From positions 13,206,001-13,270,000 of the forward strand of contig NC_081331.1 in the NCBI RefSeq assembly GCF_022539665.2: a stretch of DNA of 64,000 bases, read 5' to 3'. The translations under genes and the position numbers were made by a program. How positions within the stretch are numbered: position 1 is the stretch's first letter; every line of letters starts with the position of its first letter. Positions 1-64,000 of the stretch are shown here, one piece after another. The stretch comes from Daphnia carinata (Eukaryota). Under the pieces are notes generated by a model that worked only from the letters and a program-made list of their open reading frames with translations, ran no database searches and was not told the DNA's origin.

Positions 1-2200
1 ATACACAGAGAAAGACCTGACCAAAAGGAAATGATTTCTTCCTTTTTTAAAGTACACGTTAAGCATTATTATACGTTCCCGATAAGTGGTCCCATATATT
101 ATTGATTGTTAGCGTTTGTTCTTATATAGCGGCACCAGAAAATTGTCAAAGTCAATCATATTTCCCTGCGGAAATGATGTTTTGAAAAGAAAAAAAATAT
201 GGAGAAAGACCGCTGCATATTAGAGAGAATATATGGGACCGTGACTGGTTTTTTTAAACTTCCTGTTTCCAATAGGTTTTTGGTATATAGCTACGTTACT
301 CTCTTTTTTTCTTCTTGTTTTCTTCTTCTTCTTCTTTTACGTTTCGGCTGATTAACATAATTCCCTGTTGCTGGCCGGTGGTTTCTTTGAGAAACTGACT
401 CGTAATCATTTTGGCAATGACGCCAGTCGGGCCATTTGTCACTCATTTGTCATGGTCGCACTTGGCTCAGCCCACACCGTGTTTCCAACACGTATACGAT
501 GTGCCCGACGCACATTTCCGGTCCAACCCTTTCTCTTTACGTCGCTCATTATGAATTCATTGGGAAACGCCAATTCGTCATGAAAAAGACATTGACCGTT
601 TCCTGCCCGTTTTCATTCATGAAAATGCCATTTGACTACCTTGGCCAATTGCGAGACGCATTTTCGCTATCACGCCGGACGACTTGCTGCCCTAAATAAA
701 TGCACGGTGGTGACACTGTATCCGTGGGCTATCAAGCCCCCATCCTACTTTGTTATGAAAATGAAACAAAATTGTGATTTCAAAATAGGGATTAATCTGG
801 TGGATAAACACATCAATGTGAATATCGTAAATGTGAGGCGATGAGATGCGCTATATCTAAGAACCGTTAGAGACCGGAGCTACTGGGATGGTACATCCGT
901 TGGTTGTTGTGTTGCTTATCCGTGTCTGCTGTAACCAATCCCGAAGATGGACCAATGGTGACTTTTCTTTTTTATTTGACAACTCCCAGTGGTTTCCCAA
1001 GATGCGCGGCGCATCCTCGTTCTCGATTCGATAAGTATCTTGTCTGCACGTTTCATCGCGCAGGTTCTATCGTCTTCACCCAAACGCATGTTCAATGGTG
1101 AGTCTAGGATCAAGATAAAAGGATGTAATAATCCGTTGATACATTTTCAATTAAACAGTAAATTTTTTATTGATTGTGGTTTTATTAACGTAGCTCTCGA
1201 ACGACGTTGTTTATGTAAGCAATTCTGCATAACTAACTGTATTTAACGCCAGACAGAACTTCCCCTTGCACGACGTAGAAGCAAAAGTTGTTTTGAATGT
1301 TACCGGTCTTCAATCAAAAGAAAAATTTGTGTTGTTTTTGATTTCTTAGCTGGAAATGATAAAAATTTTCAGTTCATGAAACACTCAACGATTAGGCAAA
1401 ATGTGAATATCTAAACGCGTAGTTTATTCACTTATTTCAATTTGTACACATTGCAATACTACACCATCTAGCGGTCTCAGCAACACTAGCCCTCTTACGT
1501 CCTCTATGAACCATTCTCTTTATCATTTCGCGTCTTAGAAAGGCATGGCCATTGCATTCAATGCCTACATCTGATATACAATGAACCACAGTCAGCCTAT
1601 GCCTAGAACGTGATTCAGGTAGAAATAGCAAACTTCGTGTAACTATAAAAATCTGAAAATTTTAAAAAAGCTGTGAACGTTGTGGTAGTATGTCTTTGGG
1701 CCAGTTGCCATCAGCCGTAGAAAATGGAAAACATTGCTTCTGTTGCTCTCGTTGTAGGCCTACCCATTATTTTCGGCGAAGTGCGAGAAATTAAACATGT
1801 TTGTTGCTCCCGTAAGCAAAAACACTATACTTGAACCGAATAATTGTTTTTTTTATTATTCTGTTCGAGTTATATCAGTTCAATATAAAAAATCGCAAAA
1901 AACATTTGGTAATATTTTGCTACATTTCGCAAATAAAATTTGATAGTGATGTAACATCAATTGCCTTGCATAGGTGGCAGTAATTTTTTCACTTTACATT
2001 TCAAAGTTTAGATTTTCCTAAAATCTAAGCTGTTCTTGTTTGGCAGCTATTTAATCGTAAAAATCATGATTAATTTGTTTTTACCCTTTCTGTCGTTCAT
2101 TGGCCGTTATCTAAACGAAAGGGAACAAAATGGCAACAACGTTGTGTCTTTAGGGATAAACCACTCGTCCTTAGGTGGTAGCATTTTTTTACAGCTTTAG

Positions 2201-2216
2201 TCTTTTCCTCTTTGCT
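2201..2216 (+). promoter_or_regulatory. Polypyrimidine (TCT / 5'TOP-type) initiator of the ribosomal protein gene
   Basis: TCTTTTCCTCTTTGCT about 40-50 nt upstream of the RpL22 ATG. TCT initiators are typical of animal ribosomal protein genes. Confidence 0.65.
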
Positions 2217-2253
2217 CGTTCACTTATCACGCTTCTGCATCATAAGGAACATC

Positions 2254-4133
2254 ATGTCTCCGGTAAGAATAGTTCAAAAGTTATTTTATTTGGTGATGAT
2301 TAAGTCACGTGCGTTTAATATAACACATGCGTTTCATTACTGAATGGAAGATGCAACTAATGTACGTAGTATAAGAGTTTTTCTTCTATGGGTGCCCAAA
2401 TAACTAGCGCATCAACTACCAACCACGTTGTCGTTTATAGGAAGAAGTTAACTTTCTGATGCATCAGAAAAATCTTTTGAAACTGTACCAATGTTAAAAG
2501 ACTAATTTGATGAATGGTCTAAATTGGTTACATTAGTAAAAATTTTATTTTAAAAGAACATATTTTAAAATTCTTGTTTTGTAATAGGCAAAGAAAGCAC
2601 CAGCATCTGCTGAACCCAAGAAGGCTGCGCCCAAGGCTGCCCCAGCTGCCGCACCTGCTGCTGCTGCTGCTGCTAAGAAGCCAGCCGAGAAGGCCCCAGT
2701 GAAAGCTCCTGCTGCAGGAACTGCTAAAGCCCCTGCCCCAGCTCCAGTAACGAAGGCCTCAGCTCCAGTTGCTGCAAAGGCTGCCCCAGCTGTCGCTGCT
2801 CCTGCTAAAGGAGCCACAAAAGCAGCTCCAGCAAAGGCTTCTCCGGCACCAGCTAAGGCTGCCGCTGCCCCTACTAATAAAGCTGCTGCAACCACAGTTA
2901 AGGCTGCAACGACTGCTAAGGCTGCACCTGCGGCTACTTCTGCTGCCCCAAAGGCTGCACCAGGAAAAGCTGGAGCCAAACCAGTGGCTACCCCTGCTGC
3001 TGCGACAACCAAGAAAGGTGCTGCACCTGCTGATGCAGGCAAGAAAGAGGCTGCCGCTCCTGCTAAGAAGGGTGCTGCTGACAAAAAGGCTGCTCCAGCT
3101 GCAGCTCCTGCTGCAGCACCAGCCAAGAGAAAGGCTGATGCCCCTGCTGAAAAGAAGGCTCCTGTTGCTGAGAAGAAAGCAGCAGTTGAGAAAAAGCCTG
3201 CTGCAGTTGCTGCTCCCAAGAAGCCTGAAGCTGCAGCTAAGAAACCAGAGGCTGCTGCTAAAAAACCAGAAGCTGCTGCCAAGAAACCAACTGAGAAAAA
3301 AGCTGCCCCATTGAAGGCAGCTGTTAAGGCAAAGAAAGAGACCCCAAAGAAACTTGAGGGAGTCAAGATTAAAGGAAAGGGTTACAAGGGCAAGAAACTT
3401 AATCTTAAGTTCACCATTGACTGCACTCACCCTGTTGAAGATGGAATCATGAATGCAGCTGATTTTGTAAGTATCCTTTTTTTTTTTTTTCTACTTGGAC
3501 TTGTGTTCCAAGATACTAATGATATCCAGGTTAGGGTCATCTTCCCTAACAGGTTTGACTCATGATTCCTTAATTGGTATCAGTTAGGGTCACCTTCCCT
3601 AGAAGAGTCAGTGAAAACCAAGATCTTTGATTTTATTTCAGGAAACATACTTGAAGCAGCACATCAAACTGAACAAGAAAGTTGGCAATTTGGGAACACA
3701 CATCCAAACTGAGCTGGCAAAGAGCAAAATCATTGTTTCTTCAGATGTTCCATTCTCCAAGAGGTATTATTATTTCCTTGAAGTACATTTCTTCGTCTAT
3801 GATGACTTATCCGGAAAATTAACGAACTAGAGTCTCTGACTACTGATGTGTGGATTACTCTGAAGTTCAAAAATAATCCTGGATAGAGATAAAGTGTTCC
3901 TTGTGTTAAATTTACTTTTTGTTTTTAGGTATTTGAAGTACTTGACGAAACGTTACTTGAAGAAGAACAACCTCCGCGATTGGCTTCGAGTGGTTGCCAA
4001 TGGAAAGACTTCTTACGAGCTCAGATATTTCAACGTAAGTAGCAACAACACTATTAATGTTAGCTTTAATACTAAATACGAATTTTCTTAGATCAACAAT
4101 GAGGAAGAAGATGAAGATGATGATAAGGAATAA
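2254..4133 (+). CDS. RPL22: 60S ribosomal protein L22 (eL22) with long Ala/Lys/Pro-rich N-terminal extension, about 385 aa
   Basis: Exons 2254-2262, 2588-3466, 3642-3763, 3929-4034 and 4092-4133, all GT-AG and in frame. eL22 motifs [44 protein letters not shown] and YELRYF, plus an acidic tail. Confidence 0.97.
2290..2466 (+). ncRNA. Possible intronic box C/D snoRNA (RpL22 intron 1)
   Basis: C box GTGATGA at 2293-2299, CTGA at 2340-2343 and 2456-2459. The intron (325 nt) is long for this genome. No rRNA target recognised. Confidence 0.3.
3794..3868 (+). ncRNA. Intronic box C/D snoRNA, SNORD52/snR78-like
   Basis: C box ATGATGA 3799-3805, D' CTGA 3836-3839, C'-like TGATG 3844-3848, D CTGA 3860-3863, about 65 nt before the 3' splice site. 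The guide AACTAGAGTC before D' is complementary to the conserved LSU rRNA GACUCUAGU(U). Confidence 0.8.
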
Positions 4134-4630
4134 GTTCATCACCCCGTTGTTTCGTTTTTGCTGTAAAGTAATAAACGATGACCATTATATTTGTACAATT
4201 GTTACTGTATTAAACATGGCACCATTCCTTGACGCGTACTTTCAGGGGTTTTTTCTAACCTTAAATTGTCAGTTTTGAAGTTATTCGTATGGAATTTGAA
4301 CGAAGGGGTGTTATGAGATCGTACTTAAGAAAATTCCAGGCTATGAAGAAACTTCGTCTAAGAATGTGCTAGTAGGATGGCATATCCATACTTCTGTTTC
4401 AGTTTGAGATCTCGTATCGTGCATGAAAGGATGGAAAGACGGGAAGGTGAAGTAAATGCGTCAACAGCCGGTGTTCACTGCTACCGATTTGTAACTAAGG
4501 CAAGTTGTCTATGTTTAACAATCAGGATATCTTAACCTGTAATGTTATCGGAACATAATGGAATGTCATGTATATTTTTCAATTAACCATAAATTACAAT
4601 CACTTGAAATTATATTTTAAGAAAGGTCTC

Positions 4631-7600
4631 CTATCGACGATTCAAATCTAAATCTTCCATGAAGGAAGTTAAATTCAGACGAATCTTTTTACTGCCTTGA
4701 CTTACGCACTGAAGAAGATTCATCATCTGCCTAGGAGTATATTCCTTCACAAACGCAAAAAAGAAAGATATTACAAATTGCTGACGGAGCGAAATACTTA
4801 CAGTATTAACGCTAATTTTGTTTAAGTTACCGTTTGTTCTTGAATCCATTTTTCCAAAGAATTTTCAGGTAAATAATATGCTTTTATGTATGTTTCGACA
4901 ATGGATGGGTCCGGAAGAGGTCTTAGACGGGTCAAGCTTTCCACTTTAACTTGAAAATGCCTGAAGTCTAACTGCATTAACGCACGACCTTCGTTGGTGC
5001 ATTTTCTTACAGCGGAAAATCTAAAGAATTTCAAATCGGATATGGTCTGACATAAAGGTGCGTAAAATAAACTAGAATACCCGTCAAGTAGCGTATGGTA
5101 ACAGGCACGAAGAATTTGATCCCATAAAATGTTGTAAATTTCAGGAGGCAGAATCAGAGGATAGCAGATACGAAGGACACTGGAATCGTAATCACTGAGA
5201 ACCTGCGAAAGATGAAATAAGAAATACATCAGAGAGGGAATTATGGAGGAAACGAACCGACGAAAAGAGAACGCTAGAGTTACGGACTTATTACTACTAC
5301 GATACCTACGCAATCGCCCGATAGAGTAACGCCCATCCGCTACCACAGGACATCAATAAAAATTGGAGGGAGACCGGAAGCGGAAAGAGTAAAACAACAG
5401 AAAGAGGGACAATAATCGGTAGAATGACAAAACAAGCTTTTCCCCCTCCCTACCTACATGGTGCAACGATATTTCTGGACCCATTCAATTGGACGCCAGC
5501 CTCCCTTACAACTGGATCGCATAACTTATCCGTGAACATGGGTCCTACACTTCGGGTAACTGCTTTCTTAACGCTATTCTTGTGCAGTGCAACACTGGAA
5601 TGGAACGCTCATTCACTTTTACAACCTGGAACTTGTCCTCAGTCGAAGTCGATGCCATTCCTAGACATTCATCAGGTAGGGTTAAGTGAACGGAAGGTAG
5701 TGAACAATATTTTACTCGATTAATCACTCGAAATTTGCCTTCAACAAGATAACAGGGAGATGGATAATACAACAACTTCCTTGGCCGTTTCCGCAGTGTT
5801 GTCGGCAACCAACTTTAAATTTCGAGGAAGAAATTCTGGATCAGAAAAAAGTCAGTAACGAAACGCAGCCCGTTTGGATTAGAATGACAATAGATTTTCC
5901 AAGTTGTAAAAACGAACAAGAGACGTGGCAGCATCCACTAAATTGGCGTCTTTTGCAAAATCGTATGAATGAAGGCATCTTTCTGGTTAAACTACCCTGG
6001 CCCCTAGGTATGAAAATAATACGAAACATACTTTGCTTGCCTTAGAATAATTTTTGTCAACCCATCAGACGTTGTTGGTGTTGCTACGCTGAATTTCGTT
6101 TCGACCGACTATAAAAAATTTGCAATCGCATACATTTGCCATAATCTTCTTCTTGAACATATTACGATTCCGTTCATTATGGTCCGGATGCAGACTGAGC
6201 TAGACTTCACCTACTGGCAACGTATGAAATGGGCTTTGATAAAACAAGTAGGTATATATTTTATGTCGAGGCTGCAGATAATCTAAACGAAGCTGCGCTA
6301 TTTAACATAGGGCGTCTTATCTGCGTGGGCCCTTACGGAGACAAAGGGTCAATGTAACGAAGTATTCGATTATAGCGCTGAAGATCTATTTTACGAAAAC
6401 CATTCTAACAGCTCGGATAACTACCCTGTCAAAGACTCGACCGAATCAAGTTCTGCTGCTACAGCGGCAATTATTGATGGGCTGATTTTAAAGAAAGTTC
6501 AGCACGGCGGAGATGAAAAAACTACGGAAATTGCCGTTATGGATCCCGATGCCGAGTGGATAACGACAGAAAATTTTCAGGTACGTGCAGAGGGGATTCT
6601 CACAAAATACTTTAATTGAAATTTTCCTCCCTAAAAAACTATTTTTGGAACCAGAAACCAGACTATCCGCCTCAAAACAGCGGACTTTGGCCAGCCATTT
6701 TAATTGAAAATGAGCCTGAGTCGGACCACGCAATAGGCAATCCCAATAAGATCCCTGCTGCTGAAATAGCGCCACTGGTTGCGCCTTCGCTGGCCACATC
6801 GGCTAGGAATTAAGAAAAGCCAAACGCTACTAGGAAAGAAGAGTTGAATGAGATCATCTTACCTGCAATATATGATCTACGTAGGAACTATGTTGGCTCA
6901 TTACTTCCTTGACCTCCCACTGAACACGACTCATCAAATTTGTTATGTGTTCTGAATCAAGATGCCTGTGGGCAACAAAACTGAAGATCGGTGTTCGTAG
7001 ATCATGAGCCACTGATGTAATCTGCAAGAGATATGGAATAAATGTGAGCGGAAACAGCAAGATGAAATAAGATTTTAAATTAAAAATGAAACAAACTTGT
7101 GAAAAGAATTGCTGGAGGAGAGATTCTTTCGATGATGGAATCAAATCCAGGAGATTGGGCCTCAGCAGCTCTAACTGATGAGCAAGGAAAACAACTGATT
7201 CGGCTGCTACTAAACGGAGTTTTAGCCCGTAAAAGTGATTAGGATGATCCGTTTGCGTAGAAAGGCAGACTTTTGGACATGACACTTTATCACTGAGAGA
7301 CGGCGAGAACGCTGCAGTATCTTCGTGAGAGCCAGCGCTTCCTGGAGCGGCAGTTGAAATTAAAGTCTCTTCGATTTTCAGGAGAACAGCGCGAAGCTTT
7401 GGAGAAGTTGCATCCTGTGGTGACGCAGCTCCAAACAGTTTATAAACTGCATACAAATAATAATCAAACAATTGGTTCAGGCAAATCAGCACATCGAACG
7501 CGATTGTTTTCAACAAATGCATAAAATGTATGTATCGTCCAAATAGGCGCAGAACAGATAAAGTTGTGTTCGCCAGAATTGGTGTTGGAGATCCACAACC

Positions 7601-9393
7601 TATTTTACGCTCATCGTTACACTCGCAAGAACTTTCTGAAATTTCCGATGGACAAATGATAGAGTCTTCAGCTGACGAAATCGCACGTGACGCAAACGGT
7701 GAAAGAACTGAACCCAAGGCATAAAAGTTCGCATCAGAAGGCTTCTCGACGTTACAGGTTAAAGATTTATCTTTCTGATTGAGAAACCGAAATTCGATCA
7801 ACTGAAACACGTTGAAATCCGAGCGCACTGGGCATTGCTCCCACGATTCATTTTCTAAGAAAACGTGAAGTTCATCCAGTTTTCCACGATGAAAGCCCCG
7901 GAAGTAGTTTATACTTTGCCGGCGAACGCTTTCCCTTAAAACCTCGGAGTTACTTTGGCAAAATTGCTTTCCCATATCAACTAGGGTTTCTACAATGTCT
8001 AGCATATCGAGCAATTCATCGGTGCTGAGATGCCATACGTCAAACGAAGATAGCAAAGTCCGAATCTTCATTTGGACATCTTGCCATAGGCGTGTTCTTC
8101 CATGCTGAAATTTTTGTTCGAATGAAACAGAGGGCATTATGTCAGCAGCATCCACTGTTGGCCGATCGGTATGCCACTGATGGATTTGATTATAGTTCAG
8201 TGTAATTTTCCATAAAGTGGTGCTCAGCTCGGATAGACATGCCACATAAAGCTTCGAATCAATAAATTTGCAAAGTTCATGGAACTGAAATTTATGGAAG
8301 TCTGTGGCAGCTTCTACATCCGGGTTTGCTGATGATCGACTGGAGCACGAAAGTTCTGCATACTTTTGTAAAAGCAACAACGTTTGCTGTTGAAGTCCTG
8401 ATGCAAAATGAAGGTTTAGTTGGTCAATTGCTGCTGATTGTTTTCCAAGTAATGTGAATGCCTGCTGTAACTTTGCATACTGATCTGAATCAAATTCTTT
8501 ACAAGATTTTGATAGGCCAACATCAAGTTGTTCTTCTGCAAGCTCCATAGTATCTTGCAGGCGTGAGCTCAACTGGGCAACACAATGGAAATGTCTGTAT
8601 GTAGTTGCAACATGTTGACCCTCAACTATAAGCTGTATGGCTGCAGCATAATTTTGTTCTCCAAGGAGTTCTTGAACCCTTTCATTCATCTTCCCCAATG
8701 TTTGAATGGTTTTCAAAGATTTTGTTATCTTTCTCAGATGATGCTGACGCCTATAATGGGCTAATAGTCCTAGGCTTGCAGCAGTCAAATTGCTTCTTGC
8801 TTGACTAAAAAAACAAAATTGAAGGAGAATCATCAATAATGCACATTTACTGACCAGCCAAAAATAAGATACTTTATATTGCTGCGCCCAGTAGTACATA
8901 TTTCTAATGCCTGAAAAAAAAAGTCCAATATGTATGATTACAGAAAAGATCCCAATTATTCAACATAACTTACTGAATCAAGACTTTCCTGCAGCTCAAG
9001 GACTTTACAAAGTTCTGAGGCACAACAGGTTTGCTTTTGATAAATCATGGTATACAATTTGTTTGTAACACAACCCAACTGAATCCCCAAGAGTTGTCTT
9101 TGGTGCCTGATGTAATTCAAATCAATTACAGAAGGAAATTTGTTTAATTGATATCGTCCTCCATTGCAGTTTTCGTCAACAAATCCTGCTTCTATTGTAT
9201 CAAAAACCTCCTGCTGAGAATCAGGATCTGAACAAGTATCTTGAAGCACACGTAAAGATTCGCGGTCAAAACTTTTGATTTCTGCCAGCGATAGTCCAAG
9301 TTGTTCTTCAGCAGGTGCTGCAACGGACGAAGGTAAGTCTCCCACTTCTTTAGACAAAGTCAACAAATCTATAACTTTCTGACGCAGATCCAT
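4631..9393 (-). CDS. VPS50: Syndetin / VPS50 (CCDC132), EARP complex subunit
   Basis: Multi-exon. Motifs FLENESWEQCPV, LANTTLSVLRLFGRY, FDYYLYAVY, LVAAESVVFLA, QHSSYVD, VRKCTNEGRALMQLDF, YIKAYYLPE and EYTPRQM. The intron 6862-5203 is unusually long (1660 nt). Confidence 0.93.
5538..6813 (+). CDS. Secreted lipocalin (apolipoprotein D-like) with acidic C-terminal extension, about 334 aa, nested in a VPS50 intron
   Basis: Exons 5538-5675, 5749-6007, 6069-6247, 6311-6580 and 6655-6813 join in frame through GT-AG introns. Hydrophobic signal peptide, GTCP...FLD..ITGRW (SCR1 GxW), STDYKKFAIAYIC (SCR2 TDY) and a C-terminal Cys (KGQC). Confidence 0.88.
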
Positions 9394-9774
9394 TGATTGA
9401 TTGCCTTTGAAACCTAAAAAGAAAAACCTTTGGGACTTTCAGGGAAGAAAATCGAATAAAAACCCACTGTTCTGCACGAATTTTAATTTGCTTACATGCT
9501 TAATAAAAAATAACATCGACAAGAGACCAGAGTAAAATGCGGAAACGGATTGCGTAAACTGCAGACTTTCAGATGCTAACTGGCTGTATTTTGCATTTCG
9601 CGCGTTGAACGTTGCTGTAGCTGTAGGTGCACCTATTTCATGTTATGGTTTTTTACGTATTTCCTAATAAATATAAGCCTAATGAAAAAAATAAACTGAA
9701 GTTTAGGAATTTTCATTCAATTCCCAATCGAAATGATGTATTTTAGCCAAATGTATAATTTAACCATAACTGAA

Positions 9775-12420
9775 ATTAAGCCCGTCAAAATAAGCCCGAC
9801 AAAAATAAGCCCTACTTTCCCGTCAACTTTGTATTTATCAAACATCTTTAATACAGCAATGAATATGCATGATTCCGATTCAGAATTAAATGATAATCAC
9901 GAAAATCGAGTTTATTTTCCAATGGAACTTATAGTTTTCTAAATAAACGATTTGGGCCGGTACGCGATAGCACTAGCGCGATTTTTCATTAGAGAGCCGT
10001 CGCGTACTGGCGCGATAGTTTTGGCGGTGTATTTTAAACACGGTTAGCTTAATGAAAAAAAGAATAATTTTCACGGAATCAACATTCAAGTTTGAGTATA
10101 TCGTGTAATTTTTAACCAATTCCAGTGAGTGTCAGCTTTGGACATTTTTGGGCCAAAATTCCCACGGTAGTTTCCTTCATTTATTAAAAAAACTATAGGG
10201 CCCATTGGAAAATAAACTTGATTTCTGTAATTACCGTTCAATTCTGAATCGAAATCATGTATTTTAAGCGAAATTTAAAATTTAACCAAAAATGAAAAAG
10301 TGGGAAGGCTATAGCCTTCCCACTTTTGTCAAAATCGGCCAAAAATAAAATCTTTTGGAATTCGATGAAAATCATACATTATGTTCAGAATTTAACGCTG
10401 ATTCACAAAAAGCCATTGTTTTCTTGTCAAGTTAGCCGTTTTTGAAATATACCCAATATTCGTGCAAAAAATGAGAAAAGTCGGGCTTATTTAAGTAGTC
10501 GGGCTTAAAAAATTTTTCTGCAAAAACTGGCACTCATCAAATTGGTTGAATACCGCAGGATTTATTCCATATTGAATGCTGATTCCGACAAAAGTGTTAT
10601 TTTATTCATTAAGTCAACCATTTCGGAAATACACCGAATATACCTATGCTGCATCGCGCTAGCGCTGTAGCGTACTGGCGCGCTAGCATTGTGTCAAATA
10701 TTCGGTGTGTTTCAAAAACGAGTAACTTAATGAAAAAAAATAGCAATTTTCCCGTAATCAGCACTAAATTTTGACTATATCCTGTGATTTTCAACCAATT
10801 CGAATGAATGTCAGTTTTTGCAGTTACAAATTTTAAGCCCGACAAAATTGGCCCGGCCTTGTGTTTTTGACGTTTAATTTAAATGCGATAAAGCCAATTG
10901 AAAAATAAAGTTGATTTCCGTGATCAGCATTTAATTCTGAATCGAAATCATTTATTTTTAGCCAAATTTTAAATTTGGCCAAAAATGAAAAAGTGAGAAG
11001 GCTATAGCCTTCCCACTTTTGCCAAAATCCGCAAAAAATGAAAACCCTTAGAATGCGATAAAAATCACACAGAACATTCAAAATTAAACGCTGATTTCGA
11101 TAAAGTGGTTTGTTTTCTCGTCAAACAAGTTGTTTTTTAAATAATGGGAAACAAAATGCTGGTGGCGCACACATTTGGGTTTGTTGTTTTTTACAATTTA
11201 TTCAATAACTACTGGCCCTGTTGAAAAACAAACGACAAATTTGTGATTTTCGTTTAATGTCGAATCAAAATCCTGTATTATTATAGCTATATCTAAAAAA
11301 AATCTTATCTAAAAATAAGCCCGACGTTTTCGGGCTTATTTTATCGGGCTTAATTTTTGGTATAGCAGAAATTCAGTTTTGTAATTTTAACATAAAATTT
11401 AATATAACTTAACCTAAAATAAGACGCCGATGCCAGGAAAATTATTTGTTTTTTCGTCAAACTGGTCGTTTTTGTAATAAATGGAAATAACGAACTGCTG
11501 GCGCGCTAGCACTTATCACCCGTTTTTTCCGTTTATTCAAAAAGCTATAAGGCCAACGTAAAAATAAACTTCATTTTTGTGATTCTCGTTCAATTTTGAA
11601 TCGGATTCATGTATTTAAAATGAAATTTAAATTTTGGCCAAAAATGAAAAAGTGGGAAGGCTATAGCCTTCCCACTTTTGTCAAAATCGGCGAAAAACGA
11701 AATCTCTTAGAATTCCATGAAAATCACACAATATAATCAGAATTCAACGCTGATTCAGAAAACGCCATTCGTTTTCTTGTCAAGTTACCCGTTTTTGAAT
11801 TACACCGAATATTCGTGCCAAAAATAAAAAAGTCGGGCTTATTTAGTCGGGCTTAAAATTTCTTTCTGCAAAAACTGGTACTCATCGGAATTGGTTGAGT
11901 ACCATAGGATATACTCAAAATTGAATGCTCATTCCGATAAAATGGTTATTTTTTTTCATTAGGCCAACCATTTTGGAAATACACCGAATATATCTATGCT
12001 GCATCGCGCTATAGCGTACTGGCGCGCTAGCTCTATAGCGAGCTTGGTTGAATATCACACCATATACTAAAAATGGTAAACTGATTCCGGAGAATCATGC
12101 TCATCACCTGTTCATTGCTAAAATCAAGATTTTGAAAAAATACGCAACTGGTGGAAAAGTCGGGTTTATTATTTTGTCGGGCTTATTTTCAAGGCCAACA
12201 GTTTCACGAAAAGGATTGTTATATTGAATCAAAATGGGTGTAAAGCCATTTTTGATTCCGTTTTATTTAAATACTAATTGATTTGTGAAAAAAATGTAAT
12301 ATTTTTTCATCAGCATTCAGTTGTGGTAAATGAAATTTACTTCTAATTCCATTCCAATTTAACATAATAAGCCAAATTTCTTGTATCAAAATCGGGCTTA
12401 AACTTTTGCGCTTATTTTAT
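9775..12420. repeat. Array of diverged direct and inverted repeats with recurring palindromes (probable non-autonomous transposon, foldback or satellite)
   Basis: The 32-bp palindrome AAAAGTGGGAAGGCTATAGCCTTCCCACTTTT occurs at 10296-10327, 10989-11020 (1 mismatch) and 11648-11679. TAAGCCCGAC/GTCGGGCTTA is repeated in both orientations. About 10190-10690 is similar to about 11540-12035. No credible coding ORF. Confidence 0.85.
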
Positions 12421-12945
12421 TTTTGGCAAAAATCTAAATGTAGCATAATATGCAAGAAGTGTTTTCAAACAAAATTCGATTTTTTGTTTTTGGTTTTAGA
12501 GGTAGGTTTCGTTATTTCAAGTTGATATTTTAGCCGGGTTCATTTCCTTTATGGGAGGGGGAGATTTAAGTTCGTTTTCTAAGTGAATGGTGCCTATATG
12601 ACTGGACGACATTGTCACTAGACGACAGTGCAGGATCTCTATAAAATCGTCGAAATACATATTAAATCAGAGAAGAGGGGTTGTCAACAAAATATGGGTA
12701 AAATAGCTTTCCGTAAAAACAATCCATCTGCAGTTCTCCATACATGTCATAGAACTCGATTTCAGTTACAACTTATATATTGGAAGATAGTTCTGCATTT
12801 TTACGCAAACTGATCTGAATAAAATAAAAGAACCGGGATAGGTGGACATATAATGGCTACCAACTATTTTTAAACAAATTCGATAGCGTGGCGCTATGTG
12901 GACCATGGCACTCATCTATCCAGCATTAAACATCACAACGCTTAT

Positions 12946-15900
12946 TTATGTAGATAACAAGACCGATGTAAAGACCTGTTGCAAAATCTGGGGTAGCTTT
13001 TCTAAGTCCATGCAAACATAGGAGCTGCCTGCTGGTAACTTCTGCGAAATTCGATTGGCCTATAAAGCAATCCAGTTTAATATCAGCACATTTATGTCAT
13101 GCTAGACTTATGTTTACCTGGTCACCTAGCGATCCTATGAAAACGACTGCGGACCTGAAAGTAAATATATAAATAAATGTACGAATCCTTTTCAATCCCT
13201 AGGTAAAAAAATTACCGAACGTTCTCTGTTGACGCAAGTGCTTCTGCAAGATGTGCAGCCGGAATACCATAACGATCCAGGTTGGCATCAGATAAAAGAA
13301 TCACGAAGGCTTCGTCTATATCAGTTGCCTCACTTAAGCTGGCAACAGATTGCTTTGAAGCTTCCAAAGTGTGATCTCCGGCCATGCAAAACTGTGAATG
13401 CGCATGCATGTTCAGTAAAACTTCGAATCGTTGTTTGTCATCTTTCGGCGGGCGATCAGCACTGACCAGCTGAAGGTTCAGGGTTTCCCCAGAATGACCC
13501 ACTATATCATACCGCCATTTTTCTGAGTGACCATCTAGTGCTTCCATGAATAACAACACGGCGGCCATTTCTCTTTCAAGACGACGATCGTAGCTATTAA
13601 ATCTGCAAAGGACAATCGTAAACGATGGGCCTAGTTATTGGACTCTAGTTCACTAGTACCTATACATGCTTCCCGAAACGTCTACTAAAAGCCTCAAATG
13701 TTTCGGCTTTTCCGGTGGTGCTCCTAACTCAGGATGAAGTTCCGCTCTTCTGCGGTAAATATTCTTTTCACCCGTAAGACCTTCAATGATCTTGGTGTCG
13801 TCTAAGTCTCCGTAAGTTTGATGTCTCATCCATTGTCGCTCTTTGCCTTTTGCTTGTATATTGTCCAAAATTACTTTTAGCGCCAGTACCTGTATAATCA
13901 AAAGTATCAGCCACGAAACCACGAAAATAATTATAAAATAGCAATACTTGTTTTTGGATACTTGAAGAGAATTTTTGATATAGCTCGGCGTCAACCGGGT
14001 CCATGCGAATCTGTTTCAGACGCTCTTGATATGCTTTTTTCCCCATCTCTCTCGCTGCTCGTTGGATCTCTTCAGGAACCGCTGCCTTGTCTTCATCTGA
14101 TACCTAACGAATACGCAAATTTATCTACGATATGAAGTTATACAAGAACGTAATTAAAAATACTTGATGAACATCATGCCCAGCGTCAAGTCTGTAGGGT
14201 CCACCACGTCCACCTAAACCAGCTGTGTCACGACCTCCGGTTCCACCAGCCCAGGTATTGCCACCGACGTGAGGCGTGTTTTTCGGATCAATTTTTCCTA
14301 CTTTTGGGCCTGACACGTCACCGCTTTCTTGGGTTCGCTTAATTGTTAATTGTCCAACATCATCTATGCATTTACGACCAAGTATTTACGTTCTATGTTC
14401 GGCGGAAATAAGACATAAAAAAACATACCACCAATGTTGCTTCGCCAAACTTCGAGTGATTTAGCAAGTTGTGATTGGTTGATCTCCCAAAGCCGAATCA
14501 ATCCATAATCATCTACAGTAACGACACTTCCATGGTCATAGGCACAAACATGAGTTTTTTTGTCCGAATTTCCATAGCGACGCCTTGGCTCCGAACTATT
14601 TCCAAAGGCAAAAATATATATTTTTACTGTCGGCACGTTTTCAAAATGGCTACTTGCATATCATACTTTGGAATTGGAATATATCTCAGAGTCTGTCCAG
14701 ACAAATCTGCTATTTGTAAAAAATTTGAATTTTTCTTACGATCAATTGGTTTTGGTACCTCCTCGTCTGTTGCGATTCTCACAACCTTTCCAAATTAACA
14801 ATTTAAGGTGAACCAGTAGAGTGTTAACAAAAAAATAGGTGAATTACTGAATCATTTGTTGGAAGTAAAACGACATTAGTTGAATCGGTGCAGGCACAGC
14901 CGGGCCATAGAAGAAGTTCATTTTGTGGAATAGTCATATGAGCTCCGTAATAGTTTTTCATGGTAAAAAGTGCCTTGCTATCCGAACGGCTAACTATATT
15001 GGATGTGACCGGATCCAAGGTCTGTGATTCTTCAATTACTTGCAATGAACCATTCTTGACATCAAACAGGAATTTTCTATGTAATTAATTTACCAATTAA
15101 TTAAAGGAGTTGCAAATGCTGTGTAATCTAAGAACTTACTGATTTGAGTCTTGTGACTGGATTATGATTTTATCATTCATCACAGCAAAAACGCTTTGAA
15201 TATTGAAGTCCATCTGATATGCTGTACTATCTGTTTCATTAGGGTTGAATAATTGTATATGGGTTCCTTGTGGTTCATAAAAAACCTAGAATCGACCGCA
15301 CAGTTTGCATGAATAATGACAAATCATTAGCCATCTTATCTAAAATTACAAGTGTGTCCAAATCAGGCAACCCTCCAGCCAAAATCATTTGGTTATTGGT
15401 GTTTTTACCACCAATCCACCTTTGGCCCAGCCGACCAAGAGAAGAATTCGTGACCGAGGAGGTAGGCCTAAAGTCACATGTTCCAATGGTCTGGTTTACG
15501 TAGTCAAACATCACTAACCTGCATCTCTATGGATTGATTGAATAAAAAAAAAAGAAAATGATGTCAAATTAATACCACGAATAAGCGTATGAAGTTTTAC
15601 CTCTGGATCAAAGATAAAAATTTGATCTTTCATTGCCGACAGCTGTAGTCGGCATTGGTTGGCGTAAAAACCAGGATCGATGAAGCGGTCTAATTGCGTT
15701 TCTAGCAATCGGTTGGTTTTTAAATCCAGACTATAGAGGACGGCAGGACTCGTAGTGAGGACGTGAACAGTATTTTCCTTTGAGGTCACCAGACCATGAA
15801 TCCACTGCGTTTCACCAATTGGCAATTTCCAATTTGTTTTCTGCTCGGAAAACCATAGAAGTCGTGCCTCTGTTGGTGCTAGAAGAGAACTTGTACCCCG

Positions 15901-18900
15901 AGTTGAAAAGGATCCGGACAAACCGACAGGTCTCTTTGCGGCATTTACTGTATGAAGCGGAAGGATTTTCCATTGGCCACCAAAGATAGGCGCAGCAAGG
16001 GGCTGCTGAACCGCAAGCGTAACATTATTCACAGATGCACCCAAAGGAATCCCATTTTCGTGAAAAACTCGCGTAATCAACTCTTTGGCTTCCGGGCTAT
16101 CAGTGAAAATAATGGTTGAATTTTTTTTTCCTGTAAAAATACCGATTACCTTGTGAATGCTCACCTATAGGCATCAAAATCGAAAACATTGGAAACTGTG
16201 CGCACGATACCGTCTTTTGGGTAGCGCTGTTGCCATAAATCAACATGAAGGTTTGAAATTAAAGCGAAGAATAATTTTTTTTACCTCCAAATGCTTCACC
16301 ACGTTAATGACCTCTCGTGTGGAATAAGGATAATTAAGCATGCCTTGATCTGCAAGGCTTCTCAGCTGAGAAAACGCCTGGACTACAGACCTCAAAGTTT
16401 TATCTGATAAGCTTGGCCCAAAATGGCGCAGTAACTCCAACTCGGATTCCAAACTCGGGTTTTCTATGGCATGGACGCTGAACACATCACCTGTGACAGA
16501 GTAAAATTTTAAACGTGCGTTATAAGATACAATATTACTGCGTGTACCCAAAGCTGCAAAAAAATCGTTTCCGAGGAAAGGAAAACCTGGGCGGTTGGCA
16601 AGGACAATCATTCGAAAATCAGGATGAAGTCGAACAATATCAGTTTCTTTTATGTCACTTCGCACTCCCGTGGGTAATATTCGGCGTCCATCAGACAATA
16701 GCATTTCACCATTTTCGATCAGCGTCTGAGAAACCGTAAGTTCTTTTGTAGTAAAAACTTCTCATGGAACGCTTTAAGACATAAATTTCGAAATTTATGG
16801 TTCAATTACCTTCAGAATGCAAGTTACTTGGGTAGGGGCTTTATCTGCTTCATCTACGATGAGAACACTTCCATCTCTAGCAGCCCTAACCAACGGTGAG
16901 TCCTGGAATTCTACTATGCCGTTGAGGACGGTAGGCTGAACTGTTAAACTTTGTACAGTCGTGTCACTAGACACATAACCAATACAATTGCCGTATGTTA
17001 AATACGTACACAAAAATGTATATTTAAATCCTTTACAAACCGATGGAGTTGAATGTATTCTCTCGGTCGATTCATCAGAGCCAAAAGTCTATCGATAAGC
17101 CGGTTCTTGCCAACACCCTGGTTGCCAACAAGTAGTAAATGATCGCCCAAAATGAAGTCCTGAAGTAATGCTTCCAACACACGTAGATGCTGTCATATCA
17201 AAAACATGACTGATCAGTTGCTTTACTTAAACATTATTGTGACATACCTGTCTGGTATCATGAAAGACGACATCCGGTATTTTAGCAAGATTGCCCTGTT
17301 GATAAGTTTTAGCTTTGGTCTCCCCAATGGTTAATATGCCATTTTTCACTGAGCAACATAACTGGGAATCGTTTGCTTCTAACGGAGCTGTTTTTTCGAT
17401 TCCACACGATTCCATAGCTCTGCGAAGTGCTTCTTGGGGTAGTCTTGGTAAAAATTGTGATAAACAAGTTCGCTCTACTAATCTCCATGGGTCACTATTT
17501 GGGTATTCCTAATTTATTTAAAATCTTATAGATGTTGTTTTTGAGATCTTTCAAAGCCTCTTACCTTTAGTCGTTTTGCCAAACGGAGGAGCTGCCGTGT
17601 AGAAAGGGATGGTGCCAAACTATTTAGAGTTGGATCGTTCGATTGGCGCACATGCTGAGCCAATTTCAAAACTGGTTGCATAGTCAACGCGAGTTTATCG
17701 CCAACCAACGCTTCGAGTATGTTCACCTCTTCTTCCATATTCATCGGACGGAGTGTGTGAAAAAAGAACATGGACAGGACTTCAGGCGACAGCCAGTGAC
17801 TCGAAGTTTTCCCTGAAAAATATTGGTTTTACTAATTACTCAAAAACATTATTCAACAGAAAATTGCCACTACACCTGTGGAATTTGGAGGTTCAGCCAG
17901 TGCGACGATTCGAAAATTCTTGTGAACCTTAAACAATTTCTTCTCAGCCATAATTTCTTTGGAGCAACCCAGACTTTCCTGAAGAGCATCATAACGATCG
18001 TGGTGAAGAATGCGAGACCCATCAAATAGCTGCGCTTCTCTCTCGTGAATGATGCTTTTAGATTACGCAATAATATTTCAACGACAAAAATTACCACAAT
18101 AAGCTAAAATTTTTCACCTTTGTAGGGTAAACAGAGTTCCAGTGTTTATACGATGAAGGCCATCAATGACAGCTATCTTTCCATCTATGGCTGCTTTCAG
18201 GAGAGCAGAAGGTGTCCATACAGTGTCACCATTTGATAGCGTTGATCTCTGTTGCAGTAAGTCACGTGATGTCATATCCTAGATTTGCGCACTGTTAAGC
18301 AAATGGTTTTCAAATAATTTGTAAATGGAAATGAATCACCTGATAAAGCATGATAGGCTCTACTTCCAATGATAATAAGTTAGCTAATTGTCGGATAAGC
18401 GTACTTTTGCCGCTTCCACGTGTCCCTATTAAGCAAATGTCATGAATTTCTATTGATTCCTTCAGTTCGTGAACAACTTGTTGGTGATATTCAGTGGCAA
18501 TATAATCCTGGATTTGAGCCCCTCGCTGTACGGATGGACTAGGAATGTTTTCAATGTTGAGCTGACGTTGCGTAGTGTTGTCAATTTTGAAGGTTTTCAT
18601 CAGATTTTTTACCATGCTTTGACCGTCTTTTGTCAGAAAGCTTTTATAAGGGTAAAGCCGATGAAGCACATTACCAACCGACAGATTTGGGTTATTTTCC
18701 TAAATCCAACAGAGTTCAAACCAATGTTTTGCATTACAATACTATACACTATACCTGTAAAGTGATTACAGATCATAGAAATTTGATAAATTATTGTACC
18801 ATCAATGCAACTGCTAAGGGTAAAGAACTGATGGGGAAGTCCGGTAATCCTTGAGCTTCTGACTCGCTTGCATTGATGGCATAGGCAAACGAAGCCAATT

Positions 18901-19978
18901 CAATCAAAGAACTCTCAGGGACTCCGGGAGCGACTTGTCTAAGAGTTAACAATTGATCCTTGAATGATTTTTGTTCGATTTTCAAAGCCTGAAAACGCGA
19001 ACGAAGCGGAGGATCTAATGGGTGTCCTCGGTATTTTGGTACAGGAATCCCCAAAGCAATCACTCGAAACTTTTCATCCACACGGACCAGCTTCCAATTT
19101 TCAAGATCGGTAGATTTACTAGCCTGGGAATCGTAAAAAAAGTTCTCGCTGAATATTCTCAAACTCTAGATATTCATGGGTCACGTGAAGTACCTCAAGC
19201 AGCTTGTCGTAACGTGCCGAAGAAATTAGAAGTCTTCCATCTTCCAAGGGCATTTCTCTGTTTTCTAGGAGATTATTCAAGACGGGCAACACGTTTCGTT
19301 CTGTTTTTTCTATTCCATCGAGTATTAAAATTCTTCCATGAATGGCAGCCCTCACAGCAGCCTGAGAAAAAAAAATGTTAATGCTGAAAAGTGAAAGCCA
19401 TATTTCAATTTTGAATATGCTGTTGTACTTGATCTTCAAAATGAGCTGTGCCACTATGAATTTCTCTTCTTTGTTTCAAATCACTTTCTGTAGTATCTCT
19501 AGACAAAGCAATATATTCAACTTCTTGATTCACCAACTGGGCATACAAATGTGCAATTCTAAATTTTTCTGGTCCCGGAGGTCCAATCAAAAACATATCT
19601 TGACCAAGGACATCTTTTTGAAGCATCCACCTTAGCTTTTTCAATGTTGATTGATCAAGTTCAAGGGGGTCTTTAAAATACAAAATGTGTAACTATGGTA
19701 TGTATCTTTATACCCCATTTAGGCACAAAATTTCTGAGCTAATATGCTTTACCATATTTTGTAGGAACCAATTCAACATTCTCGCTTTTCGTCAAATTCC
19801 TAGTAACATCTCCTATTTCCAGCGTTTCCCCATTCTTCAATGATAGTGTTGTCAAGGAAATATATCTCTTGGAAATTTTTTCTCCATAGCCCATATTCGA
19901 GCGAATAGAAGAAAAGGTTTTATAACTATTATACTTTGGTAAATATGGATATACACTTGAAAGGCCTTTAATATACAT
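12946..19978 (-). CDS. VWA8: von Willebrand factor A domain-containing protein 8 (mitochondrial AAA+ ATPase)
   Basis: Many short exons. KLRWMLQKDVLGQDMFLIGPPG, ALSRDTTESDLKQRRE, Walker A motifs GTRGSGKS and GNQGVGKN, PHVGGNTWAGGTGGRDTAGLGG, MIDAS DVSGSM, and C-terminal LPQILQQVF. The start codon is approximate. Confidence 0.95.
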
Positions 19979-20750
19979 TATAATCTAACTAAATCGTTTT
20001 TTTAAAGAACTAAACGATGCGGCATGAATACAATAATAATATTATTGTTCACGTGTGCGGTTAGGTTACACAACACATTAGCAGACAACTTAGTTTTTGA
20101 AACAGGGTTGCCAAAATACTTGTGTTGCAACGGATGCAAAGTTGCACTTGCACCTTGCACCTTGCACGCAGCATCGGTAGTTCGGTACTCTGGGGGTCCA
20201 AAAGTTGTCTAATTTTCCATATTTATTGCAACTCTTACTGGAAATACCATATTCGAAATTTCGAATACAATGAAGTATTTGTAAATAGCTACTATTTGAA
20301 CTGAGTTCCATAATGGAACATGGTTCTTTACAGAGCATAATTGATTGCGTGAAATGTATGCAATTCCACTTAATTCCAGTTCAGTCATTGCTCAAGAGGC
20401 TCATATATTTCAATATGATTTGCATTACAATCGTTTGCATCTCAAACTGTTTTTTTTTTAATTGCTAGCGATCGCCGGTCGACGTGGACATCTTGGATTA
20501 TGAAAGAATGACTCTAAATTCCACAACGCACAAGTTTTAATTCAGAAATTGCAATTTCAAAATATTTTTCATGTTTTCTGATTCTAAGTCAGTAAGTTTA
20601 CAAATAGCAAATGACAAGGTAAAGGACTGATTCTTTGGCACGATATGGCACCGTTTACCAAAAATAGTGGTCACACTCGTTGAGCAAGAATAACAATCAT
20701 CAAGAAATACAAAGTGATCAAATTTTACCATTTGCCGCGAAAAATTAAAA

Positions 20751-21290
20751 ATGATTCGCAAATTTTTGGCTAAAGGTTTCGGTGTTGGTTTCTGTATTTT
20801 GCAGTATGGCTGTATAGCCCATTGTTTTGTTGAACATATAGCTGAAATGGTGATTGTAAGTGATCAGTTGTACCATTCTCCTGTTGCCTAAGATAATCCT
20901 AATTCAGTATCGGCTATTACATTTCGGTTTTGGATATTATAGTGTTCTGGACCTTCAATGGAACCTACAATTTATTCTGATGATATAATTATATCAGAGC
21001 ATATAACTACAAAATTTTCCAAGTATGAGCGAGGAGATGTAGTCATACTTAGGTCCCCTTCAAATCCAAAAATGTTCCTGTGTAAAAGGATCATTGGTAT
21101 TCCTGGAGATAAAATAAAAATCAACAGCATACAGCACAGTATTGTTCCTCGAGGACATATTTGGCTAGAAGGGGATAACAAGAACAACTCAACAGATTCA
21201 AGATCCTATGGACCAGTACCGCAAGGGCTAGTACGTGGGAGAGCTTTGTGCAGAATTTGGCCCCTAAATTCAATTCAAATGTTAACATAA
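20751..21290 (+). CDS. IMMP1L: Mitochondrial inner membrane protease subunit 1 (S26 peptidase)
   Basis: Exons 20751-20855 and 20943-21290. YGCIAHC, CSGPSMEPT (catalytic Ser), CKRIIG (catalytic Lys) and VPRGHIWLEGDN..NSTDSRSYGPVP. Confidence 0.93.
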
Positions 21291-21563
21291 ACTATTTGAG
21301 TCATGTTTTCTTCTGTTGTAATCACCCCTATGAGTGATTAATTTGCTGTCATTCTGAAAGAAAATTTAATTGAAAAAGTCCTTTTGTCAAGAGAGGGTGT
21401 AAGGCAATCTGGGTTCGCATTACACACCTGTACCAAGGGTAGAGTGGTACACCAGTTTCAGTCTATTTTGGCCATTGTTTGCCGCTTTTCAATCAAATAG
21501 AAGGCAGTGTGCGATAGTTGTAGATCGATCGAAGTACTAGAGCATGTGCAAGTGGTGCGATGG

Positions 21564-21575
21564 GTATAAATATAA
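21564..21575 (+). promoter_or_regulatory. TATA box of the insulin-like peptide gene
   Basis: TATAAATATAAG about 65 nt upstream of the ATG at 21636. Confidence 0.5.
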
Positions 21576-21635
21576 GAGGTTGTGTCAACTCTTCTACTAG
21601 TTCTATGACAGCTTGCGTGTTAATGAAATCAAAAT

Positions 21636-22413
21636 ATGCTTTTTCGGAAAATAGTAATTTTGTGGATGGCTGTGAGTCATTATGGGTCAAGCCTGTCAAT
21701 TCCCAATAATTCTATTCCGAAACATTACTGTGGAAGCAGTTTGTCGGGCGCGCTTTTTTCTGTTTGTAGGGAAAATGGTTTTGTTACGCATTTTACACCC
21801 CGCACCGAGTTCAATCGTAAGTTATTCTTATTCCACTTCTTTTCTTGTCAGTTTTACCCTTCTAACAATTACCGCACACTTAGGAACCACGCGAGGAATA
21901 ATTGAAGAATGTTGCATCAATCCCTGCTCAGAAGACCAATTGAGCCAATATTGCCAGAAAAAAATTGCCAGGATTTCTATACCCATAAAAAGGTATAAAA
22001 ATGTTAACCTAAGAAAACGCCGGCATTTCTTTACAGAGCATTCTTGGTGCAGGAAACGATCACAGAAGTTCGTAGACACAAATAAAGTTACCAAAAGTAA
22101 GAGAAGCCCAACTTCGGCGTGCACATGTGGAAATAGAATCCATTCCGCGCGATCATCCAAGGTTTTTGGAGGTCTTAAGTTTCTCCTTAACATGATTTAT
22201 ATAAATATTTTCCTTTGACAGAATAAAAGGAAAAATCGTAAGCGTTCTACTAAAGCTCGTCAGACAAAAGATCAGTCTCTGCGCCCTTCCATCGACAAAG
22301 CACCTATGGTTACATCTACCACGGAAAGCCCATCTATTGTTGAAGCTCAGTATATCGACGATTGGACCTGGAGTGGAGACGAAGAGGGATTGTTTTCAGT
22401 CAAATCGCATTAG
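21636..22413 (+). CDS. Insulin/IGF-like peptide precursor (arthropod IGF type, with long basic C-terminal tail)
   Basis: Exons 21636-21816, 21884-22161 and 22222-22413. Signal peptide, B chain YCGSSLSGALFSVC, short C region, A chain GIIEECCINPCSEDQLSQYC, then an R/K-rich extension. Confidence 0.88.
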
Positions 22414-22903
22414 TCGAGATGCCTTCAAAGAGGTGAATCTGTGTTAGAATCTAGTTACCATGACAATCGATGTAGCGAGTTAGGTAGAATTAAAGATGCA
22501 CATGCATTTCTGAGCTTGAATAACTTTTGAAGTAGTCGCGCTTGCCTTGACTGTTTTAAATAAACGAGAAAACATCCAACGGCAGCATTCTTCAGCACTT
22601 TACCCTAAATTTTGAACAATATTTAGACAAAGGCAAGAAAAATTTAAACGATAAATAACAAAGGGGTTATTAGAATGGAACGATAAGCGGGTCACAACAT
22701 TAAAATAAAATGCGTGGAATGCTAGGCCTTTTATTGTTTAACTAAGGTAAATTAAAGAAACAAATTCTGTTTGCAAGAGCTTGGAATGCACTACTGATTC
22801 AACTTAATGTCACCGCTTGCCGCTTATCTTTTACTAGAGCCTAAAACAAATTTGAAACTGTAAAAATATGAATAACACGATGTAAATTTTGGAATGACAG
22901 TTG

Positions 22904-25900
22904 TTATTTAGTCGGTGTAATTGCAGCCTTGCGATTGCGATCAGCTGGCCGGACGTAGGTGGCACCTCCAGCCTTTTCCCACTCTCGAACGAATTCGTGT
23001 TCTAATATTTCTGCTCCTCTCTTACGAGTCAAGCCTGTTTCATCAAGACTTAACTCGCACATTTGCATGTCGTCACGACCAGCAACTAGTAAAACAGGAG
23101 ACTTGTCTGGATGCAACTCCATCTGCCTTGCAATCCATTGCCCATCAAAATGGGCGTACCAATATCCCTTTTTATCGGCAGGTGCACTGTTGCTAGAATC
23201 TGCATTTGGTTTAACAAATGGAATACGAAAGAATCGCTGTGCATCGGACGGAACCATCACTGATGCCCTGGGTCGAAGTACTGGTTTGCTAGCAGCATCC
23301 AATACCTAGGCAAAGATGAAAGAATTTAAGAAAACGTTTTGAATATTTGAATAAAATAATAATAATAATAATAAATAGAAGGAATACGATGTAGAAAAAA
23401 AAAATTAAAAACGTACAGCTTGGGGCACCCTCTGGTTCTCGTCCATTACGGCAGTTCGCTTTTTATTGCGAGCTTTCCATGCGTGGTAAACTTTTAAACG
23501 GCGATGAAATTCTTCTCGACAAGCCTACCAAAAAAGAATAAGAACGATTATGTAATCGATATTAGTGGTCTGAGAATGGTCGGCTACAGTACCTCAAGCA
23601 ATTCAATATCGCAAGATGTATTGATAGTGTCACGCAGCTCAGAATATTTCCATTTCGAGAGGTCATATTTTTTTCCTGCGTACGCAGCTCTTTGCAGCAT
23701 AACAACATCTGAGCGACGCAGTTGACTGCTTAGATCAGCATCATCCACTTGTCCATTGGTTTCCTGGGCAAGACGGAGAGCCAGCTCATGATCACGTCGT
23801 TCTTGCTCCAGTTGTTCCAACAGACGAGTTTGATTGACACCGTTGCGTTCCAGTTCAGCTTGCAGTTGTTCGGCGGCCTGGCGGTCATCCTCTTCTTGCT
23901 TTTTTCGTGTTTCCTCTTCCACTTTACGTTTAATTTCCATTTCTGCTCTCTTTCTCCGGTGCTCTTCTTCTTCCAGTCGCTTTTGCTCCTCTTCCTCTTT
24001 TCGTCGACGTTCACGAGCCATCTCTTCTTGGATTTTCCTTAATTTCTCTTGCTCTTCTGCCGATTTCTGCTGTTCTACTTTAGCTTTAAGAGTTTTCATA
24101 TGTTCGTCAGCCTGTTGCTCGAGTTTGACAAGGACCATCTTTATTTCCTTTTCAGTAATACGTTCGTTCATTTTAAACGACTGGGCAGCGTTTTCCAGAT
24201 CGGCTTGCAACTTCTGCATTTGTTGCACTGAAATTTGTTTATCCTTCAACTGATGAACAATCCTTTCTGATTGTTGGACGGACTGCTGAAGGGCCCGTAC
24301 TTGACGCAACGCCATGATTCGAGGACGGTATCTCTTACGAGCCAAATGCATTCGGACGGTTTTTTGTATAATAATTAATTGCTTGGCTCGGTACAGGATT
24401 TTATTCTTCAGCTTGATGACGCTGAGCGCACACCACTGAGCTTTCTTCCAGCGTGATTTCAATAACCATTGTCTAACGAGATTGACGAGTTTGCGCAAAT
24501 GGTCTGGATCAGACCGCATCAGTGTATCGAACTCGGCGAATTTTCCCGGACGGAAAAAGACTTTTGTCAAGCCAAATTTAAAATCTTGATCGTTAAGGTT
24601 TAACGCTGAAAATTAAAAATACACGGTGTTAAAACTGTCATTCAAATAGTACGTGCTTTCTAAGGCAAGACTAACCTTGGAAAAGTGACCTGCAGAATAG
24701 ACGGGGATCAAGGCGGGCAAGTTGAGGTGGCAATATACTTTTATAGATATTGTATAAATCGATAAATGGGGCTCTCGATGGGTAACCCTGTTGCATCAGT
24801 TCCAAAACTGATGTCATTCCTGAACACTGAAGCTGCGAGAGAATTTGTCCCCCTTCGAACAGATGATCAACCATCTTGAGATTAGGCTTAACACAACGGA
24901 TGAAATTTGTCCCGGTGCTCCGTAGTTTTTCCATCAGTTCATTGAGTTGCATTCGAAACTTGGAACCGACACTAATGAAAGACAATTTTCCTTTCCACTG
25001 CTGTGAGCTGCTACTTGTAGAGGAGACGAATAAACCTGCAAAACCGTTTTATTTTAACCACGTAATTCAGCCTAAAAACCGGTTTAATTAAATACCTTTA
25101 AGGAATGGGTTGTGGCTGTCTTGGATAATACATTCCAGGGAAGCATGAAGGGCGTCATTATTTTTCTCAATGAATTTGGCCGTTTGGTAGCAAACAGCGC
25201 CAGCAAAATGGCGGATTAGAAAGCCTTCATCATCGCGTATTTCCCGGTGATCCCGCAATTTCGATTTTCGCGGCAGAGCTAAACGGAAGTGATTAGGATT
25301 GGCCGAATGAACGGTGGAAGTGAAGTGTGTGTGACTCGATTTCGGAAGTTTTGATTCTTCATCAAGGATACAAAAAATTCCACTGGTACGAGCCTCAATC
25401 AGATCGATGCAATCTTGGTTATCAACATACACAATTTTTTTCACGCCTAGTCCCTCCTTCTCATACAAACACTGTTCTTCCTTTAGTATGCGTTCATTGA
25501 AAAACTGCTGGAGCTTTTCATTGCAATAGTTGATGCAAAATTGCTCAAAACTATTAACGGTGAAATACTCGAAGCCTGCTATATCTAATACACCGACGTA
25601 ATGCACGGATGATTGGAATGGAATGCTTTGATTGATCCGATGAACAATATAGTCAAAAAGACGACTGTAAATTGCTTTTGCTAGCGCATCACGAGCATTG
25701 TTGGCTTCGAATACCTAAGTGCACGAAACGTAAATGTATATAAAAAAGACGTATCAAGTGCCAATAAGTGAAATTACCTTAAGTGGTACCATGATGACGG
25801 TGCCCTTTATCCCTCCTTTACTTGGTTGCATAACTCGAGAAAGCAGAGCGTGATGAAGCTCTTCTGGATCCACACCAATCAAAGCAGAGGCATTTCGCAA

Positions 25901-27363
25901 TGCTTGATGACTGGATTTTGACATTTGACAGCCACCACGAGCATCTTCTGCATTTTCTTCAAATGTTATATTCCCCAGATGTAAGATAGCTGCGACGGCC
26001 GAGTAAATTGCAAGCTTTTCATCGTCAGACATTCCCAGATTACTCATTGCTTTATCTGTCTGCTTAAAGTCTTTCGCATCATCAAGCAATGGATCATTCA
26101 AAGATCCGCGGCTACGATGTTCTTTACTCTTTCTGCAATTCAGAACAAACGTTATGAGAAATTTTTTTGCAAAATATCAATGACTAGAGCAATACCTGTT
26201 TGGATCTAATGAGACCTCAGATCCTTTGGAAAGGAAGTACTGGGTGCAGCTATTGATTATAACACGATGGTATCATAAAAACACGTTTTTTGAATTTTAA
26301 AAAATATGTCAACGTATACCCTTGGGAAAGATAATGAAAGTGATCGGGGCTTTGCAGTTGGAGCTGTTGCTTCAGTTTTTCATTTGCACCAGCGCACAAT
26401 TGATAAAAAAAATGATAGTTGCGTTCTTCCTTACTCTGTGTCACGATACGTGACTTCTCAAGTAGGTAATGCGAGATAAATCCACCAGCAATGGTATATT
26501 TAGAGGTGAAATGGATCTCAATAAATTTTCCGAAACGACTGCTATTATTATTTCGCGTTGTTTTCGCATTACCAAAAGCTTCTAACAAAGGGTTGGCTAC
26601 AAAAAATATTTCAGTTTTGAATTCATTCTTCTAGATACGTCTTGGGGCATAAAAATGTTAAGCTTACCATCTAGGATTTTTTGTTCAATGGGTCCTGCTG
26701 CTACTCCCCCAGATTCACAAAGATACCTAAGGATATATTTAGTCGATTCAGTTTTTCCCGCCCCAGATTCACCTGACACCACAATAGACTGAGATTGCTT
26801 TAAAACTCGCATATCTCTGAAAGCCTTGTCAACTGTATCAAAAAAATATTCCTTTAATTAGTGATTCATTGCCTTTTTTCATAAAATTTATTTACCTATA
26901 GCAAAGACATGTGGAGGCAATGTTCCAAGAGACTTCCCTTGGTATTTCTTGATTGCCTCTTTGCTGTACAGCCCTTTGATTTCAAAGTAAGGATTCACTG
27001 CAATCAGGATGTTGGCTACATATGTGTAAATTTGATCTCTTTTGTAACGTAATGCAACATTATTTAGAAAAGTTGCTTCATTCAAAAACATTAAAGAACC
27101 TATTTAAAAAAGAATATGTAAATTATCCAAAAAGTTATCTAACAAAAAATAGAATTAGGGGTTTTAAGAATTAGGTTACAGTTATCATCAACATCTTTGT
27201 TGTCATCTTCTTCAGCAGGATAAACACGATCATATGCACATCTTATCTCTTTCAGCCCTTGTTCGATTGGCAGGGCAGTTATTGCCTCACTTCCTAAATC
27301 CACTACCTTACCCAGTATGAAACCTCTGTGAACATCAGGGACCCATACTTTCTGGTTGTCCAT
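22904..27363 (-). CDS. MYO6: Unconventional myosin VI (jaguar / myosin 95F)
   Basis: P-loop [34 protein letters not shown], insert-2 region [15 protein letters not shown] single alpha helix, [28 protein letters not shown] motif and cargo-binding [17 protein letters not shown] short upstream exon with ATG at 27558 may add one Met. Confidence 0.96.
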
Positions 27364-30300
27364 CTGTACACACAAAAAAGTAATAACATTTAGTACAAAA
27401 CATTATTTGAATCTGAAGTACACAAGAGATTCTCAAGTACAGTTAACTAATCTGAAACAATCAACGGGTGGAAACAGGGTTTCTTCAGGCTGCCGACCAT
27501 AATGATGGGCGACAGGTTATATTTAGTCTTTGTGTCAACACAAATAATTTCGTACCATTTCTTTTTTAAACACATGCGCATTATTGGGCGCAGAAGGTGG
27601 CACTTCTGCCTTTATAGAACCTTTAGTTGCCATGCTAAATTCAGAGTTACTTCAATTTGCATTTGCACAAGTGTAAACTAGAAGACTCAAACACCGAATG
27701 ATGGGGGTGATTGCACTGACAAAAGCAAGCAGACGATGATGACGATGAAACGTCACCAAATATTGTAGGACCAGTCGAACCAGACTAACTACCAGAAACC
27801 AGTTAACAGTAATCCAGTTTACAAAAGAAACAAAGCCAAGTAGAAAGTAGCGACAAGGTTGCAACTTTAAATTAACGGTTGACCATCTCCAACAGCCAAC
27901 AAGGCATTAAAAATAATGAAAATCTACCATCTCTGGTTACCGAAAGGGGAAAGAAATGTACGTTTGGACTTTGGAATACTGCACTTCAACGTTATACATC
28001 ATAGTTTTGATGATTAAATAAAAGCGAAAATTCGCACCATTCAAGAAAAACCACAATCTTTCGCTTTAAAGACTCCTTAAACGTGATTTTGTCCCACGAG
28101 GTTCGCAACAGATACAGATACTTAGATTTTGAATTTTTAATGCAAGAGACGTGCGGTAGAAGGAAGATGATTCGACAACGGGACAAAGAGATAGTGGACG
28201 ATACCCATCGGTGAAAAACCTCAGGGTTATTCACCTGGCATGCGATGCTAACAGCTAAGAACAGATGGTCGAATGATCATCCTCGCCCTAGCCCACAAAA
28301 CCTCCCTGGTTCGTTCACATTGCCACTGGATGCTTTCCGTACGGTGAATTTCCAGAAAGAAAAAAAATCGGCCAGCATGCCGAGTGAGCTGCTTTTAGCT
28401 TTTGTACTAGTACTTGCGCAGTATAATACTAGCAATGCCGAATGTTACGGGTGGGTTTGTCTGCTTTTTAATGTTTTTTATCCGTGTGAAATGAATTCCC
28501 GTCTAACGCAATAAACTAGGCGGCCACGCCAAACGGAAACGCTGTGCACTACCTTAATGATTGATAAAAGGAAGTGGGAAATTGTTGGTAACAGAAACCA
28601 AAGCACAAAAGAAAGAATGCGCAAAAGAGGGATATGGGAGAAAAAACAAGCACAACAACCGCCTCAATTTCAGACCAGGTGATTTAAGCTTGACCAGTCA
28701 ACCGCTTCTACCAGCCGGATCGATCTGCCAGGGTCGAAAATCGCCTTGCACAAAGCATAAAGCTAGACAAATTGGAAATGAATCCCGGTAAAAATTTGTG
28801 TTTTTCCCCGGAAACTTTCCAGCAAATAAAGCTGATAAGGCCAACAGCTAGTTTTACCTATGAATCATTCGACTATCTTCATCAGATGTCAGACTATAAA
28901 AAAAACAAAAGCCCTACGGTATACACCATTTGCTCTAGGGCGAGAAATGATTCTTGCATTCCACCCTTTGAAAAGAAACATGAAAACTTAGGTCTTTCTT
29001 GCTTGTTTTTGTTGTTTTGTTTCACCTTTTTTTAATACCGCATCAGGTACATAACCAAGTACTATTTAGGTTATAGATTCTGGTGACAAAGCGACGCAGT
29101 GTTGGATTCCCTTCTAACTACCAGTTAAACTAAAGTAGAAAGGGGAGACACAGGATGACAGGAAGTACTAACGTTTCATTTTTTCTCACCTAACTTCCTG
29201 TTGGTAAAACATATGCTGGATCCCCTTCACTTACTCAGTTTTTTGTTAGGGAAAAATTTCACAAAAGAAAAAAATATTACTAGACGTATATTACTAAAAC
29301 GGAAAAAATAGGCTTCGCGCAACACTTGATAATTCATAAAATGATAAGACGGCTTTCGTCAGTGCTTATTTATTCCTGATTCAATGACGTCAACAAGATT
29401 TTTTTTTAAACTCCCATTAGATTAAAACGGCAGTTGATCTTAAGATCGATGGCAATAATAAATAAACTTTCATAAATAGTCAAAACTATTGCAATATTAC
29501 CTTGCTTGTATGTCCTACTGCCTTTGATGTTGCCACCAAGGCGATCGTATGTGATCGCAGGATTGAGAACTGTTAAGTACAGATGGCAAGGGGCTACTAA
29601 TTGAGTGGGATAGCAGCAGATAGAGTATAGTACATAGGTACAGGGAATCACACCTGTCTTAGACCTGGGCTGGGATTGGCCGGTGAACACATGGAATTTT
29701 TTTTTTCAAGCAAACGCCCTCCAGTGTCGGGACGAAACGTCAACTACTAGCCATCTCTGGTCGGCCTCCAATAATGTAGCATAATCTATAATTGAACGTA
29801 TGGAAGATCTAGCTTCATGTTATTCTTTTCTTTTACTGTTAGATCTTTCTTTTTTAGAAAGTTCGTAAAGAATCAAGTTTCATCTAAATAAATACCTTTC
29901 ATTCGAATGAAAGTCGTACCTTTCTTGTAGCAGCAAATTAGTTTGCCTTCTGCTTTCTGGTTGGCTATTCGTGTCTCCCTTTTGCGTGACAATATGGGAT
30001 TTAATCTAGTCCACTCTAGTGAATGCAACTGTGGAGCTTCTCTGGACAACTCGCAAGGAACGAGGTACGTAGCACATTGCTTTGATGAACCATAAAGAAA
30101 CCCTGTACTGTCCGGTTGGGAGGGATTCTACTGTGTGGCCTAGGTCAATAAAACTTTAAACTGATACATTGTCACTTTGGAAACTCACGTCAATAATTAA
30201 AAGAAATCATTTTAAATTTAGATACCGTTTTCAAAACTACTTCTAACGTGTCAAAGCGGATCAAGTCTAAAATTTAATAATATCGTTTCATGTAAGTGAT

Positions 30301-30617
30301 TCGTAATTCTTTTGATTAAACAGAGCAGATAAGATTTCGAGGATAGCAATCCGGAAGAAATAATACGCGGAAGTAGGAAACGTTTGTGTATTTGACGTCT
30401 CGAAGACGAATTACTGGCTTAGGGTGTAAACAACTTATTTATTAAATCATTTCAAATAACAACTTTTTAAATACTGATTGTGACAAACAAGGAATGTAAA
30501 TAAAAACAAGAAAGCGTATACTTATAACAAGACGAGAAAAAAACAAAAAAACAAACAAACAAGACCAATACCATATGAATCCCATAATGAAAAAAGCATA
30601 CAAAAAGCTATATGTAA

Positions 30618-33600
30618 TCACTCATCGGGTGCGTCATTGATTTCTTCACTAGCGACTAAAGGCATTTCTTGGTTGTCTAATGCATCAGATGCCTCTTCCA
30701 CTGGTACAGCGTGAATCATAACATCACTTTTTTCTATTCGGCCATTTTGCAAATTTAGGCATCGTCCCTTGATGGACGTTTTCTGTGGCGGTGAGAAATA
30801 ATTGACAAGGGATCCCACTACGGGAATATGCCGCAGCAAACCCTCCTGCCAAAGTTTCTCTTCTGTTTCCCGCTGTAATTCAGCTTGTGCTTCCTCTATA
30901 CCTTTTCGAATCATCACTGCCATGGTTTCAAGTGCCAAAGTTGATGCCTCGAGATCAAGTCCAGTTTGACGCACTAAATTAGCTAAAGCTTCAACATCGG
31001 TAATGGCCACAACCATTCCAAAACGAACACAAGATAAGCCATCCCTTCCTTCGCCTATTAAAAAAAAATGACATTCGTTTTAGTATATTTGGTTTGAAGG
31101 TATAATTTTGACTAACAAATTACCTAAGGAAAAAGCAGAATCTGTTTCCTTCAACTTTGCAACAAGCTCTCTGTTTATCCTGTTAATTTCTTCCTTGCCT
31201 TGGTCAGGTAATTGTTCAGTGTTGGCTGATCGCCAAGCAGCAGGTAAATATCTTAACAAGAAGCAACGATACTACAATAATATAAATTCGATAACAAGTT
31301 ATTAAATAGGACTAACCTCACTCCTCCAAGCCCTGCCCATCCAGGTAATTCCACCAACTGAAGTTCTCCACCGCTTACTTCTATAATTTTGTTAAGTGTT
31401 TTCTTATGATCAACAGTTGCATTCAAAATTTCCTAGAACACATTAAAAAAAAAAAAAAAAAAAATCAGAAAGTGCTCAAGGGATTTTATGAATGTGGCTG
31501 TTAAACAATACCAACTGCTGGTCAAGGTTTTCAAGAAATTTCTGTAGGTTATCTATGGATGGGAATGATTTGCAATCGTATGGCGAAAAACGAAGTGCAT
31601 ATCCACTGTCGTCAATGTCTATAATGTCCATATGAATTTCTTCACAGGCTCGTTCCAAAACTTGAACCAACTATATCACTCAAAAAGAAACAAAGTTTTT
31701 TATGAGTGTTTAAAATTTTCTACTTTGAAATTTTACCCATAAATTCAAATCGTCTAACAGGTTTCCAGGACATTCCCCAATTTCTTTAGCTTTAGGGCGA
31801 TACTGAAATACTACAACCGGAACGATACTATCCATTAAGACCTGCATTAAAAAATAAAAAACAAATAAATGCGTAATAATTAATCATGCAAAACACTTCA
31901 GAGTGAAACCTGTTCCTCTTACCTCGGGCTTTGTTTTTTCATTATCACATAGCTCTGTGTCATCATCATGAACGTTATTTACTTCATCTTCTTCAACGGG
32001 TGAATCATTTCTTCCAGGCAAATCCCCTATTTCTTCCACTATCTCTATCTTTTTTACTTCGGATGTTTCATCGCCGTTACTTTCGACGACTTCCCCTAGT
32101 TGAACACACTCTAAATCTTCGGTTAAGGTGTCTTTCAATTCCGTACTTGATGACGGTTTGATAGTCTTTGGTACATGGCTCTACAAAATAAATTTTTAAA
32201 TATATCGTTTCCGGTAATATACAAGCCAAACACCGCGTAGATGGAATGTACCATTATTTGAATGTTAGGAATGGTGACAAGGCGATTGATTAGCATCCTG
32301 CTAAGTTCAACCGCCGATCGAAAGCGATTGCTGATGGTTGCGGAGTCCAAATTCTAGAATTCAGAATGAAACTTGTTGTCATCATTGATTCGGTGGAAAT
32401 GAAAAATGGACTTCCACCTGAAGGGCAAACCACAAAGGAACTACGCTGAAAGGCGAGCAGTGGGACGGCGTCAAGCAGGCAGCTCGTTGAAGAGCTATTT
32501 CACAATGACGGTACATTGTCTAGTAAGCGAATCAATTTCGACATTTTTAAACGCTTGCGGATTCGAGCTTTTAATTAAAACAATTATATACCACATATGG
32601 GAGGCTGGGAATACCAAGTAACTGCCTTAGGTCCAAATGCAAACTATCAGCTACCTGAAGAGTCTAACCAATAAAAATAATAGTTATGCAAAAAATAAAT
32701 CAAAGAGATGAGCATACATTAAAAATAGGATTTTTCACCTTTTTGGGCTGATCATGCAGGCTTAGGTGGTTTATCAGATGCCCCTCAAGATGAAGCCAGG
32801 CATTAAAACGCTGTGAAAGTTGAGAGATGGCTACCAAATTATCAACTTGGCCTGTATGATGTGATCCACAAGAGGCAATAATCATTATTGGAACCCTTTT
32901 AGCAGCAAGATCTTCTTGCAATGATTTTTCCATTTTATGAAGTTCATGGCCATTCATTTTCATGACCTTAACACAACTACTTGGGAATCCAAGCTTTTTA
33001 CATACAGCATTAGCCAAAGATGGGATACACAAGGGGCTTATGTAAATGGTGGGTGGACAGGAGTATAAAGCTTCATAGCCTTGTGTGCTGTAAAATGAAG
33101 AAAAATCCCTACTGTAATGTCTGAAATTTGTGAAGAAAAGCAATAACAAATTTGTAAATATACCTGTATTTAGGATAAAGATTCAAAAGTTGCATCTGAA
33201 TTAACTGGACAACTGCTGTCGTTGCTTCCTCATGGGCATAGCAGATTCCATCTGAAACTCTAAATGTAAAAAAAAATATGATCAAGTAACCTAATAAAGT
33301 TTTACACAATAATCATTACCTAAGAAAATCTTGTAGTTGAAAGCAGCAATTCTGTAAAAGTTTGGTGATAACAATTTCTTTTCCCGATGGAATGGCATAA
33401 TCGAGATATCCTGCTAAGGAGTAGGAGCCAAGAACGCCTTTTGTCACATCATCAAGGCCATCAAGGACGGTATCATCGTGCAAATACTCCGCGATAATAG
33501 CTCGAAACTTAGTTAGCACTTCGTTAGCATTTTTCACTGAAGTGGAACCGATTTCTTCGGTTTCTAATATGGTTTCTGTGTCGGAACCTTCTTTTCCACT

Positions 33601-33648
33601 ACCATCCAACAATTCTTTTGATGATTCATAAACGCTTTCTATGTCCAT
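30618..33648 (-). CDS. PDXDC1: Pyridoxal-dependent decarboxylase domain-containing protein 1-like
   Basis: Multi-exon. GQVDNL...WLHLEG, ADSL, ALRFSP, LPGWAGLGGV, DSAFSLG, CVRFGMV and LWQEGLLRHIPVVGSLVNYFSP. There is no HK at the expected PLP-lysine position (ADSLHLDLRQLLG), consistent with this subfamily. Confidence 0.85.
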
Positions 33649-34587
33649 TTTTAATTTTAAAGTTTAAACTAGACAGAATACTTCCGTCTTAAAAAACTGA
33701 CAGACACGTCGACATTACAATGTGTCGTGTCAACAATCAAATGTTGTTTAGAATTTCAAGGCCTAGCAACTGTCTTAAAAACTTTCACCAGTTCAACATG
33801 GTCTACGTCTAGCGCCACGGCGTGGTGAAAAAGAAAAATTAATATGTGGTTAGCTGGTTACCATTATGTAGCCACAACGGTAACGTGAATAGGTACTGTA
33901 CACATGACTGGTAAAGAAAACCACATCGAAAGGCTCCGCTAGGAGTTATATGCCTTTCGTTCGTGCATCATAGGCTTTGGTGTCAGTGGAAAGAAATTCT
34001 GTCGTAGCATAGAATTAATTTGTGTTGTCCGTTACGCTATTTTCTGAATTAATTTGGGTTATTGACTCTTTACTTTCCGAAAGGTATGGCAGTTCATTAT
34101 TGCGAGGAAATTAAACGTTAACCACACATGATTACCGCGCATCGAAACCCTGCACTTTACCCAATCTTCTCCTGAATCCCGCGTTTTACGTAGTCCCGAA
34201 AATGCTTGGCTGTATTACAAGTTTAACAGTTTACCCTTTGACGGTCCCGTCTAGCAGTCTGCCCTTTTACGCTATGCATAATGTGCAATAACACATCATG
34301 GTGCATAGTGGCTATACAGTGTCTACACGTCTCATTGCAACACGATAGCGCCAGAAAGTTCTGTTTTTGAGTTAAACGAAATCTCAACTTACAACAGTTT
34401 AGAGAAAAACAGCGTTCTTCCTCAAGTAATTCAGCCTACTGAAAAGACATTTGTAGTTTACATCATTATGGGTTTTTCTTCGTGAAACCTGAAACGAAAA
34501 TAGCTGAACTTTTTTCTTGTTGCTGTGATTGTTGCAACGCTATTTGTTCTGTATTTCCACTTAGTCTTGGTTTTGCCAAAGCCAAAA

Positions 34588-35262
34588 ATGGTGAAAGATA
34601 AGCCAAATTCGACTCGGGTGTATGATGACGATGGTTATCGAAAAAGGGCAGCTTGTGTGTGTGTCAAAGAAAATGACCAAAATCAAGTAAGTTTATATCA
34701 GTTGTGAATTTCATTAAGACAATTATTACAATGAATGACAAAAATGATTACCTGTGGCAGATTCTCCTTGTATCATCTTCCAATGAGAGCAGCAGTTGGA
34801 TAGTTCCTGGTGGTGGGCTTGAGCCTGAAGAAATACCTCCCGAAACTGCGGTTCGAGAAGTCATGGAAGAGGCTGGCGTTTCCGGTCGTCTGGGCGTTTG
34901 TCTAGGTGTTTTTGAAGTATTGAATTATTAAGTAACCATCATATATTCATCTTTGTATAAAATCCCTTTACTTTTTGAATTCTAGAACAACGAGAGAAAA
35001 CATCGAACTACTGTCTACGTTCTACATGTAACAGATGAACTATCTGAATGGGACGATTCAAAAACAATCGGTTGTATTTCAATCATTTCAAGTCGAAGTT
35101 ATAGCATTTTTATGCTAATTCGTTTTATCGCTTTGCCTTATTTTATCAGGGAGGCGTCGTAAATGGTTTCAGTTTGACGAAGCCCTTGATCATTTAACTG
35201 CTCACAAGCCTCTGATGGCTCAATGGCTGCTGAACATAGCAAAAGCTGGCGCCCCAAGATAA
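34588..35262 (+). CDS. NUDT3: Diphosphoinositol polyphosphate phosphohydrolase (NUDT3/4, Aps-like Nudix hydrolase)
   Basis: Four exons. MVKDKPNSTRVYDDDGYRKRAAC, Nudix box PGGGLEPEE....AVREVMEEAGV, KHRT.VY, WDDSK.IGRRRKWF and HKP. Confidence 0.92.
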
Positions 35263-35933
35263 TTTCCTTGAAAATCTTATCATTAACGCCTGAATGCGGC
35301 TCCATTATATATTATTATCTTGCTCCTGAAAATTAGGCTCTAGATAATTAGGTCTAGTCAGCCTCCAAGTAACTGAGTAACCCCAGGATACTGCTGAAAA
35401 TCTTTGATTCTGCTCTTCCATAATTTTTCCTATCCTTTACCCTTTTTTTATTTTTCCGAATGAGTAAAGATTTTTACAACTTTTACATTTAACCGTTTTG
35501 GCATTGCAAAAACTCGTTGCATGGGAATGTTTGTAAGCGAGATTAACGAACATTAGTACGACAATGGCAAGGCGTCCAAGTTGCTCCCTTAAGTGATGGT
35601 GCTGGAGATGAACTTTATTTTTTAGTTACAGACAGTGCAAAAAGAGTTTTTGGTGTTGGAAACAAACGGATTTAACGAGCGATATAATAAATGAATTATT
35701 TACACTTGTTTAATCTGTTATTCAGATGAAGTCATGCTAGTCATGAAAGCAGCCCAAACGAAACAAGAAAAAATTAATAACAAAAAAAAAACATGCTTAT
35801 CGAAAAGCGTAAATTTTTTGTGAAATTGTTTTTCCACAGTATACTAGCCCGGGAATTTACATCGTGAAAATCCAACATAAAGAAATTCTTTAAATTTGAA
35901 CAAAAGATTATAATTAAATGACTTGGTTGCAAC

Positions 35934-38900
35934 TTAATCCATTAACGAAAACGTCTTTCGACCCACGCTTCCTTCAGTCGCATCGTGAACTGTACTATTT
36001 TTCCTTAGTAGTTTTTGATGGGATGAAGAGACACTTTGAATACACATATCGAGCTTTTCGCAATGTCCGGTAAAACACGTGCCACTCATGCGCAGCTTTT
36101 CGCTATGTTTTTTCAGTTTTTCTACAACAATTGGTAAGATATTCTTCCCACTTGACATGTCATCTACCGGAATTCTTTTGCTCTTTGGGTTATCTTCAGC
36201 CAGCTCTGCATCATCAAGTAGTTTTCGTTTAATACCGGTCCTCATTCCGGTAGTTTCAGATTCTGGTCCCGTCACAACTGAATCGACTTGACGGGTAGGA
36301 GTATGATAATTAGAAGATGCTTCTCCCAAAGGTGGTGTTACATCACCTCGATCACCCAGCCGGCTTCTCCTTTCTCCACTCCACGATTCTTCAGATTTGG
36401 CATCTGTTGAAGTTGCAGTTCTATACGAAGTCGGTACACCATCTGATGTCTGGGATTCGACTTGGAACCTCTTGGCACTTGCTAAACAATCAGAACTGGA
36501 AGTTGAAGTCGACAACTTACGGCATTTTCTCTTTAACCGAGTATTCCTTTTTTCTGTCACGGAATCTGGAATAACTATGCGAGATTGACTGCGAAGACGT
36601 CGTGGAAAACTATAAGGTGATGCATTCAATTCGGCGTCACTGTCGCCCTCATAACTCTGTGAATCATTCCTTTCTTTTTTCTTCCAGTTTGCTAATCCCG
36701 TCAAGTGTTTATAGCGGGCTCTAGTCTGAATCCTGTTGCAGCTTGAAGCAGTCGTAGAGCTTACAAAATCCGTGTCTGATGTGTGGATGCAGACTACAAA
36801 GGATTTTTGTTCTTCTGCGTGAGGCGTAATAGCATCAGACTCGAATTCAGTTAGATCACCGTCCAGACCTGCCCATTCTTTTGCTTTTTCGATAACAACA
36901 GCTTCTTGCTGGCCTTCGTCCTGTAAAGATAGATGCGTGGTTGGTACTACCGATTGACATCTAGTTAGCTCTCTGTAAGAAATTTTTAAGTTGTCCTCCA
37001 ATTCATCGTTTTCTATAGATTTCAGAAAACAATTAAACTTTATTTCTTGAATTCAAGTTAAACGAAATACCATTTTCAATTGAAGAAGAGCTGTGGGGAC
37101 GGCTATTGTTGACCCATGACTGAACAGAGTTAACACGTTCTGGCCCGTTCGGTAGGTTATAACTCGCTAGACTTCCGATTTCATCATGACGTCCTACACG
37201 CTGTGTGGGTTCTCCATCAGACGAGTTTGGGACTAAAACTTCTTCTTTCTCTGATCCGTCATCTGCATACAACGAGAGTTTAATAGAACGCTCCATTCTT
37301 CGCTCAACACTATGACCAATAATCGATATTTCGGAAACGCTGCTTGTTTCTTTTTTGCTTTCATTATCGATCGACAAGTTGCCTTTCTCGGATTTAATAA
37401 CAGAAAATATTGTATCAGCAAACCAATGGGGCCCGAAAGCTTCCCCATTCGGTTTTCTTGGAACCGTTCTGTTGATTAGAATTGCCTAGTAGACGTATGG
37501 TACACGAATAGGTTTAAAGAAAATTAGATTTATCCCTTACAAAACGTATCTAAGTGCATACCTCAAGCTGGCCGCCATTCTCAAGAACAATATGCGTTGG
37601 CATAAATGGATTTGTTAGAAAACACGGAGGATAAAATTGGTTGTCGTTGCTTGCAAATTTGGGATCGGGTGGTAGGGCGTACAGCGTAGCTTCTATAGAA
37701 GTTTCCATTGTAGCTTCCACTTGTTTGTTCTGTAATTTCGTGAATGCAAAATTAAACAGTCTACGGGGCTTTAATGAACGAAACTGCTAATAACCAACCT
37801 CTTTCCAAAATTTCAACGCCTTGTCGGTGACCTTCTTTCTTTGAACATCTTCTAACACATCCAATATTATTAACTCGTTAAGGAACCCATTATTTAACCG
37901 GCTCCGCAAAAACTCAAACTGTTTGTCTAGCTTCGTTATATTCTTTTGAATTTTTTCCAGTCTACTAAGTTTGATTTTTCGCATGAAAGAAATTAGTGAA
38001 GGGAAATACTTTTTCATCATATCTCCGAATGTGTCCAATATTTCTTTCTCTCGATGAGCGTGACCCAGTTTTAATCGTAACTCTGAATAAAAACATTTGA
38101 TTTCCTCCATGAAAATGTCATCCTGAAAAATAATGAACATTTAAATGACATAACTTAAGAAATAGATTTTTCACACCACCTTTAGGCCAAAAGAATTTTT
38201 TGTTTTTGTCCAAAGAACCCCATTCCAGCATGGAAAAAATGCTTCTTTTGTTTGTAACTTCACTGCAGATGTACAATTTGCTGAGCGCATCACATGGAAC
38301 TGGAAATTGTAGAAATTTTTAATAACTAAAATCAAAATGATTAAAATTAATAACATACAACTGCCTTGCAGCAGAGCTCAAGTCGGATAAAATCAGCAGT
38401 TCTCATGACATGCTTTAGATCCTTAATGTAGAGCTTAAAAGTACTTGTCAAACTTTTTCGTAAAGCATTTAACACTTTTGGAGTGATATTGTTGCCTTCT
38501 CTACTCCATTCATTCTTGATTTCTTGTAAGCAAAGAGCACTCAACCAACTATTTGGTATGTTGATTTTGGGAAAATTAGATTTGATTTCTAAAAAGAAAA
38601 TTAAAAATAAATTATAATTTCACAAAACTCAAATGCAACATCATGCTATAAAAATACTACTTTTTAACACTTTGGTCATCCCATATTTGGTAGCATGTTC
38701 CCATATCCAAAATTCTACGGTATCCATTTCGATGTTTAAATCATCTAATACTGAGATATGTGTTCTTTTTGCATCGACAAAAATGCAACAACAACAGTGT
38801 TACTGTGTGCCTACCAAAACTGTTTTCGAGTCATAAGAAATCTCGCGGGATGACGCTGACTGACTGAAGGCCGGCCAGCTGCCCAACGTTCTCGCGTGTT

Positions 38901-39017
38901 CGTCTGCACAGTGAAGACCACACCTCCACTCCGGGTGGTAGTGGCAAAAAGACGCACTATGTCAATGACATCCCAGTAAAACATTTTGGTCTTATCGGGG
39001 AACTTATTTTTAAACAT
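35934..39017 (-). CDS. Uncharacterised multi-exon protein: helical-looking N-terminal region plus long S/T/R/E-rich low-complexity C-terminus
   Basis: A chain of minus-strand ORFs (38811-39017, 38347-38544, 38171-38356, 37787-38140, 37033-37377, 35934-37001) linked by short GT-AG introns. No motif recognised with confidence, and the start is uncertain. Confidence 0.7.
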
Positions 39018-40027
39018 TTATCGCACTGACAGCTTTTCAGATGATCGACCGCGTTTTTATTATTGCATCAACAGCTTAGCATTTGTCTGTGTGCTGTGTG
39101 TACCTAGTACCCAAATAACGCCTACAGAACCTACCATTATCGGCTAGTGGCGCTGCATTGAATGTGTACTTGCTCAAACGGCAAACGGTGATCGACGGTA
39201 TTTAAGGACTGATAATAGCGCAGCAGCATTGTTTTTCACAGCGGCTGTAATGGACAATGTGACGATGTACATGTGACAATCTATACGAGAAACATGAACC
39301 TAAGCGATCCATGTGTGGCTATTTAGTTTTGAATACGCTAGTATCCAGTACAAGCATACTGGAAGAAACGCACAAAGGGAAGTTATGTTACCAGTTGCGA
39401 TCGACTATCGCATAATTCGTCTTGTATACCGATACTCATACAGCCTTTTTGAAATAAAGGTACATAGTTTAACACAACACGCACAGACAAATTCGCTTGC
39501 AGACATAGATACAGACAGACCAGCAATCGCAGCAGTGCAACAACGATGGAAGAGCCAAAATAAAATAGTGTTAGTGAGTGACCGAACAGATTGAAAGTCG
39601 CAGTTTGTGCATCGAAACAAAATTGTTTGAATATGGCGACCTTCCGATGGATCGGGGGCACAGTCGGAATCAGACTAGTGAATGTCACGGGAGCCAGAGT
39701 ATTAAACCTCAATTGATTACACCTTGTTAAGGCCATCAGGTTATTTCATTAAACATCCGCTTTTTATTTTATTCTAAACTATGCTGGAGGGATTGTGTAA
39801 TGTTATGCGTTAACAATTTCATAAACGACCTAAGGTAACCATAGAAGTGAACGGTATTCGTTGGTGGTGAATGGCTAGTGGGCTAGAAGTATGAAAAGAG
39901 AAAGAGAAGAATAACAATCGATGAACACAAACCCTACAAACTTTCATTTATCTATAAATCAATGGAGGCAAAGTGCAGGTATGACTTGAAATTTCGAGAC
40001 AACAATTTTATTCGCTAACGTATTTTG

Positions 40028-43000
40028 TTAAACTTTGATTGAAGTCTGGCTGAGAATGCGCATTACTCTATCCTTAAAGGCCTTGTTGCTTATCATCATT
40101 TCTTCGATAGCTGCCCAGCGTTCTTCCCAACATTCGTCCCACTCCATCGGCCATGCATTGCTACTGTTGCTTCCATTCGAGCTGAAATCGTCCAGCGCTG
40201 TGCTGCTTCCGAACACGTCCCCTTCATCTGTAGGTTGCTGCAACAAGTTGGTAACTGACGGTCGCTTCATCTCTGCGTTGACGGCGTTTAGTGCGAATTT
40301 CAAATCAGCCAATTCTTTGAGCAGAGCTGGATCAAGTTTGCCGTCTGCATTCATCTTGCCCGCTTGTTCGCTGATTCGACGCAAAGTTTCGGCCAATGGA
40401 CCAGTCAATCCTTTAAATGACCACCATGGAACATTTCATTCAATTGATTGTTTAAATCAAAGGATAAACGTGAGCATGATCAATATGAATTAAACCGGAT
40501 GCGGACGAATGGCTAGGAACAATATACCTTGAAGTCGATTGGTAAGCTCTTGCATTTTCTTCCAACTCTGCGCATATTGACGTCGAATAAGTTCGATGAT
40601 ACTTGTCGTCAATGCCAAGCCAACTAGGATGTAAGCGATGGATACCAGCATATACGTAGTTTGAGCTGTGACAGGAAATCGTTTCAAAACACACATAGCT
40701 TTAGAAATTATTCTTTAACCATAGAGGAATTTCGGATTATCAGGGATCAACCGCAAATTCCTCTATTTTTGTTTATCTGTTGAAAATTGGTTAAGTATCG
40801 AGTCCATCACTTAGCTGGTTCCAAATATTTTTCTCAAAACAGTTAAACTTCATTAAAAAAAAGTAATCATCATTTGTTCTTCCAACCTGTCATCTAGTAT
40901 TTCTAGAAAACTAGTCGGACTTTCAGGAACAAAAAATGTTTGCAGCCTATTATGAAAATTATAGGCCTGTTGCACTAACCTTTTTTGCAAAGCTCTAAGG
41001 CACAAACGTTGTCTTAAGTAAAAACGGGCTAAGAACAATTGATATCTCAGCAGTTTGAATTCTTATAAATGAAATCACCCTGATAAATTATTGTTAAAGT
41101 TCCTAGACGCGTTTGATCATGATAAACAGAAAGGTTACAGATAACGAAGGCTCTAATGCCAATAAGTCTTCATAATTTTGGAAACGGGTGTAGACGGGCA
41201 ACGGCTGCCCCAACGTCCGTAAGCTTTTACTTTGAATACACATCGTTTACCGTCAAAGGAAAACGTAAGACAGGTATTGGGTTGATATCAGTAAGGTGCT
41301 CACACCATAATTCAAGATACGAATGTCAGGTATAGATACTCAAGCATCAGGTGAGGACATTAATGTGTCAACGGAGAGTGCTGGAACCCAACGAAGGCTC
41401 CGTGTTGATCAAAAGGCGATTCACACGGCAAAAGGGAGACTATATGCAATTAACGATATTCAACTAGATCATCATCCAGCAGATAGGACATCATCGACTG
41501 TATTAAAAGGTGATGTGATATATACCGTGAAGGACTTGCGAAGGAGTGGCCAGCTGGTGAGAGTCGCCATCAAAGCCCAAGCCTGAAGATATATATATTG
41601 TACATTTATAGTAAGAACATTCGAATCTTTTGAATGAATCATCAGAGCAGCAAATGCTCTATAGGCCTCCATTGTTTTTTTTTGTTTTTTTTTAAGCGTG
41701 CGCTTCAGTTCAGCCAGAATTCTACAACAACAAAACACGATACGTACACGCCTCCGTTGTTTTTGCCTTTTGATGATCATATATATACTCTTGTATGATA
41801 GCACTGACTACTGGTATATATATCTGAACGATGCTGGCAGTCGGTCAGTTAGAACGGCCAGCGGACTACTGGGTTGTTTAACGGAAGCGGAAGCGACAAA
41901 AACATTAGCATCGAGCAAGAGCATCAAAAGACATTTCGGTCCCTGTGCAAACGCAACGATGCAAAACTACGACGAGATCGTAGGGCTACAGTAACGATAG
42001 CCTTTGTTTAGGAGTATAATGTAGCTTGGCTATTATACTCGTCATTGTCATGCTTTTTTGTTATTCGCAAACAGTTGTCCACATTCTTCATTTTTTCTGC
42101 TCGATATAATTTTTTAAAAATAGAGAATAAAAAGAATATAAAAATTTTAGTTGCAAAGTAGCCCATACGAAATGGCTTTTGCAATACAACCTGCAGTTTT
42201 GCTTTATAAACTCCTCGATACCTTTTTAAAAATAAAATCTTGTAAAATAATGACTAAAGTCCGCACTAGTTTGGGCATTACGGTATAGAAAATTACATGC
42301 TACTCTATTCTAGAAACTATTTGAGCAGTATAATTCACTCGGTAGCTTATGCGCAAAGCAATACACAGCTGTCAGACTGGCTTATACGACTGAAGAAAAA
42401 GGCCATGTAGTCAAGCCGTAACTCCGGTTCATTATACGCGCATTTATGTCAGTACAATGCAGCGCAGGTGGCTCGCTATTCATAAGCATTAACACTATAC
42501 GGTATCATGTTTGCACATTGATAAATCATTAAAACGAATGTAGCGCTTATATGCTTTAGAGACAGACCTCACTGTATGGACTGCACGCGTTCACGTTATG
42601 CAATTTAGGTAACACAACACACGGTTATAATATAATAAACGACGTAAATTATGCGACATAAATCTATTGACTATTGTCATCGGAGAAGATTGCGCTCCAA
42701 CGTAAATCATGCGTCATTAATAAAAATTTTTGTAAAGAAATTGCCATAAGCTTATTGTTCCTATGCCCACCCCATTCTACGATCAAAGAAAGAAATCAAA
42801 ATCGTTACCAACCTGGAACCAGATCGCCAAAGCCAATTGTAGTCATCGTAATGAAGCAGAAGTAAAAGGACTCTAACCTCGTTAAAAAAAAAAAAAATCA
42901 AGAAATAAATGTAAGAAAAAGAAAATGCAGGCATAATCCTATTGTCACTAGACATAGAAAAACTAGGATTCCTTATGTCGTTCCAGCTGACAAGCTGATG

Positions 43001-46000
43001 TTTAGTCGTGTGGCGTTGTATATAGCCAGTACTCTAAACATATCGCACGTGTATCGATCTAACAATACACTATATGGCAAACTATTTATATGTGACAATT
43101 GCCTTCAACAAGAAAAGGGATCAAAGGTTTCGAGTATAAGTGAAAAGGCCAGCTGCAGAATTACTTATGTTCTGTTGTTTTTTTTTATCGAATAATATAC
43201 CTAGGAAATTCCAGTCTTCCCAGATCATAAAGATGCCACCTCCAATGGCGATGTAGACGATGAGCAGGGCCACCACCAGGACGACCGAAAGGGATTTGCC
43301 GTATTTACGAGCAAAAGTCTGAGCAGCCTGTGATTTGGTCCAGCTGGATCGCTGACGAACGTTGTGGTAGACGGCGGCCACGGCTGAAGCCATCAACATG
43401 CCCAAATCGGCAATGACAGTCAACGTAAAGGGAATACCAATCAGAGCGAAGAAAATGCAAAAGATGCGACCGTTTGTTGTTTGTGGCGCTATGTTTCCAT
43501 AACCTGTGAGTTGGATATAAAAATCAAACTACGTCACACTTCATCCTAATTTTTGCTTTTGTTTCCACGCTGTACCAGTTCGTACCAGTACATCCCTTCC
43601 AGTGTTTATATTAATCTATAGTAGTATTGCAGCCATAGGTTTCACTACATCCGGAGCACGGTGTGTGTGTATGTATGTTCTAAAGCGGCTACAAACTACT
43701 GTTATACAAAGCGACAAATTAACGTAAACTTTTCACTTTCTTTCTCGTTTGTGGCTACGTCCTTTAGAAATTGTCTTTAAAAATGCACCACAAACGACAA
43801 TGCCTTTTAGAATGTTCCCACTAGCTGTGCTGCAGCAAGTACAACGAATTTGCAACATATATTTGTTGATATTATTTTACACGAAGAATTGGTGGGCAAT
43901 TTAAATACCCTACTGCCCATTTCCAAACTAGAAGATTAAATTTAATAGACATCATCCTATACTTACCTGTTGTTTAAGATCCATGCAATGTGTGAACCGT
44001 TTATGTGTGTACTAACGTTTACATCCGACAACAGTAATGAAGGATTGGCATGCTAACTGGGTTCAAATATGCATTGAACACGCAAACGTGAGAACAATCA
44101 TCAAAGCTCTCTTCATCTATCTAATTTCAAATCAGTTGGCGTTTATTTTAATCGACAGCTAAACGCACAGGAAACTCACACGACCTGGCGATCTATTTGC
44201 CTATGCAATTTTCCATTCAAACGTACCAAATAAATTTTATCGCCAGTGATGTTTAAAAGATGATAGACGGAAGCAATGCAACGGTCCGTTTAGAATTCAA
44301 ACAATCGCTAAACGTATTTATCCGCATTCATTTCGATTGGCATTGAAGATGCGGCCGTCATCACTCTTCAGCTTTTATCTTCTAAACGATCTCCGGCACA
44401 TTTTCCTAATATCTTTTAGGTGCTACAATTTCTAGCGCATGTCGCGATAATTTTACGCTAATAATCAGCCATTTTTAGGTTGCCCGTTAAATATTCATTG
44501 CCACTGTAGTTCTTTCGTAATCTATACTCGATAGTGTGTTTACCATACTACATCACTGTCCACGGAGAGATTATATTCCAGTATAGCCTTTGTAAGACAC
44601 GCGAAAGAAGAGTTGACTGGAACGGGCGTGAAAAGCATGTGAGACTACACCTCGCATGTTTCACGAGGTGTCGACATGTACCTTTTTTTTTGTGTGTGTC
44701 ATTGTTGCGTGGGATCCCAAAACTCCCGCGTTCGGTCGACCGTGTTGAAAAGATAGATCGTTGTTAGTTCGTGTTGATTTCTTTACCTTTTGTTCATTCG
44801 TTTGACTCGCTTCAATTTTTTTTTCCTACTATATCTATTTCCTATTCCATCAGTCTTGTGGAATTCAATTATAAAAATGACAATACAATCATATCGTAGT
44901 ACGTGGTGCCTGCCTCGTTATGAAATGCTGATGGTATGCGTAGCAGCCACTGTTGGATAGCTCAAAATGAACACAGTTCGGCACGATATTCATGAGCAAG
45001 TGTTGGACAGGATGATTTTATAATTTGAGCGCATCCGCAGTTGCATAACATTTCGTGTGTTATCCGACGCACGACACGCACTCAGATGATCCGTTGGGTG
45101 AGCGTGACATTGGCAATTACCGTTTGGAGAAAAATGCAGCAAAACCTTCTTTTTGGTTGCATCATAAGAGAAACTATTACAGCACATCTATTTTTGCCGT
45201 ATCTACTTGGCCTAATGTTATACAAGCATTCATGCACCTTTCTAGAATTTTTGCTAAGGTACGTGAGAAATACGACACAAATCCTACACGATGTCGAGTA
45301 GCAAACGAATGCCAAATACTGCTCATATCAACATCGTCACGCACTGCTCAATGGGACTATATGGAAACTTAATTTAAAAAATGGAATATCGTAAATGTTT
45401 AAGGGTCACTTACCAATTGTGGTGAGAACTGTCGAAGCGAAAAACACCGATTGAGTGTAAGTCCAGTGGGCAGACGCTACTCCGGCTTGTAATGGCACCC
45501 TATTAGAAACGGCTTCCTGCACCCACCCCGGAATTTGAACAAAGTGAGAAAATAAAATCATAATCCGTTTTGATAAACCAAGATATGCTTGTACAGGCCA
45601 CGTAAAAGCTAATTCAAGAGTATATACGATGAGACTCCATAGAACAAATACATCGAGGATATACTAACCTGAAGGACATCTTCGTAGACACTCATTCGTT
45701 CTTCGAGCACACTCTGATCGTACGTTGGATGATCGTGAGCTTCTTTCCACATTTTGATGAGCTCCTCTCGCTGTGCCACTACGCGATTTTGCAGAATTGT
45801 AGATTGTTCCAGCTCGTGAGGTTGTTCCAGCCACTGAAAAACCTATAGACATGTTTGAAGCATTTTGTGTTTCAGTAATTTCTCATTTTGGCACGTTATT
45901 GTTCTCTTCGTATACGTTACACGGCCATGATACAATGACTTTAAGTATAATGTCATGTTACGCAACACAAGTGTGCGTTATCACAAATGTCCTTTGCGTG

Positions 46001-49000
46001 AGCCCATTTTCAACAGCTATCTCTCGTGCCTTTAACTATTTATGTACGAACTAGGTAAACGATCTCGTGTCAATAATCATTTCGCTTATCGTGATGCAAA
46101 AAAATGTTTGATAAGTTCAATTCCTTTTCAAACTTTATCGTCGATTATCAACGCAAAGTTGCACGGTATCCAGCGCAAATGTCATATAGATTTAATGGTT
46201 TATTTTGCGGATTGTTGGCCGATTCCCAGCCACTTGTGGCAGTTTTTTTTCATATCCGCCATTCCATGTTAAAGATCCTTGCAGCATCATCCCGATCATA
46301 TCTTGTTCACGTCTTACGAACGCGTAACGATTTGACGCATCTGCGGGATGAGCATTAAACAGACGTCCATCATGCCACGCTCCCATTGGTTTGGCTGATT
46401 GAGTAACATAAAAGCTGATAGTTCTGTTTCCTATATTCCCCAATCCATCATAAACGATACATCTTTCAAAAATTGCGCGGTGCCTATCCCTTTTTCCTCT
46501 GCTGCTTTGATCCCTTGGCGAAGATAAACGAAGGTTATCTATACGTGTAAACATAAAGAAGTGCTACCATCATGGGCAGGTCCGCGCAATAACGGACTCA
46601 ATCGCTATGCAGGTAAAATTTAAACTGGAAGTTTATTCCTTGATGTACGTTCAGGTTGTTCATTTCTCAGTATTATAACAAACTCACGCTGTTTTTTTCT
46701 TCCTGTGTTCGTTCTTTTAATTATAAGCTATCGCAATCGATTTGAGTTGTTGGACGGCAACTTGTTGGTCCCCATTTCCCTAACTTCTTTTAGAAAATCA
46801 ATCGCATTAGATTTGGCCTTTTCACAGACAGGCTCAGATCTGCGGACTTGGCAAAATTCAAATTCCAGCTCTAGTAAGATTAATCCATCATTTGAGTAGA
46901 TATAGGTCAGTTGAAAAAGACAATGGCCATGAAGTATGGACACGAGTTATTTCCATCAATCACTTTTTTTTTGCTGAAACCGTAACCCCCCCCCCCCCCA
47001 ATGTATGAGAACTGGACGTCAAGACAACTCTTTATTTATGGCCGTCAACTTTGTATTCCGTTTTGAGTTTTTACTGCCACCGACTATTTATCCATTGCCT
47101 TCTGTATTTGACCTAGATCCTGTAACTTCCTTTCGTAAACGATCTTATTGGGCATTAACTTTGGGGAAATTCAAAATAGCAGAAGACCATTTATAAATAG
47201 CCCTGGTCACGTGCCGAATGTCGTGTATTTTGCTTACACGCACCCGTAGTAAGTACTGAAATAAAAAAAAGGGGGTAAAAAAAAATCATTCAGACTGTCG
47301 CAAGGCATTAGAAGTGACGATAGAAAGGCAGTGTCCTAAGCTTTGCGGTTAAAACGCACATCGGTTTGGCGTCATTGGCTGCGGTAGCATACTTTGTGTT
47401 AAGAATGCAGCCAGCACTCAGCTAACTCTGTACCGGGGGGTGCTTGTTTTAGCTGGACACGTCTAGGTAACTACGATGAGAAAAAAGGGAGTGCTGAGAG
47501 GATGAAGCGATGGCCAACAACGCCCACAACATTTCTGTTTGTTTAAGGTTTAAAAACAAAATTCAGCTGACCCGAAAGAAAGAAGATGTTGGTGAGTACA
47601 GAATGTTACATTGTAACCAATGTTGGTGTAACGCATTCAACTCGTATTTGTATTTTTGTTTTGGACGCTACACAAAATAGTGTGCTGCGATGAACGAAAT
47701 CATAAACAGAACAATTGAATTTCAGTTAGTACCTGTCCCTATTTGTATTTCCTACTGCAAGTGTTAAATTTCTTATTGACGGCCACGTCATGGTCGTCCC
47801 TTTTTTTCTTTTTCAGAAATATTGAATGATGTGAGTTTTTGTGTTGCCAAAATAAATTCACGGGATGACGGCGTACCCCAACGATTTCTGCCCTACAAAT
47901 TCTATAAAAACGTCAGCTTTATCGCATGACTTTGCCAGACTCTGACGTTTGTACTTGTTTGTTTAGAATATGATAACATGTTTGGATGCCATAAGATTCC
48001 TATTTTGTTTTTATTCCTCTTCCCTCTTTGTTTCGTAGCCGCAAAGAGGAAGCAAAAATGAACGCTGCGTGATTCTGAGTACCGAACGGATAGGATTACG
48101 CACACGTTAGGATTGCAGTCAATCCAATCAATTCAAATTATTCCGTTAGTCATCATACAACTCATTTCTTTGCAATCTGTTTTTACGTAGAGTAGAGGAA
48201 CTGTCGCAAATGATTGTCGTGAAATCAGAACGAAAGCCCATACACCCATTCCGTTTCTATTCTTAGTCTATATTGCACAATAGACTGTCGAGAGTTGCCG
48301 GGCATTATGTGCGAGGAAAAAAAGAAAAGGGATATTTTCACATGCTCGTTTTTGCTGCAAGTCTAAGAGTGTGTGTGTGAGTAAGAAGTTGATGGAACGG
48401 GTTATTCAGAGCACATGCCACGCAGAGCCGTGGGATGGCAGTCGAAAGTGCCTTGTGTTTTGCCAACTGCTACCCGTTGTGCCATGTCCAATCAATAAGC
48501 CGTCGTTCGTTTTTCCTGCAAGTGTATGACTCTGTGTGTATAAATATACAGTCACGAATGAGAGACCAACATTGACTTTTCTCTTCTCACATTCATCAGC
48601 TTTATTTTTATTGCGTAAGGACTCTTCCTTAGCTACAGAGAATGAGACTTGAATGATGCAGTTGTAATGTAAGAATGTTGCAACGTGATTTTTGTGGTAG
48701 GGTGAATTCCGATCGTGCCCTAATTTCTGAATAGCTAAACAGCTTCGAAACGGTTGAATTACGACATACCCTAGCCCATTCTTTTTTCTGTCACTTTCAA
48801 TAGTATGAGTCTATTTATAATACGAAACTATACATCTCCCTTGTGGACTATGCTAGATACTGTGTAACAACAAAGACTGTGTGGATTCTCTTTGATTTTC
48901 ACGACAACTCGTGTTCTTGTCCTTTTTTTTAATGGGGGAAAGTGAAAAGAACTCGTTCCATGTCCGATGAAAACAGCTAAAAATATGATGGTATGTTCGG

Positions 49001-52000
49001 TAATCATCACGCATAGGTAAAAACAAATGAAACACCGTGCTAGACATCAGCGTCTTATTTTCCAGTTGATGGGTTTAATTACCTCTGCGGGAAGTTAAAC
49101 GCAAAGTTTCAATAACAGAAGGAAGTGATCTAAAGGGGATCTTCTAGGTTGAACGCGGTAGTGGATATTCAAAATACAAAAGAAGGCAGTTTAACGACTT
49201 GGCACGACTCCCGTTCACGCTTGTTTTTCGTTCAGCCGAACGTAATTGCGTTGGTGTTTTGAATCCCAACAAGGGGATGGCGCAAAAGTATTCACAGGTA
49301 GATTGATTAGCTCTTGGAGCAAAAACAACATTCAATTATTTGCTTGGCTGTTAAAAAACAACATAATTTTGGCTCCCCAAAAGGGCTAATGATCATAACT
49401 ATGAAACTTTAGACTTGGATGTTGGGATGCCGGATTGAACGTTATGATGGCGTTAAAGGGGGAAAATCCCAATCGTTTATCACTACGACGAAGGTGGCAG
49501 CGTTATTGAACTGTCAGTTTCTTGTCATAACTCAAAATAGCTGATGAGGCGATAAAAAAATTTCACGAGAAACATAAAAGGATAAGAAAGAAAATACCCG
49601 AATTAGTGGAGAACGTAATTAAATGGCGTATGAATGAAAACATGTCATCTAAATGAGGACGGCGTTAAGAGAGTTAATCGCAGCCACTGTTTTACGTTGG
49701 CTTAATAACTGGCACATACAATAATCGACCTACTGCACTACTGTCCTTATTTTGGGGGCAGGTACATTGACATCTAATCATCTTTGTTATTCTTCGTCCG
49801 GTTGAACAGGAAAAACGAAAATCAAAATGAGGTCCCGTTTGATGCACGCGGATGCGGGTGCTAGAATTTTTCTTGTCACTTATCAGAAAGTGTAAAATGA
49901 CGTATTGTCGTTTGATCTGTAGTGAAGATTGGGATCGATAACGTTATCTCGCATCCGCCACTCCCGATATTCAACGGGAAACGGAGGCGGAAAAGAATTT
50001 TTCCGCACCGGAAACAAAACATAATGAGGGGATCTCGGGTTCACGATGACGGTACAAAAAACTCAAATTTCTTATAAAATTTTTCTTTTTCCGCATTATT
50101 CTACTTTCTTTTTGAATTTTCTTTCCCGCTCCCCATTTTGTTGTTGTTGCGTCATTTGAAAATCAAAACGAAACGAATTCGCTAGAAAAAAAAATGGCTC
50201 CAATCCACCGAAATAAAACGCCAAGAAAAACACGAAATCGAGACTGTTCCAGTGGTATCAAGTATAAAGGGCAACACAGTACCCCGCCCTTTCGCTATAA
50301 ACGTCTGTCGAGGCACGTTTTATTTCGGAATAAGCTCCACATTGTCTACGTCTCTTGTAACGCTCTCATTTATGTCGTCCGTCTGTTGCTCCAGTCTCCG
50401 ATACAGATTGAAGGCGTCAAAAACGTGCCATCCGACGCCAGATTTCTGCGCTCCGTTATCCGATACTCGACACCTTTCCTTGTTGAACCCTTTTTGTGTG
50501 TCTCCTTTCTTTTTGACGCACAAAGATGTAACACATACCCGTAACGCGAGCTGCTCGAATGAATCCGCCATGTCTTTGATCGGCCGACCTTTGACGGCCA
50601 ATCACGCGATATGGCCGAGCTTGTTTTATCATTTTATAGGAATGCGTACTGTATGGCCTTTTGGAAGCCGTATCGTACCATCTAAAGAGATCAAGAATAA
50701 ACGCCCACGACGGTCGACTTTGATGCTCAAAATCTAAAGCTTCGGCTGTGACCGGTAAGTTTACAGAGAAAGGACACGGCCCATTAAACTTAGATTGCTC
50801 GTATTATTGCTTATAGATACCGCTGTGTATAGGTAGCAAACGTGTTGAACGAATTGCATCAGCGTCAATATTTGTTGCCTTTCCGTCGTTTTGTGCGGTT
50901 CGTCTTGTAATCACAGCAATTGATTTTGTTAGCGTCGTATACTCGTGATTTCTTTTTACATCGAAACATCCAATTCATAAAAGATAAAGACATTTGATAA
51001 ACACAGTAGTTTAACAACATCGCTAAGCATTAATCATTTCAAATTCGCAAATTTTTTGGGGGGCATCAAAGTATACAAATTGATATCGGTTGTAAGGATG
51101 TCCATCAAAGACTTGCTGTCCGCCCTTTTCTCGTCTGCGAGTGATTAATCTCTTTCGATGCGTCAAGACTAACGATTCCATCAAAAACGGCAAAGGGGTG
51201 GATGGATGGAAGAAGCAGTAACGGTAACTCGCTCTTTTGTATGTCTCCCAAGCATTGCTGGCATTGTGGCAACATAGATTATATGCACCCGATGATAGCG
51301 ATGAATCGATAAGGATCACTTCTAGTGAGGTCTTTCATCGATTCTAGCCCCCCTGATGTGTGGGAATCTACAAAAATCAACACTATTTTCATGTTCTGAC
51401 GTTGTCCTCAATTGTTTTAACCAAACCGAATTTGAACAACATTTATTCTTTATAGGGTTGGTTGAATAATTAATTGTCTCCGGGACGTCCCCTTTTTTTG
51501 GCTTTTCTCCCAAAATCCTTGACTAACCCCTTCCTTTAACTCCAACTAGCTGAAAATGGATGATACTCTTGAGCTCGTTTGCTCTTTGTCCGTCCTCTTT
51601 TCGCCTCCATTGGCTTCCCTCGAAACATGCAAGAAGCTGAGGCATACTGGCACAAACAGTGTCCGAATGCCGCGTATACTTCCAAATTGAATTGTCACCG
51701 AAAAAGCAGAGGGATGACGAGTTATTTTTTCTGAATTCGTTTCGCTCGAACGGAATGTTAGTTGTTTTAAGTTACACAAACGTGAAAAAGTCCTTCAATT
51801 TCAAGTCCCTCGTCCATCACGTTTTGACTTATTTCCAAATATTCGCGCCAAATATAAATAGAATGGTAACAAACGCTATAGACTAGAGTCGCGATACACT
51901 GCAAATATATTCTTTAGCTCATGCGCTCGTAAATAATATCGTGACATTGATGTTTTCTTGAACCCAGTCTTTCAGATAAGGTAAGAAACGACTATGCCCT

Positions 52001-52919
52001 TGATTCTTAAGCAGCTCCACCCTTATTTCATTGCATAGTTACGAATTATTAGTGCACTAACAATGACCCCATACGAATGGACACCCAAGTCGTGGACAAA
52101 TTATCACGATATAAGGCACGTAACGCTCACATGCGTCAGTCCAAATATTTACCTTTGGGATTAATCTCATTACTTCTGTTCCCGGCTGTTCTTTATGTGT
52201 CTTGGTGTGGAATGACCCCACCGCAGGTTTTAATCCATTTGGAACATATAAAATGATGAATAATTCTTTGTTTTGTTATAATACAATATGCGGGCGGGGA
52301 CTATGTTTTTCTATTCCGCATTCCGCCACTGACGAAAGCACAGCGTGCGATGCGTGCCCGTTCGTGTGCTATATAGAAAAAGAACCCCCCCAAACAGAGA
52401 CGATGAAAATTGCTTGCCGACAAAATCCCCTTCGGTTGCGTAAACTCAATATTTTATTTTTCTATTTACACTAGGATCTCAAGCTTCAAACGGCCAAAAC
52501 TAGTGAAACTGGCGGACGGCAACGTGTCTGCGCCTGATTCCGGGAATTGCGGCAAACAGATCGGTTGGTTACCATGCTACCACTGCCTTTTGTTTTTTTG
52601 TTTTTTTTGTTCATGTACGTACCGATGCACCGGCAGCCGTGTAGAGACATAAGAGAACAACGAGTCCCGCGTGAGCTAATCCTTTGCGTAATCGCGGATT
52701 AGAGCTCAGGTAACGCCAAATGACTCCTCCGCACCTGCTGCTTCTGGTGCCGTTTGCAGCACCGTTGACCGACGGTGTTCCAATCATGGCGATTGTAACA
52801 CCTCCATCACCTGGACTGCCCATCATCGAAAGTCTTTCAGCACCCCTGAGGCTTGTAGGACTACCGGGCTGACTCACGGTTGAGTTCAAACGTAGAAATG
52901 TGTTACCAGCAGAGCTCAT
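40028..52919 (-). CDS. TWiK-family two-pore-domain (K2P) potassium channel
   Basis: Exons 52919-52623, 45842-45669, 45516-45414, 43503-43201, 42872-42813, 40665-40528 and 40410-40028. Pore 1 WTYTQSVFFASTVLTTIGYGNIAP, M2 GRIFCIFFALIGIP, pore 2 SFYFCFITMTTIGFGDLVP and M4 YILVGLALT. Confidence 0.94.
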
Positions 52920-55874
52920 CTCGTTATCGTTGATTAAGTGGACACCTTTTACTTTCTTGTTGATTCAACTGATTAGCGATATCACACTGTACGATCCGAA
53001 CGTGAAGCACTTTGGAAGGTGCTGGAAATATTTCTTATAATCCGCTCATTGTGTTTAATTTAGTAAAAAGAGAACTCGTGTCGATTGAATTTTGTTTGGC
53101 ACACAAAAACACCTGCGTGAAAGCCAATCTGTATTCTTTAAATGATGAGCTCGGCTTGAAGGCGGAAAGGATGATCCTCTCCATGCCGGTGCCCGTGCGA
53201 GACTGACCAGCCCGACGGTGTGGACGACTCTAGAAATAGCTACAAAACGACAGGGTGCACACAACAACGGGCACAATGCGAGACCGTTGAGGCCATCGCG
53301 GCGAATCCATACAGAATAGACACAGCGTCTATATACGTGGCTGGTTGTTGACTTTTGGATATACTCGTATAGTATGTACCACCATAGTGCATACTACAGT
53401 GTAACTTTAGTCGAGAGCGATGGCATGTCGGCGCAGGCATCACCCGCTGCTCGTCTACATTAACCCGAAACCTTGGGAGCGAACGACTGTAGTGGCCGAT
53501 GCAGCGGAACGGCATCGTCTATACGTGTACAGGGCTAAACCACCTGAAGTATATGGTAGACGTGTCGGGAAGAGAGTTAACGAATGTAAATCTACAACCG
53601 AGAGCTGTTTCATTTATCTGTTTTTCGTGAGTGCTGCATGCGCGACTGATGTCGGTGAAGCGCAGCAAAGAGACGTGGATATAAATGGCGGGAACATCAA
53701 CTATATCGCTCGTGCGTGTTCATTTTCATCTCAAATAAAAGTCTGTTTGGAAGTGAACTAAAATTAGGATGGTTCTTTAGTGTGTCACACCGTCTGGCAA
53801 TGAAAATAGCGTCCCATTCATTAGCCTGCTCTGCTTTTTCTCAATTGTGTTGATGAGCACGCAAATCTCAGCAGTTTTCCTGCAAAGCTTCGTTCGGAGC
53901 ATCACACCTGACATCTTCTCAAAACATTTTTGAAATAGCCTTCGTATCGTCAATTCTTTCGTTTTCTTTCGTGATGTCCTGTTCTAACCCATCGACTGAA
54001 AGAATTGCGAGGCTTTCTGCACTAGACTAATGGATTGGCTTATTTTGATTGTTGCTTGACGAGACGATGACTGTGTTAGTGTATTGTGTGTGAAACCGGA
54101 CGGGTACATGTAGGCCGCTCTTCTTCAAGTCCATCTCCGGTTCCGCCTGACACTCTCGTCCGAGCGCAGTTGACCAGAAGAATCTTCGCTTTTCTTGGCT
54201 CACAACGACATCGTCGTTTTCGTTCGTTGTGACGTCGCGAACGCTAAAAACAATTGAAGCCCAACTGGCCAACCCAAACATGCTATTTCATTTTGGCGTT
54301 TTGTCATAGTTGGGGCAGAAGCAAAAAAAAAAGGGTTAACATTTCTGTTGGGTGACATCCAATCAATGCTAACTCGCTATGGTATTTGCATGTGTCAGTG
54401 TATATTGTTATTCGCTGTTCCACCTTCCTTCGCATTGTGATGCTGAACCATGCACGTCTAGCAATGTAAAACACGTTAATCAAGCTTGTGGACAAAGTTG
54501 TGTGAATTCACCTTCCTATACTGTCCATCCAACAAAGTGAGTCATAGCCAAAATGCCATTAGCGGAACAAGAAATGAATGCGTACAGTATTCATTATGTA
54601 TTTCTATGGTTTATTCTTGACTTTTTTTTTTTGCGCTTTCATCGTCTTTAAATGATTGTACCCACCACAAATGTAAAAAATCAGGTGGAGACTGTTGACT
54701 CGGACTAATGACCAACTCATCATTCATTCCAACTGGTTGGCCAGCTGGAGACCTAGTGACATACGGCGGAAGTCAGCCAAAAACTGAGACATACCCACCT
54801 CTTTACTGCCGCGCGCATCTGCAAAGCTGTTTCGCGAAAACATTGGCATTCATCCAACAGCTCGTATAATCCAGCAGGTTTTTACCTCCGTGATTTAGAA
54901 GTCTATAGCGATGCCTACTTAATGGTAAGCTAGGATAAATCAAGCGAATATAATTTATGCCGTAGTTTTCAAGCGTAATTGGCAATTAGATGATTGTGAT
55001 ATCCAACACGGGCGTATCTTAAAGTAGCTGCTTTGACAATATTTTCTCTCTCCATATCCTGCGTCTGCTGTCCAGAGTTACTTAGACGTTGATAAACAGG
55101 AAAAAAAAGGGGAGCAGTGACAGTATAAATTTATGGTGAAAGAAGACTCGGTTTGTTTAATCTATAAATGCAGCAATTGAAACTGCCAAGATGATTCCGC
55201 GAGATATCTTAGCGTTCCAACAAAACAATTACCATTTCTTACACAATATGGCGTGTGCGTCATTTAAGAAGATATAGTGATGATAGTATAATTTCCAGTT
55301 GGTGACGTGTAAGCGTACAACAGCTCGTGTAAGCGTGTAGATACGCATACATTCCGCGTATGCGATGGTGCACCCGTTCATTGCGAATGATTTATAAATA
55401 GCTTATGCAAATGGCACTAATCATGAGCGTCCCTCTCCATTGCCACATCAGTTTTTTTTTCTCAAAAGCTTGCGCACAGCAAGCCACGCAATTTCCCAAG
55501 TTGACAAACCTTTTCTTTTGGCTACTGAAAGTGTCCTAACAAACAGAACGCGCGGGTGCACGTGTGACTCATTTACCAGCTTTATTTTTATGGAACAGGA
55601 AAGAAAATAAAATATCGCCTACGTACCAGTAGCTTACAGTAAATAGCTAACCTTTAAATTTCTGTATTGTGACAAGACTTTCGTGCTGCTTTCAAACTGC
55701 CACGAACCAAATGTATACCGTAATACTGTACACCCGTACTTTGGGGGGGAGGAAAAGAAAAGTCGAGTAGAGGCGTGAAAATAAACATAAACATGAAAAA
55801 AAAAATAAAAAAAAGAAGGAATTGAAGCAAACAAACGGAGATGGGAATGCTCGTTTGGGCCCAAGTTTAGTCTT

Positions 55875-58800
55875 CTAGAAGAGGATATCGGTAAGGATGC
55901 GGTCGATAAAGTGGACTACTCCGTTGGTGGCACTCACGTCGCTCTCGATCACGTTCGCTTCTCCGTTGATCCTCTCCAATTTACCTGCCAAAGCGGTGCG
56001 GGACGTAAAACAAAAAAAAAATCAAAAAATCAAAACAATGTCTATGACGTGAAACGAATCGCTGGACGAACACCACAGCCAGTCAAGCAATTCATTTGCT
56101 GCGGAATGCAGTGAATAGAAACTGGAACAACTTGCGCATAATGACGCATCGAAAACAAAAATGAATATACTCTGAAGCATTCATTACTTTTTCTGTTTTG
56201 GCGCGTGAGCTCGACACGTAGACGTCCGACACCGTGCAAGGTGGACAGCCACTGGCCGGCCTCCAGACCTTCACTGTAATAAGTTCCAGGAACGATGTGG
56301 TACCATAGCAGATCTTCGTCATCACCGATGAGTAACGTGATCCGGTGATGAGGTTAAGTGAACGAAGGAAAGAAAACAAATAAACAAATACCGAAATATT
56401 AAAATAAATAAAATAATAAAACATTGAAAAACAAAAAAAAGCATAGAAAAAAATAAATAGCTTTGGAAACAGAGGGTGTCGAAACAGACCGGAAACTCCG
56501 TCAAAATGGCAGAGGTAATGGCCAACTCTTTTGGCGTGCTATATACAAACTTTACAGTGGCAAATCAAAACAGTAGGAGTTTGGGAACTTTTACTGTGAA
56601 ATGCTGTTTCGTTGTTCAGGAATAGGCGCTGCTCATCTTGGCTGATGCTCAAAAATGCCTCAGTTGTCCTGTAAATAAGACAGCCAGACAGAAAAAAAAA
56701 AAACAATAAAACAAACGGACTACGACATAAGTCACGACCGCATCGCAGACGAGTTAAGACCGCAAATCTTGCAGTTGAAAAAGGTAAAGAGAAAACAACA
56801 AAAAAAATAATAAAACGTTACGGGACGAAGACAGACAGCGGAGAATCAGACGACAAGACCCTCGTGAGTGCGGGACCCAATAGCGAAGCTTGTAAACCTA
56901 CTGGCAAAGAAATCCAAATGAGTCACAAACTTCTTTTGTTTTGCTTCAATCATCAAGCGAATTTTTGTTTGCTGACAACAAGCTGCACATTTTTCCTGAC
57001 ATCGAAATTCTCAGTATATCTGACAGACGAAAGCAATGTTCCATGCATATTTTTCAAATCAATTTGTAAGAGTAGACATTTTTGTTTTTAACTCAATGAC
57101 TATCGCGATAAACCCATCAGCAACACAAATTCTAAAAATGTCAGCTTCTAATCATTGTTTAATCGTAAAAAATATTCGAATTACGCATAACGATTAAAAG
57201 TGTATACGCACTCTGGAACCTACCGCCGTCATTGAGGATGTCTAATATGGTTTGTGAAGGAGTAGGGCTCGGCATTAGAACACGATCGACGATATGCACC
57301 AACAGTTTGCCTATACGTAGATCGTTCGTTAAGAACCGGGCACCGTTGACTGTCGTTACGGTATCCTGTTTCCAGATACAAAAAGTTATGAAATAAATTA
57401 GCACCCACATGACTGCAATGACACACTATAAAAAGAATTACATTTAATAAGCTAAATAGATTTTAAAAAAAACAAGAAATACGATGAAGGTACCGCGATC
57501 AAGTATGACAAGTCATGCTATGGTCATGACTTTTGAATGACGTTGGACTATGGAACACTGCAAATCGAAAGGAAGTGACTCATCATATACTTTGGTGGGG
57601 AAGTCTAACGTCTTTTAGCCCGCCGTTAGAACGAAGACCATGTAAAGCAGGCATAAATTGGCACGCCCGTATAATAGTTCCGTGCCACCAACATCTTACG
57701 TGTCCCATTATTCCCGGCGTATATGTGCAAAGCGTGTACGGTGGTTATCGTCGATCACATCACGGCCACGCCATTTATATAAGCTAACTTTTTTTTAAAC
57801 ACACACAAGGGCGAAACCGACCGTGACTAGGTTATCTCAACGTGAATTACTTCTTGAAAAGAAACAGTTTGGTACCGAAAAGGCGAAAGGTGAAACGATA
57901 TATCAAGACAAATTCGATCGCTTTAGTTGAATGCGAAAACGACAAAGCAAGTCAACGTGTGTTGTAAATAAGAACGGCCCTGGGCCGACACCAACACAAA
58001 GACACAAAACGTAAAAAAAGTAGGAGTTTAAACGTATAACGAAATTGAATAACATTCAATCTAATTAGCCATTTTCTGATAACTTACCCTATTCTCCGTG
58101 GCGTTGTAAATGTTGAACCTCAGTCGATGCGAGCCAGCCAATGTAACGTGAGTCGCTTCGTTTTCGAATGAAGACGAGTTAAGGTGATTAGGAATAACGT
58201 GATTCAACAATACTTCTCGTAGTGAATCTGGACGCGTGATCCATCGCCTTCGCTGGCCAGCAGAAATTTTATTAAACGCTGCATTGCTCGGTGCCATCAG
58301 AGTGTACTCTAAAATAAGAATAAAATTTGAATTCCACTAAATTGACAGTTTTCTCTTTTAAATCACACCTTTATCTTGAAAGAGGGATGCGATATCCGCT
58401 TGGTTTATCAAAGAGGATAGAACTCTGAGATTAGCAGATCGCAGATGACGAGTAAGTGAATCCTCCGTGCTGGACGCGTCCGCATTAGTTCCCAGGTTGT
58501 TGTCAGTCGTTTCGTTAACAGCGCTTTCGCCATCATCGTCATCATTTTCTTTATTAATGGAAGAAAAAACGGTAGCTAAAAAGGGAGACGGACTATTGCG
58601 CTTTCCTTGTTCGATTTCATCGGAATTATCGTCTTGCAAATTGTTGGCGTTCAGCGATAAAATGATGGAGTTTTCAGTTGATGTTAAGGTTTTAACAGGA
58701 TCGTTGGATTCGGGAATGATGATGGTTATTCCACTACTGGAGGATCGTTGCTCGGAGGATGTGACAAGATCATCTGGAATTGATGGACTTGGAAAGAATG

Positions 58801-60883
58801 AAACCGATGAGGTCAAACTATTAGGTTTCCTCCATATTCTTTCTGTTGTGGTGGAAGGCAATTCGGGGTACGGAGTCGTTGCGAAAATTAAAAAATCTGG
58901 AACGTATGATTCATAAGCGGTGCTTGTGTCTACTACGGATAGCTCGTTTACTTTTGGAGGCAAAGTTGGAATTGAATTATCCGCTTCTTTCGGGCTGCGG
59001 AAGAACTGACTGTTAAGACTCGAAAATCCGCTGTTTGGAGCTTCCTGTGCCGATAGATAAATCGGTTCTACCTGTACTTGGGTAGGATCTACATTCTTCG
59101 ATGTGGGACGATTAAGAACGATCCATGATCCCCCGCAATCGTTTTTAATCGGACGATTGTTGGCCGATTGAAAAGGTATACGAAATTCATCTGGATAGTA
59201 AGGCAAGTGGCCGATGCTAGGGAATTCAGTAACAGCCAAAACTTGACTTGATTCGGCACTGAATAACCAGCTCTTATTCTGTCTATTAAAGCCATCGAAC
59301 TGTTCACCACTTTTGTCTGGTAGAGCAATGAAATCGTGAATGACTGTCGAATGTAATGCTTGAGAGTTAGCAGGTCGAGGACTAATGTTACCCCTCTGGA
59401 ACACACTGGGCTGAGCTGGTGTTATCGATTGGAATGTGGATGGAGTAGTTAATTGATGCAGTTGTGTTGCCAGTATACCACCTTTGTTATTATCATAACT
59501 AGGTTGAATATTCAGTTGGTTTTCAATGGGATAACGCGCGCTGTTATAGTTGGGCGGAGTAGTTCCAGCTCCAACTTTGCCAGAATACGAAGAAGTCTGA
59601 TGGTGTTGTGGGGGACGTTGAGGTTTAGGTAAACCGTACGCCGTACTAGGCGCCTTGGCCGGTGGATATACACTGATAGGTTTCGGAGGTTTGATGGGTA
59701 TCGGTGCTGGATAGTATTGGCCGTTGCTGATTCCTGAAGGCCTCGGTGTTGAATGGTAATGAACTGGATATGTCCCACTTGGTTTATGATAATGACCTGG
59801 CTTAGAGTTTGAATAGTGGGTATTGTAGTAGCCCGGTTTGGGAATGAACACGAAAATTGGAGGAGGTGAACCAACTGGGCCTGACTCGTGGTAGGATCCT
59901 CCACTGGACGCTGGATAACTAGGGTATCCTGATGACGGTGGCACCGGATAGTGAGGTTGATGTAAATCGGTAGTTCCTAATGAAGGCGATGGATAACCCG
60001 AACCGGGATTGTACGATCCGCTACCACTTGGTGATACCGGATAGCCTGGATAAACACCTTGATCTAATGGTAAAGGGTACAGCGGGTTCGGTGTAATGTA
60101 CGGAGCTGGAGTTGTCGATGGAACGTAATAATCGGGTTTGTTTGTGACGTAGCTGGGATTCGGATAAGACGTGGGAATTTCGTAAATCGGTTGGCTTGGA
60201 ACATAAGGTGGCATAGGTTTTGGAGGGCGATAGCCCACGTTCGTTACGGGAATGGTTGTAACATAACTCGGCGTAATGACCGGCCCGTAAGACCCACCTA
60301 AATTGTTATTGCCCGGTGTTTGAGGGTAGCGAATGGTTGTAGCTGGTGGATATGTGATGTATATCTCTTGCTGATTATAATTAGATGCTGGATATCCAGT
60401 TGGTTTGGGTACGCCATAATTATGAGGAGGTGGAGTGGGCCGAATGGGCTGCGGCTGGTAAGGTGGTCTGGCTGCAGGATAGCCAATATGTGGTGCCTTC
60501 GGTGGCCGGTAGCCTTTGAACGGTAGGCCGTTGTTGGGTTGAGGACGATGCGCCTTTATAGGATAGAATGTTCGACGTTCAGCCTGTGATGTGCCATAAT
60601 CCGTGGACCATCGTTTCTTCAAACGATTAGGATTGAATGGATCTGATGTCAAACTATCAGTTGTGTTTGTTGGATTATGTTGGCTTGCGAATACAGGATT
60701 AGTTTGGTTAGAAGATGGGTCAGAACGGTCCACTTGAACAAGATCGGGAAGTTCGAAGGTGCCATTTGGTTTGTGAGAAAAATCACTGTTTTGCGAATCG
60801 ACAAGCGTGGCTGATGTGAAGCGAATAACGTAAACGACAAGCAAACAACTGAATAGCGACCACCTGGCGCTATGACGCCACAT
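55875..60883 (-). CDS. Secreted fasciclin (two FAS1 domains) protein with very long Pro/Tyr/Ser/Thr-rich N-terminus
   Basis: Exons 60883-58369, 58308-58088, 57365-57212, 56897-56822, 56668-56595, 56313-56188 and 55984-55875 are in frame. FAS1 motifs YTLMAPSNAAF, LLNHVIP, VHIVDRVL, SVFVPTTEAF, LLWYHIVPG and ATNGVVHFIDRIL, plus a signal peptide. Confidence 0.9.
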
Positions 60884-62594
60884 TTTGAAATCAAACGGGC
60901 TATAGGCGTTCGCCTCTGGTTTTAAAGGTTTGGCTTTTTTCGCCTAGCAGTAAACTGGAAATTGGTGTTTAAAAAAAAATACACGGTTGAAAGCATTATT
61001 ATCGACATTTCATCGTTTGACCCACATTTCAATTTCCATTGGAAAAAAAGAAGAATGCAGTTTCAAACATTATCTCGGGGCGTCAACGACGTCATTGAGG
61101 ATGTGACCTATCTGTCGCTGCGTATTGAAGAACCAGATGTGAACGAGAAAAGGAATGTTACCTGTTTTTTTGCCGGCTTTATTTGGGGCCATTTTCAGTG
61201 TGGATCCACCCTACCCGCTTTCGTTTGTTTCTTAACTTTCTGTTGCCTTCTTTTTATACTGTCACGACAATAAATGTGTTATAGACTTACGCCCTTTTCT
61301 CGGGATTTGGCAAGAAAGCGTGAATCCGCACCTCGTATTCCCCGTTTGGTGACTCCCATCCTCTCCGCCAAGTGATTAAAAATCTCTTTGCGTCACGGAA
61401 CAAACAGTGAGCCCTTACAATTTATCACTTGGAAAAGGGAGCTTTTCGGATTTTCTTAGGATTATATGACCCGTCTTTGAGATGCTACAAGTATTGTGGA
61501 CCATTACGGACGTAATGGCATGTTTAAAGATGTATGCTAAAAAATAAAGGATCTGTTTAACAAGGGACGAAATAATAAACCGAACCAGTAAAACAAGTGG
61601 GCGCATCCGTAATCAAGGATGTAGCAAAATTCAATATAAGCGTATCGCTCGCTCTCTTAAGGTATGTAGTGGGTACAAGGTTCGGTAAGTTTCATGCAAA
61701 ATGTTTCTCCTGTAAATGTTTAGCCTACTGGAAATTTAAAGAAATTTATGTTCCGTTAGCTCTTTATTTAAAGTGTCTTTCGTTCGTTGAAAATTTTAAT
61801 CCGTGAAATTTGTTGCCATGGCGATTGGCGATACCGACAGAAATTGCAAAATAGTTATACCAGTCCCCATCTAGCGACGACAGACGATAGCTCTGACATC
61901 TACTCTGTGTTATTGTTTCGAGTTTGAAATATGATTTTATGTATTTTATAACAGTTTTTTTAGGATATGCGATAACATCAAATGTGTTAAAAACTGAGGG
62001 TAAAAAAGGTCTGAAGTGTAGTATCTAGCATTTTGGATTTAAGAAAAACTATAAAGATCTTTGGACATAGCTTATGATACACTTTGAAATCATGGAGCAA
62101 ATAACTGTAAAAACATATGTGGAAAATAGTCCCACAAATAAAAATTGTTATCAAAATAAAGAACGATTTGTTAAATCAAAAACTGCAATAAAATCAAGTT
62201 ATTTATTTTTTGCACCATTTCACGTTTTATGGCAACGTCGTCGGGTTTTCCGAAAATAAAAAGTGGAAGCACTACCTTCGAGTAGACGAGTTACCCTACA
62301 TCGCTAAGCACACTGTTGGGACGTGGGAGCTTGGAAACGCGTCAGATATAGCGAAGTAGTAAAGCAAGGGGTGAATCTGTATTGTGGTTTTGTATCAAAT
62401 AACTCGGATGTAAACTGGATCACTATCGTACCAATCGTTTATATTCCTTTCGTGTTGGATGTCTTAACTTTGCCGTTAGTTTTCGCGTCTACTACTTTAA
62501 ATGGACTAAGTAATTCGAGAGGGGAATAGCATCGTGAGAGGCGTGAAGAGGATAGTTCTAAGTTCGAAAAGTGTTTTTTTTTTTAGTGATAGAA

Positions 62595-64000
62595 ATGGCG
62601 TCCTTAATTTCACAAGATATATGGAAAACGTGGGAAACACATGGCCACACTGAATTGTAAGTCAGTGCATCTTAGGTTTGATTAGGAAAAAAATGAAGCA
62701 ATCTGGAGTACATAGCTTCTTCATTGCTTGATTCATAAGAAAAACTTTGGTGTTTAGCAATTTAGAGATTTTTTAAATTGTATTTGATGAAGTGGCCCAT
62801 TAAAATACTTTTCTGATTATTTGCTCTAGTATGAAACTGCTTGCAGGCTGGATTGGTTCAGACAGTAGTAGTCTTCCTTCCATTGATAACAAAGGTTTGT
62901 CTCTAAATGATCTTGTGTTTCCTCATGTTATGTTATTATATATTTAGAGCTGTTTCGTGCCATATACGAGTTTTTTTGGCAAGCCATCAGAGGTGGAATA
63001 AAGAAGGATTTAGTTTTATCAGCCATTGGAGACATTTTGGTAAAATCCTTCAATTTTAACAATGTAATTGTATTCACAATTTAAACATTTTTAAAACAGG
63101 GTTTGCATGGTGATCTAGCATCAGTGACACTAGATGTTCTGAATGTCATTGATCATGAAACATTGGTAACTGAGAATAATGATGAAAGACAGAGATTGTG
63201 CAGCATGTTGAAGGAGCTGGAAAATTGGCTTAGTGATGCACTGATTAAAGAGCGGTTGGAAATTGATACCTTACAAGACTGCAGCTTACTAAAAACAAAA
63301 AAGATATTTTACACTCGTTTCATCAAAGTGAAGACAAAGTTATTTTACAAGCAGCAAAAGTTCAACCTTTTACGAGAAGAGAGTGAGGGTTATGCCAAGC
63401 TTATAACTGAACTCAATCAAGAAATAGATGATACAATAACTCCTCTATACATTTTACAAGTAAAAATTATGAATTTCCATTGGATAAAGAATTTTGTCTT
63501 TCAACGTGCCCTTTATTTGTAAAGGTTATACAGTCTTTAATTGGCTGCTTCAACTTAGATCCCAATCGTGTATTGGATGTTATTCTTGAATCGTTTGAAT
63601 GCCGGCCACAACTTCATAGTCGTCTTTTTGTTCCGCTAATTCGATCGTACATGTCCGATTCCCTGACTTTATGCGAAGTTTTAGGATTCAAATTTACGTC
63701 GTACGACCCGTCTTCTACGCCACGCTCTCTGTTCGTCATTACCGCGCTTTTACTGCAGCACGGTGTTATTCGCCTAGATGATATTTATCGTTGGCTTACA
63801 CCCAAAGACAGCGAAATCGAGGAATCTGCTGCCAAAGAATTAGCAGACGCTAAAGAATACGCTCGCCGAATGAACATCATCAGTGTACCGAAAGAAGATG
63901 ACAAAATTGAAGAATTAATTGAAGAAAGGGCACCGTACAACCAGAAGTTTGGATTATGCGAAGCTCTTCTTTCTATTGGAGCCTGGGAACAAGCTTCAAC
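62595..64000 (+). CDS. THOC2: THO complex subunit 2, 5' part (runs off the window)
   Basis: KERLEIDTL, FIKVKTKLFYKQQKFNLLREESEGYAKLITEL, SLIGCFNLDPNRVLDVILESFE, LCEVLGFKF and NQKFGLCEALL. Confidence 0.95.

Follow-up and report, generated by a model that had tools for sequence, protein, structure and literature searches.

The eL22 locus and its second intron

The window analysed here, a stretch of 64,000 nucleotides of Daphnia carinata DNA (contig NC_081331.1), carries the gene of the ribosomal protein eL22 (RpL22), whose features are collected in Table 1. The identity of this gene, and the location in its second intron of the hairpins described below, had both been proposed from the letters of the DNA alone (hereafter the sequence-only reading), and they are borne out by the translation, by spliced reads and by a match of Pfam PF01776 to exons 3 and 4. 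Besides, exon 3 matches Daphnia pulex EFX69928.1 with 100% identity, and the splice joints of introns 2-4 are present in the RNA of relatives. The position of intron 2 is common to all 45 orthologous introns examined, and its canonical joint 3466-3642 (GT..AG) is present in the sequencing runs X24, X21, X1, X2, and X6. With one D. pulex entry among five protein matches, and a 64-kb window holding no second copy, the gene looks like the main eL22 gene.

Some further traits of the locus deserve mention. Positions 2588-3360 encode a very long N-terminal extension of about 260 residues, rich in Ala, Lys, and Pro and devoid of any Pfam match. Arthropod eL22 extensions are said to be histone H1-like. 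Intron 3 contains a box C/D snoRNA candidate (3799-3863, + strand; ATGATGA at 3799, CTGA at 3836, 3843, and 3860), with a weak Rfam match to snR78 (25.6 bits versus a gathering score of 48). This candidate is well kept in the daphniid-like locus L016, where the remainder of intron 3 has diverged, and a contig of run X8 covering 3800-3873 carries an oligo-A tail. At 58001-64000, the window displays strong GC and AT skews, with a GC skew of 0.10-0.18.

Table 1. Features of the eL22 gene and of its intron 2 (positions in the window)
Feature	Position	Strand	Description and basis
eL22/RpL22 gene	2254-4133	+	385 aa; translation
eL22 coding exons	2254-2262, 2588-3466, 3642-3763, 3929-4034, 4092-4133	+	Translation
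Intron 2	3467-3641	+	175 nt, phase 0, after ...ADF; spanned by reads
Upstream (third) hairpin	3494-3512	+	Probability 0.85 in the window, 0.54 in L016
Putative branch-point-like TACTAAT of the alternative acceptor	3514-3520	+	A3519, 10 nt before the AG
Alternative 3' splice site CAG	3527-3529	+	63-nt intron; joint 3466-3530 in X24, X2, X6, X8; CAG kept in L016
Hairpin 1, L22-consensus type, predicted eL22 site	3530-3550	+	G-C neck, 7-nt loop ending in UU
Exon 3 extension of the alternative message	3530-3641	+	112 nt; frameshift; depth begins at 3530 and continues into exon 3
Predicted three-way junction	3555-3611	+	Stem 3555-3561/3605-3611 around hairpin 3563-3582 and hairpin 2; probability 0.88-0.90
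Premature stop TGA	3563-3565	+	After 11 codons of extension; next exon junction 198 nt downstream
Hairpin 2, L22-consensus type, predicted eL22 site	3584-3602	+	Previously delimited as 3585-3601, plus one pair
Canonical (productive) 3' splice site CAG	3639-3641	+	Sequence; spliced reads

Two hairpins of the L22-binding type in intron 2

The consensus for L22 binding, which the accessible portions of PMC4838235 and bioRxiv 2023.12.29.573614 credit to Dobbelstein and Shenk (1995), consists of a G-C neck and a loop of 5-9 nt ending in U. Hairpins 1 and 2 both conform to it, as do all 30 distinct loops of the wider family presented below. The sequence-only reading had described two near-identical stem-loops with G-C necks and 7-nt loops ending in U, and all seven stretches that it named were found where it had placed them. 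In fold computations, the mean pair probability is 0.89 for hairpin 1 and 0.88 for hairpin 2, the latter again having a G-C neck and a 7-nt loop ending in U, with its 3' end 39 nt upstream of the canonical acceptor. A covariance model scores hairpin 1, whose own sequence was included in building it, at 38.2 bits and hairpin 2 at 22.3 bits (E 0.0009); over the whole window, these two are the only hits below E 2.

The hairpins are beyond chance. When the intron was shuffled 20,000 times with its dinucleotides preserved, two or more Watson-Crick stems (5 bp or longer) combining a G-C neck with a U at the 3' end of a 7-nt loop arose in 2 of the shuffled sequences, and in 64 of them when loops of 5-9 nt were allowed; a 17-mer repeat with at most one mismatch was obtained in none of 300 shuffles. 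Generic L22-type hairpins are not rare, 27 of them lying on the + strand of the window; the core YAGGG-N6-9-CCCTR occurs twice in the 64 kb, as hairpins 1 and 2.

The fold of 3480-3625 has a z-score of -1.90 on the + strand and of -0.91 on the - strand. The third hairpin, formerly placed at 3495-3511, does form; in the best fold, it has a 4-nt loop closed by a C-G pair, which is not an L22-type loop, and a fold resembling it occupies the same place in L016. The longer-range complements pointed out at the same time are present too, and sequence and fold agree that they cannot nest together: the pairings TGACTC/GAGTCA (3556-3561/3605-3610) and GATACTAAT/ATTGGTATC (3512-3520/3573-3581) are mutually exclusive. 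The first one is favoured (probability 0.90) and identical in L016, whose centroid fold repeats the layout of the three-way junction. The second one comes at an ensemble-energy cost of 5.0 kcal/mol and has a weak counterpart in L016 (-4.2 versus -10.1 kcal/mol). A two-fold switch operating through 3512-3520/3573-3581, as the sequence-only reading implied, was therefore rejected on account of this cost and of its not being kept in L016, two species being compared; the 3512-3520 stretch holds the TACTAAT listed in Table 1. Finally, of the changes displayed by relatives within the extension (3562, 3583, 3590, and 3593), none affects a paired position and two lie in the hairpin 2 loop; on their own, these four changes are weak evidence for structure.

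An upstream acceptor and a message with an early stop

What the sequence-only reading had missed is the output of the switch, namely an acceptor at 3529|3530 whose use leads to a premature stop. The first base after this acceptor is the first base of hairpin 1. The joint 3466-3530 was detected in four of the six RNA runs (X24, X2, X6, and X8, from four studies), a proportion biased toward positives given that X2, X6, and X8 had been picked for their higher word share, and it was not seen in X21, which has one canonical read, or in the contigs of X1. One read of X24 supports it, versus six for the canonical joint; the contigs bearing it have depths of 100 in X2, 29.4 in X6, and 595 in X8, which are not a measure of isoform ratio. 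The RNA bearing this joint belongs to organism B, a close relative of the window's strain, most reads being 90-99% alike; X1 belongs to organism A, and the genomic run X15 stands outside the RNA count. The upstream acceptor of intron 2 is thus used in a close relative, in which the resulting frameshift yields the early stop at 3563, and the predicted truncated product has 307 residues, from 296 codons before the intron and 11 after it. Such use of a poison acceptor in an invertebrate is new here; our literature search, whose coverage excludes most subscription papers, returned no report of the element in invertebrates. The TACTAAT is identical in L016 and stands there at the same distance from the acceptor. 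In a separate observation, contig 21 of X8 (3535-3671) starts at 3535, just behind the TAG inside hairpin 1, with a depth of 758 versus 595 for the 3530 joint, which hints at a second acceptor; no matching joint is listed.

These reads bear on two other ways of understanding the stretch. The first one, that eL22 would bind the hairpins but mainly block splicing, the upstream acceptor being a side product, is modelled on yeast RPL22B, described as acting by splicing inhibition in the accessible portions of PMC4838235 and PMC13630204, and would suit the corals, in which the single intact hairpin lies 22-23 nt from the canonical AG. Intron retention was however not seen in X24, X2, X6, and X8, because the depth is 0 over 3488-3529 in these four runs, with 3530-3641 covered; in addition, the CAG and the TACTAAT are kept in L016 despite an exon 3 that is only 81% identical to that of the window. 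We consider this version very unlikely.

The second one sees intron 2 as the source of a processed small RNA, an H/ACA snoRNA or similar, an outcome that the sequence-only reading had itself envisaged. Two H/ACA snoRNAs are indeed hosted by the introns of Drosophila rpL22, according to the available part of the literature, and the neighbouring intron 3 of the Daphnia gene has its own C/D candidate. Against this stand the RNA itself, which is linked to exon 2 by a splice joint and runs without a break into exon 3, as an exon extension does, the size of the hairpins (17-21 nt, with no pocket), and the ACA following hairpin 1, which is not kept in L016. Moreover, intron 2 matches nothing in Rfam up to E 10, and eight orthologous loci have no hit that reaches the gathering score. 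A snoRNA is thereby largely refuted, its chance being close to nil.

Conservation of the hairpins across animals

Orthologous introns were sought in metagenome contigs with a pattern made of the end of the eL22 exon followed by GT, which is blind to the hairpins. Among the 72 loci found, 45 have a delimited intron. The 27 others are left out of the count that follows; L030, L040, and L062 look like chance matches and most of the rest end early, although L037 and L072 nonetheless show the hairpin. The core YAGGG-N6-9-CCCTR is present in 40 of the 45 complete introns, in one to three copies and always within the last 130 nt, these introns ranging from 140 to 2,785 nt. Altogether, the target sequence of 5,907 bases, to which the window contributes, contained 74 copies, and 324,494 control bases taken from these loci contained none.

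There is redundancy among the 40 carriers, which represent 11 lineages. These are a daphniid-like locus (L016, with an exon 3 81% identical to the window's), stony corals (95-97% to Stylophora), another anthozoan-like locus (L024), a tunicate (94% to Clavelina), bryozoan-like loci (L006, L011, and L060, whose best named match is Flustra at 81, 71, and 66%), a locus grouping with Phoronis (L054), vertebrate RPL22L1-type loci (L026, L033, and L067, with two hairpin copies each), and four further animal lineages (the L001-group, L007, L043, and L053), which are unplaced in a tree of 68 columns with few deep forks resolved. The three vertebrate loci are labelled RPL22L1 because they form a 99/97 clade separate from fish RPL22 and because their peptides match published RPL22L1 primers. 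Both the window and these loci have a phase-0 intron after a VEDG...F motif, Daphnia intron 2 being orthologous to RPL22L1 intron 2.

In an alignment of 15 hairpins, the five inner pairs are invariant and, because they never vary, are uninformative on compensation. The four outer pairs are paired in 91.7% of cases with 17 double changes, and all four change on both sides, in rows that were picked for having the motif and some of which are related; shuffles average 67.4% paired and 4.8 double changes, not one of 500 does as well as the real alignment, and the slid controls are 15-53% paired. This pattern indicates that the structure is kept by compensatory change in the outer stems. As for the loops, all 30 distinct ones end in U, 27 of them in UU, and 24 have 7 nt. 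The hairpins first noticed in Daphnia are thus conserved, with covariation, in 11 animal lineages.

In corals and the tunicate (L002, L014, L013, and L024; last 80 nt of the intron), one intact hairpin is accompanied by an apparent decayed second copy, which suggests a turnover of copies within the array. In 8 of the 11 lineages, the last hairpin has CCCT-R-A in its 3' arm, and 26-50 nt separate the final A from the canonical AG. A branch point would lie at such a distance; the placement does not fit in Daphnia, the tunicate, and RPL22L1. On the opposite arm, taking the TAG as an acceptor would lead to a stop four codons later in 38 of 41 carriers, because of the symmetry of the stem and the 7-nt loop. 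That this TAG serves as an acceptor is a hypothesis: the Daphnia site is a different one, and a frameshift is what has been described for the human form.

The extension in orthologs measures 41-121 nt and occurs in all three frames. This free variation argues against a function for the alternative message as a coding one, i.e., for a basic protein of 307 residues, rich in Ala, Lys, and Pro and without most of the ribosomal domain, that would have a role of its own. Such a protein would agree with the 296 codons that precede the intron and the 11 that follow up to the stop, with the alternative form being readily visible in several runs, and with a truncated Drosophila rpL22-like form reported on polysomes in the portion of the literature at hand. 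Yet the element is also kept where the preceding exon has a short open stretch, as in corals and RPL22L1, and the Daphnia stop is situated 198 nt before a junction, so that a coding role seems most improbable.

Five of the 45 introns (L020, L025, L041, L003, and L046) are devoid of the core. L020, 91% identical to stickleback, and L025 are both fish RPL22 loci, from which an apparent loss of the element from vertebrate RPL22 emerges, one of these two loci being doubtful. Indeed, L025:2710-3002 (- strand) is fish RPL22-like and has introns, but its motif is altered to DHAH and its reading frame is interrupted close to the exon 3 end; it is possibly a pseudogene or an assembly error. L041 is divergent. 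The 58-nt intron of L003 (1391-1448, - strand) contains a G-C-neck hairpin with a 7-nt loop ending in UU, the stem of which includes the canonical AG; this hairpin, noticed after the fact, is possibly a diverged, retention-type version of the element. Likewise noticed after the fact, a GGG...CCCT remnant in the L046 intron may be a diverged copy.

A model of eL22 self-limitation

We propose, with a probability of about 0.8, that eL22 regulates itself by unproductive splicing, spare eL22 binding the hairpins, splicing being directed to the upstream site, and the message being destroyed. More precisely, eL22 produced in excess of its uptake into new 60S subunits would bind the hairpins on its own pre-mRNA, splicing would move from 3641 to 3529, and the stop-bearing message would be handed to nonsense-mediated decay. 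As to how the acceptor is chosen, our guess is that the hairpin-2 domain, whose 3' end lies 30 nt upstream of the canonical AG, would, once bound, hinder assembly at the branch point and pyrimidine tract of the canonical site; splicing would then be left with the upstream site and its consensus branch point. That eL22 binds the hairpins, and that more free eL22 means more upstream splicing, is inferred from the human homologue; decay of the Daphnia alternative message is expected from general rules and from zebrafish, for which a strong rise of the rpl22l1 NMD transcript in upf1 mutants is described in the accessible part of the literature.

The feedback switch suggested by the sequence-only reading, with free eL22 acting on its own pre-mRNA, gains support from the conservation with covariation and from the non-snoRNA nature of the stretch, the binding of eL22 being predicted by analogy. 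This feedback switch is likely an old one, since corals, sea squirts, and vertebrate RPL22L1 carry the same hairpins in the corresponding place.

Another protein could nevertheless read the hairpins, for instance an SR protein or a ZMAT3-like one, or the hairpins could set a fixed ratio between the acceptors, eL22 being without control in Daphnia. The five inner pairs are fixed in sequence beyond what the loose L22 consensus needs, SRSF4 affects the human RPL22L1 variant (bioRxiv 2024.08.15.608201; PMC12035866, accessible portions), and PMC12035866, in its available part, finds no RPL22 CLIP peak on RPL22L1. This alternative remains unlikely in view of the motif being found only in eL22 introns, with none in the control bases and no further copy in the window, and of the fit of all 30 loops to the L22 consensus. 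Besides, the L22 level drives the human event, as RPL22 expression raises the use of the RPL22L1 alternative acceptor (PMC12035866), depletion of L22 lowers the non-coding form of RPL22L1 and depletion of S13 raises it, and ZMAT3 has no effect according to a section heading (bioRxiv 2023.12.29.573614, accessible portions).

Origin and significance of the element

Taken together, these data may delineate an RNA family absent from Rfam and older than the split between corals and bilaterians, i.e., a hairpin array by which eL22 would limit itself, kept in RPL22L1 and lost from vertebrate RPL22 after duplication, self-regulation thereby turning into one-way repression of a paralogue. Its 17-nt unit may carry an acceptor AG in the 5' arm, an in-frame stop in the 3' arm and, in the last copy, a branch-point-like CTRA. 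We lean only slightly toward this scenario. New here, from sequence comparison, are the covariation, the spread from corals to vertebrates, and the apparent loss from vertebrate RPL22.

The question of origin has been raised before: in their accessible portions, PMC4838235 asks whether L22 control is conserved or convergent, and PMC4937301 proposes that cross-regulation arose by duplication of a self-regulating gene. The element offers a direct test of where this control comes from, as it is present in eL22 from corals to Daphnia and in RPL22L1 and missing from two fish RPL22 loci. Furthermore, the natural alignment turns the eL22 site from a loose three-base rule into a searchable model and points to positions for mutation. 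The mechanism being already known in humans, the surprise resides in the age of the element and in its home in the eL22 gene itself. The human case has a medical side, the loss of RPL22 in microsatellite-unstable cancers switching on RPL22L1 and MDM4 through splicing, and RPL22L1 becoming a synthetic-lethal dependency after that loss (bioRxiv 2024.08.15.608201; PMC12035866; bioRxiv 2023.12.29.573614, in the portions available). Further background on L22 is found in reviews (PMC8047918, PMC8623629) and papers (PMC3750023, PMC3074143).

Comparison with known L22 and ribosomal protein systems

The closest relative of the Daphnia element is the switch described in human cells in 2023-2024, to which it is homologous. 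In the accessible portion of bioRxiv 2024.08.15.608201, the use of an alternative acceptor in human RPL22L1 intron 2 leads to an early stop, two stem-loops overlap this acceptor, and RPL22 CLIP signal is enriched there; juxtaposed L22 consensus sites in RPL22L1 are noted in the available part of bioRxiv 2023.12.29.573614. The portions available of these two papers and of PMC12035866 include no mutational evidence that the human splice choice depends on the hairpins. Two overlapping primers published in bioRxiv 2024.08.15.608201 give, for the human intron, the 17-mer TAGGG-TTCTCTT-CCCTA in sense, an orientation that rests on the primer labelled forward, intron 2, as one of the two reads antisense although it is listed in the forward position. 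By eye, this 17-mer is identical to hairpin 1 at 15 of 17 positions; a primer with the same letters stands under another gene's name in the accessible part of PMC9334049.

The two systems thus share the intron position, two juxtaposed L22-consensus hairpins of near-identical sequence close to the canonical acceptor, and an upstream acceptor, at hairpin 1 in Daphnia, that leads to an early stop. They differ in that the Daphnia element resides in the eL22 gene itself rather than in a repressed paralogue, which means self-regulation if the gene is single-copy, and in that the Daphnia acceptor CAG immediately precedes hairpin 1, the human acceptor being overlapped by its stem-loops. In addition, the Daphnia extension has 112 nt, with hairpin 2 set in a predicted three-way junction, and the Daphnia case is known here from sequence and from splice joints in relatives.

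Compared with the L22 consensus and with the zebrafish Rpl22l1 exon-2 hairpin (PMC3750023, as far as accessible), the intronic family is far more constrained, with a YAGGG/CCCTR stem and a loop mostly of 7 nt ending in UU, and it would act on splicing rather than on mRNA stability. The yeast RPL22B/RPL22A system (PMC4838235; PMC13630204, accessible portions) resembles it in that L22 lowers the output of the L22 family through an intronic structure, with decay of the products. However, the yeast RPL22B element is unlike the consensus, the sequence of its apical loop is irrelevant, and it blocks splicing via alternative long stems (PMC4838235); there is no sign of homology, and a two-fold switch is unsupported in Daphnia.

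Among surveys of unproductive splicing of ribosomal protein genes, the accessible part of PMC4937301 does not name rpl-22 among four newly found C. elegans genes, the four earlier ones not being all named there, and that of PMC2689934 does not name RpL22 among five Drosophila targets. The former describes a parallel outside the L22 family, the L10ARE of rpl-1/RPL10A, which is also a deeply conserved intronic element located between two splice sites and involved in autoregulation by unproductive splicing. Whereas the L10ARE switches 5' splice sites through a 39-nt stretch that binds uL1, the eL22 element is associated with 3' splice sites and consists of one to three short hairpins.

Follow-up and report, generated by a model that had tools for sequence, protein, structure and literature searches.

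A conserved hairpin element beside an alternative acceptor in intron 2 of a Daphnia RpL22 gene resembles the RPL22L1 splicing switch

The closest described system is the splicing of human RPL22L1, in which intron 2 offers an alternative 3′ site (exon 3A, or variant 3) that gives a truncated form of 63-64 amino acids (bioRxiv 10.1101/2024.08.15.608201). According to this preprint, use of the truncated form rises with RPL22 and the form is stabilised by an inhibitor of nonsense-mediated decay (NMD). The alternative site is described there as being overlapped by two stem loops, with an RPL22 CLIP peak at the same place (bioRxiv 10.1101/2024.08.15.608201). A second account agrees on RPL22L1 splicing but reports no CLIP peak on RPL22L1 (PMC12035866). 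Studies of the human RPL22-to-RPL22L1 switch treat it as a circuit between vertebrate paralogs and as a dependency in cancer. The published eL22 motif consists of a stem loop with a G-C pair at the neck followed by U (PMC3750023), and the consensus eL22 hairpin is described as present in higher eukaryotes and not in yeast (PMC13630204). Further background on eL22 includes a review (PMC8047918).

The window analyzed here, a 64-kb stretch of Daphnia carinata DNA, contains an RpL22/eL22 gene at 2254..4133 on the + strand, recognized from its translation and its PF01776 relatives. Its five coding exons (2254-2262, 2588-3466, 3642-3763, 3929-4034, and 4092-4133, +) encode 385 amino acids, and all three downstream joints are present in RNA contigs of relatives. 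Intron 2 (3467..3641, +) is a productive U2-type GT-AG intron of 175 nt in phase 0. The protein carries a very long Ala/Lys/Pro-rich N-terminal extension of about 260 amino acids (2588-3380, +), and its 385 amino acids exceed the length of every one of the 35 relatives found (163-265 aa). Intron 3 holds a Box C/D snoRNA-like sequence (3795-3853, +; boxes ATGATGA ... CTGA) with a weak Rfam match to snR78 (25.6 bits against a gathering threshold of 48, E 0.41). Its boxes and a 13-nt guide-like stretch are retained in a related locus, L015, where the surrounding flanks have diverged. At the gathering threshold, Rfam gave no matches across the 64-kb window. Among the neighbors are a gene for a PF10474/PF10475 coiled-coil protein (6854-8959, -) and a gene that we take, from its ORF sequence, to be myosin-like (23584-25714, -); the product of one neighboring gene shares 98% identity with a UniRef entry that bears the name of Daphnia magna, to which the window is close.

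Splice junctions were read from the RNA of relatives rather than of the window's own species. The 24 runs, mostly from close relatives, contained 8-16% of the window's words, and four of them (X1, X2, X6, and X24) gave junction data; X2 and X6 come from two studies of one close relative, here called organism B. The RNA status of the runs is presumed, their contigs omit rare forms, and contig depth is a poor gauge of level. The productive joint from 3466 to 3642 is present in all four runs. A single further GT..AG joint within intron 2, among the 15 joints listed of 27, leads from 3466 to 3530, with a depth of 79.9 in X2 (vs 142.1 for the canonical joint) and 8.4 in X6 (vs 77.5). This joint was neither seen in X1 nor listed for X24, two runs without intron cover, which are hence not counted as evidence of absence.

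Use of this joint removes a short alternative U2-type intron of 63 nt (3467..3529, +), which shares the productive donor and ends at the upstream acceptor CAG 3527-3529. What remains is a poison segment of 112 nt (3530..3641, +) that forms a 5′ extension of exon 3 in the X2 contig, which is continuous over 3530-3671, past the 3466-to-3530 joint. The segment contains a TGA stop at 3563-3565, 198 nt above the next junction, and the corresponding extension in L015 likewise contains a stop, after 20 codons. As in the RPL22L1-type switch, an upstream 3′ site is thus used in RNA, that of organism B, and a premature stop follows. A 23-nt microexon at 3530-3552 was considered and ruled out, since the X2 contig runs unbroken through 3553. 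The predicted branch for the 3529 acceptor is a U2-type, branch-point-like TACTAAT (3514..3520, +). Its distance of 10 nt to the CAG downstream is small compared with the 18-40 nt given for U2 branches (PMC3291851).

Two hairpins of the form YUAGGG-N7-CCCUAR adjoin the 3529 acceptor, and both are predicted eL22 sites. Hairpin 1 (3530..3550, +) pairs 3530-36 with 3544-50 around a 7-nt loop ending in UU, and its core pairs have a probability of about 1.0 in the predicted fold. Hairpin 2 (3584..3602, +) pairs 3584-89 with 3597-3602, also around a 7-nt loop. Stem loops of the eL22-binding type, with a G-C neck and an adjacent U, are therefore found at the alternative acceptor, as in RPL22L1. A predicted three-way junction (3555..3611, +) encloses hairpin 2 together with a side hairpin at 3563-3582, for which L015 has different letters and the same predicted shape. 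No Rfam family describes the hairpins at E values up to 5. With a 7-nt loop, the 5′ YAG of hairpin 1 could itself serve as an acceptor, in which case its 3′ TAR would be an in-frame stop four codons on, an arrangement present in the window and in 15 of 17 loci. This pattern may be a mere consequence of stem symmetry, and no joint at the hairpin's own 5′ AG was seen among the joints listed.

To survey conservation, metagenome contigs were pattern-scanned for the exon 2 end with GT directly behind it; genes lacking this intron or this peptide escape such a scan, and the sample is accordingly biased. The scan yielded 70 loci, four of which were unrelated and dropped (scores 33-36 vs 82 or more); a complete intron lies within the flank in 20 of the 66 kept, and the remaining 46 are incomplete. 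Of the 20 complete introns, 17 (12 lineages once near-duplicates are collapsed) carry the motif YUAGGG-N7(6-8)-CCCUAR one to three times within their last 130 nt, with 31 matches in the 2,549 nt of these end segments vs none in the remaining 58,084 nt of the loci. L015, whose protein is 99% identical over 70 columns, has kept the TACTAAT, the 3529 CAG, and both hairpins, and the rest of its intron has diverged. An alignment of 26 of the 33 hairpin copies, with duplicates left out and copies chosen on the core motif, has 87.6% of its cells paired, a value reached in none of 500 shuffles. The four core pairs and the final loop UU are invariant in all 26 hairpins, the invariance of the core, not that of the UU, being subject to the selection of copies. 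Pair 5-22 changes between UA and CG; the count of doubly changed pairs does not exceed that in shuffles (146/500), and the four core pairs, since they never vary, carry no covariation signal. The resulting hairpin model matches only this intron across the 64-kb window and the 70 loci, twice in the window; among the 46 incomplete introns, 3 contain additional copies. Of 13 lineage representatives, 11 have a branch-like YTRAY at a distance of 9-30 nt upstream of the first hairpin's AG (background 17%) and 2 have one before the canonical AG, this distance range having been picked post hoc with the sequences already inspected. In locus L050, a further hairpin, degenerate and with an enlarged loop, lies just upstream of positions 1224-1247 (+); it escapes the motif count and is preceded by a TACTAAC branch motif.

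It is conceivable that the hairpins serve as a fixed aid to structure or as the target of another factor, and that the 3529 acceptor represents unregulated noise in a highly expressed gene. Across runs, the alternative joint does vary between none seen and roughly one third of joint depth, and library type could account for this variation. Nevertheless, such a reading is quite improbable given a loop UU and four core pairs that do not vary in any of 26 hairpins, an element found only in this gene's intron across the window and the 70 loci, and a vertebrate counterpart reported to be RPL22-dependent (bioRxiv 10.1101/2024.08.15.608201).

The hairpins also extend to vertebrate-type genes. Locus L024 matches bird RPL22L1 with 100% identity in exon 3 and has two hairpins in its intron, as do L030 and L065, which cluster with L024 in the protein tree (support 99/98). 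The Daphnia element and that of L024 occupy an identical codon position and phase, in the intron before the exon-3 equivalent. Furthermore, the human intron-2 primer of the RPL22L1 preprint begins with the hairpin motif, differing at 3 of 16 positions from each window hairpin and at none from one hairpin of locus L051. Hairpins are absent from L019, from its sister L023, and from the 79-nt intron of L064. A PDB search placed L019 near vertebrate eL22 and gave no identity for L024. The contrast between RPL22 and RPL22L1 in hairpin content is one of two vs three loci. L023, which is of vertebrate RPL22 type, shows a change in a conserved motif and an exon-3 translation that diverges, and may be a decayed copy, which weakens its value as a hairpin-negative control. 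With 70 columns and 5 of 18 inner branches well supported, the protein tree shows the spread of the element only, not the order of events. The presence of hairpins in the matching intron of distant eL22 genes, the crustacean poison junction, and the lack of hairpins at two vertebrate loci of RPL22 type suggest a self-limiting eL22 loop of old origin that would have been kept by RPL22L1 and lost by RPL22 after duplication.

We consider it likely that excess eL22 binds the hairpins of its own intron and moves the major spliceosome from 3641 to 3529, with degradation of the stop-bearing message. One major-spliceosome donor (3467) would serve both the productive acceptor at 3641 and the upstream one at 3529. 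Free eL22 would bind the two conserved hairpins beside the 3529 acceptor and, once bound, steer splicing to it, adding the premature stop. The stop-bearing RpL22 message would then be destroyed by nonsense-mediated decay, such that L22 would limit its own production. Both junctions are seen in relatives' contigs, and the stop, the hairpins, and their conservation are observed as well; by analogy with human RPL22L1 work, eL22 would bind, shift splicing in this direction, and trigger decay. Alternatively, eL22 on the hairpins might mainly block splicing, causing retention, or act via a stable intronic RNA, which would make the 3529 joint a by-product. Precedents are described for yeast RPL22 and fly RpL22, one X6 contig (3439-3552) reads through the donor into the intron, and a retained intron 2 would meet the same stop at 3563-65. 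However, this contig has a low depth (19.9) and may stem from pre-mRNA or DNA, X2 gave no retention contig yet gave the 3530 joint, and the branch-like motif immediately upstream of hairpin 1 is conserved; retention or a stable intron is accordingly an unlikely main mode of action.

A different origin for the poison isoform had been proposed in the preliminary description, namely a U12-type intron nested within the U2-type intron. The letters on which this proposal was built are all present. The U2 donor GTAAGT at 3467-3472 overlaps a U12-like donor, GTATCCTTT, at 3471..3479 (+), and a U12-like branch, TTCCTTAAT, at 3566..3574 (+) is followed by CAG at 3581-3583 and TGA at 3628-3630. Excising 3471-3583 indeed leaves 62 extra nt, with a peptide that reads as predicted. 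GTATCCTTT matches the U12 5′ splice-site consensus RTATCCTT and occurs once in the 64-kb window, both strands counted. An AG lies 10 nt (3583) and another 14 nt (3587) below the branch A3573 of TTCCTTAAT, near enough for a U12 branch, for which a distance of 12-15 nt to the acceptor is given (PMC3291851).

To estimate how often such a pairing arises by chance, the intron body was dinucleotide-shuffled 300,000 times with the leading GTAAGT kept constant. A strict U12 donor arose in 133 of these shuffles and a strict branch with AG in 3,074; strict donor and branch never arose together (the product of their rates is about 5e-6), and loose donor and loose branch did so in 21 (7e-5). The pairing is therefore rare for a single intron. 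A genome has introns of the order of 1e5, so that roughly 0.5 to 7 chance donor/branch pairs are expected per genome. In the U2 consensus, the GT of the U12-like donor falls on positions +5/+6, and the TTT of this donor opens a long T run. The preliminary description had likewise allowed for a chance match in view of the T tract. The letters of the U12-like branch form an arm and the loop of the side hairpin 3563-3582 in the predicted fold. A scan of the window for further U12-like donor/branch pairs returned two loose minus-strand candidates, which carry no weight for or against a minor spliceosome.

A U12-type intron, whether 3471-3583 or 3471-3587, that competes with the U2-type intron and yields the poison isoform is favored by the perfect donor and branch consensus, which rarely co-occur by chance, and by organism B, which has no listed substitution in either motif, the donor being covered there by a single contig that has three gaps at positions not shown. 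A TAG at 3585-87, 14 nt below the branch A, remains in organism B as a possible acceptor, and U2/U12 twintrons with NMD products are known, such as PRMT1 (PMC3564746). Nevertheless, the alternative joint observed runs from the U2 donor to CAG 3527-29, and none of the 15 listed joints (of 27) begins at 3470 in these relatives' runs, from which rare forms are dropped. A joint at 3470 appears in none of five X2 contigs and neither of two X1 contigs, and the X2 contig passes both 3584 and 3588 without a break. In organism B, G3583 is replaced by A (248 of 262 depth in X6 and all of X2), turning CAG into CAA and removing the proposed U12 acceptor. The motifs had been expected to recur in orthologous introns. 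Donor, branch, and 3583 CAG are lost from L015 and absent from the other readable loci: a U12 donor stands at +1 or +5 in none of 66 loci, 29 of which start with GTAAGT, and a TCCTTRAY branch in none of the 20 complete introns. The signals appear to be kept just in the very close organism B, there without CAG3583. Moreover, the 3529 acceptor already supplies the poison role, and the minor spliceosome of D. pulex has been doubted, with no U12 snRNP protein reported as found (PMC4202315). D. pulicaria appears, by its species label, in a figure on minor-intron loss (PMC10639083).

A nested, competing U12-type intron is thus very improbable, and the U12-like donor and branch motifs in RpL22 intron 2 are most likely incidental. 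A premature-stop isoform, as anticipated earlier, is supported, together with eL22-type hairpins; its attribution to the minor spliceosome is not. Equally improbable is a de novo U12 intron that would have arisen inside an ancient eL22 hairpin switch of the Daphnia lineage as a second, rare poison route (3471-3583/3587), its acceptor set by hairpin 2; if this were true, RpL22 output would be sensitive to minor-spliceosome activity. A U11-binding splicing enhancer (USSE), as in SNRNP48/RNPC3, was also considered and rejected: there is a single U12 5′ site and it lies upstream of the 3529 acceptor, whereas in a USSE, U12 5′ sites occur in tandem and follow the U2 acceptor that they activate (PMC8329584). 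No paper tying RpL22 to a U12 intron was found in the literature searched, which left out most subscription papers. A twintron would have been the more surprising outcome.

In the same literature, no report of the hairpin switch in invertebrates was found. To this known type of switch, RpL22 intron 2 adds a crustacean poison junction, a survey of 20 introns, an upstream branch signal, and a contrast between RPL22L1 and RPL22 that involves few loci. The hairpin alignment also defines the RNA motif of eL22 more sharply than the loose motif published to date.

Among known systems, the nested U12 consensus and a predicted NMD product recall the U2/U12 twintrons of Drosophila prospero, ZRSR2/Urp, and PRMT1 (PMC3564746, PMC3291851). 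Those twintrons, as described, are supported by transcripts and in most cases involve a U12 intron that is ancestral and conserved (PMC3564746, PMC3291851), whereas RpL22 intron 2 is an ancestral U2-type intron with unconserved motifs and no U12 joint among those listed. In yeast RPL22A/B, eL22 reads the structure of its own intron and lowers productive splicing, as it would here (PMC4838235, PMC5755908), but the yeast system is described as differing in its imperfect stem, its inhibition of splicing, and its alternative 5′ site (PMC13630204). Drosophila circRpL22 is likewise an intron-derived RpL22 RNA bound by eL22 and autoregulatory, as proposed for Daphnia (Ng et al., 2024, cited in PMC11883427), although it is a stable circular intronic RNA rather than the product of an alternative acceptor (PMC11883427). 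The Daphnia element differs from human RPL22L1 in that its stop falls inside the extension and in that it belongs to an invertebrate RpL22 gene, for which the loop would be autoregulatory rather than a cross-regulation between paralogs. With human RPL22L1 it shares the intron position (via L024), two stem loops at an upstream acceptor, the hairpin motif, and a premature stop.
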